Assembly: GCA_010405405.1 (NCBI GenBank)
Contig: MU004238.1
Coordinates: 1,561,530 to 1,625,529, forward strand
Reading direction: 5' to 3'
Origin: Microthyrium microscopicum
Taxonomy: Eukaryota
Length of the DNA stretch: 64,000 nucleotides
Under the pieces are notes generated by a model. The model was not told the origin of the DNA and did no database searches. It saw nothing but the letters and a program-made list of their open reading frames with translations. How positions within the stretch are numbered: position 1 is the first letter of the stretch; the number at the start of each line of letters is the position of its first letter. The translations under genes were made by a program, and so were the position numbers. Positions 1 through 64,000 of the stretch are shown one piece after another.

Positions 1-1788
1 GCATGAACGGACGGTTGTCCAGATTTAGATGTCGATATTGGCCACTTTTAGTCGAAGCCGCGCTTATAAAATAAGTGATCAGGATCCATCCTTCGGTACC
101 GGAAATGCTACAGACGTGATAGTGTCGCCTCGCTAGTTAGGCTCTTCTTGTTGGCGTGTTTCTCGCGTAATTTGTCGTTGTAGTTACAACTTACGAGCGG
201 CTGAAATGAAAAGTGGTTTTGCAGTTGCTTGACCGGCATATGGCAGCAACGAAAGGCAACAGCATTGATGAGACGGAGCATAAATAACTTGAGATAGATG
301 AAAGAGTCGCCACCCCCAGAATCTGCACGTCTCGGCGTCGTGGTTGTGGGCGTGGCTTGCAGTCTAGCCTGGACGTTTGACGGGTGGCAGGCTGCTCAGT
401 GCTGACAGCAGACGTCAAAAATGCCACACAGGACGAAGACTGGTCCGTTCTTGACTATTGAGAGGCCCCTCACGCCCCTCCAAGATGGCTGTGATATGTC
501 TCTGATATGTCATATACCAAACGTGGTAAGAATTGTACATGTATACAAGAGTGGTACCAAGAGCGTACAGAGTTCTGGTTCGGATAAGAATAACTTCCCC
601 GCGAAGGTCTAGTAGTGGGCATTGTTAATTGCACGCGCGCATGGCTGGTCTAGGCCGGAACGGTTTGATAGTGCTCCATAGTGTGGTAGATCAAGAGCTG
701 GGGTGAGATCTGGATATTAATGCATGTGCGCTCAGTACTGAGTACAAATATTATGGTCACTGTGGTAAGTAGGTAGTGGTATCCCCGCGAATTATTTTGC
801 TGTAGGCTGTACATTAGTTTCTTTGCTCTGCATTGCTTTGCATTGCAGCTTGTAGTGTTAATTCAATTGTAGACGATAAATACTTGGTTACAGCAATGTA
901 TATGTAAGTTGTAGTTGACCAATTGTATGATGCTAAGACCAGAAAAAGAACAAGATGAAGCAGCCAATCCTAATGGCCCCTTTAGGATCAATTGTATAGC
1001 CTCTCGTTCCTTCTGTTCTTGGAAAGTTTACCTACCTGCTAAGGCAGCGACTAGCGAATGAATGCGCCTGCCTCGTCTGCGAGCCCGCGCTTGCCCGCTA
1101 CTGTTGTTTTTTGGGGCTCACAGGTTCTTTTGGGCCACGGCTACCCTCACACTGCACACAAGTCGGTCGCTGTTTCCCCAGTGGTCCATCGTTCCTCCCT
1201 GCCAATTCCCAAAGCATCCCTGCGCCCTTGCCATTTCCAGCCAAACCCTCCTCCCCCATTTACCATTACCATTTTACGTGTCTACTCCACTGGAGTGCTC
1301 CGAGGCCTTGATTTGATCGTCCGTCTCCCAGTACCTGCCGCAACTTCTGCCTCTCCACACTCCACACTCCACACTCCACAATACTCCCATCTATCCCCTC
1401 GACTGCCAATTGATAATTCCTTCTCTCTCACAATCTCAACTTGCCTCGCACTGGCTTTCAACAGCCACCCTCTGTACAACACCACCGCCCACCGCTTCCT
1501 CCCTCACTCGCCGGTATTCTCCTACTCCCTGCCTGTACTCTTACCCCTAGCTGGCCCGATTTATACTCCCTGCTCTCACCTGCCGACGCTTCGACTCGAG
1601 TTTGGGCATCCAGATCTGTCGACTGCCGCCAATGAACCAATTGACTTGCCTCTGAGGCCTCTTCAGTGAATCTGGCGCCTCCCGATCACGTTTCCTCCCG
1701 CGCGGAGCTGCATTTGCGCCTTCACTACAATTTTATACCCGATCAAACCTCGATTGTTTCTACTACAGAGCGCCGGTCGCGCTCCACC

Positions 1789-4700
1789 ATGAACGGCCAC
1801 GCCGGTGCTATGGCCCCGCCAGGTGCCATGTACGTTCAAGCACTTTACGATTACGATGCCGACGACCAGACTAGCCTCAGTTTTCGAGCTGGTGATATCA
1901 TCCAAGTCATTACCCAATTGGAGAGTGGCTGGTGGGACGGATTCATTAATGGTGTTCGCGGTTGGTTCCCAAGTAATTATTGCCAATTGCTAGCCAATGG
2001 CCCTCCTGTAGGAGCTCCACAAACCAATGGAGATGCCGAAGATCAAAACTCGCAACACCAGGGCTCTGAGGATGGATATGAGGATCTCGAATATGAGGAG
2101 GATTCTGAGAGCAACACAAATGGAGATGGACCGAATCTGCGCCGACCAGAAAGCGCTGAGCAGGAGCAAGAAGAAGCTGCCTTCTGGATTCCCCAGGCTA
2201 CTCCAGAAGGACGATTATATTATTACAACACCTTGACTGGAGTGACGAGAATGGAACTTCCACTAGAAACATTTTCTGCGCCAGCGGAAAATGGTCCTCG
2301 AGAGCGCAACAACGTTTATATCCCCGACTCAACTCGGCCCCCACCCGAACGAATGGCAGGTGGATATGAGCGCGATGATGATACTGATTATGAAAATTCC
2401 GGTTCCGACCCAGAGCCACGCTCTGCAGTAGAGCCACACCAGCACAATCGAAGGTCGTCAGAATCAGAACGAGCTACGCGAGAGACATTTTCCGACTCCC
2501 GGACAAATCTAGGATCTAATGGACTCTCGACAACTTCATTTACTGGTGTATCCGGAGGGCCCACGTATTCCGCAATGCCACGTCAACTGTTTGATGATGG
2601 CCATGTTTTGCCATTGACCTGGAATAAGCTTCTTGAAGACCTTCGGAGTGCTGTAGACCGATTCCGATACACAGTGGACAACAATCAGCGCTCTGAAATT
2701 GTGAGACGTGCCGAGGATATATCTGATCACCTACGACTCCTCCTCTCAGCTGGCTCGGGAACAACAGACAATCATTCTGGAAATCCATCAATCATTAGCT
2801 CAAATAAGGCCCTCTATCCGATTTTTAGAGAAACAATGTCTAGATTTTCCAAACTGGTTCTTTCGTCTCATATTGCAGCAGCAGACTATCCCCCTCTGGA
2901 CGCCCATGCTAAGTGCTTGAAGGAGGCCGAGGGTATGATGAACGCTGTTTATGGCTTTGTTGATGTAGCGCGAAAGCAACGTGGCGAGGATATCCCTCGC
3001 GTGATTCCGGGTTTTGTGACTGGAAGCAATGTTGGCGGTGCATGGCGCAACAATGCCTTGGCCTCGCTCGACACCCCACCTGCACTTCCATTTTCTGACC
3101 AAGACGACTATGATGTGGTTGCAGAGCCTAACGCAAGACTCGATTCCAAACTTGTGGATAGACTGGAAGATTTACAAAGTCTAATCAGTCAAAGTTGCAA
3201 GAAACTAGATGAACAACTCGTGTTGAATGATAAGCTTATCACTCCCTTAAGACACAAACTTATCGGAGATACTGTCTGCAAGTCCTGCGTCAAGGTTCTG
3301 GAAATTTATCGCCCATTCATTTCCACAATGGAGTCGATCAACCTTTCGCCTTTGAGTGTCGATCTCACAGATCCTCAGATCAAGGAATACAATCTCCAGA
3401 AGCAAATGGTCTACAACCTCACCATGGACTTGATGATCACTTGTCAATCGGTCGCTTCTCCCCTGGCAGATGAATGGGCCGAGGCCAAAAGAGAGTCTCT
3501 AGAAGACAGAATGAAACAAGTGAGCGCTGTGTTGAAAGATATGGACATGGCGACAAACAACGTTATGGGTTCTGTTCGAATGATGGCAGATATGATGCCC
3601 ATGGAAGATATGATGACCAAAGATGACCGCAAAAGATTACAACCGCGGGATCGAGCCATCTCAAACTCAAGCCAAAAAGTACTGGACGATGGAATGCCTC
3701 TAGAGGCGGTCCGTAGCGGCGGTACATCCAAGCTTGAGAGGATATTCGGCGAGCTGCCTGCCCCTTTGCAAACCCAGGACGTGCCAGAATTTCTCCGTCT
3801 CGACCACGAAGGCGAAATAACCTACGACATGAAAGTGAATCCTCCACAGCTTCGTGGTGGTACGCTCACTGGCCTGATTGAGCAACTTACCCGCCATGAT
3901 CGTCACAATTCTGACTTCAACAACACTTTTTTACTAACATACAAGTCTTTCACGAATGCCGAGGAGCTATTCGGAATGCTGGTGAAGCGCTGGAGTATAC
4001 AGCCACCTTATGGAATCGCTCCCGATGACTATCAAACGTGGGTTGACCAAAAGCAAAAGCCCATACAATTCCGTGTCGTCAATATTCTAAAGACATGGCT
4101 GGACACCTACTGGATGGAGCCTGACTGTGAAGAGTCTCGTCACCTTCTCCAACGGATGTCTGAATTTGCAAAGAATCATGTCTCCACTACAAATACTCCT
4201 GGTGCCGCACCCTTGATTACTGCCATTGAACAACGAATGAAGGGAGAGCAACAAGTCAAGCGTCTTGTACTCACACTCAATACCCAAACCCCCACTCCTA
4301 TTCTACCGCGCAACATGCGCCGACTCAAATTCCTTGATATTGATCCTATAGAGTTTGCTCGACAACTTACTATCATCGAGTCCCGTCTTTACGGCAAGAT
4401 TCGACCAATCGAATGCTTGAACAAGACATGGAACAAGACGGATCCAAATGAATCTGGGCCTCATCCTGCAGCAAATCTTAAGCAGGTCATTCTACACTCC
4501 AATCAGCTTACTAGCTGGGTGGCACAGATGATATTAACGCAGGCCGATGTCAAGAAGCGCTGCATAGTGATCAAGCACTTCGTGGCCATTGCTGATAAGT
4601 GTCGGCAGCATAACAATTTCTCTACCTTGACCTCCATTATTTCTGCTTTTGGTACAGCCCCTATTCACCGCCTCCAGCGCACATGGAAGGAGGTGAAAGG

Positions 4701-5217
4701 CAACACCAAGGAAACTCTTGAGTCTCTTCGAAAACTCATGGCATCCTCGCGGAATTTTGCCGAGTACCGTGAGACGCTGCATAAGGCGCAGCCTCCGTGT
4801 ACTCCTTTCCTTGGTGTCTATCTAACTGATTTGACTTTCATTGAAGACGGTATTTCATCCAATCTCAAGAAGAACAACCTCATCAATTTCGCCAAGAGAG
4901 CGAAGACAGCCGAAGTCATCCGTGATATCCAGCAGTATCAAAACGTGCCGTATAGTTTGCAGCCCGTTCCGGAATTGCAGGATTACATCACGACCAACAT
5001 GCGAGCCGCTAGTGACGTTGCTGGCATGTATGATTTGAGCTTGCAAGTCGAACCACGAGAGCGAGAGGAAGATCGAGTTGCAAGGTAAGCTAGCCTACAA
5101 ATTTTGCTTTTTCATCATGATGATTACCATCATACTACACCACTTCAACCTCGCTTTTATTATGGTCCCAATGCTAAAACATCTTATAGACTACTTTCCG
5201 AGTCTGGCTTCTTGTAG
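1789..5217 (+). CDS. CDC25: Ras guanine-nucleotide exchange factor, Cdc25/Sdc25 family (SH3, WW, REM, RasGEF)
   Basis: SH3 (ALYDY..LSFRAGDII..GWWDG..GWFPSNY), WW-like (WIPQATPEGRLYYYNTLTG), REM (FLLTYKSF), RasGEF (ARQLT, PFLGVYLTDLTFIEDG). Likely ATG at 1789. Intron 5085-5189 (GTAAGC..CTAAA..TAG) gives the C-terminus RLLSESGFL*. Confidence 0.93.
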
Positions 5218-6024
5218 GCCGAGCGCATTCATAACTCCGATACCCATTATCCTCTTCCATCAACAACGATAGAAAAAAAGTGCACCTTTAGTCGGTTCTT
5301 TTGTTCTTTCCTTCTATCAGATATGCGGCCTGCGTGCTGTGCAGACTTCTCATTTTTATACAATCTCAACTTTTCAACGACACGATATGCCGCGAGGCTT
5401 TCTGTGTTTCTTAGCAACATCACTTTGGCGAATTACTTACCCGTGGACTACCCCCTGGCGTTTCGGACCACTATGGGCTCTGATGGAAATCGGGACGGAA
5501 ATTTTTAGGCATTTTTTATTTTCTGGGACGACGGAAGCTTGTGGATTCTTGTTACGGCAGCACTTAGCGGGAGAAGCGGGCGAGAGATGGACCTTTTTTT
5601 CCGAGGCATAGATGAAAGAGCGTACATGTGTGGGCAGAGAAGCAGGTTTTATGATGGCATAGGAGACACCTGATGCAGATGGAGGGTTTGATGATTCATG
5701 AGCGAGACAAATGATACGACTCATTGTGACAGAATTCATTATCATTGTGCTTTAACAGTGACTAAACTAATTCATTATACAAAGCGATCTGTCCCTTGAC
5801 TACTAAGCAGCCTCGTTGCGTCGGTCTACCAATTCGCTAGGACACGATGATCATGCGTACTTTACATATTCTTTGAATCCTACACGGCATCCTCCTGATT
5901 CTTGAACACTGCAGCAGTGTATTAATAATATACAAACTCCAATCTTCCACTTCCGTAACTTCCCTCAGGTTCCGTATTCATGCATATCCATAATGCTCTC
6001 CAGATGACTCCGTCTTTGACCAAT

Positions 6025-6938
6025 TTACTTGGCGCGAGTCTTGGGCTGCCCGCTACGCACCCGCTTAGCCTCAGGGCGCTGCAAATGGCGAGGGTCAATC
6101 CAGCTCTCGTCATATCCTGATGCACCAGTCGTGGTCGCTTGGCTAGGCGCAGAAGCCGGGGCAGTTCTGCGGCTAGCTTTCTTCTGTTGGGGGAAGAATT
6201 GCACGATCCATGTGTTATAAATGAAATAGCAAGTGCCACCAAATAATGCAATCAAGAACGCATAGATGAAAAGCCTATCCGCTTCCCGTTAGCAAGATAC
6301 CACTACGACCGGGAAGGCTTGACGTACGTTTGCGGATCAAACAGCGACAACGGCGCCTCAACCACGGACACCGTCCCATTAAATGCCTCCAACTGAAACT
6401 GCACCCCATTCTGATCTTTCACTATGCCCGCCAACAACAACCGCAAGTCCTGTGGATGTAGCTCAGTCGCAAACTTGTAGGTCAGACTCAAATTGCCAGC
6501 TGGCGCAATCTCTGTGTTATACGTAGTCGTTGACAAGTTGCGCACTGGGCCTGCGGCTGTGAGCTCAGTCACGTCAAGCGGCCAGAGGGAGCCGCCAATC
6601 ATGCTGATGGTCACGGGCTGTTCTTCGCCATTGTGGATGGCAAAGTGGGCGGTGGTGGGCCGGCCGTTGACGAGCTTAATGCCAAAGACTTCGCTGTCGG
6701 GGAAGGTTACTTCAGCGGCGACTTTCAGTTGGCTGAGGAGGGGATTGGGTGGGGATTGGCCGGCATTGGGTTCATTGGCGTCTGCGACGATGGGCTGGGA
6801 AGTTGTTAGGGATTTGATTTTGGGTGGGAGTGGGAGGATGGTTGTTTATCATACTTCATTGACTCCTGCGGAGGCGGCTTCTTGGGCAAGGGCGCCCATT
6901 GCGAAAAGGGCGAGAGTTGCGAGACGCTTGATGGCCAT
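6025..6938 (-). CDS. Translocon-associated protein alpha (SSR1/Irc22-like), multi-exon
   Basis: Signal peptide MAIKRLATLALFAMGALAQE; lumenal domain (FPDSEVFGIKLVNG..LTYKFATELHPQDLRL..AFNGTVSVVE..FDPQ); single TM segment; C-terminal YDESWIDPRHLQRP. Introns near 6810-6860 and 6275-6328. Confidence 0.8.
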
Positions 6939-8291
6939 GATGAAAGACAATGCAATGGATTGCTAGACAGGACGAAGAAGAGAAGAAAGAGACTGGTGAT
7001 ACAGATGATACAATGGATAGGAGAAGAGACAAGACTACAGCTCGCGTGAGTTGAGAGATGTGGTTGAAGTGTCCATTCGCCTTGCTTGTTCGGGCTAGCG
7101 GGATGAAGCTTGGATGACAACGTAAACTCTGATCCTAATTGGGACTGGGCGTGGTGCGGGAGGGCTAGAACAAACAAAGTTTAGACAGCGGGCACTTGCA
7201 AGGACACCCTGGGATGTCAACAGGGAGAAACAAGTTGTAAAAATGGTGGCGCTACTGCCCACATGGATTTTCTAAGATATCATGTTCTGATTTTTCAAGC
7301 AACACTAGATTTTGCTAATGTACCGCATTTAAGCAATAAATAGTTCGTCTAATGCAGAATATGCCTTTGTTAAATTGCTTCGACTAAAGCTATAGAATGG
7401 CTCACTATCAAATGGGGGACAAAATATCTGTTGTGCTTCGTTTGCCCACAATATCTACCATCCACAATCCATTCTGTTATGTCTGAGCATTTTGTATGCC
7501 GTAGAATGTGGTTGATAATTAAATGATATCAAGCCAATGGGAGAATTATCGGTTCGGGGTATTCCTAGATAGTAGCGTACGGTATCAGATGCGATTGCAA
7601 TGGTCAACGTGTCGTTGGTGAATGGTGGTCAAGCTTGAGTGGTGTTGGCTCCATCGTCACTTCCTCTTTTGAAGACATACTCTAGCAAAACCACCTCTCG
7701 CTGTTTCACCTATTGCCTGGCACGCTACCACTTTTTTCTACAACTTCCAATCTCTCACATCTCAGATCCGTCTCTCTGTCTCAGCTGCCAACCTTAAAAC
7801 AATTCTTTCACGACCCAATCTGCAGCCGCCTGGCCTTAAACACCGTCGCATTAATCCTCGCTCTTGACCTCGCCTGGTTGGTCCAACACGCGCCATCAAG
7901 CTCACACCAAACGTCAGCTATCTACATTTCTGACGTCCAAAATCTATTGTTGGCTCAGATTCTCCTCTGTCTCGCCAATATTCAAAATTCCATTATTCGT
8001 TTTTCCATTTCTCATTTTCTGAAGGTGCCAACGTGGGCTGCAACTACCCGCAGGCTGCCTTTTGCTGGCCACCTTGCCAGAGTCACTGCAACCGCTCCGC
8101 TATTTAACTTGTTCTAATCCTTCGTCGTTTTCACCCAGCAAACAACTTGTTTTTCTTGTTTCGAGCCTTAAGCTGATGCTCTCTGGCTCATCAACCGCTA
8201 CTTCGCCACCGCCTATCTTCTTGGTCAACGATATATCAGATCAGACACTACACCACCAAACACCACGAAGAACTCTTCTCATATCACCAAA

Positions 8292-10129
8292 ATGTTTCCC
8301 TATTACAATAGTCCTCAATCGATTACTTCCCGACCAGCACGCCACCAATCTCCACGCATAAGCTATGGTGCTGTTCAACAGCCATCAGGCCCGGCACTCA
8401 TTGAACGCCCTCCAGGTTTTGAAAATGATGCTCACGTTTTGGCTCGTGGAAGCCCGATTGGTCGACCATGGACGAAGGATGAAGGCTATCTTGAAGAATC
8501 TCGTAGACTTGTTGATGAAAACACTCGACTAAAGCAAGAAAACCAAGGTCTTCGTGATCAAGCACTGGGCCTTGGGCGACCAATTTTTGACTGCTTAGAA
8601 GACAAAGACAAGGTAGCATATGATCACTTTGCTCTTGATTCTGGAACTACTCTAACTTTTTTCACAGTATGCGATTTTGTTTCTTGATGGCAATTCGACC
8701 TTTGTCAGTACCATATTATCTCCCAATCGTTCTTCGCTAACCGTCCATTAGTTCAATGAGGAACTTATCCGTCTGGGATATCAGGGCGGCAAAGAAGTGG
8801 CACAATGTCTCATGAAAGACACTGGCGATGCTTTGATCGGCACTGTCTCAGGCTGGAAGGCCCCGAACAAGTTACACATCAAGTATTACGTCGATTTGAT
8901 AGTCATGTCCAAGGTTTACCGATTGTCTATCTTTCTCGACTTTCTCGACGGCCTGTCTTCTTTTGCTCTTTTTGACTGCGTTGTAGTCACAAAGAGTATG
9001 CCATCAAAACTTCAAGGTATGTAATTCTATGACCATGCTCCTATATCCGCGCCATACTAAAGTGCCATTAGCAACCTTGAATTCACATTTATTTCACCCT
9101 GCTTGTGCTCAGCTCATTGTCGGATCAAATATGGATGAAGGGATTGTGAAGTACCTTTTATCTGTTCTTGCACATAACCCCAAAGCCGCAGAAAAGTTAT
9201 GCCTTCTTTCTGGGGCGAAATTGGCTCCAGAGTCGATCGGTTTTGCCATGCCTTCCATCCCAGCGCCTCATGCCATATTTCAGCGACTTTCCATCCAGGC
9301 TCCGTCTAGTGAACAGTCAGCCGATAGTCCGGATGTCTCCGAGTCTCCTGCACCTTCCGATGGACAGCAGCATGGCCATTATAAGGACGCAAATGCTCCC
9401 AAACCTTCGGATACCACCAATGGCCAGCCTGCAACAAACAAAAAGCCACCAAACCCAGCACCAGTGAAGAATTCCTGGGCTGATATCGTCAAGCAGCCGA
9501 CTCCAGAGCCCATCCTTGTAGCTGAGCCACTCCCAGCCGCGCCATCTCGAGCCAGCCGTCACAGTTCTACTGGTTCTACTTGGGACACCATGGCAGCCAA
9601 TAAAAAATCAAAAGTTCACACCCGTAAAGTCTCGAGTGGTAGCAACTTTATGACCGATATCCTCGAAACTTGCGAACAAGACGAAGATGGCATCTGGTGG
9701 ACCGAGACTGGCCGTCGTATTGACCCCGTCCCAGCGAAGTATAACAAAGATGAAGTTGACCGCGTCAAAAAACTCAAGCTTTGCAACGTCCACTACCTCC
9801 GCGGGCCTTGTCCTTATGATCAAGCACTCAAACATCCAAAGGTTAACAAGCATACAAAGGACGGCAAGTGCACCCACCGCCATGACTACAAAGCCACTAA
9901 AGCTGAGCTTGAGACCCTCGCTCTTGTAGCTCGTATGGCCCCTTGTTCAAACGGTATGGAATGCGAAGATGGCCCATGTATCTATGGTCATGTATGCCCT
10001 GCGCCCCGTCAGACCAATTTGCACAAGCTCAAGGGTGGCCCTACTGCCATAGCGGAAGGAAAGTTATGCATTTTTGGCGTTGAGTGTCGCTTTGATACGA
10101 AAATGCACGTCTATGACCTTATAGACTAG
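8292..10129 (+). CDS. CCCH-type zinc-finger protein (putative RNA-binding), multi-exon
   Basis: C-terminal LCNVHYLRGPC..CTHRH and PCSNGMECEDGPCIYGHVCP..CIFGVECRF..MH motifs; N-terminal coiled coil; intron signals near 8612, 8704 and 9017. Confidence 0.75.
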
Positions 10130-10597
10130 GGCGTGTTCTTTCACTCTTGGACTACTGGATCGGGGCATTATACTTTCATCATTTCTCTGTCTTGCGGGGA
10201 ACAGTTGTTGTGGTAGCAAACAGAGAGACGATTCTTGTCACTGCATTTATCCAGCACGGCTGCTTGTGTCAAGGGACAGAATCGAATAGCAAGGCGTTAT
10301 GGGGCATTTATGACTATGACTAGAGATATCCCCAGTGCGTCAGTTCGTTTGGTTCATTTTCTTTAGGATCAATAACAATGAGTCCTTTCTTTACTACTAC
10401 TCTGCCTTCCAGTACCGCGATGATCGTTTGAAAACAACTCAGTGACTAGTGAAATCTTGTGTCGTTTGATACGAGTCAATACTTGAGAACATTTGACAGA
10501 AGTAACAGGGATTGAAATCAGAACAACTGATATTACAGATATATATGCAGACCATCTTCAGCCCAAGTACTCTAAACAACGCTATCAGCCAAGCGAA

Positions 10598-13067
10598 CTA
10601 CGGATATCGTTGGAAAAAGACCACTTCATCAGTATAATGATGCAATGCTTGTGGCCTATACTGATCAAACGTCTCCCCAGACAGAGGATAAATAAAAACA
10701 TTATCCTCGACAACAACCTTGTTCCCAAACTCCTTCCTCAACCTCTTCACATGCTTTGCATATCTCACACCACTATGCGACTCCTGATTCGGCTCTCCCA
10801 GCTCCTCTCTCACCAACTTCTCGTTCCTATTATAACGACTCCGTAAGTGCCGCTTCACATCAGATGCTGCATGATACGGATGCCACACCACAACTTTTTC
10901 CAGAAGCGGGTATCGCTCTGCCATCGAGGCGCCGAGACCGTCGTAGATGCTCGCCATCTCTTCGTACGGTGGGTCATATGCCATCAAATGCAGTGTAAGC
11001 ACTTTTATGCTGGACGGGAAAATGCTGGCTAGTTGGCGGTTCAGTGGCTCGCCAGTCTGGGGATCTAGGCCGCGCAGATTGCGAACACCGGCGCTGGTGG
11101 TGCGTTTGTTGGCGTATTTGACGAAAGTGGATCGGTCTAGGTATTTTATGGGTAAACCTTCTGTTTTGCGGAAACCAATGCCGTGTTTATCGAGTTTCAC
11201 GGCTGTCATCTTTTCAAATTTACCCTGTTCGTCGGTGGGGATGCCGACCCATCGTGTGCTGCCGACGCGTGGTTTTTTGAGCATGTTGAGATGGATGCCG
11301 AGGTTTTCGAGGGCTGTGAAGCCAGTGAGGGATATGTGGGAGAGGGAGTAGTTGGCTCGGTGGGAGGTCTTGTAGATGCAGTGGTAGTGGGCGAAGGAAA
11401 GGTTGAGTTCTTTGAGGGTGGAGCCTAGGTTCTGTTCGAGGAGTTTGATTATGGGGGTCATGTTTGCCTCTGATTCATCGTGAGGAGCGAGATGGGCGCC
11501 GAGGGTGAGTTTGGTGACGCCTTGGAGTATGAGGAGGAGAAGAGGGAACATGGTTGCGGTTTGGTTGTATATACCTCCATGCTTGGACTCGAGTTCGGAG
11601 TTTTCTAGTTCGTTTTTCAATTGGACTCGTAGTAAGGCTTCCTGGAGGTGGCATCGATGACCATGCTTTAGGAGGGCCGCGACGGTCGACTGAAACTCTA
11701 ATCCTACTTGACGGGGTACTTCGAAATCTATGGTACCCTGGGGAGCTGTTAGTCGCGTATTTTGATACATATCTATAAAAAGCTACAGCAAAGATGACTT
11801 ACCCAATAAGTTAGCTTTCGGAGATGGGGAAGAAACAACCAAGGAAGACAGTGGAGTAGATGACTTTTAGCCTCGCTGATGGGAGCGATTTGTCCCCGAG
11901 AGTTCAATACTATAGTATCAATCCAGTTCAATGCTCCCGGTAGATACTTCTTGGACTCGCCGCCGGCTGTCACCGCTCGTTTGATAAGGTGCTTCGCTAT
12001 AATTCTTCCCAGTACAATCCATGCCTGCGTTCCAACATCAAAGCTTGGAATGTCGAGAAAGCTCAGATTCTTCGTATGAATGAGGAGAAGCAGCAATCCA
12101 ACAATTCGTTTCGACGTAGGATCTAGAACCTTGGGATGAATCGCATCGTGCTTGAAGCCTCCAAGAAATTTCTCAATCGTTGTAGGATACACATCTTGGC
12201 CATAGGGGGCCATTTCGTGGAAACCATTTACGCCTAAATCGATATCATCGTAATCGTAGTCCAGTAACCATTGACCAACTTCTCCGGGAACCTTTTCTTC
12301 TTTATAGTGTGGCGTCCCGTCCATCGTGACTCCGTTTACGGTGAATTCCGAGCGCCTAAGCAAACATTAGTCTGTGTGTTTATTTCCAAGGTCCGAGTTC
12401 CAGCTTCCTAGGCCAAGGCAAGGAACTCCAACGAGAGATATATGCTTACCAAAGCTTTTTCGCAATCTCTAGCACACCACCATTCCGAACTTCCCAGTCT
12501 GGTAAAAAGGGCATAGTTCGAACTTGCACGGATTCACGCTCCGCCCAAAGAGTATAAACACGCAAATACACGCCGCACTGTTGTGCGAAGTTGTCAAGGG
12601 ATAGATATCTGTCAAGCATGTTGAAGGGACAGCACTCATTCGTTGGCCATAACCAACCACGACCCTGATAATTTTGTGGTATACCATCGACTCCAAGCTG
12701 GATAAAGTCAGTTTCATACTAACTATAGCTTTAACCAGGAACTTACAGTCAAGAAAAAGAGTCGTGAAATCGACGCTGCGCGATGCACCGGTATAAAATG
12801 CGGGAACATATCTAGTTGATTATTCCGATCGAGTAATATGCTCCTATATCTATTGTATGCTTCTATAGTTCTTGTGCGTAGGTATCTATAGAAGAAATTG
12901 GCGAATGCTGAATGGGTTACGAGCAAGTTGACCAAGTCGTTTGGTGGGATTGTATCTAGAACATTGAGAATTATTTCTGGGGGCAATTGCAGGATGTTAC
13001 GAATGGGTTCTAGTGGAGGAAGGGGAACTGCAGCAAATGACCACCCTGAAGTGCCGAATCCTGACAT
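10598..13067 (-). CDS. Divergent F-box protein, multi-exon
   Basis: N-terminal F-box-like ILQLPPEIILNVLDTIPPNDLVNL; collinear ORFs 12723-13067, 12469-12717, 11773-12363 and 10598-11770 separated by GTAAG-type donors; LRR-like segments (LKELNLS, LENLGIHL, FPSSIKVLTL). Exact exon boundaries uncertain. Confidence 0.6.
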
Positions 13068-13562
13068 TTTGAATTCTACTGAGGGGAGGAAATAATGATG
13101 TTGACGAAGGATATCCAGTCGGTTGTCAATCTGATGTAGTTTATAGGACGGGAAATCTTGATTTCTGCAATGAGAAACTCTAAAGTTAGTAGCAATAATT
13201 CTCTAAGTGGTAATATGGTTTACAACAAAGTATTGGGTTGGAAACAAAGCATTTGGATGCAAACGGATATCTATCTTGAGTTCAGTGAACATGTAGATAT
13301 CGTAAAGTTTATCTCGAAGCAATGCATTAGCGTACATGTAAATGCTCCTGTTCCTGTTAATATCATACAGTTGAAACTCAGACAAAATGGTAAGCTGTTC
13401 CACTCAATATAGAAATTCAACTAATTTAGTTTTGTTGTTTACGAAGTCGCTGTGATGCAACAAAGAAATGCTGTGCTGAGGTTGATGCAAAACGCTCCAG
13501 ATGAATTTGAGGCTGATAAAAGCATTTTGAATACTACAAACGCTAATGCAAAGCTCCGAGTT

Positions 13563-16500
13563 CTAGATAGCATCTGCCAAAGATATCCAGCCAACAGCCG
13601 AGTAAGGAGCGAGCATAATCGCTCTTTGTCCATCCTTAGGGATCCCAGTGCCCGAGTACGCCGTGGCCAGCTCCGGGGCAGTCATTGTTCCTCGTGGCGG
13701 AATGCTTCTCTTTGATGTGAGAAGCATCATGCCAGCCGCATACTCATCATTTGTTAAGTCCGCCAAACGTGACCAGCCTCGAGCAGCATATGGCGCACTC
13801 ATAATCCCTTTGTGTATCGCACGTAGGGCAGCCTTCTCTGCCTTGACATCGTCAGTGCGAGAGAGCTCACGTATGCTTTCCAGGACACGTTCAACTCGCT
13901 CAAGATCTCGCGCGCTAATATCGTCACGAGTGCGGAGAGGTTCAAGCTCTTGAACAACTGCTTCAGTTGTGTCCTTGTCACCTTCGATGGCGCCCATTAT
14001 GCCCAAGAGGATTGTTGCGCCAACGTGATCGGAGCCTTTGTTGATGACATCAAATAGCTGTTGTTTGGCTACATTGCGCTCATCTTCTCCGCCTTCTGCC
14101 CAGAGCACTTCTGCAACAGAGCAGGCAACGTTCGGTGAGTCGTCGGTGAGTTTGAGAGCCGACTTGAACGATTCGAGTGCGCCGTTCATTTCTTGTGAAT
14201 AATACTGGGCTAGACCTTGAGTCAGGAGACCGGAGAGCTGAAGCTTTAGCACGGAATCCTTGGAGATGACGGAACCAGCGTCAGGTAATAGACTCAAAGC
14301 CGTCTCCACCTCTGATAGAGCATCTGCATAGTTGGACACTGCAAGATAGTTGCGTGAGAGATCGGACTTTGCTTGAATGAACTTTTCCAGAGTCTCAGGG
14401 GACTCCGTGTCCTCGTATGCAGCCTCCAGCTTCTCACAGACTTCTTCAAGAACTGTAATGGCTGCAGTATAATTGCCACTTCTCTCGTGATATAGGGCCA
14501 GTAGATGATCAAAGGGTAGATCCAGTCCATTGAGAGCTCGCAACTGTTGGAGAGCAAATACAGGTTGAATGGCCTGCAGATCGTTAGGTTTCGCAGTAGC
14601 CATAGCTTGGTCGAAGGCGGAGGTGGCGAATAGCTTCTTTACTACTGGTGTTGAGGACTCGGATATCTCGAAAGCATGTGTGAAGTGAAGTAAGGCCTCC
14701 TTCTCGTTCCCAATTAGAAGAGCAATGATGCCTTCTCCTAGCCATGCGTGCGAATATTCTGGATCGGCAGACTGGGCACGCGAAAATGCTAGATGAGCAA
14801 GCTCAAAATCATTCTGAAGGAGATACAGAGTACCCAGATTTGACCAAGCTTTGGGATTACGCTCGTTGAGATGGATACTTCTCACGAAAGAATGTTGAGC
14901 AACCTTTGGGTTCAGTTTTGTAGTTGCAACTCCAAGAGAGTTCCAGAACTCCATGTTACCAGCTTCCAGTTCGATGGCTCGCTTGAAACATCGCATTGCA
15001 GCTTTGGCATACTTTAAAGATTTATTTGAACTCTTCAACTCGTCTGATCTCTCCTCAAGGCAAGTGTGAGCTCTATACTCTGCCCATCCCAGATTATACC
15101 AGGACACTGCTTGTGCATGAATATCGTCAGCAGCACAATGAAGCGCTCGCTTTTGTGCTAAGATGGCTGTTTGCGCCGCGAATTGAACTCGATCGAGGCC
15201 CTCTTCATCTTGACATTTCAAGGAATCTAATGTATCTTGGCTCACGCTGTCAACTTCGGAAAACTGATCGTACTGTGAAGTTTCGAAATCATGTTCAAGT
15301 AGCTCCACAATTTTCTCCGTCGGCATGCGAAGTGTTCGATCTTGAACCCAAGAAAAGATAGAGCAGGCATCAGCGACAGCTTTCCATAGGTTGAAGGCTT
15401 TTGGCTTCTGTTTTGCAATGTTCAGTGCGACATCAAGACTCTGTGATGCGCATTCAACTGCACGACCAAAGAAGCCGGTGTCAACACTTCGCCAAGAATA
15501 TTCGATGAGCGTTTGCATTAACGCAATTTCGACACCAAATTCTGTTTCGCGAGTATCCAATACTTCTCGATAAGCCTTGATGGCTTCTTCGTAGGCTCCA
15601 AGCTCTCGGCTGACGTTCGCCAACATATACTTGGTGAACCAATCTTCGGTAGACTTTTTCATCTTGGTACCGTCTTCGGGATTTTCTGCATGGTTGAATG
15701 TTCGTAGTGCAGAGTTGTATCGACCTGAATTGTGATAGCTCTCGCCTAGACCAACAAAAGAATGATAGTCATCTGGACTGATTCGGAGTGCCGCAAGGAA
15801 AGAGACAATAGCTCTCTGATAGTCCAATCGACTCATTTGCACAACTCCGATGGCAGAATACGGCCAACTCAGTCCTTTTCTACTCGATCCCGGTGGAGGG
15901 CGAGCTTTTCCTGCATCAATGACACGTTGCGCTACTACTTCCACAACGTCCCAGTCGCCTTGATCCGCAAATGATCGAGCAAGTCGTTCGGCTGCTACGA
16001 CTTCAGATGGGGAAAGATCGAAAGCTTTCTGGAAACATTGTCTCGCTCGTTTCTTATCCCTTCCATAGTCTTCATAAAAGATGCCAAGGCTGGTGTATGC
16101 TGGAGCCAGATTGACATTGGCTTTGACCGCGGCGAGGAAGTGCTTATACGGTCCTTTCCGGTCCTTGCGACTTGATCGAGAGGGATTCAGGTCCCACTGG
16201 CATTGCCCGATTCGGTATAGGGTTTCTGCTTGAAGCTCTTTGGATGCTTGATCAGTAACTTTGATCTTTTCAAGATTATATTGCAGCTTGTCCAGTCCTC
16301 CTTGAAGATCGCCATTCAGTGCTTGTACCCAAGCGGCCTCAACCGCGACCTTGACATTATCTGGGTCACGAATAGAGGCCTTGGTAAGATATTCGAGAGC
16401 GGCAGGATAATTTTGTTCTTCCTCGAGAACTAAGCCAACGCCAAGCAAGGCAGGAGTGAAGTTTTGTTTCCGCTTAAGAATTGCTTCAAACAATACCTTG

Positions 16501-17850
16501 GCTTCGGGATGATTGCGGGGTGATTGATATTTGATCAATGCTGTAGCGAGCGTTGTGTTCATCGCATCGAGGTTGTTTTGAAATTTTAATCCAGACTTTC
16601 GACTTTCCGCTTCGCTAAGCTTCACAGCTTTCCGAACAGTCTCAACGGCTCCCTCATATTCTTCAAGATGTAGAAAATATTCCGCGACGATGCGATAAGT
16701 TAACGGAGAGCTCTTGGATTCCAATAAACCATCATTCATCATCAACAGTCGGTCTTCTGGTTGGAGGATAGAAACGCCACCGCCACCAAAGTCGTCCTCA
16801 TCTGAGCTTTCGTCAATTGTGCTGACAGGCTTGAATATCGGGAATGGGCTGATTGGACTCGTCATGTAGGCATTCAACACCTTGGTGAGGCCTGTATCAG
16901 GAAATAAATCGACATACTCGCGGATGGTTAACACATCTATTTTACCGACAGTGTCAACGTCCTGCCATTCGAGTTCGATGTTCCAGGCTAGTTCGTATGG
17001 ATGTTTGATGATCACCATTCCGTGAGCCAACTCTTGAACTTGAGCTCTGAGAGCCGCTTTCTTGTCCTTTCCAACGACAAGAAGGTGGTCATAAATCCGT
17101 TGAAATCTCTTCTCTTCGAATTCTCGTCGTTGAGCATCATCTTGTGTCCAGTCAATGAGTCCTTGGTATAGCTCGAGTAGATTGCTCTTTTCGTAAACTT
17201 CTCGCTTCACATCAGTGGTGACTTGCTCTTTTCGAGCGCCAATGCGCGTTCTTCGTTCCGAAATTTGATTCTTAATTCTGGCATCTTCCTCTTCTTCCGC
17301 CAGCTCGATGATACGATTGTAAGTATGGGCCGGTGGTGGTAGGCGACCTTCCAGATACGAGTAAAGTGGACTGGTAGGCAGCTGTAATTCCAAGGCTCGT
17401 TTTTGTTGTAGTTTGTTACCGGCTTTTCGCGCAAACGTCAATATCTTATCAACAACGGTTTGACAACGGTCAAGCTTATCCTCGCTTTCGTATATTTGAG
17501 CTAGTTTCACAGAAGCATCCATGAACTGGTCGACTTTTGCTGAACCTTGGACTTCGTACACGGTTGTAAGTCCAACCCAAGGCACATCTTCTTCAGGCTT
17601 GATTCGGGTCGCTTGCATGTATGCTTTCTCAGACTCATCGTACTTGCCTATTTTATCGAGCGCACGACCTAGAAAGGTATGTCTGATGAATGTTAGAAGA
17701 ATTTCGTGTAATGTTAACAAATGAATCTTACCCAAAGAAACTATCTGGATCATTCTCGACAACTTCTTTTGCTTTGCGCGCTGCTTCATCATATTTTTTG
17801 GCCTCCAAGGCTGATCGGACAGCCTTCAAGGCCACTTTGTTTGACGACAT
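13563..17850 (-). CDS. SKI3: Superkiller complex TPR protein Ski3
   Basis: About 1400 aa TPR-rich protein. First exon MSSNKVALKAVRSALEAKKYDEAA (ATG 17850), intron about 17682-17731. Motifs RARQCFQKAFDLSP, RCFKRAIELEAGN, AQHSFVRS. Confidence 0.9.
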
Positions 17851-18263
17851 GACTTCTGCTTCAAGGGGGTTGTAGAGGTAAAGAAGCGATGATGTAGGAG
17901 ATTGAATTTAGCAAAGTGTGCAGGTCATGATGAATGTGTGGCGATACACAAATCAGAAATTCCAGCTGCTTTTCCGCTGAAGTACCGCTCGGAAAATCTG
18001 AAGACTGATTTGGATTTTTACGACATCAAGTCATCATAGGGTGGGTCTTGATGGTCTGGTTCAAAGGGTGAGATGTGTTTGTGAAGGAAGTGGGGGCTGC
18101 GATGATGAGAGGGAGGGTCTAGTAAATTCGTAAATTGCCCCACATTAAGCAAGAGATACCAGAAAATAGTAATGAAAGAAAAGTTGAAACAGACTTTAAA
18201 CTCAATGATAACGCGTTCCGAGAGAAAGGAGCAAAGGTAAATTGGGTACATTATTTGGGTATC

Positions 18264-18721
18264 TTATTTGGTATGAACTGAAGCCTCTTCTCCCATGATG
18301 CGACTCTTTTCAGCTTCAGAGAAGAGACTGGAACCTTGCTGCAATGCAGAGATGAGAATAGGTAATGAAGAATCTTTGAAGTCCACGGCCGATCGGATCT
18401 TGTCCAGGTCTTCTTGTAGTTCCATGGTGACTTTTCGAAGATAGAAAGCATCAAAGTCTGAGTTCCTGCTTTGGTCAGGATGAGAGTCCTGAGAACCGAG
18501 GTCAGATTTTGTAGAGGCAAAGACAGAAATAGACAGTTGCATTACCTGAAGTTTGAGTTCTGCCTTGGGCTCATGATGCATATCCTCCTGCCCAGCGGGT
18601 ATGGCGTCCTTTTCTAAAAGACGTGAGATGGATACAATCTGGTCGCAGCCATACTGCACTTACCAGTCGCTTTATGATCTTGCTTCTGCTTCTTCTGTTT
18701 CTTGTTTTTGTCTTTCGTCAT
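18264..18721 (-). CDS. RSA3: Ribosome-assembly protein 3 (Rsa3) family
   Basis: C-terminal FDAFYLRKVTMELQEDLDKIRSAVDFKDSSLPILISALQQGSSLF matches Rsa3. Basic first exon MTKDKNKKQKKQK followed by a GTAAGT donor. Confidence 0.75.
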
Positions 18722-18878
18722 GACGAAGTATCTACTGTGGAGAGGTAGATGTGCTATGAAAATTGGGAGAGAAAAAAGTTGAGGTTGTCAAAATCCCAGA
18801 ATGGAAAGACTAACCGATCATTGAAAGTAAGAACCAGACAGATCCCTGCAGGACACGACACGTCTTCCAACCACCACG

Positions 18879-18884
18879 ACGCGT
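18879..18884. promoter_or_regulatory. MCB box (ACGCGT) in the divergent RSA3/ECO1 intergenic region
   Basis: Exact ACGCGT about 80 bp upstream of the ECO1 ATG; ECO1 orthologs are MBF-regulated G1/S genes in yeasts. Confidence 0.5.
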
Positions 18885-18964
18885 CTTAACTTTCGACTAC
18901 AAGATAAAATAATTGACCACAACACCACATCTTTGGCTCGCTCTCATAATAACATGCAACCGCA

Positions 18965-20110
18965 ATGACAAAACGCAAATACGGCTCCCGCGCAGCCTCA
19001 CTCCCTAGCGCAACCTCGTCTTCCCCCAAAAGACGACGCGTAGAGGACCCGCAACCTCAACCAACGCGACGGCCTACTCCCCAGCAAAAAGTCAAAGTTA
19101 CCCAACAGACATTTCTCCAGTCATGGCTCAAGAAACCCATTGAATCTTCCTCTCCCGTTCCATCATCGCCAATCGCCAAGCTCTCAGACACACCACCCTC
19201 GTCTCCTCCACCAGCAGACCCACAACTCTCACCAGAATCGCCCGAATTTCTACACACGCGCAAACCAACATTCTCCTTCCTTCGCCGTCCACGCTCTGCC
19301 CCAGCACCTCTTTCACAATCTCCCTCCACAGGCAATAAACCGGCGGCCCCAAAGCAGCCGGACAAAGACCTCAAGCAGCTGGCTATTGATCTCGGTGGGC
19401 CAACAACGATAACATGTACAGAATGCAGTATGAGCTACACGCCATCACAGCCTGGCGATGCGGCTCTCCATACTCGCCACCATGCAGCTCAGCTAGGCGT
19501 AATTGATATGTCGCCAGGCCTGTATGCTGAGGTAATCAACGAGGCAGTTTGGCGCGACAAGGCGGCGGACGAGTGCGTGATTCGTGTAGGTCGACGCGAC
19601 AAACAGGCCCTACGTGCATTTGCGGAGCGCGTTCTGGCGGTTGCATCGCAGGATCTTGGGGCCGTTGTTATTGAGCAAGCGCGATTATGGGGGGAGATAC
19701 AGCTCAGCAAGGGATTCAAGGAGGATCGATATAGGTTCTTTCTGTTCTTAAGAAAGAGGAGGTGCGTGGGGATGGTCCTTGCGGAGCGCATTACGCAGGG
19801 CTTTATGGTTGAGGATGATGAGACTGTGCTGGAAAATGGAGAAGACAATAGATCACAGCGACCCCGGACGCTCAAGATTGGACAAGAGGCGTGTCCAGCG
19901 ACCTTGGGCATATCGCGAATCTGGACATCTACCTCTGCGCGCCGGCAGGGAATCAGTGTCAAGTTGCTCAATGCTACACGCTCACACTTCCAACCGATGA
20001 TAACAACTAGTCGATCGAAGATGGCCTTTAGCCAGCCCACAGAGCTCGGCACTGCAGTAGCACGTAAATGGTTCGGGAAGAAGAGCGATTGGCTGGTGTA
20101 TTCAGACTAA
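18965..20110 (+). CDS. ECO1: Cohesin acetyltransferase Eco1/Eso1
   Basis: QLAIDLG PIP-like motif, C2H2 finger CTECSMSY..DAALHTRHH, GNAT motifs LGISRIWTSTSARRQGI and AFSQPTELG. Confidence 0.92.
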   Translation: MTKRKYGSRAASLPSATSSSPKRRRVEDPQPQPTRRPTPQQKVKVTQQTFLQSWLKKPIESSSPVPSSPIAKLSDTPPSSPPPADPQLSPESPEFLHTRKPTFSFLRRPRSAPAPLSQSPSTGNKPAAPKQPDKDLKQLAIDLGGPTTITCTECSMSYTPSQPGDAALHTRHHAAQLGVIDMSPGLYAEVINEAVWRDKAADECVIRVGRRDKQALRAFAERVLAVASQDLGAVVIEQARLWGEIQLSKGFKEDRYRFFLFLRKRRCVGMVLAERITQGFMVEDDETVLENGEDNRSQRPRTLKIGQEACPATLGISRIWTSTSARRQGISVKLLNATRSHFQPMITTSRSKMAFSQPTELGTAVARKWFGKKSDWLVYSD

Positions 20111-20196
20111 CGATGGTATATATGAACAGTAACGCTCTTTATGAAACAACTTATGAACAGAATAATCCTAAGCAAACAATGATCAGCCCCTTATCT

Positions 20197-23100
20197 TCAC
20201 CACCCCGCCCGTCTCACCCCTCCTTTCTTGCGCTCTTTCGCACTACGTACTAACCAACCCCGAGCAGCTGCTTGGAAGACAGTCACGTCCTTCTCCAGCG
20301 CACGGATCTTGCCGTCAAGAACACGTCGCCATGCGCGCTGTAAGACAGTGGCTGCGGCAATCACGCGATCTCGTGCGTTTACTACTGCTGCACAGTGATT
20401 TGCGAGACGCATGAGGTTGATTCGGCGGTGTATTTCGCGGCGCTTGAGAACGTGTCGATAGGCGCCTTGGATCACGCAGGCAGCACGATGGCCACGAGCG
20501 GCAGGTAGGAGGCGTGCGGCGAGGAATGTTAGTGCAGTGAGCGTAAAGTCTCGAGTTGGTATCACGGTCTGTGGACCGGAAAGTAGAGCGCTGAATGCAG
20601 TGGAGCAGCCGACTGCGCGTAATCCTGCGGGCAGATCTGTGCTGGGGGAAGTGACGCCCAGGTATCGCGTGTACTCTGCGAGGATGGCGGAGAGGGCGCC
20701 GGGGCCGGCGAAGGAGGTTGTTAGGTTGGCGATGCGGAACGAGTGGAGGGCTGCGGTAGCTTTGGACCATTGGAAGAGCATGTGGTAACAAGCTGAGCGA
20801 GATGTTGGCTCGAGAGCGGATATGTCGTCCATGGTCTCGTCAAGGGTGTTGGACTTGCGGAGTGTGGTATGGGCGGCGGCGGTTTCGCGCTTGAGGAGAG
20901 GCCAGTCGATGAGGGTTTCCATAGAGTATTGGCCGAGCATGGCCCAAAGGAGACTGAGTGTCTTTTCACGGTGGCCGTCGACGATGTCGAAGGCTGATAT
21001 ATCTTTGAGAAGCTTCTCTGGCATGCTAGACAGGCGAACCATGGCGCTGACGGCTACCATTGCGTTTTGAAGTTTATGAGTTCGGCTAGGACATGGATAT
21101 TTGAGATGCTGGGAGAGTGTCCATAGTGCAGAAGAATTGGCAGAGCTAATAGAAGCCGCGTGATTCGCTCCTAGGAGTATTTCGACGATTCGAGTCAAAC
21201 GGACTCCATCCCTCAAGTCTGTGGCCAGGTTTTCGACGTGGTAGGAGTACTCCTCCAGAGATTGCTGCGAAATGGACACTTCGTACTTTAAGTGCTTGAG
21301 TGGACGCATCAGGTCCCCGTATGAAGGGAGAAGTAATGCTCCTAGAGCCTTGACGACATCTTCTGATGATTTGTGCGGTGAAGAGGATTGAAATAGACAT
21401 CCTGATATCAATCCCTTCGACTTCGCCATATCCAATACCAAGACGAGCATCAGGCTTCTAATCACGGTCCGTCGCCACGACCATATCGGAGAGCCAGCCT
21501 GCTCATTCTTGTCTCGTGCTAGCGCAGTAATTGTGTTATTCCCAGCTTTGGTGAGATTAACATCATTATGCTGCATGAAGAACAGATCGATATAGCGTTC
21601 GATGGACTTCTTGTCAGAATGATCTGCGGTATGCAACTCCGACTTTGACTGTGTGGACGTTCTTGATTGAACAACTTCACGCCCTGTGATTGCCTCTGCG
21701 GCTGCTTGTAACGCTTTCAGGTCGTAAACCTCCATGAATGTATCAAGGAAGGTTCGACGCTGGCCTACATCATCTTTCAAGCGTATTGATCGAGCGAGGA
21801 GCTCTTTGGGAACTGTAAGGGAGCCGTACATCAAGGAAGCTTGAAGTCTTTTGTTCAGATGTGCCATCTCAGGATCGTTATAGAGCTTGATGAAACTGGA
21901 TCTCATCGTATTGAGTGGTATTGTTTCGCCGCGCTTTGGGTTTGTCGCATCGAAAAAGGCGTTGATCAGTTGAGTCATTGCAATCTCTTGATGTTCAAGC
22001 CAGTTCTCTTCATACAACTCCGGATGTGCAAGATCATCTTGGAAGACAGCAAATTGCGTATTCAAAGCTGTACTGTGATTAAGAAATGTGACCTTCTTGT
22101 TGCGATTTGACTGGGACTGAGACTGGTGTATCGAAGATTGTGAGGCCGGTTCTGTATCTGGGACTGGTTTTGGCTTGGCTGGCTCTCCCACAACATACAT
22201 GACGCTCTCGTCTGCATTGCTTCGGGCATGACTAGCGAGGAAGGATTTTCGTATCGCCGGCTTTCGATATGGGACTGGTTCTTTGACTGGTTTCACCATA
22301 ATCTTTTCGCCGCGTCTAGGAACTGCATGCGACATTCTCCGATTCGTCGACACCGCTCCCAACGCCTTCCGCCCGTTTGCCTGCCGAGTCTTCTGAGGTT
22401 CAGGAGCCGGCTTGCTCAAGATATCAACCGTCTCATCTTCCCCTACTGTTCCCAAATCAAAACTCATACCCAGCGCCCGCTGCTTCACCGCCGTAAACGC
22501 CATCGACTTGCGCTTCGGTCTCCGCGATAAATCCACGCTCTGCTTGGGCTGCGTCTGTCCAGCATCTTCCTCCTCCAGAACCATATCCATCTGTTCCAGC
22601 GATACCGTCAACCCCTCAACATCGCCAATACCCGGCGCCACACTACTCCGCCGACGCGGCTTTTGAAGCGAAATAGACCCCCTTCTAAGCGGCTTTTGCT
22701 TCGCAAGCGCAATCGTCTCGGAGCCCCCATAAGTGTCATCTTGCTGACTACTCGACGAGCCAGGATGTATCGTCATAACAGTTGTATCATCTGGCACATA
22801 GATTGTACGTCTTCGCCCTTCTCGGCGGCCCACTGATGCTTCTTTCTCGCGTGCCGCTTGCGCAGCTAGTCGGTCTGCTAGGATGGCGGATACGGGTCGA
22901 CGGCGGATGGCGCTGGGTGCGCGTGGGAGGTCTAGGTGAGTTGTGGTGTTCTCAGTATTACTGAGACTTTGCGACTCGGCCTGGCGGACTATGTGTACTG
23001 CGGCGCGCGGACGCCGGTTGGGAGAGTTTATGCGGTTGAAGGTGTTGGTGCCGTTGACTGTGAGTTCGGCGAAGGCAGCGGCGCGACGGGGTGCGGAAGA

Positions 23101-23277
23101 TGCATTTTGCCGGCTGTAGGAATGGAGGTCATCGCGGGCTTGAGAGACGAGGCCTTGGGGTGCGTTTGGAGCGTCGTTGTAGGAGGAATATCGTGGGAGA
23201 TTGAGGGTGACTGTGGAGTTGGAATCGGGACGACGGTGAGGACGGATGGGTGGCGCGGATAGATAGGTTGGATTCAT
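20197..23277 (-). CDS. ASPM/Asp-like calmodulin-binding protein (Sha1-like; CH domains plus IQ motifs)
   Basis: CH-domain motifs YHVENLATDLRDGVRLTRIVEIL and DIVDGHREKTLSLLW; C-terminal IQ motifs (ACVIQGAYR, ATVLQRAWRR, FQAAARGWLVR). Confidence 0.85.
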   Translation of the reverse strand: MNPTYLSAPPIRPHRRPDSNSTVTLNLPRYSSYNDAPNAPQGLVSQARDDLHSYSRQNASSAPRRAAAFAELTVNGTNTFNRINSPNRRPRAAVHIVRQAESQSLSNTENTTTHLDLPRAPSAIRRRPVSAILADRLAAQAAREKEASVGRREGRRRTIYVPDDTTVMTIHPGSSSSQQDDTYGGSETIALAKQKPLRRGSISLQKPRRRSSVAPGIGDVEGLTVSLEQMDMVLEEEDAGQTQPKQSVDLSRRPKRKSMAFTAVKQRALGMSFDLGTVGEDETVDILSKPAPEPQKTRQANGRKALGAVSTNRRMSHAVPRRGEKIMVKPVKEPVPYRKPAIRKSFLASHARSNADESVMYVVGEPAKPKPVPDTEPASQSSIHQSQSQSNRNKKVTFLNHSTALNTQFAVFQDDLAHPELYEENWLEHQEIAMTQLINAFFDATNPKRGETIPLNTMRSSFIKLYNDPEMAHLNKRLQASLMYGSLTVPKELLARSIRLKDDVGQRRTFLDTFMEVYDLKALQAAAEAITGREVVQSRTSTQSKSELHTADHSDKKSIERYIDLFFMQHNDVNLTKAGNNTITALARDKNEQAGSPIWSWRRTVIRSLMLVLVLDMAKSKGLISGCLFQSSSPHKSSEDVVKALGALLLPSYGDLMRPLKHLKYEVSISQQSLEEYSYHVENLATDLRDGVRLTRIVEILLGANHAASISSANSSALWTLSQHLKYPCPSRTHKLQNAMVAVSAMVRLSSMPEKLLKDISAFDIVDGHREKTLSLLWAMLGQYSMETLIDWPLLKRETAAAHTTLRKSNTLDETMDDISALEPTSRSACYHMLFQWSKATAALHSFRIANLTTSFAGPGALSAILAEYTRYLGVTSPSTDLPAGLRAVGCSTAFSALLSGPQTVIPTRDFTLTALTFLAARLLPAARGHRAACVIQGAYRHVLKRREIHRRINLMRLANHCAAVVNARDRVIAAATVLQRAWRRVLDGKIRALEKDVTVFQAAARGWLVRSAKERKKGGVRRAGW

Positions 23278-23813
23278 TGTTGATATTTCATGCTCCTGAA
23301 AATATTTCTTGGGATCAATTCCGGTGTTTTAGGAGAGTAAATGGAGTTTTGGAGTTCGGTGGAATGGTGGAGATGCATTAGGGGGCAAGGATTGTTGCTA
23401 AACTTTGAGCATGTTTCCATGGAAACCGCGAGGTTGAGAAAAATTGCCAAATGGTTCACACGAGACGTATCACGTCCTACAACTTCTCAAGTCAAGATCA
23501 AGAAGCTTTTGTCAGTAGCGGAAATTCAAGTTTTTCTTGTATAGCTAATATAATATTTAAGCTGGAATAAAGAAGCTCAGATGGAGCAAAAGGATATCTA
23601 AGAACAACGCCATGCCTTTCCCGAAACAGAAGGCGAACGAAGTCTTTCTAAGTCTGCCAAACAGCCCTTATGTGCATGAAGTGAGGAAATCTAAAGCCGC
23701 TTGCGAGGAGTCATGATGAGAAAAGCAGCGGGTACAACGAAAAGATCAAGTCCCGAGTCCCAAGTTAGCAGCTAGCTTGAAATTTTGTCGGCAATAAAAA
23801 GTGAGGCGGAGTT

Positions 23814-25169
23814 TCAAGGTGACTCGATGACATCTCGAAGGACCTGATTTTCTGCCAACATCTGGAACCATCTCTGGGCCAATGGCACGTAGTCGTTCTG
23901 ACGGTCGAGAGCCTTAGTCTCTTCCAGCTTTCTCGACATGACCAGGTCCTGGACTTCACCACGGATTGATAGTTGTTCTTGGATGAGCTGTTGACGGAGT
24001 TCGATGAGTGATGCGACTTCATCCGCTTTTGCGAGAGTCTCCGCGAATGAGGGGGTGAGAATTGCAGCTTCGATGTCGGACTTGGTAATGTCATGATTTG
24101 GACTGGTGCCTGGGATGCTTGAATCGGATGATATGTCGATCAGTGATTTCCATTCTGAGTCAATGGTGTTGAGTTTTTCTTCAGCTGAAGAGATGAATTT
24201 GAGATTTTGGATGAGCTCGGTTCTCTTATCGTCGTAAGGATCCTTGAGCAACGCGAGAAGATTGAACTCGATGGACTGATCGGCGCAGTCGGCCATTCTG
24301 GCTGTGAGAAGAGGGGCGACTTCTTGAATCCAGTCGTCAGTCATTACGTCGGCGAATTTTTGCGGATTATTCTGAAGACCATCCAGAGCCCAGATATTAC
24401 CATCGATAGGCATGTATGCAACGAAATGGAATGCATCTTCTCCCTGTGGTATCTTTTTCTTCCTGCTGTTGGCTTTTCCTCCAACTCGGCGCTTCTTTCT
24501 ACTTTCGGACCATTTTTCCTCCATCAGGGCGTCGGCATTGATCATGTCGATCTTTCGGGCATACAAATTGTGCGCCGTCTTGATGAATCGAGAGTTGACA
24601 ATTGCGTCGCCGCGATAAGCAGGCGTAAAGAGCATCGTGTGCTCACGCAATGTCCGCATGGGAGCTCCAAGATCGATCATGGTGGGAATGTTGTTGACCA
24701 TGTTTGTTAATGCCACTGTAGCGCAGCAATTCTCTGCCACTTGATTGGCAAACCAGATGTTGGCAGGGCACTTCCCTTCCACCTCACCAGAGACCAGCTC
24801 CGGTGAGTACTGGAAGAGGAAGATCAGGCCGAACACTGGTTTGGGCAGGAATGCCAGCTGGTCCTCGTCCAAGGAGTAGATCTCCTGTAGTTTGGCTCCT
24901 TTTACTCCGAGTCCACGGAGGAGATTGTTGAAGATGGCAGGGTCGGATTCTATCTCGCAGAACCCTTGCCAATTTGACTTTTCCTCCAGGGACGCCGGAG
25001 CGTATGGAGCTTCGAAGCTGACCTGCTGGCTAGGCAGGCCAGTTCGGCGACGTTTGACTCCGGCGACAGGAGTTGGTTGCTCTGCTGGTGGTGGTGGAGG
25101 CGGCGGCGGAGGGGATGTGACCTTCCCGTTGGGTGGTGAGTTGGAGGTGAGTGGAGTTTCTTCTTCCAT
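23814..25169 (-). CDS. Ubiquitin C-terminal hydrolase, peptidase C12 (UCH37/BAP1-like)
   Basis: CEIESDPAIF, ANQVAENCCATVAL (catalytic Cys), FHFVAYMP (His), LDGL (Asp), and a C-terminal coiled-coil tail with RQNDYVP. Confidence 0.9.
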   Translation of the reverse strand: MEEETPLTSNSPPNGKVTSPPPPPPPPPAEQPTPVAGVKRRRTGLPSQQVSFEAPYAPASLEEKSNWQGFCEIESDPAIFNNLLRGLGVKGAKLQEIYSLDEDQLAFLPKPVFGLIFLFQYSPELVSGEVEGKCPANIWFANQVAENCCATVALTNMVNNIPTMIDLGAPMRTLREHTMLFTPAYRGDAIVNSRFIKTAHNLYARKIDMINADALMEEKWSESRKKRRVGGKANSRKKKIPQGEDAFHFVAYMPIDGNIWALDGLQNNPQKFADVMTDDWIQEVAPLLTARMADCADQSIEFNLLALLKDPYDDKRTELIQNLKFISSAEEKLNTIDSEWKSLIDISSDSSIPGTSPNHDITKSDIEAAILTPSFAETLAKADEVASLIELRQQLIQEQLSIRGEVQDLVMSRKLEETKALDRQNDYVPLAQRWFQMLAENQVLRDVIESP

Positions 25170-25718
25170 GATGAAAACTGGAGGTTGGCAAAATCAGAAA
25201 TTCCAGTGGCCTGAAGAGAAAAGAGAAGAAGAGGAGGAAAAGAGGATGGCCAGGTGGTTATATAGCTAAAAGTGGGGTCAGAGACCGAGAAGTGGCACAA
25301 TAGGAAGGATCGAATTGCTCAATACGTCCTGACTGTATTGAGCGACGAGTACCATATTATCCCATTGATGTGCATCTTGAATGGTAGACCAGGTGAGTTT
25401 TGATATATGCAATTGACTATTGTTCATCCAAGCTGCCTTTGCGTATTCGTTTCCATATTCCAGTCAGATTTGGAAGCAGTCCATTTCTTGCTTGATGCCA
25501 CTAAAAAATAGTTGATGGCATGAGGCAAGCACAAGGTCTTGGAGGATGTTTGTGAAGGAGCAAGAGGTCGTTTGGATGGGGGGTTGCATAACCAGACAGG
25601 GGGTTTGGATATCACCACTACGACTCCTGAGCAGTGAATCCAAGACATTCATTTTCAAAGTACCGGTTTTGAGGACATATATATTCATAAAGATCAATGT
25701 CAGTTGCTATTAAAGTGT

Positions 25719-27403
25719 TTATTTTGCAGAATGGAGCTTTATGTTGACGCCGCCAGCTACTTTATCTACCAATTTCCAATCGCAAGGCAGCCGCGAATCT
25801 GGCAAACCTGATCCATCAATTGAATCAATCTTTTGTAGTAGTCTCACTGTCACATAGGCAACCTCAGCAAGAGCAAATTGTTGTCCAATACATATTCGAG
25901 GGCCAGCGTTGAATGGGAGGTAGTTGAATCCAAATTTGCGTCCCTCCCAGCGTTCTGGATTAAAGCTGTCTGCATCAGGCCCCCAAAGTTCTGGATCGGA
26001 GTGCATTGTCCAAACCTACACGGACCAAATGTCAATACCGAAAACAAGGAGTAGAGAATGTGTGAGCATATGAATCAGAGACTTACCTCCCAAGCAACAA
26101 GGTAACCTTTAGGTACAAACACAGGTGCAGTACCATCAGGGCCACCACCTACAGGCAAGGTTGTGTCTCTGACGGCTTCACGAAAGTTGACCGGAACTGC
26201 AGGGTAGACTCGAAGAACTTCGTTCAAGCACCATTGAAGATAAGTACAGTTCTTGAGCCCGCTGAGCGTAATCTCCTTCGGATGATGGAAGGATCCAAAG
26301 TCTTGTATAATGGTGTCACGAAGCTTCTTGAAGATATGAGGATATTGTGCCAACGAGGCTAGAAGAAAGCCAAGAGTTCCAGAAATGGTGTCGCTGCCTG
26401 CCAGAAGGATGTTCAACAACTGGGAGCGGAGCTCTTGCGGATTGTCCACGTCAGCAACAATAGCATCGAGAACAACATACTTGCCAGATCCTGACTTTTT
26501 GCCAGAGCTGCCATCTTTTAGACGTCGCTGGACATATGTGTCCACGAAGTTATGAACAACTTTACATTGTTGCTTGAACTCGCGATTGTGGATAAGCCAG
26601 TATAGATCGCCGTATAGCATCGATTCCGCCGTCGTCTTCTCTGCTTTGAAGAAAGCATCCACAAACTGCATCATTTCTTTCTTAGAGACCAAAGTACTCG
26701 TATCTGTACTATCATCTCTCTGACTGTATACACTCTCGCCGAAGAGAAACTCTGTGGCAACATCCATTGTAAAGCGTTCCAATAGTGGTTGCATGTCAAA
26801 AGTCGGGGTCCAGTCACCAGACTCTGCAGCATCTGGAAGTGCATCAAGGAGGTTTTGGACATGTCTTTCGAAAAGGTCCAGATTAGCTATCTGTTCACGC
26901 ATAAATTGCGGTTTCAGAAGAGCTCGCGAGTGTTCCCATTTAGCTCCATTCGAAGAAAACTGTCGGGATTAGCTCTGTTTGCACTTCAAAGTTGCGTAGC
27001 GTACAATACCAAGACCCAGAAGGGCCTCGAATGCTCCCACTCTGGGGCCTGGCTGCTGAAAATCCTGAAACTGGGTCGCTAGCACAGCCTGCAGGTTCTT
27101 GGGATCGAAGGTATAATACCATGTCTCTCCTGGTGGGTAGTAGATTCGAAATGTTTTGCAGTCTCGTCCTACTTTCGTGCTCATTTCTTTCTTGCGACTT
27201 GAGAAAGCATATGATAGTTGGTTTGTCTTCATCCCATTCATTTCAATCTTGAAATTCTGCGCGCCAAATACATCCCATGGTCGAAAGAGTGGCGCAGATT
27301 GGCAACCGAGATATCTCGCCTTCACCACATATCTTATCTGTACAGCAACACAGTATATCATGAAAAGTGCTATCGCAGCTGACAAGAGTAGTAACAGACC
27401 CAT
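25719..27403 (-). CDS. Cytochrome P450, CYP52-like (alkane/fatty-acid hydroxylase), multi-exon
   Basis: N-terminal TM; DPKNLQAVLATQFQDF; I-helix LNILLAGSDT; EVLR; REAVRDTTLPVGGGPDG; FNPERW; haem motif FNAGPRICIGQQFAL. Introns near 26950-27003 and 26016-26086. Confidence 0.9.
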
Positions 27404-27939
27404 GCTGAAGAGTGACTGAAGTAGACTGATCGATGTTCTCAGGAGTCAGCACTGATCAATGCGACTTGAATGTATAATGCTCGTTCTCGTGGCCAGACCA
27501 GCGCGAGCTACCTCCAGAGGTATTTCATGAACCTTAGCAAACCCGTAAGCACTAACCAGATCTGGATCACGCCAAGCGTAGGCTTTCAAGTTTCAAAGCA
27601 ACTTTGGTGTTTGACCATGGCGGATCTGATGGTTGAAGCAATCAAGTCCTCAAAGGAGGATGTTTTCAGGTGGCATGAGCAGTTTGGCAATCAATATCAT
27701 GATGGAGTCGAAATGTGGGCTGTATATGGACCCTTCGAGGGGGGTGATAGGTAATGTGGAGTTAGGTGGATGATCAGGCGCTAAGGCTCGAGACGCGGTG
27801 TTTGGCGACCTGAGTTTTGGTTGCCTCATTACCAACTCGCGTTCAAAAACATTGAAAATCAACACTTTTAATACTCTACAAATTCCTTTGCGCCATCTCC
27901 TCCATTACACCCAAATTCGATCAAGCATAGCAGTATGCC

Positions 27940-30900
27940 ATGAACGGAACTCCTCGTCTCCGGTCGGCTTTTCCAACCACTCCTCAACATGTTCCAGGCC
28001 ACCATCGTCCTGCTCGTCCTTCGTCATTAGCAAATGGCATCCGCCGCAAAACCAGTCTCCCTCCCGCTCAAAACTTCGGCGCATCTTCCACATCCCCGGT
28101 GATACCTTTGGACATACTAGATGGCGCGACTCAGCGTAGATTCGCTGTTGGCTTATATCTCGCGTTGTTTGCTTGGAAGTTGTCCGAGTGGTGGACACTA
28201 TACACTTCTGATGATACAGAGTCAGTCTGGCTATTCATGAAATGGATCTTCATAGACGGCCTATATTTGTTTGGGCTGCCCATACTGCGGATACCATGGC
28301 TTGAGTGGTCATCTTCTACGATGACTATTTCATTCTTTGCTCATGCATTTCTCAACCTGGTCCTTATGTTTAAATGGGGACTTCCTCTAGGCGCGTTATT
28401 CGAGTGGAGCATTAAGAAGGTATGGGATCAAGAGATGGCTGTGTCGGAACGGAGAGTCAAAACACAAAGCGTAGTGGATACATCTGCGCTCTTGCAAGGA
28501 AGACACATTATCAACATTCTCCCCGAAGGCTCTGCCATTCTCAACCCCAATTCGGAGATCTTTTGCGTTGGTGGCGATACGATCCATGTCACATTACCCA
28601 TACAAATCAACCAGACACAACCCGTCCTGATGGAATTGCTGCGACGGGATCTTGATGGCGAAGGAGAGGAGATTATAACAATCAAGGCATCTGAAAGCAA
28701 GAAGTTGAGAAAGACAGCTGTTGATGCGTACAAAAAGGCAAAAGGGCAACTTTCTCCAACCGATCCTCTCATTCTACGATACTCAGTTAAAAAGCCAGGG
28801 CAATATACTATCCAGAAGATTGTGGATGAATCGAAACTTGAAGTTCGACCACGTCCCTCAGAGGTTGTTGTAGTCTCCTGTCCATCGGCCAAAGTCATTT
28901 CGGAAAGCGTAGATCGCTGTCGTGGAGACTTGTCAGACATCTCGTTTGCTGTCGAAGGTGCTGCGCCTCTCAAGCTGAAATATCGAAAACTGGTCAGTGG
29001 CAAGACCATAGAAGCCTCGTTTCAAAGCATTCAACCTTCAGGATTTGTAGCTCCACATTCTCGCGGAAAGCAATTGACAACAACAAAAGCTTCGACTCTG
29101 GACATCTCGTGGGCGCAGTCTCAACAAGTAATTGTACCCATCAATGAGACTATGCTAGAACTAGGGACTTACAACTACGTTATTGACGAAGTGCAAGACT
29201 CCCTAGGCAATCGCGTGGTCTACTTCAACCGCCAGGAAGACGACCTTCTGTCAAATTCTAAGCATCCGGAAGTCAGCAAAGCAATGACTGTGTTTGACCG
29301 TCCTGCCATCTGGATTGACCCTCGAGCTGGTTGTAATAGAGAACGACCACTCAAGGTAGCAGCTGGCCAGGAAGTTGATCTTCCTCATGTTCTTGGCTCC
29401 GCAGGTCAGATTAACAATCGCTATACCTTTGCTGAAGAACACACCATCGAATACGTTTTCTACCCGGAATCCAGCTTGGGAGATGAAGATGAATCATCAC
29501 AAGTGTCAAAAGGTGTCTCACGGACCCTTAGAAAGCGCAAAGAATCGGACACCATTACCTTGAAAGAGCCGGGCTTGTACGTCATCAAAGATGTCTTCAC
29601 TAAACATTGTCGCGGAGAGGTTTCGGAGCCATCGTCCTGCCTATTGCAGAATCCTGCAAAGCCAGAAGTCAAGATTACTTCGAGTGAGATTACGCATAGA
29701 TGCGCAAATAGCCCCATTGGACTTCGAATAGGTTTCGATTTCGAGGGAACACCTCCATTCGTCGTACGATATATGGAACAACAGGATGGACGAAATCCAC
29801 GACAGCGAATTGAGAGATTCAAGACACACCGTGGTCAGATTGAAATTCGGCAAGATGATGCTGGACGGTACAAATACACCTTTCAGGAGATTGGCGATGC
29901 CTACTATGAAAGTCAAAAGATTCACGAAGTGCTTGAGCAAGATGTCAAGCCATCTGCATCAGCTCATATTACCGAGGCTTCCAAGGGCAATGTCTGTCTT
30001 GGTCAGTCTGCCAACTTTACTGTCAAGCTTGTTGGTGAGGCGCCTTGGACTCTGGAGTATGAAGTCATTCATGGCAAAACCAAGAAGAAGCATACTATCA
30101 ACGACGTTACAAATCCCGCTTACGAAATACAGCTTGCGGACTTTGCCGATGGTGGAGAGTATACACTCTCTTTGACTAGTGTCACCGACGCCTCGAAATG
30201 TAAAGAAACCCTCAAGGATGCCACCAGCTCCTTCAATGTTTGGAGTCAACGCCCCACTGCAGCATTTGGCAAGATTAATGGCAAGCGTTCTGCTAGTATG
30301 TTGGAAGGCAAGGCAATCAAATTACCAGTACAGTTCACCGGCCAAGGTAGCTTCAGTTACCAGGTCGTCCAAGTAGAAGGCGACAAAGCTGAAGTTCGAA
30401 CTGGTCAACCTGCATCCACTACATTCGATGTCACAACGGATGGTACTTATGTGCTCAACGCCATGTCTGATCAATACTGCTTTGGGGATGTCGACCCAAA
30501 TGCCGACAAATTCATAGTCTCTTGGATCCCTCGACCTGCGCTTTCCATTGCACAAAGCCCTGTCATCACCGAAAAATCTGGCAGATTTGACAAGCAAGAT
30601 GTATGCGAGGGTGAAGAAGACAACGCTGATATTGTTCTTGAAGGTAAGCAGGGCCTTGTTCATTTCTTTTCTTAGATACTAATATTTTCAGGTGCTCCTC
30701 CTTTCGACATCACATACGAGAAACATGCGAAGCCTGATGACAGTTCCAAGTTCATGAAACGATATCAAATCAGTTCGCCATTTGGACTCGCTTCTATTCC
30801 AATGGATACTGCCAAGGCTGGTACCTACGAGTATCGCTTCCTGGAGTTGTCGGACAGCAATTATGATCCCTTGAAATCGAGCAAACCTATCACGGTGCTG

Positions 30901-31809
30901 AATCACCGAGTTCGATCGCGTCCAAAAGCAACATTCACCAACCCCGGAACAGTATACAACTTCTGTACTACGTCAAGCCCCAATGATGAATCGATTCCCA
31001 TCAAGCTTACAGGTACTCCACCTTTCAGTATTGACCTTGATATTCGTCATACTGGTAGTGCCTCTCCTGAGTCTATGACTCTCGAGAAAATAGAATCGAA
31101 TACTTACGACCTCAAACTTCCACGACATTACCTGAAGTCTGGAGTTTCTAACCTGTCCATCCGTCGCGTACGAGATGCATTTGGGTGCCAGAGCAAGGTC
31201 GACACAACTGCACCACCTTCTCGAGTCCACGTCTCTGTTCACGAGCCACCAAATATCACCCCTATAGAAAAGGCGGAAGATTATTGTGTAGGCGAACGCA
31301 TTTCCTTCAGACTCACAGGTGTCCCACCATTCACAGTTCATTACACTTTCGGAGGTGAAAAGCGCAAAGCGTCCGAAAAGACTACTGAATTCACCCGCTT
31401 CAATGCTGATGCTGGCACTTTTGTCATCACTTCCATCTCCGATGCCAGCAGCAAATGCCAATTCACAACGCATCTTCAAAAAGTCATTCATCCTCTTCCT
31501 GGTGTCAAGATAAGCTCGGGTCGCGAAACACATGTCGACATTCACGAGGGCGGTGAAAGCGACGTAGTGTTTGAACTCATTGGCACTCCTCCTTTCGAAC
31601 TCACATATACTCGCTCGGAGTATACCAAAAAGGGTCGAAAGGGTCTCGTTCTTGAGACCAAGACAGAACGCACCGAAGAGCGCACTCTTCGCGCCAAGGA
31701 GTCGGAAGGCGGCGAGTATGAGCCAGTGGCAGTACGGGATAAATGGTGTTTGACGGACAAGAGCTCTGGTGCACGAGCGGCGCGTAAGGGGCAGAAGCTG
31801 TTGCAGTGA
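27940..31809 (+). CDS. POM152: Nuclear pore membrane protein Pom152
   Basis: MNGTPRLRSAFP start, TM region (LPILRIPWLE), GRHIINILPEGSA, repeated Ig-like G(T/A)PPF modules. Intron about 30644-30691 joins the two ORFs. Confidence 0.92.
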
Positions 31810-32134
31810 AAGGTAGTAGGATAGTTTGATTTTTCACGGGCGTTTGATACCACTGCTGAGAGCGTTTTTCGTTCAGTTAGGACCGGATAGGTATTTGTTG
31901 CATTGGGAATGGAGTTTTTCATGTTGTTCAGTCATACGAAATTGGATCTGTGTCATTCAAAGCGAAATATTGCGTTGGTAAACGTTCTTAATATAAGTTA
32001 TCGTGTATCTGATATTCAACTACAAATCTTTCAAGAAGCTATTCACATCACTCGTAATCAACTCCCTCTTTCATTACCGCATCGTCCATTCCCTACTCTA
32101 GAGAACCATTTCTACACGCATCCTTCCCCTTTAA

Positions 32135-34024
32135 CTATCTCGATAACGTCTGGTCTCTCAAGAACTCCTTGACCTGCTCATCGCTAATCTTCTCTGCTCC
32201 CTCTTTACCACTCGTCTGCACGCCCTCTACACCCGTATCCTTCCTCGCCTGCCCCACCGTCGCCGTCTCCACCACCGCAGCCCGATCTCCTCCACCCAGC
32301 TCAACGACATGGGGCGTCCCCTCTACCATCGCACCCTCCGCGGCCGTTCCCTCTTGTGCCACAACCTTCCCATCAGACGTACCCTCACGCGGCTGCGCAC
32401 CAGAAGCCGGTAACGCGACCGCCGCTGAATGATCTCCCTCCGCTGGCACACCACGCATCGGCAACGCAATCTGTCCCGCCGCCGCATCAGCCGGCGTCTG
32501 CGTGCCACTCTTCACCAACTCATGTCCATAATCCGGATCGCCTTCACCGGGCTGTGTCGCGCTACCATCCGTTGGCGCCACAGTCTCAGTCTTCCAGTCA
32601 ATGGCGGTATTAACGCGTGATATGCCGTGAAGACTGGTAAAGTCACTTTTCGTACTAGCCACAAGTTTTGAGCGCGGAGTGCCGTCGATTCGACCAACTG
32701 CTGTCGCTTCCAGAGTACCGGTGGAGGACTCGCGCCACTTGATGGGGCCGATGGGGAATGTTGGTGGGGTGGGTGTGTCGGATGGCCAGGAGAGGGCGGA
32801 GATGATGGCTGGGTCGAGATGGGGCATGGAGCCGAAGGTGAAGTCGAGGGACCCGCCGTATTTGGTGGGGATGTGTTCGGGGTCGATGTATTTGGAGAGG
32901 GTGGGGAACATTTCGCGCTCGGAGAGGATAAAGATTTTTGATACTGTGTGAGGTTAGCATGGTTCGGATATGGGAATTCAGACATTGTGTTGAGCTTATG
33001 GTACGTGATAGCGATTGGTAGATCAAAGAGTTTGGAGGGCAATGGATTTTCTGTATGACGGGAGACTTACCGGTTATCGGGTCGAACCAGCGCTTGATCC
33101 ATGCCCAGACAGTTGGAAAGAATGACGGTGCTCCGATAATCTGGTTCCGTTAGTACGGGGTCATGATAAATACCTTCAGAAATCCTTACGAAAATACGGT
33201 CAAGAGTTTCCGGATAATGCGCTGTTGCCAATGTACTAGCATCTTGCATATGCGTCTTGAGGTTCCAGAATTGACGAAGTCCTACGCCTGATATGTCGAC
33301 GATGTTGTTGGACTGAGAGACTGGTGTTTCCGGATGTGGACGACCAGGAACAGCAGAGCAGAGAGGAAAGACGAAGCGAGTTAGATTCTCATATAAAGCA
33401 AATAGTCGCATCATGTTAGGAGCAACTTTGCTTTTAGGATTGATGGGTGGCGATTTGTCTTTCTTCATTGACTTTTCGTATGCTGAGATATTCGAAGAAC
33501 TGAGATGGGCTACTTCGAAAACGTAAACAGGTATTCCACGTTTGTCTCTTCTTCCTGTCCATTGTGGATACTTTGACTTGTTAGTATCCGATTATATGGA
33601 AGCAAAATCACTCACAAGCCTTCGGGCGGCTTCAAAGTCGTTGATGTCTATTTGGTCGTAGTATTGCTCAAGCTGATTTTCCTTTCGCCAGTCTTCTGTA
33701 TCTTTGAATTGCTCAAAAGCGCCTTCAGTTTCAAACTTTCTCGCTCGCAGGTATCGTCTGCATAAAAATTAGTCGTCTTTCGTCATATCGCGATATCTTC
33801 TGCGGGGAATCGCAAAAAGCAAAAACATACAAGAGTGTCTCATCATCGTGACTGGCATATTTCTTGCCATCCTTCCCCGCAGGATGATAATATCCACGCT
33901 CTTGACATATAGCCTTGAACTTATCCAAAGACTCTTGCTGGGAGTTTGTCAAATGTCCCAAGTGAGCAGAGGGGTACTGAAAAGAGTCAACTTTGGTGAG
34001 TGGTTCAGTCGACATGGCTGCCAT
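32135..34024 (-). CDS. CRAL-TRIO/Sec14-like lipid-binding protein, multi-exon
   Basis: HLGHLT..DDETLL|RYLRARKF, NIVDISGVGLRQFWNLK, ATAHYPETLDRIF, IDPEHIPTKYGG; low-complexity C-terminal extension. Confidence 0.88.
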
Positions 34025-35116
34025 AATCCTCGCAAACAGCCCGAACTGGAGTGCTATATGCAGAAAATAAAGCAAGGAAGTTGAAAAATAAGGGATGTAG
34101 CTTGTTGATCGTTTTCCCCAACATAAATAGACAATGACGGAAGCGGTCAAGACTCAATCGGATACAGCCGGAGGTGGCTAGGATTGATTCCAGACACACG
34201 AGCATAAAATAAGGCCGATTCGGCGCCGGAAGAAGGGAGGCGCCAATCAACACAGTATCCGCCATGACGATGCGTGATTGCCTAGATTATGCTCATGGTC
34301 AGGAGTTACATTCAGTATAACTATTTCCATCTCTTAATAATATCACCTGCCAAAGATGAGTAGGAACCCGGCTCGATATCTGTTTTTATGCAGTGCATGG
34401 CAGGTGGTCCGAATTGAGGCTGACCAATTGATATATCTGGTTCTAAGAAGACCTATTGTAAGATCTGCTTATAAACAGTTCTGGTATAGTCTCATGAAAC
34501 AGAAAAGGATACCTTATGTCAGACTCTGAGACAAGAACTGTAGAGTAACATAGGTTCAAGAGCTATCGAGATTACATTGATGTACCTACAACCGCTTTTT
34601 TATGTTCTATCTCGACTATGTGCCTTTGACTGCAAATCAGTACATGTTTACGGGCACATATAAGTAAATAGTGCAAGACATACAGCACATATCAGTGACA
34701 AGAGATATCTATGCCAATTTGCGTCTTGGTACTGTACTCCTTGCAGTCATTTTGATTTGTTACCTTGACATATCTCGCACATGATTAAGTAGCAAAGAAA
34801 CACTGCTTCCACATTGACGGGGCCCAGATATGAAAAGAGATAGAACCGTGTATAAAATAGAGTAGGTATTCACTTTGAGGTTGATAGAAAGAGGCCATCA
34901 TCATCATCATTGAGGCTGGAGGGCAATCACCAGCCACATTGAAACTTCCCTTCTTGCCTCCACCACCACGAACGTCACTATCAACTTTGGTACTCTACAT
35001 ACACTTGCATCATCGATTGCCTGCCACTCCACACCATTTTTCTGTGTATGAGCTTCCAAGACACTTTACATTCGTCCACCATCTTCCTCCTCGTACTCCG
35101 CAATCGCCAACAGAAT

Positions 35117-36924
35117 ATGGACAACGCATCATTCTCATCACTCCCAAGCGAGCTGATTGTCCGCATCCTATCATTTCTTCAAGTTTCCAAAGATGTCCTG
35201 AATGCAAGTCTAACTGCGCGAGAAATATACTCATGCGCCCAAGAAAATGAAGTCTGGAAAAATGTAATTGAAAGATGGGCTTATTCAAAACCCCTCACTT
35301 CTGCTGTTAAGAACTGGAAGGCATATTACATCAGTCGCCACAGACTTGATCTTCACATTGACGACACAGTCAACAAGCTCATATATCGCCCAGAGCCACC
35401 CAACAATGCGCGGATACCTAGGTTTCGCGAAATCCCTGAATGGGACCTCGATTGTAAAGACCGCCTGCTGCAGCATATCAACTCGCCAAAGGAGGGTGAA
35501 GATTTCCTCGCTAGAAAATTCTGGGCCGGCACTCTTCTCAAAACTCTTCATCATCGTCTGGCTTTGCAGCAGTGGCAAAAGTTAATAGCGGGAGAAGACA
35601 CTTCCTTAGAACGAGCGCTGGCAGCATTTGATGTGTTCATTGAAGAAGGCGATGGAGTCGACTTTGATTATGTCTCCAACAAACTGGACCAAATGGCTCT
35701 TGTGTTCAAGCGGGACTGGTCGGATTACGATTCGCTGTCCACGAGAGGAAAAGCATTACTTTTGGCGCATTACATGCTCCAATACCAAGGCTTCAGCGAG
35801 ACAACATCAGGATCATCTCAATCCTACTACAATATACGCAACAATTTCATTGGCAAATGCTTAAAAAGCCCAACCAAGGCAGGAATGCCTCTGATCTATG
35901 TTGCGATATACTGCGCTCTTGCACAACGACTTGGATTAGATGCTAGACCGATAAACTTTCCTGGACACGTCTACATAGTCATCTATCCTCCAGAAGGCGT
36001 AGATCTTGACGATATTAGCAGAGCTCCTAACCAACCAGCAGACTGCATGTATCTCAATGTGCACTCCATCGAGACTCTGGAAGTCAAGGAGACAACACTA
36101 CGGCAAACACTCGCCGCAAATGATCCACCCATCCTTGGACGTGAACAGGAAAGATTTCTGCAACCAGCCGACACCCTGACAATGATCAGCCGGACCCGTC
36201 GCAACATCATGACATGTCTTCATCGGCTTGCGCGTCACCCTACCGAGCTAGGTTTTCACCAAACACAAGGCGAAGAACTCGTCTACCAGTTTCTTTGGAT
36301 CAACATGATTTTCGATAACGACGACATCAACGTCTGGGAACGTCGCCACACCCACGTAGGCTATCTTCGAGAACGAGTAGAGAACATGCACATTGGCGAC
36401 TGGTACCTCTTCCAAGATATTGTTCTACCCGTCTTTCGCGACCAGCCAGAGCACGACGCACTACAAAGCAGTATACATAATGCACGCTTGCGAGAGGCTG
36501 ATGTGGGTGCGCCAAAGTTTCGTACTCCCACTCTACGTAAGAGGGTTAAGTATGACATTGGCAACGTCTTCCATCACAAAAAATATCATTACACGGGCAT
36601 GATTATTGGGTGGGATCCTTCTTGCAAGGCCCCGTCTGAATGGCAGACTCAGCATAGGATTGAAGATCTATCTGGAGGCGGGGACCAGTGCTTTTACAAT
36701 ATTGTGTAAGTTGGACTGATTGAGCTATTGGCTTGTGGCTAATTGCGTCTAGCTCGGATGATGGAATTGAGAGATATGTCGCTCAAGAGAATATGCGCAT
36801 GTTTCATGGGACGGAGTCGCCGGGTGAAGCGCTGATGAGACTGGCTGGACGATATTTCCTTCGTTGGGATGAAGAGAATCGGGCCTTTGTGAGCAACTTG
36901 AAGGAAGAGTATCCCGACGATTAG
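35117..36924 (+). CDS. F-box protein with transglutaminase-like core and YccV/HspQ-like domain (FBXO21-like)
   Basis: F-box FSSLPSELIVRILSFL; GMPLIYVAIYCALAQRLGLDARPINFPGHV; KYDIGNVFHHKKYHYTGMIIGWD..FYNIV|SDDGIERYVAQEN..AGRYFLRWD. Intron 36706-36752. Confidence 0.85.
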
Positions 36925-37104
36925 CCGTATACCAGTGCTGTTCGAAAATATAACCGTATTGATATAATGTTGAAGTTTCGTGTGAGCTCCTTCAGCTTTT
37001 CGCGGTGAACAGCCCTCCAAGCTGTAGTCCGAATGTCTTGCGGTGCCAAAAGGTGCGTTTTCAATGGCGCTATCGTGAAAATGCTCACAACAACCATAAT
37101 CCTT

Positions 37105-37860
37105 TCATCGATGCGGATGCTCCGCGGCATCATGCGTCTGCTTACACGCCAAACAGCACACGTACGATCCGCAAATCGTACACTTCATCTTGCCCCAGTA
37201 CCCACACATATCGCAAAACTTGCGCACCGGCGCTCCTGACGCTCTCTCCTTTGCGCGCGCACCAGTATAGCTCAACGCCGGCGCATTGATCAACTTATCC
37301 ATCGCCTCTTGTCCTGGCATACCAGGAACCCGCATCTTCACCAACTCCCTTTCCTCCTTCGTCAATCCTTCCCTCCCCTCCTCTTCTACCACCACATCCT
37401 CCACATCCCCCATACCAACATCCTCCTCCCTCCCACCCTCGCCCAACGCCGCCGCCACATCAGCCGCATGATGCGCCCACGTCTTCTCACTCTGCACCAC
37501 CCTCCTCACATTCGCCGTAATCTTCCTTCCCCCTTCCCCACCCTTAGCCCCCGTACGTTTCCACGCCGCGTCCGCAATAACCTTCTTCACCTTCTCCGGC
37601 AACACCACCTCCTGCTTGCCCGCATTATCCCTCGCAATCTCATCAAGCCGTGCCGAAAGTTTCGACGCTTGCGTCTTGGAGTGTGCGCCGGCTAGAATGT
37701 CTGCGGCGGAGCGGGCGGCGGCGCGCTTGGTGGTGGTGGTGCGCGCGGAGGAGGGGATGATGGCTTGTCGCGAGGGGTCGATGGCGGGCTCGAGGACGTA
37801 GGCCCAGCCGGGGGCTGCGGCGGTGGGTTTTGTGGTGGGGAGGATTTGGATTTGTGGCAT
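37105..37860 (-). CDS. VPS71: HIT-type zinc-finger protein, SWR1 subunit Vps71/Swc6
   Basis: N-terminal APGWAYV; LSYTGARA; PVRKFCDMCGYWGKMKCTICGSYVCCLACKQTH. Confidence 0.85.
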   Translation of the reverse strand: MPQIQILPTTKPTAAAPGWAYVLEPAIDPSRQAIIPSSARTTTTKRAAARSAADILAGAHSKTQASKLSARLDEIARDNAGKQEVVLPEKVKKVIADAAWKRTGAKGGEGGRKITANVRRVVQSEKTWAHHAADVAAALGEGGREEDVGMGDVEDVVVEEEGREGLTKEERELVKMRVPGMPGQEAMDKLINAPALSYTGARAKERASGAPVRKFCDMCGYWGKMKCTICGSYVCCLACKQTHDAAEHPHR

Positions 37861-38350
37861 TGTTTGTTTTTAGGATTGAGGATGGGGAATGGAGTTCGAT
37901 CCTTGAAGTGTTGATGGAGAACTAGAGCGGAGATTGATTAGATGGAGGTTTTTAAGTCCGTGATGGCTGGGAAAAATCATTGATGGTGGGGATGGTGGTT
38001 GGCAGGCACGACGGGAAGGCCAAGATGGGCTTTGAGACGGCTTGACTTTTCTTGACTTCTTGACTCTTTGGTCTTGACTTTACTTCATTCTTGTCTATAT
38101 TTGATATCTTCTACTTCTTTGCACATATCTGTTGATTCCTTGTCATTGTAACGACTCGCGCGCAAAAGATTTCTAGTCTCTACCAGGAAGCTCGCCAGCC
38201 GGATGATTCGGAAGCTCCAAAAGGTCCATTAATCGGAAAGCTTCGCTAACCGTGACTGAACTACTTGAGTTATTTCTCCCCTCGAATACATCAATTGACA
38301 GTTCGCTCGCGTCAGTCTCTGGGCCCTCGAGGCTCCTCGATCACAACAGA

Positions 38351-40005
38351 ATGGGACTCATCAACGTTCGAGATCTACTCGCCTTCCCAAATGGCGACAA
38401 CTCCACAGATACCGTCATTCGAGGCGCACATTTCAACTTGACGACACTCAAGTTTTTCAACTACACTCTATATTCCAACAATACGCTATCGAATAACTCT
38501 AATTGCTGGCTCATCTTGGACAACTATACACCCACTGCCCTCTACTCCAATGGCTCCTTCGTCAACGGCACATCATGCTACTCGCCCGTACTCCCTCTCG
38601 AGACTCGCGGTCGGCTCGGTGCCATATTCGGGGCCTTGTTCGGCATCAGTATAATGTTCACGCTTATAAACTTGAAAATGCATGGGCAACAATTCCTTCG
38701 CGAGGATAAGAGGTTCAGATTGGTCGGTCGGAGATGGCAGTGGTACTGGATGATCTTTATCGGCGCATGTGGAATGATAAGTTGCATAACTGGCATTGAT
38801 GTGGATCGAGATTATCTTCAAGATCTTGCTATAATATTGCAGAGTTTCTTCTACATGTGCATGGGACAATCCGCGGTTGCAGCTGTCTGGGAAGGAGTAA
38901 GACATTGGGGCAGTTGGCAGGAACGACAAATCGTGGACCGTGATCCTTTTTCATTGCCGCAAGATGATAAGAGAGGTCAAATTGAGTTTTACATGCCTCT
39001 GGTGTTTTACTTGTTTGATTTTATGGTAAGTCTCATGACATTGCTGATAGAATTCTTGCTAACACCCAACAGAGCTTCTTCCTCACAGCTCCACGATCAT
39101 GGACCAAGATCCCCAAACAAGGCGGCATCCAACAACAAACTACCGTCGCTGGCGTCGCTGCCACTGACGGCCGCTTCAAAGCCGGCGCCATCTTCCTCGG
39201 CCTTGCCTGGCTCGTCATCCTCTATTGTGTCAAGCACAACATTGCATACTACCGCTTACGCGCCCACCCCTCCCATGCTATGGAAAAACGCATGCTCAAC
39301 CCATTCACTGTCATCGGTGCCATCCGCTACTTACCACTGCGATTCATCCTCGCCATTCCTATCATAGCCGTACTCATCGGCTACAACAACGCCATGGCCT
39401 GGAACTTCAACATCAGCGTTATGAAGTACAACGTCGCTGTCGAGTGGCCTTACGCCCTCGGCTATGGGCCACCTCTACTTGTACTATTCATCTTCAATAT
39501 CTTCGGCTTCCTTGAGAGAAATGAGGACAAACAACTCATGCGGCAACGGGTAGACCGTGATCGTCGCGCAGATGAGTCATTGGGATATACGAAGAAACCT
39601 ACCTGGTGGAGCAAGGCGAGAGGCGATCACCATCTAGACGACATGTCACGTTTGCAGGATATGGTAGCTGACGAGGGCATCACGAGTACAGGTCCAAAGC
39701 GTGGTGGTGGGTATCAGGATGTGGAGCTCAAGGAGATGGGTGGACGACCACCGAATCCGCATCGGTCAACGTCCACGGCACGATTGACGGATGATGACGG
39801 CTTGCGCACGCGCAGTCCCGCCAGGGGACGGAACACGTCGTCTGTACGGACGGGCTCGTCTATGCTCTCGCCGGAGGCGGGAAGGCCACCGTGGCAGACT
39901 GATAGGTCGAATAGTCCGGGTGGGAACAGTATACTGACGACTGCGACGGGCACAACGCTGGCGGGTGAGAGGCAGCAGACAGTGAAGAGCATGCTGGATA
40001 TCTGA
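38351..40005 (+). CDS. Conserved fungal multi-pass membrane protein (DUF2434-like)
   Basis: HFNLTTL..NYTLYSNNTLSN, RLVGRRWQWYW, WEGVRHWGSWQERQ; intron about 39025-39073; several TM helices. Confidence 0.75.
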
Positions 40006-41679
40006 TAGGCGGTCAACTTGTTATGTTGGGCGGGTGCGTTTGGCATCACTGTGGAAAATGGAGTTTTATCACGCAGCATATTTAGTCTTTATGATGGACG
40101 GTGTGGCACATTCGTTGATACGTTAATGATTTCAATGTTAATAATTTATTGATTGCTTTAAGGCGTCAAATCTACATGTCTACACAGTGACTTCACAAAA
40201 TATCAACCGTTGCATTTTCGGAAATTTGGTCGCTGTCAGCAAATATGACGGAACAATGACGGAGATGACACCAAACTACAGATGATTGTTGTGCTGGCCC
40301 AAATCGAACCTCTCGCTGCGAAAATACGGTAGCATGCAATGAATAGTTCGACCTGAGTACCGTAGGCAGTCAAAAAGATGCACATTCGCGGTGATCCTGC
40401 TTGGGAGCCTTTCACTGCTGATGCATACGGACGAACCAGGTTTTCTATGGCATTTGCAGACTTTTTTTGGACCTGAGGATCCAGAGCAATGTTTTTAACT
40501 GGCGCAAGTTTAACTAGGTCTGAGCATTATTTTGCATCTTCGCGGCCGCCCAGGTTAGTGAGGGACAGGTTCGTTGGTGATTCAGTGAGCGGGTGGTCGG
40601 CTATTTCTGGTTTGGTCCCATACAAAGCAATTTGATATTGATGGAAGATGCATTTTCTGCAAATCCAACACAATTTACTGTTTTCAAGGATAAATTATAG
40701 GTATAGAATGATTGGATTATGCGTGCACAATAATTCTTTTTCGAAATAGAGTTTTCATTGTAACATAATCGTCCAGTGACTGATTGCTGCAGCTCCATCA
40801 AACCCCCCAATTCCGTATCGACGATAGGAGCCATAAGTTTGGTTGAGCTAAGCCTGTTCCTTGTGCGAGAGAGGAGCCGCTTTGTTGGTACTGTGATACA
40901 CGCGAGCCCGTCTTTCAGCATGATAACCGGTACACATCTTGAAAGCCTGAAATCAGTACCAGATTCCAACATCCTGAGCGGCCACACAATGCTGCCATAT
41001 GTAACAACCATATCCGATGCGCCTCATCCCTCTGTAATGTTTCATCATCAAGCAACTTACCTGCTGTATAATAGCAGTTGTTACTCAAGCCATGTTGCCC
41101 AGTGAGAGAGAATTATTTGATGAAGGCTGGGTACTGGAAGTTTTGTGCGGTACGCTATCAATTTTTCTTCGTCTACCTACCATGGATCCCCATCTCGTTC
41201 CCTTCGCAGCAAAACTTGGTACTCTCTGATGGATGAGTTTACTGATACCTTCTTGAACTGGTTTAGCGCAACTCTCGTCCAATATCTTGACACTGATGGC
41301 AGCGTTGGCGACGATACATGCCTTCTTCAAGCAGTTTAGCGCGGACTTTTTCTCAACATCAACACCGCAAACTCTGGTACGTGCCGTGCTCGACGATTGC
41401 TGATGCGCCGCCCTCTCGTACACACCTGTTCAGGCTTAGCGCGAAAGTTGGCCATCGCATCACTTGTCCCCCCTTCGGGGTACTTAAGGCCTCCTTCTCT
41501 CCGTTTCTTCTGTCTTTCTTTCTTTCTTCTCCATCCCTTCGGGGAAGCACCACTCACCACTATGTCTTCTTGACTCTGACATTTCCTTCTCCTTTGGCTG
41601 TCATGCCTTTTGGACTTGTCTTTCTTCTTTCTTTTTTTCTTTTTTTCCTCTTCAACATTCTTTCAACAACAACCTTCTC

Positions 41680-41940
41680 TTGACATGACTGTCGCTCCTT
41701 GACATCTCCACTGGTCTTTCACCATCACTGTCGCTCCTCACAATCACTGTCGGTCTTCAGCATCACCGTCGCTCCTCACCATCACTGTCAGTTTTGACAT
41801 CTCCACTGGTCTTTCACCATCACTGTCGCTCCTCACAATCACTGTCGCTCCTCACCATCACTGTCGGTCTTCATCATCACTGTCGCTCCTCACCATCACT
41901 GTCGGTCTTCATCATCACTGTCGCTCTCGACCATCAGCGT
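41680..41940 (+). repeat. 19-bp minisatellite (core ATCACTGTCG(C/G)TC), about 11 copies, with a ~95-bp higher-order duplication
   Basis: ATCACTGTCG recurs at 19-bp spacing (e.g. 41819, 41838, 41857, 41876, 41895, 41914); TTGACATCTCCACTGGTCTTTCACC occurs at about 41699 and 41794. Confidence 0.9.
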
Positions 41941-41969
41941 TCCTGTTCGCCATGGCATGTCTTCACTCT

Positions 41970-43817
41970 TGCCTGGGCCCTGACCGCACTCGAGGTTGGG
42001 GCCATAGGCGCTCTCGGCCCTTCGCTTGGGGTTGGCCAACTTCACTACCAACCCCGTGCGCCTTTCACGACACACTCTTGGGGCTGCCTGACGACCAATT
42101 TCCAGGTCGGCCCCACACGCCTCCGAGGACACCGTTCGCCTGGGGTTGGCCAACTTCACTGCCAACCTCGTGCGCTTTCACGACACACTCTTGGGGCTGC
42201 CTGATGACCAATTTCCAGGTCGGCCCCACACGCCTCCGAGGATACCGTTCGCCTGGGGTTGGCCAACTTCACTGCCAACCTCGTGCGCTTTCACGACACA
42301 CTCTTGGGGCTGCCTGATGACCAATTTCCAGGTCGGCCCCACACGCCTCCGAGGATACCGTTCGCCTGGGGTTGGCCAACTTCACTGCCAACCTCGTGCG
42401 CTTTCACGACACACTCTTGGGGCTGCCTGATGACCAATTTCCAGGTCGGCCCCACACGCTTCCGAGGATACCGTTCGCCTGGGGTTGGCCAACTTCACTG
42501 CCAACCTCGTGCGCTTTCACGACACACTCTCGGGGCTGCCTGATGACCAATTTCCAGGTCGGCCCCACACGCTTCCGAGGATACCGTCGCCTGGGGATTG
42601 GCCCACCTCACTGCCAATCCTCCAAGCTTTTCACGACACAACTTTCGGGGTTGCTTGATGACCAATTTCCAGGTGGCCCCACACGCTTCCGAGGCTTTCC
42701 TTTCGCTTGGGGATTGGCCCACTTCACTACCAATCCCCCAAGCCTTTCACGACAAACATCACCGGCTTGCGCCACGATCGCACTCGAGATCGTGGCGCCA
42801 AGCTATCCAACGACATGCTCACCGGCTTGCGCTTCGATCGCACTCGAGATCGGAGCGCCAAGCTCTTTCGGCCTTCGTCTGGGGCATCATCATCACCACA
42901 AAGATGGTGCCCACAGGCATTCCATCGACAAACATCACTGGCTTGCGCTTCGATCGCACTCGAGATCGGAGCGCCAGGCTCTTTCGGCCTTCGTCTGGGG
43001 CATCATCACCACTACAAAGATGGTGCCTGCAGGCATTCCATCGACAAACCTCACCGGCTTGCGCCACGATCGCACTCGAGATCGTGGCGACAGGCCATGC
43101 GACGACAAACATCATGAGCCAATCCGATGACCAATATTCGGATTGGCTCCCACGCTTTTTCGGCCATCGCATTGCAGTCTGGCACCACCAAAAAGCCGGA
43201 CTGCCATGCTATTCACAGACACCATCAACGCTTGCGCACTGATCGCACTCGAGCTCGGTGCGCCAAGCTTTCTCGGCCATTCGCTTGGAGAGTGGCATTA
43301 CCACCAAGCCGCTCTCCCAAGCTTTCATCGACGACAATCGCATCGGCTTCGACCGCACTCGAGGTTGGAGCCGCATGCGCTCTCGGCCATCCGCTTGGAG
43401 AGCGGCATTACCACCAAGCCGCTCTCCCAAGCTTTCATCAACAACATTCGCATGGGCTTCGACCGCACTCGAGGTTGGAGCCGCATGCGCTCTCGGCCAT
43501 CGCCTGGGCTTGATCACCACCACAAAGATTGAGCCCACAGGCGTCCCAACGACAACCATCACCGGCTTACGCCACGACCGCACTCGAGGTCGTGGCGATA
43601 GGCCATCCGAAGACAACCATCACCGGCTTGCGTCACGACCGCACTCGAGGTCGTGATGCCAGGCCATCGACGACATCATCAACGCATGGGCTTCAACCGC
43701 ACTCGAGGTTGGAGCCTACATGCGCTTTCGGCATCAACACCACCCACCACCACCACCACCAACCAAACAAAGCCAATGCTTGGGCTCTGGTCATACTCCA
43801 AGACCGGAGCCACAAGC
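41970..43817 (+). ncRNA. Putative structured non-coding RNA: array of about 30 covarying stem-loops with conserved loop classes
   Basis: Eleven hairpins with loop GCACTCGA, about 13 with CACCAC/CACT-rich loops and about 7 with (T/C)GACCAAT loops. Stems vary but keep pairing, with many G-T(U) pairs on the + strand. No coherent reading frame. Transcription is not shown by the sequence. Confidence 0.6.
42025..42745 (+). repeat. Tandem 113-bp repeat, about 6.3 copies (recently amplified two-hairpin unit)
   Basis: GTTGGCCAACTTCACT at 42031, 42145, 42258, 42371, 42484 (period 113-114), with more diverged copies at about 42596 and 42712. Confidence 0.95.
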
Positions 43818-44520
43818 CTCTCAAACAACCGGCGCTTGATGGGAGCGTGCCATTTATTTTGTCGATTCGTTGTCAGCAGCTTCGATTTCTTCGTCGCAGA
43901 CAAAACACGGAGTCCAGGGACAGCTCAATCGAGCCTCAAAGTCTCATGGCCAGCTCCGAGCATCAAGTGTGCAGATACCCAGATACCCCGGTGTCTCACG
44001 GAGTCAGTGACTTGTCACTGGCTCCGGGAGGCTCGTGCTCGCCAGTCTGTCAGCTTTCTGAGACGTCAGTTTGAAAACAGTTGGCGAGAGGATCCCTGCC
44101 GTACCAGCCTGTCACCATTTCAGTCTCCAGTGGATACCTCTGAAGACAGCCGGCGGGAGGCCTCGCAGGCCAACCCCCATTTCTGCCTTTTGTACACAGG
44201 TTCGTCCGAGCTTAAGGAGACTTGGGGGCGCTTGCAGCGAGGTTGGTGGACATTTCAGAGTTCAGACTTTCGTAAGCCTGCCGTTTCTCTGCATTTGGCT
44301 GATCACCAAATCAAAGCAGACCGAGGCAGGCTTGATTCTTCTTGGGCATTTCAGAGCCCCGTTTGCATTAGGTACGTATACGGTCGGTCGGGCATTTCAG
44401 AGCCCACTTCGCATACGCATACGCATACGTGGTAAGAATGATGTGGAAGAAGTCGAGGCGGTCGTGATGGCCCGGTCCACTGGGGCGTGGAGTCGGGTCA
44501 AGTCTTTGCGCATTTCGGAT

Positions 44521-44566
44521 TTTTCTGGACTTCTGGTTTCTGGTTTCTGGTTTCTGGTTTCTGGAC
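44521..44566 (+). repeat. (TTTCTGG)n heptamer microsatellite, about 6 copies
   Basis: TTTTCTGGACTTCTGGTTTCTGGTTTCTGGTTTCTGGTTTCTGGAC; a (GCATAC)3 run lies nearby at about 44411. Confidence 0.85.
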
Positions 44567-46042
44567 TGTAGACTCTCTGAATTGTAGAATGTAGATTCTG
44601 GCCTGTAGACTCTGGGATCTGGATTGCTCGGAACACAGTTCCTGACTTTCAAGCGTCTTGAGCATAAATCATTTTTTTAACAAGGGAATTTTTCCCGCAC
44701 CTTTATCTTTTACATTGTCTTCTCCACTTGTGGGGATTGCGAGGTAGATGATCAAGGTTCATGGTGAAGTGAATGGTAAGCAGCGATTCAAAAGCTTGGT
44801 CGACTTTCCGCGTCTTGGTTTTCTCTCGCAATCAGGAATGTTGTCCAGGAATGTGTCGTACTATGTGACGCTGTGGATGTGACGCTTCATCTTGAGTCCT
44901 TGACACTGCTTTGCTCCGAGCAAATTGCTCTCGAATAGGTGTAGAATGCTCTTCTCATCACATCCCGAGACCAGGAAGAATCCTTTCATGAAACGTATGC
45001 GGTAAAGTTTGTTGCAACATCATCTCCCCACATAGAAAGCTGAAAAGGGGTACAGGCAATTGAAGCACAGACATGAAGTTACGATGGAGCATTGCAGGGT
45101 TGGCCACTTCAGCAAAACCCCAAATTCCCAAGTCGCTCATCTTTAAGACGCTTGATTATGCTCCCGTTCGAGGCCTTTTCATATTCTGAAGAAGCCAAAC
45201 GGTAAATCTGATTTTTCTGGATTTTTGGAAAGTCTCCAAAAATAATTTCAAAGCGTGTAAATGTGGTAAATGAGACTCGATTATTCAATATCTTTTGCTT
45301 TTTGCTGTTGTGGAGTTGACAAGGAAGCCCCCTAAATTACTGGAGACTACTCCGTGCCCCTAAGTTAGTCACCCAAGAGCCCCCATAATTTAGCGACTCC
45401 AAAATGTCGACAAATAAGTATCTATTAGATTCTAAAGCTCAACGTCAACAACCACATTTAAGTGTCACTTTATAGCTTCATAATATCAAGCATAGCGCCA
45501 ATGTCGTTTTATTCATTGAAAAAGTTGGCTCGTTATGGTGTAATAAATGCTTTCAAAAAATGTGTTTCTTGCACTTTTTGATTTCGCCTTCAGACTTCAG
45601 CCTTGTCGTCAGCCTTGTTGATGGAGAGCAGATAGCTCAGGGTTTGATGTATGATCCAGCTGCTGTGCTGTGAGCCCAAAATCTAATGGGCACCTTGATC
45701 ACGTAAGAAATGGTGTTGTTCACTTCCTCGGCATGGTTCAAGCTCTTTTGTTCGTTAACCGTTCGAAGTGGGTGAGTGAATGCCGTTGTGTAATATGAAA
45801 GTATATCCCCACTCCCCATTCCAAGAAGAGCCATAACCTTGCACATATCCACATTCAACATGACAATTTCGAGAACAACGAATGCAAGACATAAAAGTAA
45901 GAATCGTATTCGCTGTCAGCTAACCCGATCATATCATCATAGCCTCGCGGCTCATGTATCTAAGAAGGTATATAGAACTATATCAGCAAAAGCATATAAA
46001 CCCATAAATCAAAGCCCAGGTCTAAAACTCCATATCCCATCA

Positions 46043-47240
46043 TTACACAGTGTCTCCATTTCCTCGTCTAAACCGGCTAAATAGTCCCTTCTTCGCCTTT
46101 TTCACATGGACAGGTGGTGTCGGGTTTGCAGCAGCTTGCGCATTCAACTTCGCCATCTCATTATAGTCGAATGGTTGGTTCCAGCGATGCATTGGAATTT
46201 CGCCCAGCTTCGTACTATCTGACGCAAACGTGTATAAAGACGGCGTCATCTTGTCCATTCTGCGTCGTCTTATCTCTTCGAGTGGATCGCGGCCTCCTGA
46301 CAGTGTATGTTTGTGGGACGCCTTCTGTGCTGGCGATTTAGTCTCACGACCATGGCTTGTTGTGGGCCGGTGATGCGAGTACTGGGGAGGTGAAGGTGGT
46401 GGTGTTGGGAGCGCAGATGATTGGCCATATGCGAGATTTGGTACGCTTTTGTTACTGGGTAGTTCGTAGAGCGGTGTCAGTGGTGGAGAAGCTGCTGGTG
46501 TTGGTGGAGCGGCTTGATATCTTGGAGCAGTGGAGCGAGAGGATTGCGATGTTTGTGAATTCAGTGATTGTGAGGATTGGAGGCGAGAACTCGATGGTGT
46601 CTTTTTGCGTACATGTGGTCTTATGATTGCTAGTTGAGGAGCAGATGCATTTGCGCTTTCGACGCGGCGGATTATGGAAATCTTGCTGTCTAGGCGAGTA
46701 TCTCGCTTCTTATCCGTCTTCTTTTTGGCAGCCTTGTCTAATTTTGTGGATGGTTTCAGGAGGTTGAGACTTGAGCGGGAGAGTCGGTATGATAGCTGGC
46801 TGAGAGCATCGATGGCTTCCATCCTAGATGTCTCTGAGAGACTTGTCAATCTCCCATAATCCAGATCACCACCCTTCTTGCCACCACTTAGGAAAGTCGA
46901 AATGATTGAAACGAGGCCGTTGTTCAATTTCAGTAACACGGCTGTTAAGGAAGCGTGTACTTTCGCTTTCATACAATTAGTTTTCAGTCATTCTATGATC
47001 CAGAAAAAGCTTACTATCGCCCTCCCTAAACCTCTCTCCTTGCAATGCGTAATTCTTCGAGTACTCCGCATGTATATCCAATGGCCCCTTCTTCAAACTC
47101 GAGCTCAACCTCGTCTCGTCCAACGCCGCCTTCTCCTCCTTCTTGCGCTTTCTCCTCTTCTTCAACTTCTTGAACACATCCAACCCACTCGTAAACGACG
47201 TTATAAGCGCCAACACCGACGAATCCGTACTCTGCGCCAT
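46043..47240 (-). CDS. Hypothetical protein (basic, Ser/Pro-rich C-terminus), 2 exons
   Basis: Exon 1 MAQSTDSSVLALITSFTSGLDVFKKL..GERFREGD, intron about 46968-47014, exon 2 containing YTFASDSTKLGEIPMHRW. Confidence 0.7.
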
Positions 47241-48298
47241 AATCCTCAACGCACCGTGAAAGCAACTGCGAAAGCCAAAGATGAACGACCGAGGGGTACA
47301 AAGAGCGGGGAGAGGTAAACAGCAGCAAGTTTCACATCGCAACAATCAAAGCTTCCGCCCCTCGACCTTTAAACCATCGCGCCTCGCGCGCAGTCAGGCT
47401 GAATAAACCAGGATAAGCCTTGTGATGCAGAAGATAGCTCAAGCGCTTAGCCCCGCTGCAAAGCGAACAGAACTTACACAGGCTGCCGAACCAACCGGAT
47501 CGCCAACCTGCGTCGCTGCAGCACCTGGTCATGGCTAGATGCATAGTGCTTTGGCCCATTTAATGCCCTGCTTTGGCGGGCCGTTGTGAGTGGGCAATGG
47601 TTCAAGCTTTGGCAATGGTGTGACTCCACACTGTGCTTTGGACCTGTTCCTGGACGCATGTGTGATAAAGGGGGACTGTTTTTAGGACAGGTAGGAGGAG
47701 AGTATTGATGCATGCTGGTCTTGATGTGCATAGAGGTTTTGTGGGCTTGATGAGAGGCCGTTGGCATGTGGTGAGTCTGTGTCTGCAAGGCGAAGATGCA
47801 GAGCGGGAAGAGCCTTGAATTGGCGACTGGCATAGCGTCAGACCAGGCAAAAAGGCCAATACTTCTGTAGTTTTGGCAAGTTATTGTGCTCTTGGCGGAT
47901 AATTTGAGAGTTTTTTAGTTCAATAAAAGGTGCGATATGTCTGCATGAACCGTGATTGGTGACTCAGACACGCATCTACACAATAAAATTCCAGCCTTCG
48001 AGTTTCTGATGCTGGACGTGACGATACACTAATACACCACTAAATTACTGCAACTTCGCACACTACAAGATAATATTGAAGACTTCTGTTAATATGATAC
48101 ACTGTCATGTTTCCGCGCAAGTCGACGTGAGTTCAAAATGCTCTTGATCATTGATAGTCTCAGTAATGTTATATTGCTTCATTATTCAGGCTCTGTAATG
48201 CGAACCATATGCACAAAACCCCATCTCGCGCCATGCTATGCAAAAAACTTCAATAAGTGCTAGTGGGTATCCAGAACGCCATATCATGCAAGTCTTGT

Positions 48299-50296
48299 TC
48301 AAACAACATCGACAACTCTCACCGCTCTATCTAGCCCTTCCTCTGACTCTTCTTTAGACACAAGTCCTGTCCACATCTTCGGTAGTACAGGCTGCGGCGC
48401 CTGCGATACTTTCGGGGTAGGCGCACCGTCATCCGAGGACAGGCTGTCTGAATTGTCGCTATCATCCGGCAGCGAGATATTGATGGCTTCGTTGAGGACG
48501 TGGCCTTGTTCAAAGTTCAATGTGGGCTCGCCAGGCGCCACTTGCTGATCTTCTTCGGCATCAGCAAAGATGTCATCGTCATCGGCTGGTAATGGGGTGC
48601 GACAGGCAATGTTGAGATCCGCTAGGTCCTTGCCGCTACTCTCTGTGATGAGCTCGTAGAAGAGCATGAACACTTGTCCTTGATGAAAGACGGTTCGGTC
48701 TGACACACGGTCCACATCGTCGTCACTTAACTCCCACCAACCGGGAAAACTTGGTTTGGACTGGGGCTCGGAAGGCTTTGTTGGGTTATGTGTGGGTGGA
48801 TATTTTCGGTAGCAGATGTAGTGTCCATTTTCATGTCTTCCGTGGTGTATCACAGCCGCGCGTAGCTCGTATTGCCAATCGGAAGGTTTTGGATACACAT
48901 AGGATGAGGTAGGTTGTGGAGGAAGCATCGAGCTGCGAGGATCCGCTATTGAATCTGGTACGGGAATTTCTTTTGCTTCTCCTTCCTGTTTTGATTCCAA
49001 ATTTTCTGATGCCAGTTCATTGACACACCAAGGTCCTAGATCCAACCCAACAGGAAATCGAACTTGTGCTGTATTCTTGTACATTGCTCCAGAGTACTCA
49101 TCAAACACGCTTCGATTCACGTGTATAGCGAAAGCCTTTGGCGGCCGGGCAATTGCAGTTTGTTTTGACTTTGTCGTAGACTCCCACAAATTCTTCGATA
49201 AAGAGCACTTTTTTATGAGTGTCTCGTCCGCAAAATCATCGTTAGCTAGCGCTTCCTCAACTGCTGCCAGACGGCTTGTAAGAACAGGGACGAGCGGAGA
49301 GGCCTCGTTCTGAGAAAGCATTCTCTTGAGATTGGCTTGTGCCCGTAGAAGAGTACATTTTGGACATTGGACGCCTTCGATAAACTCCAACTTCGAGTAT
49401 TCGTCCAGAAGTTCTGAAATGTGATAGGTGTTATATCGACCGAGTGGCAAGGTAAGGTTATTGAAGGGAATGAGTGATATGCCATCCGAGTGGCCGCACT
49501 GTAGACATCCAACGCGCTGAGCAATGAGTCCTTCGAGTGGATTTTGTAGCTTGTTATCTGCTGCGGCTTTAGTGTCGGGTGTTTCTACCAGGTCAGACAC
49601 GTCAAGCAAACCACTGAGGCCGTTAGACTTGGAAGCCAGGTTTCTTCTGTTGATGGCCTCCTTGTCAATCTGGTCCAAGATCTTGGAGTAGTATTCCTGC
49701 GCATCCTGTTGTTCTATGCTGCTCATTGATTTCAGAGCGCATGGCAGCCACATCATTCGCGAATTCTGAGGCGTATTTAGGAGGTACATGGTCTCTGTGA
49801 GTACAGTAGACGTGGCTGTGCCATTAGTTCCATCCTCGATGATCTGATCCAAAAACTTTGGGAACGAGACGAGTGAGGACAGTCCTTGAACAACGCTGTT
49901 CTGATAGCACGAGAAGTCGACATTTCCCAATCCCAAAGGCTTTGACTGGATCATTCGCTGTGCAAACGCAGGCAGTCCAGTCCGCGCAATGATGCGCCCT
50001 GCGGCAGAGCCGGGGGTCTTTCCACCAGAATGTATGAGAGCTGTTGGTCTGATAAGTCCGGTAGAAAATCGGTATGCCATGTCCTTCAGCCCCAGCAACA
50101 CCCGCTTCACGAAGAATAATATTCTGTAATGCGCTGTGCCGCCAGTAACGTGATAGGCACTGGCAAGAGCTATCAGAGCAGGGAGGATGAGTTTGGCATC
50201 GATCCAAGTTTCCAAGGCGGGCTTTCGTAGTTGTTGAGTGCCCTGAAAGGATGAGAACGAGGGTTTTGAGGCTGCCCAAGCAGTGTCGACATTCAT
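48299..50296 (-). CDS. Ubiquitin-specific protease (peptidase C19; Ubp1/Ubp16/USP30-like with N-terminal hydrophobic segment)
   Basis: Cys box GLGNVDFSCYQNSVVQ, QQDAQEY, CLQC..CPKC, His box HHGRHENGHYICYR, WWELSDDDV, VFMLFYE. Confidence 0.9.
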   Translation of the reverse strand: MNVDTAWAASKPSFSSFQGTQQLRKPALETWIDAKLILPALIALASAYHVTGGTAHYRILFFVKRVLLGLKDMAYRFSTGLIRPTALIHSGGKTPGSAAGRIIARTGLPAFAQRMIQSKPLGLGNVDFSCYQNSVVQGLSSLVSFPKFLDQIIEDGTNGTATSTVLTETMYLLNTPQNSRMMWLPCALKSMSSIEQQDAQEYYSKILDQIDKEAINRRNLASKSNGLSGLLDVSDLVETPDTKAAADNKLQNPLEGLIAQRVGCLQCGHSDGISLIPFNNLTLPLGRYNTYHISELLDEYSKLEFIEGVQCPKCTLLRAQANLKRMLSQNEASPLVPVLTSRLAAVEEALANDDFADETLIKKCSLSKNLWESTTKSKQTAIARPPKAFAIHVNRSVFDEYSGAMYKNTAQVRFPVGLDLGPWCVNELASENLESKQEGEAKEIPVPDSIADPRSSMLPPQPTSSYVYPKPSDWQYELRAAVIHHGRHENGHYICYRKYPPTHNPTKPSEPQSKPSFPGWWELSDDDVDRVSDRTVFHQGQVFMLFYELITESSGKDLADLNIACRTPLPADDDDIFADAEEDQQVAPGEPTLNFEQGHVLNEAINISLPDDSDNSDSLSSDDGAPTPKVSQAPQPVLPKMWTGLVSKEESEEGLDRAVRVVDVV

Positions 50297-50941
50297 AGTC
50301 GCGGGAGAAGGGAGGCGTTTTACACAGGATAAAGTAGGATCACGCGAAAGGTTTGGGTGTTGAGCTGCGTCATGAGGAAGTCCGAGTTATCATATCGTCG
50401 TGAATACGCAGAGAGGGATGGGATCGCGTGTAGTGATGTATTTGAAGGTGTCGTGGAGGCAAACGGAGGGCCGGAGAGGTGAGAGGAAAGATGGAGGTGG
50501 TTCTTTCTCGAAGGAATGCGACCAGGGGTGCCTCATATCCTATCCACTTGCCGCATCTGCACTGTACACATTTGATATCTTGCGGTCAAGTTAATACTGA
50601 AAAGAAGTATTGAGAGTTTTCACCGCAATCCTTAGATAATATATACCAGAAACTAATTTTAAGATTGGCTATATTTCACTGCAAATATCGAAGCTTCCGT
50701 GAAGCAAGTTTTAAATCCGTTCTGTTTCTGTACTAGCGATCCCCGCATACGAAGTACTGGACTGCTACCAAAATATTGTGAACTTTTCGCACAGCTACAT
50801 CTTCCACACCCAGATTCATATTCCAGATTCCACAATCAACCCTTCATCATAGACCCTTCATCACAAAACCGTCAATAGCGACATACACGCCATCTCACCT
50901 CCTCAACGACTCTCCCACCAGCAACCACCTCACCAACCACA

Positions 50942-51558
50942 ATGGCCAAAACACCCAAACCCAAGAAAAAAAGTCCGTCTCCCCTCCACCCACCCTCACC
51001 ATATCACTCCCTTTCCCTTTGCACTAACACCACCCAGCCGCCTCCCTCAACTCCCGCGCCGCCCGCCGCGCCACCTCACCCACAATGATCATCAAAGACC
51101 TCCCAACGTCCGCCGGGGGCACCGCCGAACCCTACATCCCACGCACCGACGGTTCCTCCGGCATCCGCAAGTCGAAAACCCGCAAAACACGCGCCCAAAA
51201 ACTCCGCCAGCAAAAGGTCGTTGAGCGAGCAGATCTGGTGAGTGCGCGCACACAGATGAAGATTGCGAAAAGTGTGGGCAAGCGCAAGGTGGTTAAGGAG
51301 AGGCGTAAGGATTGGGAGGCGGTTAATGGGGTTAAGAGGAAAAGTGGGTTTGAAGTGCTTAAGGATGGTGGGGATGATGATGATGAGGGATGGGATGATG
51401 AGGAGGAGGAGGTGGGAGGGGGTGTGGAGGATAGAGTGATGAAGGATTTGGAGCATGGGGAGAAGATGACGTTGGAGGTTAGACCGTCGGTTGCGGTTGG
51501 AGGTGTGGAGAACGAGCAGGATGGACAGGTGGTTGAAGAGGTTGATGATGAGATCTGA
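50942..51558 (+). CDS. ALB1: Ribosome biogenesis factor Alb1 family
   Basis: MAKTPKPKKK, intron about 50973-51038, then SLNSRAARRATSP..RAQKLRQQK..ERA..KIAKS..VKERRKDWEAVN and an acidic tail. Confidence 0.75.
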
Positions 51559-51892
51559 AAAGAAAAAGTGCTGAAGAGATGTTTGTATGATACCCATAGG
51601 CAGTGAGCAGGAACTTATGATTGATATGATTTTATTGATATACGCAACTACACTACTTCAAGATCCGCGTAGGGTTCGATCAGCCCTGCCATACCTTTTG
51701 GTTGATGAGCGTGCTCCATATCATGCACATGGGGAGTCCATGCCTATTAGCTTCTATCCTCTATCGCTTTGGGGTTGTGGCCGGCTATGATACATTGGAT
51801 ATGTTGAACATTCTGATCATACAAGCGTATCTGCTGGAAATCTACCAAGAGCCTGAAAAATAGCGACCGTAGACTGGCACAGTGGCTCGTAA

Positions 51893-53260
51893 TCAAGCTT
51901 GAGTGATAATGTCTGGAACATGCTCTTCAACAGCAATCTCACTTAGAGCATTTTCTGGCTCTAGAGCACTGCTCTCGAAGCTTACTTTTCCAAGCGGGAA
52001 AGAATCAGAGAGGCTAAGATCATGATCAACTGTCCTATCTGATTCGAGAGAAGGTAAATCCAGCGAGTTGAGTGAGTCCAATCTTGTGCCATCAATGTCA
52101 GATAAAGGAATTGTCGAGAAAGAGCTAACATCAATGCTGGAGTGGGCTTTTTTGGTAGATGGCCATCGAGAAAATTTCATACGGTTTGGAAGACGCTGAG
52201 ATGCTGAGCGGGTCAAGCCTCGAAATAGATCAAAGAGACTGGAGCTTGACGTGTTTCTATGCTCGTTCGTGTCTTTCGGTGGCGGTGAGGTTGGTGGTGG
52301 TAGCTGGGCAACATCGATGAATGGTTGCTGCCTCGACTGTCGATTTGGCTGCAAATGGTCTGGCTGTGTCCATATGTTGGATTCTTCCGAGGAGGGCGGA
52401 TATGTCGAAATCGTGCTTGATGTGGTAGGGGAATTCTCCTCGTTCACACGTTGCATCGTTGATTTCTCTTTCTCTAGACCCAAATGCCGAACGACTTCGG
52501 GATTCAGCAGCTTCAGTTCTTGTAAAGGTGTCCGAGCATAGGCAGCATCAAGGTTCTGCACAATCCCATTGATTGAGGCATATATTCGATCTCGATAGTA
52601 TGGACGGCAGTTCTAAGGCTCAATTAGCACCAGACTCCTCGGTCATTTGTGAAAACTAACATGACAGCATTTCAGGTGACACTTTGCATCAACTTGAGGG
52701 CGAGTAGTGCCAGTCTCTGGTTTCGAGGCCGCGAGATGGTGTCTTTTCGTCGTGACATCAGTGGACACTGATTCATCATCGAGCTCTGAAGCGACATTGG
52801 AAGCAATAGCTCTCCGAATTACTTGATTCACGTTGATCTTTTGTCTCTTCAAAGTTTTGAGCTGATGATCCGAGTACAGCCCTTGCGAGGCTTGAGCCAA
52901 GATTGAACGACTAAAACCCAGCTCACGTAGTTCTGCGAGAATTTGGGATGATTCGTCAGGAGAAGCTGCCAGCTTTCCGTCAGACACCAGTAGAGACTGT
53001 AGCCGATCTTGTTGACATTCATAGACCCAACCCATAGACGGCGACTTGCGGCAGACATCGCAAATGTTCTTACCGTAGATCAAGTCCATTGATATGTGGG
53101 TGCAGTTCGGACGTGCATAACCAGGGCGGTTAGATGCCTGTTTACGATTAGATAAGAAGGACACTAGGTGTCGTGAAGGGCGATTTGTGGCATTGTGTTT
53201 GGAGGATACATGATGACGGGACGTTGAAAGGACACGCATGTTGTGAGATACTGAGATCAC
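51893..53260 (-). CDS. Hypothetical fungal protein with Cys/His cluster (putative Zn-binding), 2 exons; start uncertain
   Basis: CTHISMDLIYGKNICDVCRKSPSMGWVYECQQD and CHLKCCH|NCRPYYRDR across an intron at about 52614-52660. Confidence 0.6.
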
Positions 53261-54927
53261 TCAAGGTGTGGCTTTTTCCGAGATCAGGTTGTAGCCGAAG
53301 ATGCGAGATGGGAGTAGCTATAGTAACTCACATGCCGCTCAGCACATTTTCTTTTAGCGCTCATGAGATCGAAAAGAGTCAGCCAGGCAAACGAGCAATA
53401 GACGTGCTTGGGTTACGAGGACCGGAGCAAACGGAGAATGCAATCGTAGCTGTAGCCGTAGCTGTAAAGATGTGAATGATCGGTTGTGTAATGAAGGTAG
53501 CTCAGGAAGTTGTAGGTAAACAAGGTCATTCCAGGTTGTTCAGGCAAAGAAGCAAATGAGGTGATGGAATCTAGAGGAGATGATGGAAAAGGAAAAGAAA
53601 ATGAAGAGGATTCTGATTCAAACTGCTCGGGCTGATAAGATGCTACCTACCACATGCATCCAAGTTGGGCAGTATCGACTGGTCTGATGCTGGTCGTGCT
53701 TTCCATCCTTAAGTTTGGTTTAGCCCGTCACACCTCCCATAGTCGAGAGATTTCGAATCGCGACTGCCTTCTGGAGGCGTAATCCCAAGCTCAGAGTATC
53801 TTCCAAGATCTTGATATGATCCAAAATGTTGCGGTCTATTTCCGAAAGATCTCAAGTCGGTCCAAGGAGAAGAAATATATTTCAAGATCGAGATATTGCT
53901 GCGTTGCATCTTCATCCCACGTTGCCAAAGCCATGCACACCCATCAAACATTGGGTTTGTACCCTTCCAACCCAGCTCTTCAAACGCTACGCCACGAAAG
54001 GTGAAGACTGGCAATGTTTGTCGCCATCTTCCCGATCTTAGCAGTCATTAAATCATCGGACTGTGGTTAGCTGCTTGGTATCAGGAAGCTAGCACTTGGA
54101 CACATGCTAGTTATGGGCAGTCAATGCCCAACTGTCGGACAACGCCAGAGACGCCTGCATGGCAAACATATCTGTCAGAAAAGAGGTGGTACCAGAGTTG
54201 CTGGGTCCAAACATTTTGGCAATCTCGACAGCCAAACGACCTTTTTGTATAGCGGTCCTGATAGCTGATAAGTATAGAGTAGTCATTGGCAGGAGTGCAA
54301 GAGAAAAGTGCGTAATTGAAGTTGGCTCAGGTATACACGCATTTCCACGAGGTGTTCCAAGTGCTCTGTGAAGCTCAACGCTTTCCAGCAATAGGCCTTG
54401 CGTTGGATCAGTGAGTACGGGCTCAATGCATCTCCGATACTGATGAATATATTGACGCGATGCCCTCTTCCGAGTATAGCTAAATCGCGCTCAGTACGCG
54501 CCTGGAAAGATTACAGCGCTCGAGTGGTTTAGTGTATCAAAAGAGCTGGAGAACCGGATGAAAAGATGGGCTTGTGAGCTGGAGGCCAGCTACTGGCTGC
54601 TGTTACTTGCTTCTCAATGATTGAAGTCCGGCAGCCCCAACCTCCTAGATTTCGAGCTTCTTAAAGTCTCGCCAGGATCCAGATTAATTACAGGCTTGTG
54701 CACAGATGCCTCGGGGCACTCCGGCCAATCGGTGAGGTCCGTTGCTCTCCAAAGACGCGCTAGTTAATTAGCCTGGCTGACTTTACCAGCAATCAAGAAC
54801 AACAACACATCAAGCGTCAACAAGCCGACTTCTATCTTCATTACCCCATTATCACCCCTCTGCGCCCGTTACACATCTTGCGCTATCTTCCATCGAACCT
54901 GTTGACGTCGAAGCGTCTTCTGTCAAG

Positions 54928-55873
54928 ATGTCTGTCAAGTTCCAGGAGGAGATTACCAAAACTACGACCCAGACCGCGGGTCAAGTTGGCGGCAAAGCCG
55001 GCGAGAAACATGACCTCCTCCATGAAGTTGGCGAGGCCCTGACCAAAGGCGCCGGGCCACAAGGCTATCTCGCTGTATGTTATGTTTTCCATCCAAATGC
55101 TATGGCATCATGGCTAATCTTTGCGCTTTGCGACAGGCCTATCTCCAACAGCTCCAAAGCAATCCATTGCGCACCAAGATGCTCACATCCGGATCGCTTG
55201 CTGGTCTCCAAGAATTCCTCGCTTCATGGATCGCTCACGACAAGAACAAGAATGGCCACTACTTCACGTCTCGTGTGCCGAAGATGGCCATCTATGGTGC
55301 TTTCATCAGCGCCCCTCTAGGGCATGTCCTTATCTCAATCCTCCAGCGAACATTCGCAGGCAGAACCAGCTTGAAGTCTAAGATTCTCCAGATCTTGACC
55401 AGCAATTTAATTGTGAGTCTGTTACTCTCAAGTCTCTGCCTCAAAGTTACTAACCGCCGGGTGTTCCCTAGGTGTCCCCTATCCAAAATTCCGTCTACCT
55501 AGTTGCAATGGCAGTCATTGCTGGAGCCCGCACATTCCATCAAGTCAGAGCTACAGTTCGCGCTGGTTTCTGGCCTGTTATGCGCGTTAGCTGGATTACT
55601 TCCCCAGTTACTTTGGCATTTGCGCAAGCATTCTTGCCTCAAGAAGCTTGGGTGCCATTCTTCAATATCGTTGCATTCGTAATTGGCACCTACATCAACT
55701 CGCACACGAAGAAGAAGAGACTAGCAGCACTCCGGAGAAAGCACTACGGTGATGGACGTGATCCACGCGATCCACGCAGTGGCTCCGTCGCGGGCGGATC
55801 CGTCTATAAAGATTACAAGGAAGAATCCTACGGAGGACCCCAACCTCCCGGAGCTGGTCGTCCTCCATACTAG
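54928..55873 (+). CDS. Peroxisomal membrane protein, Mpv17/PMP22 (PXMP2) family, 3 exons
   Basis: AYLQQLQSNPLRTKMLTSG, RVPKMAIYGAFISAPLGH, SWITSPVTLAFAQAFLP..WVPFFN; introns about 55075-55136 and 55413-55471. Confidence 0.9.
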
Positions 55874-57141
55874 ACGATACCTACTCAACACCAATTGCAC
55901 ATTTTGAGGTCTTTTGTTTGTGGAACGATTTGAGGACCATCAGCAAATGGACTATACTATTACAAGGACTGGCTGAACGACTAGCTACATCTTAACTCAC
56001 AGACTGATGGCGTACAAATTTTTTCTATACCCTGTCGAGTTCGAGGTATTTTCAACGTCACAGCCAGCTTGCATTCGAACCTGTCTTTTGCGGTTGTATA
56101 TAGCTATTCTCACTGAGTACGGAATCTTGTAAGTAATGGAACATAACCCCCATGCTCAGGAGGAGTACAGGTGTTCGAATTGCGAATCTTGTTTTGAATT
56201 AGATCGAGCTAGTTATGTCAAGCCTATATTGCTGAACTGGTGTCCTTCTCACAAAACTGCGCCTTTGGGTACTTGACAACCCAATTGTTGCACCCGAGTG
56301 CGCTAAAAGCCAAACAAAACAGGACGACAGAACTTCATTCATCCCTCTAATTGCCTACCAACGATACGAGTCAAGTAAGTTCTTTCTAACTTATTGGTGT
56401 TGAACAATTTTCTTTATCACGATGACATTCACGTCATGTCTTAGGTCAGTCTTATGCTATCATCACTGTAATCACCCGCACTAATCGTGCCCAATGTCAT
56501 CGGTAAGACATGCAACATTCTTTGACAAACAACTAACGAAGCTCGTTGCTCGACAAACCAGTTTTCTGAAGGCAAAGCTTTTCATCATCGTGGCTACCCT
56601 GTCCACCTAACGTTGTCCTTTAGACCCTCTCACTTTGAATCTCGAACTAACAATTCCCAGCAAACAACGGACGGGATTCAATTATCCAGTGACATGCGGC
56701 ACGCCACAAACGAGTTGTGCAGCTACTATTTCCAACGCCAGCGCTTACTTGCATGCAGCAAGAGATTCTTTATTGCATTCTCTACATCACAATTTACATG
56801 TCTGAAAGGTTTATTGATGCTATTGGCAACTATCAACACCATGATGCGTTGTCAACGGTATCTAAAAGATCATCGTCAGGGCGACCTTTCGGCTGCTACC
56901 ACCTTCGATGAATAGCGATAAGAGCACCCGCTGACTTGGTCGATCTGTAGTAGTCATTCGCACTTGGGATTGTATGTCATTCTAGACCACATCGCGTGCG
57001 GGTCACAACGATAGAGGCCTTTATTCAACCAATCTTCTTTTTTTGTGACACCACTACCCGTTTGATAAGTTTACAGACAAGGTCTGACTCATCTCGTGCG
57101 ACTGTTATCAAGTTGCTTTTAAACTAACATGGCCCTTATAG

Positions 57142-59229
57142 ATGTGCTTCGGAACCAAACCGAAGGAAAAAGGAATTGTAGTCTTATCCCGCAAGAGCAA
57201 AAGCAAGACGAAGACCAAAACGAAGACCACAACCAAAATTGAACATAAAGCCATGTTGACGCATCATAATCCTGCGCCTGTTATTCCATATCGTCCACAT
57301 GCACCATGGGAGCGCTCTCTTGGGCAAATTTCTCATGGCTGGTTCCCTCCACGACCCTTTCCACCACATTACCGAGCGGCTCGGCCCGAATTTGGAAAGC
57401 TTTCTCTTGACGAGGCAACTCTCAAGCTACTCGACTATCTCCAGAAGGAGAAGGCAATAGCCACTCGCGGTCTGTTCGAGGCAATGCATTCAATTCCAGC
57501 GGTGACGCAGCAACCCGAACCAGGATTGTATAGGGTACTAGAGAAGCTTCAGCGCTACGTATTTCCTGGGGTGATGGGCATAAAACTTCAATACAAGGCA
57601 GACGACTTGATGCCGGAAACTCCAGGGTGTGCGATGCTTGGTGGTCCATACAGTAATCTTGTCGAGCTCCATTTCAACCGTCTTTTGGTTTCTAGGCACT
57701 GGCTACACGACTCTCCATTGGGACGACAAATGCTTTTTGGTGTCTTTCTTCACATGATGATTCACGCATACTTCCTTATGAACTGTACTCCACCAAAGCC
57801 AGGCGCGGTCGATGAGCGCTTGAAGCACGAGAATCATTTCGGAGCCGTACTATACAAGCTCAAAGAACTGTGCAACGAGGCGGGAATTGAGGGTGTGCAT
57901 CAGATCAGATTTGCATATCCTCTCAACCAACTTCTTGGTCGGCAATCATCCAGGCCCTTTGAAGGCTTCTTCAATGAAGCTCCTCGGCCTTTCTGCTCTC
58001 ATTGCAAGCCAGATGTTCCTGAAATTGACGCGAGCGTAATCAGCAAATGGATTGAGAACGATTTACGCAAGAGTGTGGATCCCGAAATCTTTCAACTCGG
58101 TTCGGATGGCAAATTCAGTGGGAAGAAAAAGTCACAAAGAGGCAATCCCAGAGAATACGTACTCTTCCGCATCGGCAAGAAGCTGTATATGCATCTTCTT
58201 TCTGACTTCAAGCACGACTCAAGTCTCCTAAGCCATATCAGACACCATGATACCGTGTTCGAGCTGCCAAAATGGATGGATGAGAAGTTATTGAAAGAGT
58301 TCTTCACCTTTTTCAAAACAGGTACCTTTGGGAATGCGCTGTCAGATTCACAAGTTCCGGATGGTAGAGGCCCACCGCTCATCAACCAACTCAAGCCAAT
58401 TGCTGAATGGAAACCCTCACTCCTCGTCAACGTACAAATGGCCCTTCTAGGCATGATGCTACAGATGTGGGAGTTGCAGAGACATGCCGTGGAACGACTA
58501 CAAAACTCACATATTACCCATGAAGATCCCATCGCTGTCATCGAGGCTCTCTTCAATCAGGACCTCGGGGATAGATTTATCCCCCAAGCACTTATCGATT
58601 GGTTTACTGCGTGGATGATCGTATATTCCGAAAAGGCCCTGAAGCCTGGTGATAATCCCAAGGACAAGGGGAACTACGGCCAGATCATCAAAAACAAACG
58701 CTACACCGCACTGCTGTCTAGTGCGATTCATCGCAATGAACTCAGCAACGCTATGGCGGTGGCAGGCAAAAGCTTAGCTACTTATCCTGCCAAGTCGCCT
58801 CCTCCACCTCCACCACCTCGCGAGTTCTTTCCCATGTCTTTGTTCCAGCAAATGTTTAATTCGCCAATGGGCCCGACGCCTCAGATCCCTCAGATCCCTT
58901 TCTCTCCTTTTGACTACTCCCGGTTAGCAGTGGCTTCTAGGCAAGGCCTGCCACCACCATCGTTTCTTCCTCCCCATATGGCGAATGGCATGCTTGGCAT
59001 GGGTATGGGTGGTCAAGAGCAACACCTGACGATGCTCCTCGATATGGGCAAATGGGGACCAGTCCGTAACATGGGCGACAAGACATGGGAGTGCATGGTG
59101 GAAGGACTCCCGCATTTCCAGGCTGTCTGGAAAGATGGAAAGTGGTCCCCACGTGTACAAACAGGAGCCATTCCTGATATGTCACGTATAAAATTTGGTT
59201 ACCCTGAGCCCATTTGGGGGGTGGCTTAA
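57142..59229 (+). CDS. Hypothetical protein with SprT-like (degenerate HExxH) and BTB-like regions
   Basis: 695-aa intact ORF; VFLHMMIHAYF..KHENHF resembles the SprT HExxH..H motif; later FFTFFKTGTF..LVNVQMALLG..LQRHAVERL resembles a BTB/POZ C-terminal half. Confidence 0.6.
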   Translation: MCFGTKPKEKGIVVLSRKSKSKTKTKTKTTTKIEHKAMLTHHNPAPVIPYRPHAPWERSLGQISHGWFPPRPFPPHYRAARPEFGKLSLDEATLKLLDYLQKEKAIATRGLFEAMHSIPAVTQQPEPGLYRVLEKLQRYVFPGVMGIKLQYKADDLMPETPGCAMLGGPYSNLVELHFNRLLVSRHWLHDSPLGRQMLFGVFLHMMIHAYFLMNCTPPKPGAVDERLKHENHFGAVLYKLKELCNEAGIEGVHQIRFAYPLNQLLGRQSSRPFEGFFNEAPRPFCSHCKPDVPEIDASVISKWIENDLRKSVDPEIFQLGSDGKFSGKKKSQRGNPREYVLFRIGKKLYMHLLSDFKHDSSLLSHIRHHDTVFELPKWMDEKLLKEFFTFFKTGTFGNALSDSQVPDGRGPPLINQLKPIAEWKPSLLVNVQMALLGMMLQMWELQRHAVERLQNSHITHEDPIAVIEALFNQDLGDRFIPQALIDWFTAWMIVYSEKALKPGDNPKDKGNYGQIIKNKRYTALLSSAIHRNELSNAMAVAGKSLATYPAKSPPPPPPPREFFPMSLFQQMFNSPMGPTPQIPQIPFSPFDYSRLAVASRQGLPPPSFLPPHMANGMLGMGMGGQEQHLTMLLDMGKWGPVRNMGDKTWECMVEGLPHFQAVWKDGKWSPRVQTGAIPDMSRIKFGYPEPIWGVA

Positions 59230-60371
59230 TTGGTTACCGACAGATTGAGCAATAGAAGTTGTTTTACGACTACCAGCACACTGGATCGGGCGACATTTTG
59301 AATTTACACAAGCAACACAGATTTCGGCCTAACGCATTATTCACACAAGCAACATATTTTCCGGCCGAATGAATTTCTCATGCATTTAACGACTTTAACT
59401 TCACCATTTGAACGCTAGCTCTACGTACCTACGGACACGACAGCATACGTCCGACTGTTCAATATCAATCATATGATACTAGACATGCACCAATCTTCAC
59501 GGCCTACGCATGGATTCTTGAGATTTAGACTTTACTACTAATTTTGCATTCATCATGTTCGACAGCATTCGCATTTTTCTGCATCTTAGCTCCCTTGCAT
59601 TTTACTACCTTGCATTTTTCGGTTTGCGCCTTGGAAGTCTCAATTTGTCGGCGGTTTTCTCCATGTTATGCTTGTTATTTGTGCGTTGTGTTCTCTTTGG
59701 TGGTTGGTTACCCAAGGTTAGATAGGTTAGATAGCTTGATTTAGCCATGCATTCGCTTCTAATATCATTACCAATAACTTCCTCATATCTTCAATACGCC
59801 ATATACTGTTTGGTTTCACAATCTAGCCATTTTGACCTGGATGTCATCTGATTCAAGCCAGCGCCTTCACAAACCCGGTGTGAATCTATTTACTTTACTG
59901 AATTTCATATACACTACGTAATGTACCAGATCTCATAGCGCCATTGACATCGCTACAGCGACTTTGCCTCGCCGAGTTGATGGAGACACAAGTGTCTTCT
60001 TCCCAGGAGAACAACCGCAGCTATTGAAATAGACAGGTCCACACCAGCTATTGTTTTCAGTAGCTCGGCGGCTCATTTGAAACTGCTTGGTGTGTATTTT
60101 TGCTATATGCCAGGCATATAATAGTATAATAATCACATTAGCACTTACACTTTCTAGAGCAATAGAGCGTAGCACAAATACAACGCGACGTTGCTTTGGA
60201 AGAGATCTAAAATCCTCACTTGGTCGCACTTGGGTTTGTGTAACCCAATAAAGTGAGTTCATGAGCACGATGGGCTCCTATACTCCAAGCAGTATTTAGC
60301 TCGCTGCCATTGCACTCTCCTAATTCTTTCATTACATTTGCGTCCCCTACGAACTGAACACTGGTGAAAAC

Positions 60372-60704
60372 ATGCATATCCGACTCGCAACAATCGTGGG
60401 CCTCACCATCATACGAACTGTCGTATGCGCTACATGTCCAAATGACCTCACCCCCGACAATTTGTATGGAGAGTGCTGTGGTCCATCTCCCGAAGACAAG
60501 GCGCTGTTCAACTGTATTCCTACTCCCGGATCACTCGTCGAAATCTTTCGCTAATTTGTTCAAGGCACTAATACCGGTTTTCCGGACTGGCCTTTCTTAT
60601 GCGACACGTCAAGAGGTGAAAAGCCATTATGCTGTAATAGGCGGTTCATTGGAACGGCTACTGATAACGGATACATCAACACTTACTGCAGGTGGACGAC
60701 ATAA
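60372..60704 (+). CDS. Small secreted 8-cysteine hydrophobin-like protein (93 aa, 2 exons)
   Basis: Removing intron 60514-60564 (GTATTC..GCTAAT..AAG, 51 nt) gives MHIRLATIVGLTIIRTVVCA-TCPNDLTPDNLYGECCGPSPEDKALFNCTNTGFPDWPFLCDTSRGEKPLCCNRRFIGTATDNGYINTYCRWTT*, with a C-CC-C-C-CC-C pattern. Confidence 0.75.
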
Positions 60705-61401
60705 GATCGTCTATCCGTTAGTATCCGAAATCAAACTATGTTCCGCCGATTGTTTGATCAGGTTTATGCTAGAGGAGTGATTTAGTGATCGGATTCGGAT
60801 ATTCTAAGGGTAATCCGTCAAAGCATGTCAATCGAAAGGATACTTCTTAGCCCGACCTCTTCCAATTTGTCTCCAGTTTTCTCGATGAGGTTGCAGACCT
60901 TCAAATGTTGTCGCCCTCAAGCATGTGACGAGTTCTAATAATATCCTTCGGTTCCAAGCGGTGCACTACCTTAGACTCGTAGAGGATCTCCCGTACGTTC
61001 GTAGTATCGTGATTCGTACTGATCCTACTACACAATACCCGGGAATAGACCTCATGACATCGTCGTGGCTACTAATGAATAAATAATGCCTCATCCTTGA
61101 GAGCAAATACCGCACATGTATCAATGGACGCTTCCGTAAACCTAAAGGTACAATAATGAGGAGTTGGAGGTGTAGTTAATCCTTGTTTACGTCACTTTTC
61201 TCTTGTAGGCGCAGCCAAAGAGTGGCCGTATTCCCGAGATGGAAGGGTTGAAGTGTGGCTGTCACCGCGACGTAATCGCCCCCCTTGTTGGCCCAGCCAA
61301 AAGGAAAATGATTCGAGTGATAATAAACGGAAATCGTTCACTTGTTGGTTCGGGTTGATGCTCGTTTGCCAAATCCATCTCCAACATCCAACTTGTTCAC
61401 C

Positions 61402-64000
61402 ATGAAGGCTTCAAAAGAAGCCATAGCTAACTTCCGGGTCGTTGCTACCGATGCTGATGAGAAGACTGCCTCTCGGTTTTTGGAGGTAAGTTTCACTAGA
61501 AGAAAAGGCGAAAATATATCAAGCCTTTTACATTGATGAAAAACATTTGCTAACCATTTACGAAGGGCTCGAATACTCTGGATGAAGCTGTGAGCGAGTA
61601 TCTTGAAAATCCGAATAAATACTCTCAAGCATCAGCACCTTCATATAATCAACCGAAATCGATGGGACTATCCAGTAAAGAAAAGCAAAAGCCTAATCAC
61701 CCTCCTCCAGCGTATGCCTCTGTTACAAGGAGCGCTCCAGGACATCTAACTCATACGAATGAAGTCATTCAAGCTGGCCATGTTCGAGCTCAAGACGAAG
61801 TATGATATTTCTTGACCCTATAAAATAAATCACTAATAATACCATAGCAACAAATGCAAATGCTTCTGCAGCAAATACAATTCGCATACGGCATCTACAA
61901 CAGCGACATCGAGCCAGAGCATGATACCGACTTTTACTGCAACTGTGAAATACATCAGTACCAAAGAAGAAAGTGGGCTAGACTAGGAGTTCAAGAAAGA
62001 TGGTCAAAAGCAGTGATGTATCCAGGTTAGCGAAACACAGCCTATCATATCTATCTTGGATCCAAGCTAACTTGGTACTTTGCGACTGATTAGGAGAAAG
62101 ATCTTACCATGACTGTTATCAGGCAACCATGTTCAGCGGCAATCCATATCAGAATCGCATTGTCTCGCCATATGCCATGATGGGTGCAGGTGGAAGTATG
62201 TTTATGAACGGCTACGGGAGACAAAGGCCTAGTGCAAGATTCTACAGCATGTCGGTAGAGCAAACGATAAGGCTTAACAGTTCGCTCAACAACAAGGCGC
62301 AGGCTGCCGTGGATGCGCTGGAGCCAACATATAACATCTGGAAAATGGACGAAGTGGAGTCAGGGATGGCTTCGTTGTCTATTGACACTCCCAGCTCAGG
62401 CTTTCCCAAGGAAAAGAACGAAATATCTGAGAAGGGTATCAACGAGAAGCGACAGAGTGTTGCAGGATCAATTATGAGTGGCAATGGAGAAGGACCCAGC
62501 ACCGGAAATTCCAAGCCATCCAAATTTTCTGGGTTAAAGAAAGCTTTCAACATCAAATCTTCTGAAGAAAGGGCGGTTGCCAAGGTAGAAAAGGTCAAGA
62601 ATCGGGGTCGACAGCTAAGAGACGAGATTCTTAGAGAAGAACAAGGCCGATGGCCTGATCAAGAGTGGCGACGTATCGTATCAGAATATCAGGAGCATAT
62701 TGGCATGACACGCAAAGTATCGGACCTTCGAGCTCGTCAACCTCTGCAATACCTGCACCTTCTCCGAGCTGGATATTTTGAGCCTATTCCTGTAGCATGG
62801 GCCAAGTTGGCCTCGAATCCATTGAAATTCAGCATTGAAGCGGCTAGTGGCTGGCGAGGTATAACACCCGCATGGCGAGGATACGAAGATACTGCCGAAG
62901 AGAGATTATACTGGTGCCTTAATCATCGCGAGGGAACGGCTGGTACACGATTAAAGCCCGACATGATCTCAGCTTTAAACATGGCAAGGGCCAGAATGGC
63001 TTCCGCAGTTGAAGCTCCGCCGCTGTACTTTGCTGCCGACGATACATGTCATACTCAACACACTTCGGAAGGATACTCGAAGCAGGTGATGCCACCTCCA
63101 TTCCGAGCGTTCGATGCGATCGAAACGGCATCGGACGACACCATGATCCTACTGGTAAGATTTTCCCGTCCCAAATCACAATCCTTGACGACATTCGTGG
63201 TGTTAGCTCCGATGGTAATTTTATACTAACAACTACTAGGATGTTTCTGGGTCAATGGATTTCGATCCGCTACGGTGAGTCTTCCTCCTGCAAAGATATA
63301 CTGTTTTCCTTACCATCGCTTGTTATGGCTGCTATAAAACGCGATGGCTACCCAAAATGCGATACATTTCGTGCTGAAAGAACAAATGGCCTCATACTGA
63401 CGAATGCCAGGCCAAACTATGATCAGTATCTAATCACTGGATACTCGAAATCCACACAGCCCAAGAACAAAGGTGAGTCTGCGATGGTCAAGCAGTAAGT
63501 ATGAGTATGTTACTGACCTTTGCCCTAGATGTTGCCAAAGCAATCATTCGACGATTCACTGATGCCATGATCAACCATGACCACAATGGCCGAGGATACG
63601 AATTAGTCACATTTGCCACTCAAGCCAACTACATAGGATGCGTTAACCACCAGAATCTTGACGCTATGTGGAGCAACGTCAGGATCGGAGGAGGAACCAG
63701 AGTGATGACGGGCTGGCAGCAGGCTAAAGAGTTACATTTTCAGAAGCATTCAGCCTCTGCCACACATCATCCCGTTTATGGATGGCAGGCCGGACCCGAA
63801 ACGCCCATTCTCAGACTGCTTGTTCTCTTGGATGGAGAAGCAACAGACATGGACGAGTTCGAGCTTGATCTCCTGAGTCTTTCATGGGTACACGTTACCA
63901 TCTTCTTGATAGGAGTAGATGGGTGCCCACATCATCATAGGCACGCGAATGAGTTGCAGCGGATCAGCGAGGTCAATCACCATGTGTCTTTTGTTGATGC
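61402..64000 (+). CDS. UBA-like plus von Willebrand A (VWA) domain protein, multi-exon, 3' end beyond window
   Basis: N-terminal IANFRVVATDADEKTASRFLE|GSNTLDEAVSEYL (UBA-like). Introns 61486-61565, 61800-61847, ~62026-62093, 63155-63239, ~63275-63410 and ~63473-63528 keep frame. MIDAS LLDVSGSM, GGGT and LLVLLDGE. Confidence 0.75.

Follow-up and report, generated by a model that had tools for sequence, protein, structure and literature searches.

Several long non-coding RNAs (lncRNAs) act as platforms built from repeated modules, namely the Xist A-repeat, the roX stem-loops, NORAD, hsr-omega, and S. pombe meiRNA. In the CsrB/RsmZ sponges, GGA motifs in the hairpin loops are the defining feature. 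A search of the open-access literature found no described hairpin array from a fungus. Here we analyzed a 64-kb window (the whole stretch of DNA studied) that contains a row of hairpins at 41971-43817 on the + strand, approximately 1.85 kb of a gene-free stretch of an ascomycete chromosome. Our leading reading, held tentatively and at somewhat less than even confidence, is that this array gives a ~2-kb non-coding transcript of + sense whose ~30 displayed loops form a platform for multivalent binding. With more reserve, we put it forward as a possible example of a type of fungal non-coding RNA not described before, ~2 kb long and consisting almost wholly of ~32 covarying hairpins that fold independently, with four fixed loops, which could be a multivalent scaffold, a sponge, or a condensate seed for RNA-binding proteins specific to the loops.

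The array lies mid-way in a ~6-kb gap free of Pfam domains, in an interval bordered by a DUF2434 gene and a UCH gene, and its surroundings are gene-dense and housekeeping in content. The site belongs to a gene-dense chromosome arm and not to AT-rich heterochromatin. The features of the locus are as follows.

41553..41681, + strand: CT block, pyrimidine-rich, upstream of the repeats (read from the sequence)
41699..41936, + strand: G-poor 19-nt tandem repeat, unit TCACCATCACTGTCGCTCC, ~11.5 copies, without hairpins (TRF; repeat family D2)
41971..42009, + strand: first hairpin, class A, loop GCACTCGA (ViennaRNA; match to covariance model R1, E = 7.8e-16)
42021..42743, + strand: sub-array of 113-nt dimers, 6.3 copies (TRF; family D1; folding; alignment)
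42764..43724, + strand: mixed class A/class B sub-array with 116-, 110-, and 61-nt higher-order units (TRF; folding; model R1)
43116..43149, + strand: isolated D-like hairpin, fully paired 12-bp stem, loop TGACCAATAT (inverted repeat I3; folding)
43730..43774, + strand: CAC-rich stretch with a microsatellite, stem absent (TRF rows 43738-43765; folding)
43778..43817, + strand: last hairpin, B-like, loop ATACTCCAA (folding; match to model R1, E = 6.5e-06)

The 19-nt repeat is located directly 5' of the hairpins. Each 113-nt dimer consists of a class C hairpin, the TTTCACGACAC linker, a class D hairpin, and the CACGCYTCCGAGG linker, in this order, and the sub-array at 42764..43724 holds 10 of the 11 class A and six of the seven class B hairpins. 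The CAC-rich stretch occupies the slot where a class B hairpin is expected. Only two 100-nt windows of the 64 kb reach 82% pyrimidines on the + strand, and the CT block, which may be a promoter or leader, is one of them. The other such block sits inside a coding frame (37105-37869, - strand) and not before any large frame listed; because this sole counterpart is intracoding and provides no internal control, the CT block is unsupported as a promoter mark within the window.

Folding with ViennaRNA revealed 32 hairpins of 34-43 nt each on the + strand of 41971-43817, in agreement with the approximately 30 hairpins that a sequence-only reading of this DNA had proposed; a long-loop pair at 43730-43774 is spurious and was left out of the count. 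The hairpins belong to four loop families, with 11 members in class A and seven each in classes B, C, and D, and their stems are 11-16 bp long according to the per-hairpin descriptions. Class A has the fixed loop given above for the first hairpin, and the class B loops are ACCAC-rich. The build described in that reading (a basal stem of 5-6 bp, one unpaired nucleotide on the 3' side, an upper stem of ~10 bp, and a loop of 8-11 nt) applies to classes A and B, whereas classes C and D fit it less well. Class C has a stem of 12-13 bp with an internal mismatch, which is C/T in the hairpins of the 113-nt copies, where the bulge is lacking; class D has 8 bp followed by a 3' bulge, a further 4 bp, and a 12-nt loop. 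The extra unpaired nucleotide is on the 3' arm in 23 hairpins, symmetric in six, absent in two, and on the 5' arm in one, which represents an alternative fold. Loop orientation is identical in all 32 hairpins, each loop contains 0-2 G residues, and one of the four loop sequences holds the self-complementary motif UCGA. Classes B, C, and D are characterized by per-hairpin descriptions, the MAFFT alignment of B and C being out of structural register and yielding no pair counts.

TRF showed that the region is a higher-order tandem repeat, with periods of 113 nt (6.3 copies, 94% matches), 116 nt (2.4 copies), 110 nt (2.2 copies), and 61 nt (2.1 copies). Together with repeat families D1-D11, these nested periods and head-to-tail copies are of the satellite type. 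The linkers are conserved and the hairpins regularly spaced along the array, and both of the previously noted linker types are present in the folded array. The region is best explained as a lineage-restricted, non-coding, higher-order tandem array of ~57-nt units with one hairpin each. The inner 113-nt copies are 99% identical, so part of the array is very young; together with the mismatched class C hairpins without a bulge in these copies, this resembles satellite dynamics more than a tuned RNA.

These repeat features bear on the main rival explanation, a functionless or selfish hairpin minisatellite, which we consider unlikely but give serious weight. Slippage and unequal crossing-over would have multiplied a quasi-palindromic monomer, template switching during replication (quasipalindrome correction) and conversion between copies would keep its arms complementary, and the wobble bias described below would come from a mutation input that differs between the strands or from a greater stability of G·T in the extruding strand. 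The higher-order periods (116, 110, and 61 nt), the recent 113-nt copies, and the degenerate units, that is, the class C mismatch and the CAC-microsatellite slot at 43730-43774, are what such a process would leave behind. Published studies describe replication template switching at quasipalindromes as a known source of hairpins and multi-base compensatory changes (PMC8794818), homogenization of inverted-repeat arms by template switching in yeast (PMC8604942, PMC3820800), and inversion of the spacer when template switching crosses it (PMC8604942, PMC8794818). The sequence-only reading had argued that neutral drift cannot give paired substitutions; this was overstated, since template switching is reported to be able to give compensatory changes without selection (PMC8794818; PMC8604942).

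We examined several features of the array that a minisatellite of this kind leaves unexplained. Template switching across the spacer would invert loops, but none of the 32 loops is inverted, and it would erase bulges, yet 23 of the 32 hairpins retain a bulge on the 3' side. Repeat-induced point mutation (RIP), marked by a high TpA/ApT ratio, a low (CpA+TpG)/(ApC+GpT) ratio, and AT enrichment, was also considered. The array has values of 0.20 and 1.44 for these ratios, respectively, and a GC content of 0.595, above the 0.483 of the window; it was therefore rejected as a RIP-mutated repeat, and the transitions do not stem from RIP.

The two strands differ strongly in folding. The 1-kb segment 42740-43739 of the + strand folds at -474.5 kcal/mol, compared with -321.3 ± 7.6 kcal/mol for 20 dinucleotide shuffles (z = -20.2), whereas z is -5.6 for the - strand. 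The centroid structure is a clean row of hairpins on the + strand and a tangle on the - strand. Of the 32 hairpins, 28 are more stable in the + version and four in the - version, the energies summing to -718.4 and -586.6 kcal/mol, respectively. In a strand-neutral alignment of the arms of 27 distinct hairpins, we counted 348 Watson-Crick pairs, 35 G·T, one A·C, and 11 other mismatches. When the boundaries were widened by 5 nt and local alignment was used, 26 distinct arm pairs gave 28 G·T against two A·C (binomial p = 8.7e-7), and the positions with Watson-Crick neighbors gave 21 against two. The G·T bias of the + strand claimed beforehand is thus borne out. A cruciform or duplex-DNA role is disfavored by this result because such roles predict symmetry between G·T and A·C. 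Template switching and cruciforms in a minisatellite would likewise be indifferent to the strand that carries G·T, yet the ratio is 35 to 1, and the known strand asymmetries arising from transcription or replication are far smaller than this.

With DNA folding parameters, z was -20.3 for the + strand and -8.1 for the - strand, and the asymmetry was kept; folded single-stranded DNA remains compatible with the data because of this similar asymmetry. A role as folded single-stranded DNA, or an origin as the remnant or cargo of a mobile element that uses single-stranded DNA hairpins (Helitron-like or with another HUH-type end), is a quite improbable account of the array. Conservation of structure rather than sequence and the extrahelical base may recall sites that are recognized as single-stranded DNA. 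By contrast, Pfam searches detected no transposase, Rep, or helicase domain among 38 large frames scanned in the 64-kb window, and the array is not flanked by terminal repeats. Across the remaining 62 kb, covariance model R1 found no dispersed copy below E = 1, and blastn gave only three 15-nt matches at E = 0.4. A Helitron end carries CTRR shortly 3' of its hairpin, but CTRR follows none of the 32 hairpins at that distance.

Covariation was analyzed in class A, whose 11 members are all paralogues from this one array, a setting in which the counts are confounded by duplication, conversion, and template switching. As many as 98.3% of the 176 cells pair, compared with 82.5 ± 1.9% in shuffles; none of 500 shuffles reached the observed pairing, and none of 500 reached the covariation score. 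Both partners have changed in nine of the 16 pairs, but in only 0-1 after the partner columns were slid by 1-3, and the covarying stems proposed earlier are confirmed for this class. Class A thus shows compensatory changes beyond controls that preserve the relatedness of the copies. The stem changes are not one inherited event, because there are private double changes (A43625 at pair 14-37 and A43230 at pair 15-36) and because four of 15 pairs of double-change characters partition the copies incompatibly. A-T at pair 11-42 is carried by A43564 alone, and A43564 and A43625 are neighboring 61-nt copies.

The loops of class A, claimed to be fixed, are indeed so: the eight loop columns require a minimum of zero changes, whereas the 32 stem columns require 29 and the 10 flank columns 16, and this invariance has P = 0.0015 if loops change at the rate of stems. 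The minisatellite leaves these eight columns unexplained while stems and flanks vary. In addition, five class A members keep a U·G pair at 16-35 beside the compensated pair 15-36. This U·G pair is old, and arm-wide template copying is disfavored because it would have erased such a wobble. The unpaired segments of the + strand (951 nt) contain 10.5% G and 38.3% C. Four signatures, the wobble bias, the pairing and loops of class A, the G-poor unpaired segments, and the folding z-scores, point to constraint on the folded + strand, and stems that vary yet stay paired on this strand alone are suggestive of a structured non-coding RNA.

The array yielded no known protein-binding motif. YCAY (Nova/KH-type) occurs 75 times, at twice the density of the window as a whole, but was rejected as a specific signal because dinucleotide composition (63.8 ± 7.7 expected) accounts for its density. 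An engineered reporter array was also considered. MS2, PP7, and boxB hairpins have a bulged A on the 5' side and other loops, and the natural flanks and degenerate copies speak against a construct.

The array has no coding capacity. Long open frames are present on the + strand, for example one of 269 amino acids at 42321-43130, and each unit is palindromic in duplex DNA, so that a protein-coding repeat or palindromic duplex sites for dimeric transcription factors might be envisaged; we regard either as extremely improbable. The periods of 113, 116, 110, and 61 nt are not multiples of 3, and the three + frames are alike open, with 5-9 stops per 615 codons. Six translated frames of the array had no Pfam match, and the frames at 42321-43130 and 43243-43656 had no homologue in the protein database among proteins of near length. 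Sites for dimeric factors should conserve the sequence of the half-site, whereas here the arms remain complementary as their sequence changes, and this holds for a single strand.

Metagenome contigs were scanned with a three-part loop-linker-loop pattern, which occurs five times in the window. Each of the 67 loci found had a single pattern match, none was similar to the array by blastn, and one contained the loop motif twice; we read them as chance matches. The lack of relatives among metagenome contigs and in the protein database is in keeping with the minisatellite described above. A cmscan of 40000-46000 against Rfam 15 on both strands, with E up to 1, gave no family near its gathering score, in line with the earlier statement that the array was not recognized as a known fungal RNA family. 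The sole match, to the plant miRNA family MIR2933 on the - strand, scored 22.3 bits (E = 0.37), whereas the gathering score is 70.

This match, although far below threshold, and the regular hairpin spacing with conserved linkers, which suits repeated cleavage, are the points in favor of a precursor from which an RNase III-type or other nuclease would release many small RNAs, in place of an intact scaffold. The stem of an miRNA precursor yields a duplex of ~21 nt and its arm is more conserved than its loop, and a Dicer product duplex is longer than 11-16 bp. The array has stems of exactly this shorter range, and its arms vary while its loops are fixed, the opposite of what is expected if an arm is the product. 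It thus differs from an miRNA or milRNA cluster in stem length, in its invariant loops, and in its variable arms. The precursor, offered earlier as an alternative, is weakened by these features, and we consider it improbable.

For the favored reading, a multivalent hairpin-array RNA, the following model can be proposed. Transcription of + sense would give a non-coding RNA of ~2 kb, which may begin near the CT block at ~41.6 kb and include the G-poor 19-nt repeat. Each ~57-nt unit is kept foldable specifically in the + strand, and the folded RNA would be a string of ~32 independent hairpins with four C/A-rich loop families. The loops predicted to be displayed are GCACUCGA in class A, ACCAC-rich loops in class B, CAACUUCACU in class C, and AUGACCAAUUUC in class D. 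The stems would need only to pair, and with neighbors that differ, each hairpin could fold locally. One or more putative RNA-binding proteins would recognize the fixed loops by their sequence, and the array would act as a multivalent platform or sponge; transcription, protein binding, and a cellular role are all presumed in this model.

If the + strand is transcribed, the array would be a natural eukaryotic hairpin-array RNA, and fungal lncRNA biology would gain a structurally defined and easily testable object, with four loop motifs as baits; its selection signature, composed of one-strand wobble, compensated stems, and fixed loops, would be one that is readable from a single genome. If it is not transcribed, the locus would be a clean case of DNA-level processes mimicking RNA covariation, which bears on every covariation-based RNA gene finder. 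In either case, covariation among tandem paralogues alone is no proof of an RNA gene.

The array shares features with several known systems. Like dyad-symmetric satellite DNA, it is a head-to-tail array with higher-order periods and recent copies at a single locus in a gene-free gap. The array, however, is in a gene-dense arm and not in AT-rich heterochromatin, and non-B-DNA satellites are strand-symmetric, whereas the array tolerates mismatches on one strand (35 to 1) and has invariant loops. Template-switched quasipalindromes are also imperfect inverted repeats whose arms gain matching changes (PMC8794818; PMC8604942); the array differs in having no loop inversion among 32 hairpins, in keeping bulges and old wobbles, and in its one-strand bias. 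Bacterial REP/BIME elements and integron attC sites resemble it in the precedence of structure over sequence, an extrahelical base on one arm, and strand-specific hairpins. Those elements occur in prokaryotes, where they are scattered or linked to cassettes and depend on RAYT or IntI enzymes, whereas the array occupies one eukaryotic locus and the 64 kb contain no gene of this kind.

In CsrB/RsmZ RNAs, too, many small hairpins per molecule combine a fixed loop motif with stems that vary, and the analogy drawn in the sequence-only reading stands as a conceptual one for the mode of action. It does not extend to membership, since their GGA motif is found in none of the 14 distinct loops of the array; moreover, they are bacterial, ~100-350 nt long, and represented by Rfam models, none of which matches the array. 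The repeat-module lncRNAs named at the outset share with it a long non-coding stretch of tandem units and a short exposed motif repeated in a hairpin or linker. Their transcripts and partners are proven, whereas the array is known from its sequence alone. Compared with these lncRNAs, the array is distinguished by ~32 discrete hairpins of 11-16 bp, four loop families, and strong covariation of the stems.

The hairpin tandem array spans 41971–43817 on the + strand and contains 32 hairpins of 34–43 nt with short linkers between them, as delineated using ViennaRNA with a limited pair span and then by unit-by-unit folding; one pair closing a long loop in the limited-span fold (43730–43774) was spurious and was left out of the hairpin count. 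The hairpins were assigned to four classes on the basis of their loops:

41971–42009, + strand: first hairpin of the array (ViennaRNA fold), one of class A
Class A, + strand: 11 hairpins, loop GCACTCGA
Class B, + strand: 7 hairpins, ACCAC-rich loops of 9–11 nt
Class C, + strand: 7 hairpins, loops of CAACTTCACT type
Class D, + strand: 7 hairpins, loops of ATGACCAATTTC type

All 11 occurrences of the 10-mer CGCACTCGAG are on the + strand and within the array. Alignment revealed a two-hairpin unit in which one slot is occupied by class A or D and the other by class B or C, and the linker is TCTCGGCCAT-like or CCGAGG-like on the 3' side of the A/D slot and TTTCAYCGACAAAC-like on the 3' side of the B/C slot. 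Higher-order tandem repeats across the region were detected by TRF (113 nt × 6.3 with 94% matches, 116 × 2.4, 110 × 2.2, and 61 × 2.1). The extra unpaired base lies on the 3' arm in 23 of all 32 hairpins; it is symmetric in six, absent in two, and on the 5' arm in one. The sequence-only reading had described a chain of hairpins with covarying stems and fixed loops, and this observation was confirmed, with a stronger case than that reading was able to make. Its proposed build of 5 bp, a 3' bulge, and 10 bp fits classes A and B well, with classes C and D as variants of it. Class B has six distinct upper stems with a mean mutual identity of 42%, all of them paired, and related loops of ACCAC type. 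At 43730–43774, the slot expected for a class-B hairpin instead contains a CAC-rich stretch that includes a (CAC)n microsatellite and has the appearance of an expanded B loop whose stem was lost. The class-A loops in 42764–43724 contain the self-complementary UCGA (CUCGAG counting the closing G), and the class-D loops contain AAUU or AAUAUU; copies, or separate molecules, could therefore conceivably form kissing loop–loop contacts.

The + strand of a 1-kb segment (42740–43739) folded at −474.5 kcal/mol, compared with −321.3 ± 7.6 for shuffled sequences (z = −20.2), and its centroid structure was a clean row of hairpins. By contrast, the − strand gave −461.4 against −406.6 ± 9.8 (z = −5.6) and a tangle of long-range pairs. 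When each unit was folded alone, 28 of the 32 hairpins were more stable on the + strand. Unpaired + strand segments (951 nt) contain 10.5% G and 38.3% C, and this shortage of G explains why the strand folds as discrete local hairpins. Because folding programs count G·U as a pair, the 5' arm was also aligned to the reverse complement of the 3' arm with strand-neutral scoring, which avoids this bias. Among 27 distinct hairpins, we counted 348 Watson–Crick pairs, 35 G·T, one A·C, and 11 other mismatches; many of the wobble pairs are common by descent, so independent events are fewer than these counts. The preference was retained when the boundaries were widened by 5 nt with local alignment (G·T 28 versus A·C 2, p = 8.7e-7) and when only positions with Watson–Crick flanks were counted (21 versus 2). 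In class A alone, wobble pairs occur at seven different stem positions and A·C at none.

Pair statistics were restricted to class A (11 sequences, 16 pairs, all paralogues of one array), since MAFFT gave no structure-true alignment of classes B and C. Paired cells amounted to 98.3%, compared with 82.5 ± 1.9% with shuffled partners. Both sides had changed in nine of the 16 pairs versus 0–1 in controls with slid partner columns, which keep relatedness, and the covariation score was 0.547 versus 0.03–0.08. Hairpin A43625 alone has changed from C-G to U-A at pair 14-37 (alignment columns), A-U at pair 11-42 is found in A43564 alone, and pair 15-36 has a private change in A43230. A43564 and A43625 are neighboring 61-nt copies, and when double-change characters were compared two at a time, all four combinations were present in four of the 15 comparisons. 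These observations rule out a single inherited split, and the claimed covariation holds beyond duplication history within the limits of paralogue data. Minimum change counts were 0 for the eight loop columns, 29 for the 32 stem columns, and 16 for the 10 flank columns; the loop invariance has P = 0.0015 at the stem rate.

Template switching is the serious rival among DNA-level processes: PMC8794818 describes it as able to create hairpins and several matching changes at once, and PMC8604942 describes the homogenization of inverted-repeat arms by this process in yeast genes. A functionless hairpin minisatellite, with its pairing upheld by DNA-level processes, is doubtful but deserves weight, given that the array behaves like a satellite (the recent, inner 113-nt copies are 99% identical), that a mismatch is present and the bulge missing in the class-C copies that were amplified, and that one slot has decayed to a CAC microsatellite. 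However, template switching would be expected to invert the spacer occasionally, and none of the 32 loops is inverted; it should erase bulges and old wobbles, whereas the 3' bulge is retained in 23 of 32 hairpins and U16·G35, adjoining the compensated pair 15-36, is found in five otherwise diverged class-A members. Nor would it favor G·T over A·C, and it leaves the invariant loops unexplained. Separately, RIP was excluded as a source of the transitions by comparison with index thresholds (TpA/ApT 0.20; (CpA+TpG)/(ApC+GpT) 1.44; array GC above its surroundings).

The array was called non-coding because its periods (113, 116, 110, and 61) are not multiples of 3, the three + frames are open to much the same degree (5–9 stops per 615 codons), no Pfam domain was found in its six translated frames, and two array frames had no homologue among near-length proteins in a 5.8-billion-protein collection. 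Palindromic protein-binding sites in duplex DNA should conserve the half-site sequence, whereas the array preserves complementarity, and does so on a single strand; a cruciform role would predict strand symmetry. Taken together, coding and duplex-site readings are extremely improbable. Rfam 15 gave just one match, far below threshold and on the opposite strand, and a metagenome scan gave 67 loci with a single match each, which we read as chance. The remaining 62 kb contains no other copy of the array unit: the covariance model had no match below E = 1 outside the array, and blastn gave only three 15-nt matches (E = 0.4). The array lacks flanking terminal repeats. The check for a known transposon covered this window, where none of the 38 large frames scanned yielded a transposon protein.

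The window consists of ordinary nuclear DNA of an ascomycete, densely packed with genes; for the DUF2434 frame, the protein atlas gave Ascomycota only. Its genes encode RasGEF, CCCH zinc-finger, TPR, CH/IQ-domain, F-box/transglutaminase, zf-HIT, and DUF2434 proteins, an ESCO acetyltransferase, two ubiquitin hydrolases, a P450, and POM152. The array lies in the middle of a gap of ~6 kb (40006–46042) without a Pfam-recognizable frame, bordered by the DUF2434 frame (+), which ends at 40005, and a − strand frame ending at 46043. The two bordering genes are convergent, and elsewhere in the region there is one gene every 2–3 kb. Two features precede the array:

41553–41681, + strand: strong CT-rich block, one of only two in 64 kb
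41699–41936: G-poor 19-nt tandem repeat of TCACCATCACTGTCGCTCC, ~11.5 copies, plus higher-order periodicities of 38, 57, and 95, directly abutting the array

The 19-nt repeat has a loose similarity to the CATCACC linker followed by the first part of a class-A 5' arm, and it may be an offshoot of the array unit that lacks the hairpin. The second CT-rich block (37333–37447) is within the − strand zf-HIT frame. The gene-free gap also contains small microsatellites 3' of the array, at 44410–44429 ((CGCATA)x3.3) and 44522–44564 ((TTTCTGG)x6). The DUF2434 domain extends over two overlapping frames (38207–39367 and 39019–40005), consistent with an intron. The POM152 nucleoporin frame (27931–31809) has a single in-frame stop at 30673–30675, flanked by contiguous open stretches in the same frame with an Ig-like domain across the break; this is probably a short in-frame intron, with a nonsense codon as the alternative.

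RNA and single-stranded DNA are inseparable by sequence alone, because DNA folding parameters gave the same asymmetry as RNA parameters (z = −20.3 for the + strand and −8.1 for the − strand). We infer RNA, since the array is static, appears single-copy, and lies in an arm rich in genes, since enzymes of mobile elements that use single-stranded DNA are absent nearby, and since the upstream G-poor leader and CT block have the same strand bias. A single-stranded-DNA or mobile-element origin is very unlikely.

The array bears the signature of selection for a folded + strand whose loops are sequence-specific, and the earlier interpretation is partly supported. The CsrB-type GGA motif was looked for in the loops and not found. 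Tentatively, the array may represent a multivalent hairpin-array non-coding RNA, with the transcript, its partners, and its role all putative, and a precursor of small RNAs is improbable. Although it is a member of neither group, the array would be alike in its possible mode of action to repeat-module scaffold RNAs and to bacterial sponge RNAs.

Follow-up and report, generated by a model that had tools for sequence, protein, structure and literature searches.

Eleven Identical Loops on Covarying Stems in a Tandem Hairpin Array of the Fungus Microthyrium microscopicum Suggest a Structured Non-coding RNA

Introduction

What keeps an eight-nucleotide loop unchanged in eleven hairpins whose stems differ from one copy to the next? 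The question is raised by an array of 32 hairpins located in a gene-free gap of a chromosome of Microthyrium microscopicum, and it is addressed here within the window, by which we mean the whole 64-kb stretch of DNA that was analyzed. Tandem hairpin modules joined by linkers of low structure are well known from long non-coding RNAs (lncRNAs) such as Xist (the A-repeat), roX (the stem-loops) and NORAD (the repeat units), where they provide many docking sites for one protein, while to our knowledge few fungal lncRNAs have a defined structure or mechanism. We consider it on balance probable that the array is an uncatalogued fungal lncRNA in which the invariant loops, referred to here as class A, are multivalent docking sites for a putative sequence-specific factor. 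The locus is a testable candidate fungal lncRNA, with eleven identical loops and with four additional loop classes that can serve as internal controls.

Copies and Invariance of the Class A Loop

Exact matches to the word CGCACTCGAG number 11 in the window and lie without exception on the + strand, compared with 0.13 expected by chance (the largest number in any shuffled sequence was 1, and none of 100 shuffles reached 11). The eight-nucleotide class A loop, GCACUCGA, begins one base after each CGCACTCGAG start and is the same in 11 of 11 copies, as is the closing CG pair, and each of the eleven loops reported in a preliminary description of this DNA is borne out by an exact + strand match (Table 1). 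When up to two mismatches are allowed there are 70 matches across the window against 51.7 expected, and yet the + strand of positions 41950-43830 contains just the 11 exact copies and no variant with one or two mismatches. The eight minus-strand matches with up to two mismatches within the same interval are the overlapping palindrome read backwards, and two + strand matches with two mismatches lie just beyond the array, at 41922 and 43924, neither of them in the hairpin list. The absence of degenerate + strand copies from the array means that the invariance of the loop is not an artefact of searching for an exact word.

In an alignment of the eleven class A units the mean column identity is 67%, and the longest invariant run spans 10 columns, comprising the closing C, the loop and the closing G, with the next longest run being only 2 columns. 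Ten invariant columns in such a background argue for selection on the loop. The eleven copies are paralogues from a single array, in which recent tandem duplication inflates copy counts, and they include recent duplicates (hairpin 3 equals hairpin 4, and hairpins 2 and 5 and hairpins 7 and 8 are near-duplicates), so that they represent about seven independent lineages rather than eleven.

Table 1. Positions of the array, its hairpins and the adjoining 5′ elements in the window.
Feature	Positions	Strand	Start of CGCACTCGAG	Fold (kcal/mol)	z	Reverse complement (kcal/mol)	Description and basis
C/T-rich tract	41480..41690	+					Directly 5′ of repeats; read from sequence
19-nt repeats	41719..41936	+					11.5 copies of TCACCATCACTGTCGCTCC; TRF
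Hairpin array	41976..43811	+					32 hairpins, five loop classes; hairpin list, folds
Class A hairpin 1	41976..42003	+	41985	-26.8	-4.9	-20.7	Upper stem GGCCCTGACC/GGTTGGGGCC, loop GCACTCGA
113-nt units	42021..42745	+					6.3 tandem units, each with one class B and one class C hairpin; TRF (94% matches), fold
Class A hairpin 2	42769..42798	+	42779	-28.5	-6.5	-26.7	11 perfect base pairs
Class A hairpin 3	42829..42858	+	42839				
Class D span	42882..43537	+					Six hairpins; loops of the A[TC][TC]ACCAC type, 11 nt
Class D hairpins	42882, 42998, 43172, 43285, 43395, 43505						Interleaved with class A
Class A hairpin 4	42945..42974	+	42955				Stem identical to hairpin 3; 116-nt unit duplicate
Class A hairpin 5	43062..43089	+	43071				
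Further class C hairpin	43116-43149	+					Inside class D span
Class A hairpin 6	43234..43263	+	43244				One U.C mismatch beside closing pair
Class A hairpin 7	43344..43373	+	43354	-26.7		-18.9	Two G.U pairs
Class A hairpin 8	43455..43482	+	43464				
Class A hairpin 9	43570..43597	+	43579				
Class A hairpin 10	43630..43659	+	43640				
Class A hairpin 11	43687..43718	+	43698	-25.7		-20.9	
Class E hairpin	43783..43811	+					Last hairpin; loop ATACTCCAA; 10 bp-bulge-5 bp scaffold

Covariation of the Stems and the Strand Under Selection

All 11 copies of CGCACTCGAG are hairpins. Of the 111 cells in their upper stem 99.1% are paired, and both partners have changed at 6 of the 11 pairs. The complete class A stem consists of 15 bp, in which 10 bp are separated from 5 bp by a 3′ bulge of 1-2 nt whose position is fixed, and for this 15-bp model pairing is found in 98.8% of 165 cells and both sides have changed at 8 of the 15 pairs. 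The fixed loop on changing stems that had been claimed for these hairpins therefore holds. Models slid along the alignment as controls pair in 29-39% of cells, and the covariation score of 0.51, versus 0.22 for shuffled alignments, was not attained in any of 500 shuffles. The class D hairpins behave in the same manner, with 60 of 60 cells paired (100%), two-sided changes at 8 of 10 pairs and none of 500 shuffles scoring as high. The pairing and two-sided changes in both classes indicate selection for pairing.

Selection also appears to act on one strand. Among 26 hairpins, 248 pairs are Watson-Crick, 30 are G.U, none is A.C and 10 are of other kinds, and when identical copies are collapsed the 20 distinct upper stems still have 20 G.U and no A.C pairs. 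Guanine makes up 8.5% of the 913 unpaired nucleotides versus 37.9% of the 958 paired ones. This asymmetry between G.U and A.C, together with the G-poor unpaired positions, suggests selection on a + strand RNA; C-to-T mutation biased by strand could contribute to the G.U excess. Changes from G to A on the + strand occur only alongside a compensating change, one pair being CG in five copies, UA in five and AU in one. The four class A hairpins tested all fold better than their reverse complements (Table 1), whereas the bulk folds over 1.1 kb are equal for the two strands (-501 vs -503 kcal/mol), and hence it is the wobble asymmetry and the folds of single hairpins, not bulk energy, by which the strand was chosen.

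These data also bear on the view that the array is a hairpin-prone minisatellite without an RNA function, in which slippage or unequal exchange has multiplied an inverted-repeat unit, processes at the level of DNA maintain the complementarity of the arms and the loop looks fixed since the copies are young. Tandem families with 87-94% matches do make up the region, several of the class A copies are simple duplicates, and protein and metagenome searches found no relatives. However, the class A copies are spread over four different unit families, and the loop has no changes in 10 columns although 8 of 15 stem pairs differ with compensation and overall linker identity is 67%. Moreover, homogenization at the DNA level predicts no strand preference, contrary to the 30 G.U and 0 A.C pairs observed, and it leaves both the depletion of G from unpaired positions and the constant position of the bulge unexplained. 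We therefore regard this explanation as unlikely. A binding site in DNA, such as a CGG-repeat for a Zn2Cys6 protein, was rejected since the arms vary, the center is fixed and the mismatches are strand-specific.

Layout of the Array and the Other Loop Classes

Along the array the hairpins are ordered ABCBCBCBCBCBCBAADADACDADADADAAAE, and their loop centers are 52-62 nt apart in 30 of 31 intervals, which corresponds to a pitch of ~58 nt. Both minimum free energy and centroid folds of the + strand resemble beads on a string, with separate hairpins and open loops, and these separate predicted hairpins, the G-poor unpaired positions and the regular spacing point to a modular design. The tandem families of the region (TRF) have periods of 113, 116, 110 and 61. 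The scaffold of 10 bp, a 1-2 nt 3′ bulge and 5 bp is common to classes A, D and E, while the class B stems contain a 1x1 internal loop and the class C scaffold differs from that of A, D and E. Class B hairpins have loops of the CAACTTCACT type in 7 copies, four of which are identical, and the class C loop is ATGACCAATTTC, with 6 copies within the 113-nt units. The loops of classes B and D vary somewhat, which shows that constraint is not equal for all loops. The linkers on the 5′ and 3′ sides of the hairpins also have conserved cores. A CRISPR-like array was rejected because the 'repeats' would be variable and the 'spacers' semi-conserved.

The uniform stem length in classes A, D and E, the bulge fixed 10 bp from the loop and the regular pitch would suit a substrate for processing, in which an RNase III-type or other structure-specific nuclease cuts 15-bp bulged hairpins and the array is a small-RNA precursor or a self-limiting transcript. 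Stems of 15 bp are, however, short as a substrate for Dicer, the linkers of ~20 nt are too short for snoRNAs, and a ruler-type nuclease does not need an invariant loop, so that this proposal is quite improbable. Two classes of snoRNA were rejected by eye: a C/D snoRNA, prompted by UGAUGA in the class C loops, because the motif lies in the loop and there is no separate D box or terminal stem, and an H/ACA snoRNA because the stems have no internal pocket.

Surroundings and Coding Potential

The array lies in the interval between a DUF2434 gene and a convergent gene of 309 aa. The neighboring genes are ordinary fungal housekeeping genes, and there is no gene for an RNA-binding protein adjoining the array and no convincing open reading frame in the flanks at 40010-41690 and 43830-46040. 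Positions 41000-41700 consist of 34.5% T and 28.7% C, and the C/T-rich tract directly 5′ of the repeats (Table 1) is possibly a promoter or leader of a + strand transcript. Between this tract and the first hairpin lie the 19-nt repeats, which show almost no pairing in the fold and are predicted to be unstructured. They have CATCACYG in common with the linker 5′ of the class A hairpins, and 12 of the 15 + strand matches to CATCAC[CT]G in the window fall in 41690-43830.

The three open frames of the array have no Pfam families. A protein search with the array frames, aimed at spurious open reading frames on orthologous arrays, left none of 92 candidates scored, and an exhaustive protein search of 1.84 billion representatives gave a single match (P0001, E 1e-6), which is an unrelated repetitive protein. 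With periods of the tandem families that are not multiples of 3 and frames lacking Pfam domains and homologues, the array is best regarded as non-coding, and a protein-coding repeat was rejected on these grounds.

Known Families and Relatives

In Rfam 15 nothing reached the gathering threshold for either strand of positions 38000-48000, and the sole match up to an E value of 1 was MIR2933, whose 22.3 bits (E 0.62) compare with a gathering score of 70. ARAGORN found no tRNA genes over the whole window. A scan of metagenomes for pairs of class A motifs separated by 90-120 nt gave at least 119 loci, but in none of them are the motifs in hairpins. Among the best 40 of these loci by stem length, the complementarity flanking the motifs reaches up to 6 bp at two (L036 and L059), at one motif only, and is otherwise at most 4 bp. 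No similarity to the array was detected by blastn in any of the at least 119 loci listed, and the metagenome loci with paired motifs are chance or unrelated repeats. As no orthologous array was found in the metagenome and protein searches, the evidence for conservation rests on paralogues of one locus.

The literature searched, with subscription journals outside its scope, contained no description of a hairpin array of this kind. On tandem stem-loop lncRNAs in filamentous fungi it yielded nothing relevant among the matches listed, and for the loop word GCACUCGA there was no fungal or RNA-hairpin paper by title among the matches listed.

What Might Read the Class A Loop?

In the preliminary description the class A hairpins were taken as a sequence-specific recognition site, with an RRM protein of the U1A/U2B'' family as a possible ligand. 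The general part of this proposal fits all of the measurements, whereas the identity of the ligand is unsupported. The resemblance is real in so far as GCACUC is common to the class A loop and the 3′ part of the loop of U1 snRNA stem-loop II, and in both cases a loop containing GCAC(UC) is closed by C-G (PMC2203988, available part), as it is in 11 of 11 class A copies. According to the available part of the same source, the contacts of U1A are with the heptamer AUUGCAC and with the closing C-G pair, and replacing A1 by G is enough to cost 5.0 kcal/mol. In contrast to the U1 site, the class A loop retains only GCAC of this heptamer, with AUU missing from all 11 copies, and the U1A reading is accordingly not supported. 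The stem letters that precede the loop, which are base-paired, read AUC in five copies and ACC in the other six, so that they are not conserved. The class A loop is also 8 nt in length, not 10 nt as in the U1A site, and unlike that site it forms 11 tandem copies outside any snRNA. Hence a ligand of the U1A/U2B'' family is very improbable.

The palindrome CTCGAG that had been pointed out in the motif is indeed present in 11 of 11 copies, which raises the alternative that CUCGAG mediates pairing between class A loops, within or between RNAs, giving a compacted transcript or an RNA network or granule. Models for loop self-association are the dimerization loops of retroviruses and of oskar, the HIV-1 DIS and the loop of the oskar 3′UTR being hairpins that dimerize by kissing, and as in these the class A hairpins have a 6-nt palindrome at the top. 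Moreover, loops that must be mutually compatible have to stay identical, which fits the observed invariance, and the class A loops are predicted to be open. In contrast to HIV-1 DIS and oskar, however, the palindrome lies only partly in the loop, occurs 11 times in one RNA and is flanked by classes that are not palindromic. Its last G belongs to the closing base pair, so that within the 8-nt loop only the four letters UCGA are self-complementary; loop-loop kissing might occur were the closing pair to open. Self-association also leaves the invariant GCA on the 5′ side of the loop unexplained, and it cannot account for the array as a whole, since a palindrome is absent from classes B, D and E. 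In fact, four of the five loop classes are neither self-complementary nor mutually complementary (loops compared by eye), which speaks for a reader outside the RNA rather than for a network of purely internal RNA-RNA contacts, and we consider self-association rather unlikely.

Proposed Role and Comparison With Known Systems

We propose instead that the array acts through docking, a reading drawn from sequence and predicted folds. The 11 GCACUCGA hairpins would be modules of one long structured + strand RNA of at least about 2.1 kb, whose predicted order is a C/T-rich leader near 41.5-41.7 kb, eleven unstructured 19-nt repeats and 32 independently folding hairpins. The G-poor single-stranded linkers would stop the hairpins from interfering with one another, and the common scaffold would display one of five loop sequences, with the class A loop and its closing C-G pair serving as a putative sequence-specific docking site in 11-fold repetition. 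As the partner we envisage a trans-acting factor, with a protein the likeliest candidate, which would recognize the loop when held on a stem of constant geometry, and the RNA may serve as a multivalent scaffold or sponge. What the array has in common with such RNAs is a series of tandem structured modules bearing a conserved motif that is predicted to be exposed. The array probably expands and diverges as units of ~57 and 110-116 nt are duplicated in tandem and loops are replaced. If a partner exists, the array would be the equivalent in fungi of scaffold or sponge RNAs built from repeats, and it would illustrate in nature how loop replacement makes hairpin arrays diverse. If, on the other hand, the array is untranscribed, it would still represent an unusual strand-specific constraint on pairing in a minisatellite, in need of explanation.

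A bolder and more tentative extension is that the locus encodes a 'display array' RNA, in which a bulged 15-bp hairpin scaffold copied 32 times at ~58-nt pitch presents five interchangeable loop codes and could bring together several loop-reading factors in a defined mixture. The class A loops could in addition zip RNAs together by means of CUCGAG, and new specificities would evolve by duplication of units and swapping of loops. Such an RNA, if it exists, would represent a type of combinatorial RNP scaffold that is not known from fungi.

The closest parallels to the docking proposal are the Xist A-repeat, roX and NORAD, with which the array has in common a tandem conserved hairpin module, linkers of low structure and many equivalent putative docking sites. 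The array differs in having no sequence similarity to them, in being fungal, with 32 hairpins on a bulged 15-bp scaffold, and in carrying five different loops at ~58-nt pitch, and both its transcript and its partner are putative. Sponges of the CsrB/RsmZ type are bacterial RNAs of 100-350 nt with GGA loops that titrate a loop-reading protein, and as in the array many of their hairpins present one invariant loop motif on variable stems, but the array is eukaryotic and nuclear, has an 8-nt loop and is ~1.85 kb in length, while the stems of CsrB/RsmZ are much shorter.

A fungal comparison is provided by the Ssd1 sites in 5′UTRs, which combine a structural motif with a pyrimidine-rich single-stranded sequence (available parts of PMC8934651 and bioRxiv 10.64898/2026.08.03.741543). 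The array is likewise a putative fungal RNA element, in which structure is combined with pyrimidine-rich single strands, and CCAACU occurs in the class B loops (compare PMC8934651, available part). Ssd1 binding sites were rejected, however, because CNYUCNYU, the defining motif in the available parts of these sources, is not enriched in the array, with 4 occurrences in 41951-43830 versus an average of 2.97 over 500 shuffles, in which the highest count was 10. The upstream C/T-rich tract contains a further seven copies of CNYUCNYU, as predicted from the composition of the tract.

Architecture of the Array and the Invariant Loop

A scan of the window for hairpins returned 39 entries in one and 50 in the other of the two 1-kb bins that cover 42-44 kb, compared with 0-10 in each of the 62 other bins. 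These entries include overlapping registers of one hairpin; curation yielded 32 hairpins belonging to five loop classes (A to E; see table). Along the array they follow the order ABCBCBCBCBCBCBAADADACDADADADAAAE, with loop centers 52-62 nt apart in 30 of the 31 intervals and 94 nt apart in the final one, and Tandem Repeats Finder resolves the region into period families of 113 (6.3 copies), 116, 110, and 61. A scaffold of 10 bp, a bulge, and 5 bp is common to classes A, D, and E. By eye, each linker of the B+C unit (113 nt) has its homologue in the D+A units (110/116 nt), and A and C therefore stand at one of the two positions of an ancestral two-hairpin unit, with B and D at the second. Because the B/C hairpins hold the same unit positions as A/D, it seems that loops were exchanged while the scaffold beneath them stayed homologous. 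Several differences among the 113-nt copies (42091 versus 42204-42658; 42100-42480) are, again by eye, C-to-T on the + strand, such as ACGACC/ATGACC, GACACC/GATACC, and GCCTCC/GCTTCC, and could reflect repeat-induced or transcription-linked deamination.

The loop of the 11 class A hairpins (A1 to A11) is invariant. The word CGCACTCGAG has 11 exact matches in the 64-kb window, all on the + strand, where 0.13 are expected and none of 100 shuffles reaches 11, and these put the loops exactly at the 11 positions of the preliminary description. When up to two mismatches are allowed, the + strand of 41950-43830 yields the same 11 exact copies and nothing else, so the invariance is not an artefact of searching for an exact word; the 8 matches on the minus strand of that interval represent the overlapping palindrome of CGCACTCGAG. 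Aligned together with their 40-nt flanks, the 11 units have a mean column identity of 67%, and the sole long invariant run comprises 10 columns (the closing C, the eight loop letters, and the closing G), the runner-up being 2 columns, which bears out the earlier claim of a loop without substitutions between flanks that vary.

Features of the array and its surroundings (window coordinates)
Feature	Position	Strand	Detail
DUF2434 gene	ends 40005	+	one border of the gap
C/T-rich tract	about 41480-41690		immediately precedes the repeats
19-nt repeat	41719-41936		11.5 tandem copies; unit TCACCATCACTGTCGCTCC alternating with a GGTCTT variant, hence also period 38 (Tandem Repeats Finder)
Hairpin array	41976-43811	+	32 hairpins
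CGCACTCGAG starts	41985, 42779, 42839, 42955, 43071, 43244, 43354, 43464, 43579, 43640, 43698	+	exact word match
Class A			11 copies; loop GCACTCGA
Class B			7 copies; loop CAACTTCACT and 3 variants
Class C	42021-42745 and 43116-43149		7 copies; loop ATGACCAATTTC in 5 identical copies, 1 ACGACC variant, 1 TGACCAATAT
Class D			6 copies; 11-nt loop of A[TC][TC]ACCAC type, 5 variants
Class E			1 copy; loop ATACTCCAA
Linker core T[CT]TCGGCC	42012, 42866, 42982, 43158, 43271, 43381, 43491		after class A and C hairpins
CCA/CAC-rich tract	43739-43775		CACCACCCACCACCACCACCACCAACCAAAC; between last class A and class E hairpins
Isolated hairpin	43999-44026		about 190 nt 3' of the array
GCATTTCAGAG	44250-44402	+	three copies within 150 nt
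Convergent gene	ends 46043	minus	other border of the gap

Covariation and Strand

The class A stems do turn over, as first described; they covary and are longer than was reported. In RNAfold predictions all of these hairpins extend to about 15-16 bp, and one base is bulged out on the 3' side. The 11 pairs of the upper stem show standard pairing in 99.1% of 111 cells, with 6 of the 11 altered on both sides, and the 15-bp model scored on the alignment (10 bp, a bulge of 1 nt or, in copy 11, 2 nt, and 5 bp) is paired in 98.8% of 165 cells, with 8 of its 15 pairs altered on both sides. The covariation score of 0.51 compares with 0.22 for shuffled alignments, none of 500 being as high, although shuffles ignore the kinship of the copies, which are paralogues of about seven independent lineages that include recent duplicates (A3=A4, A2~A5, A7~A8). 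A control that does allow for relatedness, in which the partner is slid by 1-3 columns, gives 29-39% pairing. Covariation is stronger still in class D, where all of 60 cells are paired and 8 of 10 pairs are altered on both sides.

The constraints on the array point to a + strand RNA. Across 26 hairpins the stem pairs comprise 248 Watson-Crick, 30 G.U, no A.C, and 10 other combinations, the last mostly at stem ends, and with identical copies collapsed the 20 distinct upper stems retain 20 G.U and no A.C; each + strand G.U would be an A.C mismatch if the other strand were read. Changes of G to A on the + strand are present but always with a compensating change (one class A pair is CG in five copies, UA in five, and AU in one), which disfavors a purely mutational explanation. 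A hairpin-prone minisatellite devoid of RNA function, as the tandem periods might suggest, is thus in our estimation improbable. In all four class A hairpins tested the + strand folds better than its reverse complement (-28.5/-26.7, -26.7/-18.9, -26.8/-20.7, and -25.7/-20.9 kcal/mol), with + strand z-scores of -4.9 to -7.2. Over 1.1 kb the total energies of the minus and + strands are equal (-503 versus -501 kcal/mol), but the minus strand reaches its value only through irregular long-range pairing, whereas the MFE and centroid folds of the + strand are a clean row of separate hairpins with open loops. In the + strand centroid G makes up 8.5% of unpaired positions (913 nt) versus 37.9% of paired ones (958 nt), and hence linkers and loops lack the base that would enable mispairing. 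The linkers are also not free to vary, since the T[CT]TCGGCC core is conserved and concentrated in the array: of the 8 copies on the + strand of the window 7 lie there, and the minus strand has none.

Candidate Readers of the Class A Loop

We propose, with slightly more confidence than doubt, that a + strand long non-coding RNA spans the array and carries 32 hairpins folding independently on a common scaffold, in which 11 equivalent sites, each a class A loop with its closing pair at a fixed distance from the bulge, would dock a single trans-acting factor of sequence-specific binding, probably a protein. It would act as a multivalent scaffold or sponge, and the remaining loop classes may serve other readers. 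The analysis shows the anatomy, covariation, strand, loop invariance, and modular design of the array; transcription, binding partner, and mode of action are inferred. Functionally, such an RNA would recall repeat-based scaffold lncRNAs of the Xist A-repeat type and bacterial sponges such as CsrB/RsmZ. That the row of hairpins is instead a substrate for nuclease processing seems to us distinctly unlikely.

The first suggestion for a reader of the class A sites, a U1A-type RRM, fares worst. The class A loop does retain GCAC and the closing C-G pair, but U1A, according to PMC2203988, contacts AUUGCAC plus that pair with high specificity (A1-to-G costs 5.0 kcal/mol), and AUU is missing from all 11 loops, which are of 8 nt rather than the 10 nt of that site. 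Moreover, the letters preceding the loop are base-paired and vary among copies (AUC in 5, ACC in 6), and we regard a U1A ligand as very improbable. Self-association by kissing loops, proposed from the palindrome CTCGAG, is less remote but still doubtful: the palindrome is real, yet one of its letters belongs to the closing pair, so that it does not lie wholly in the loop, and pairing would need that pair opened or UCGA alone. Nor can pairing account for the design of the array in its entirety, because the B, D, and E loops are non-palindromic and all loops are G-poor and unable to pair mutually. Binding sites for Ssd1 (PMC8934651; 10.64898/2026.08.03.741543), which CCAACU in the class B loops and the pyrimidine-rich linkers bring to mind, were also considered and rejected, as their defining motif CNYUCNYU is not enriched (4 observed versus 2.97 expected).

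Relatives and Genomic Setting

None of the catalogued families tested (Rfam 15, tRNA, Pfam) includes the array. Its best match in Rfam 15 scores 22 bits (E 0.62), where the gathering score is 70, and ARAGORN found no tRNA. A protein-coding array was rejected, as the long + strand open frames are an effect of composition and no repeat period is a multiple of 3; the frames contain no Pfam family, a protein search scored 0 of 92 candidates, and comparison with 1.84 billion protein representatives gave one match, to an unrelated repetitive protein. There is no second copy within the window. Metagenomes scanned for pairs of class A motifs at a distance of 90-120 nt yielded at least 119 loci, and among the matches listed none has the motif in a hairpin and none is array-like. 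Such an element was not described in the openly accessible literature searched.

The genes of the window are ordinary fungal nuclear ones (RasGEF, a TPR protein, POM152, an ESCO acetyltransferase, ubiquitin hydrolases, P450, and others), and the array sits in an interval of some 6 kb between the DUF2434 gene and the convergent minus-strand gene, where an ORF search of its flanks found no convincing ORF. The C/T-rich tract would be in keeping with a fungal promoter or leader. The 19-nt repeat directly 5' of the hairpins is predicted to be unstructured and shares CATCACYG with the linker preceding class A hairpins; it may represent a second, single-stranded repeated site. Toward the 3' end, the CACCACCCACCACCACCACCACCAACCAAAC tract is similar to ACCACCA, the core of the class D loops. 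The isolated hairpin beyond the array is strong, with 11 Watson-Crick pairs and one G.U (12 bp) under a CTTG loop, and could mark the 3' end or a processing site of the putative transcript. Farther downstream, the clustered word GCATTTCAGAG is weakly unusual, with 4 occurrences in the window versus 1.9 expected.
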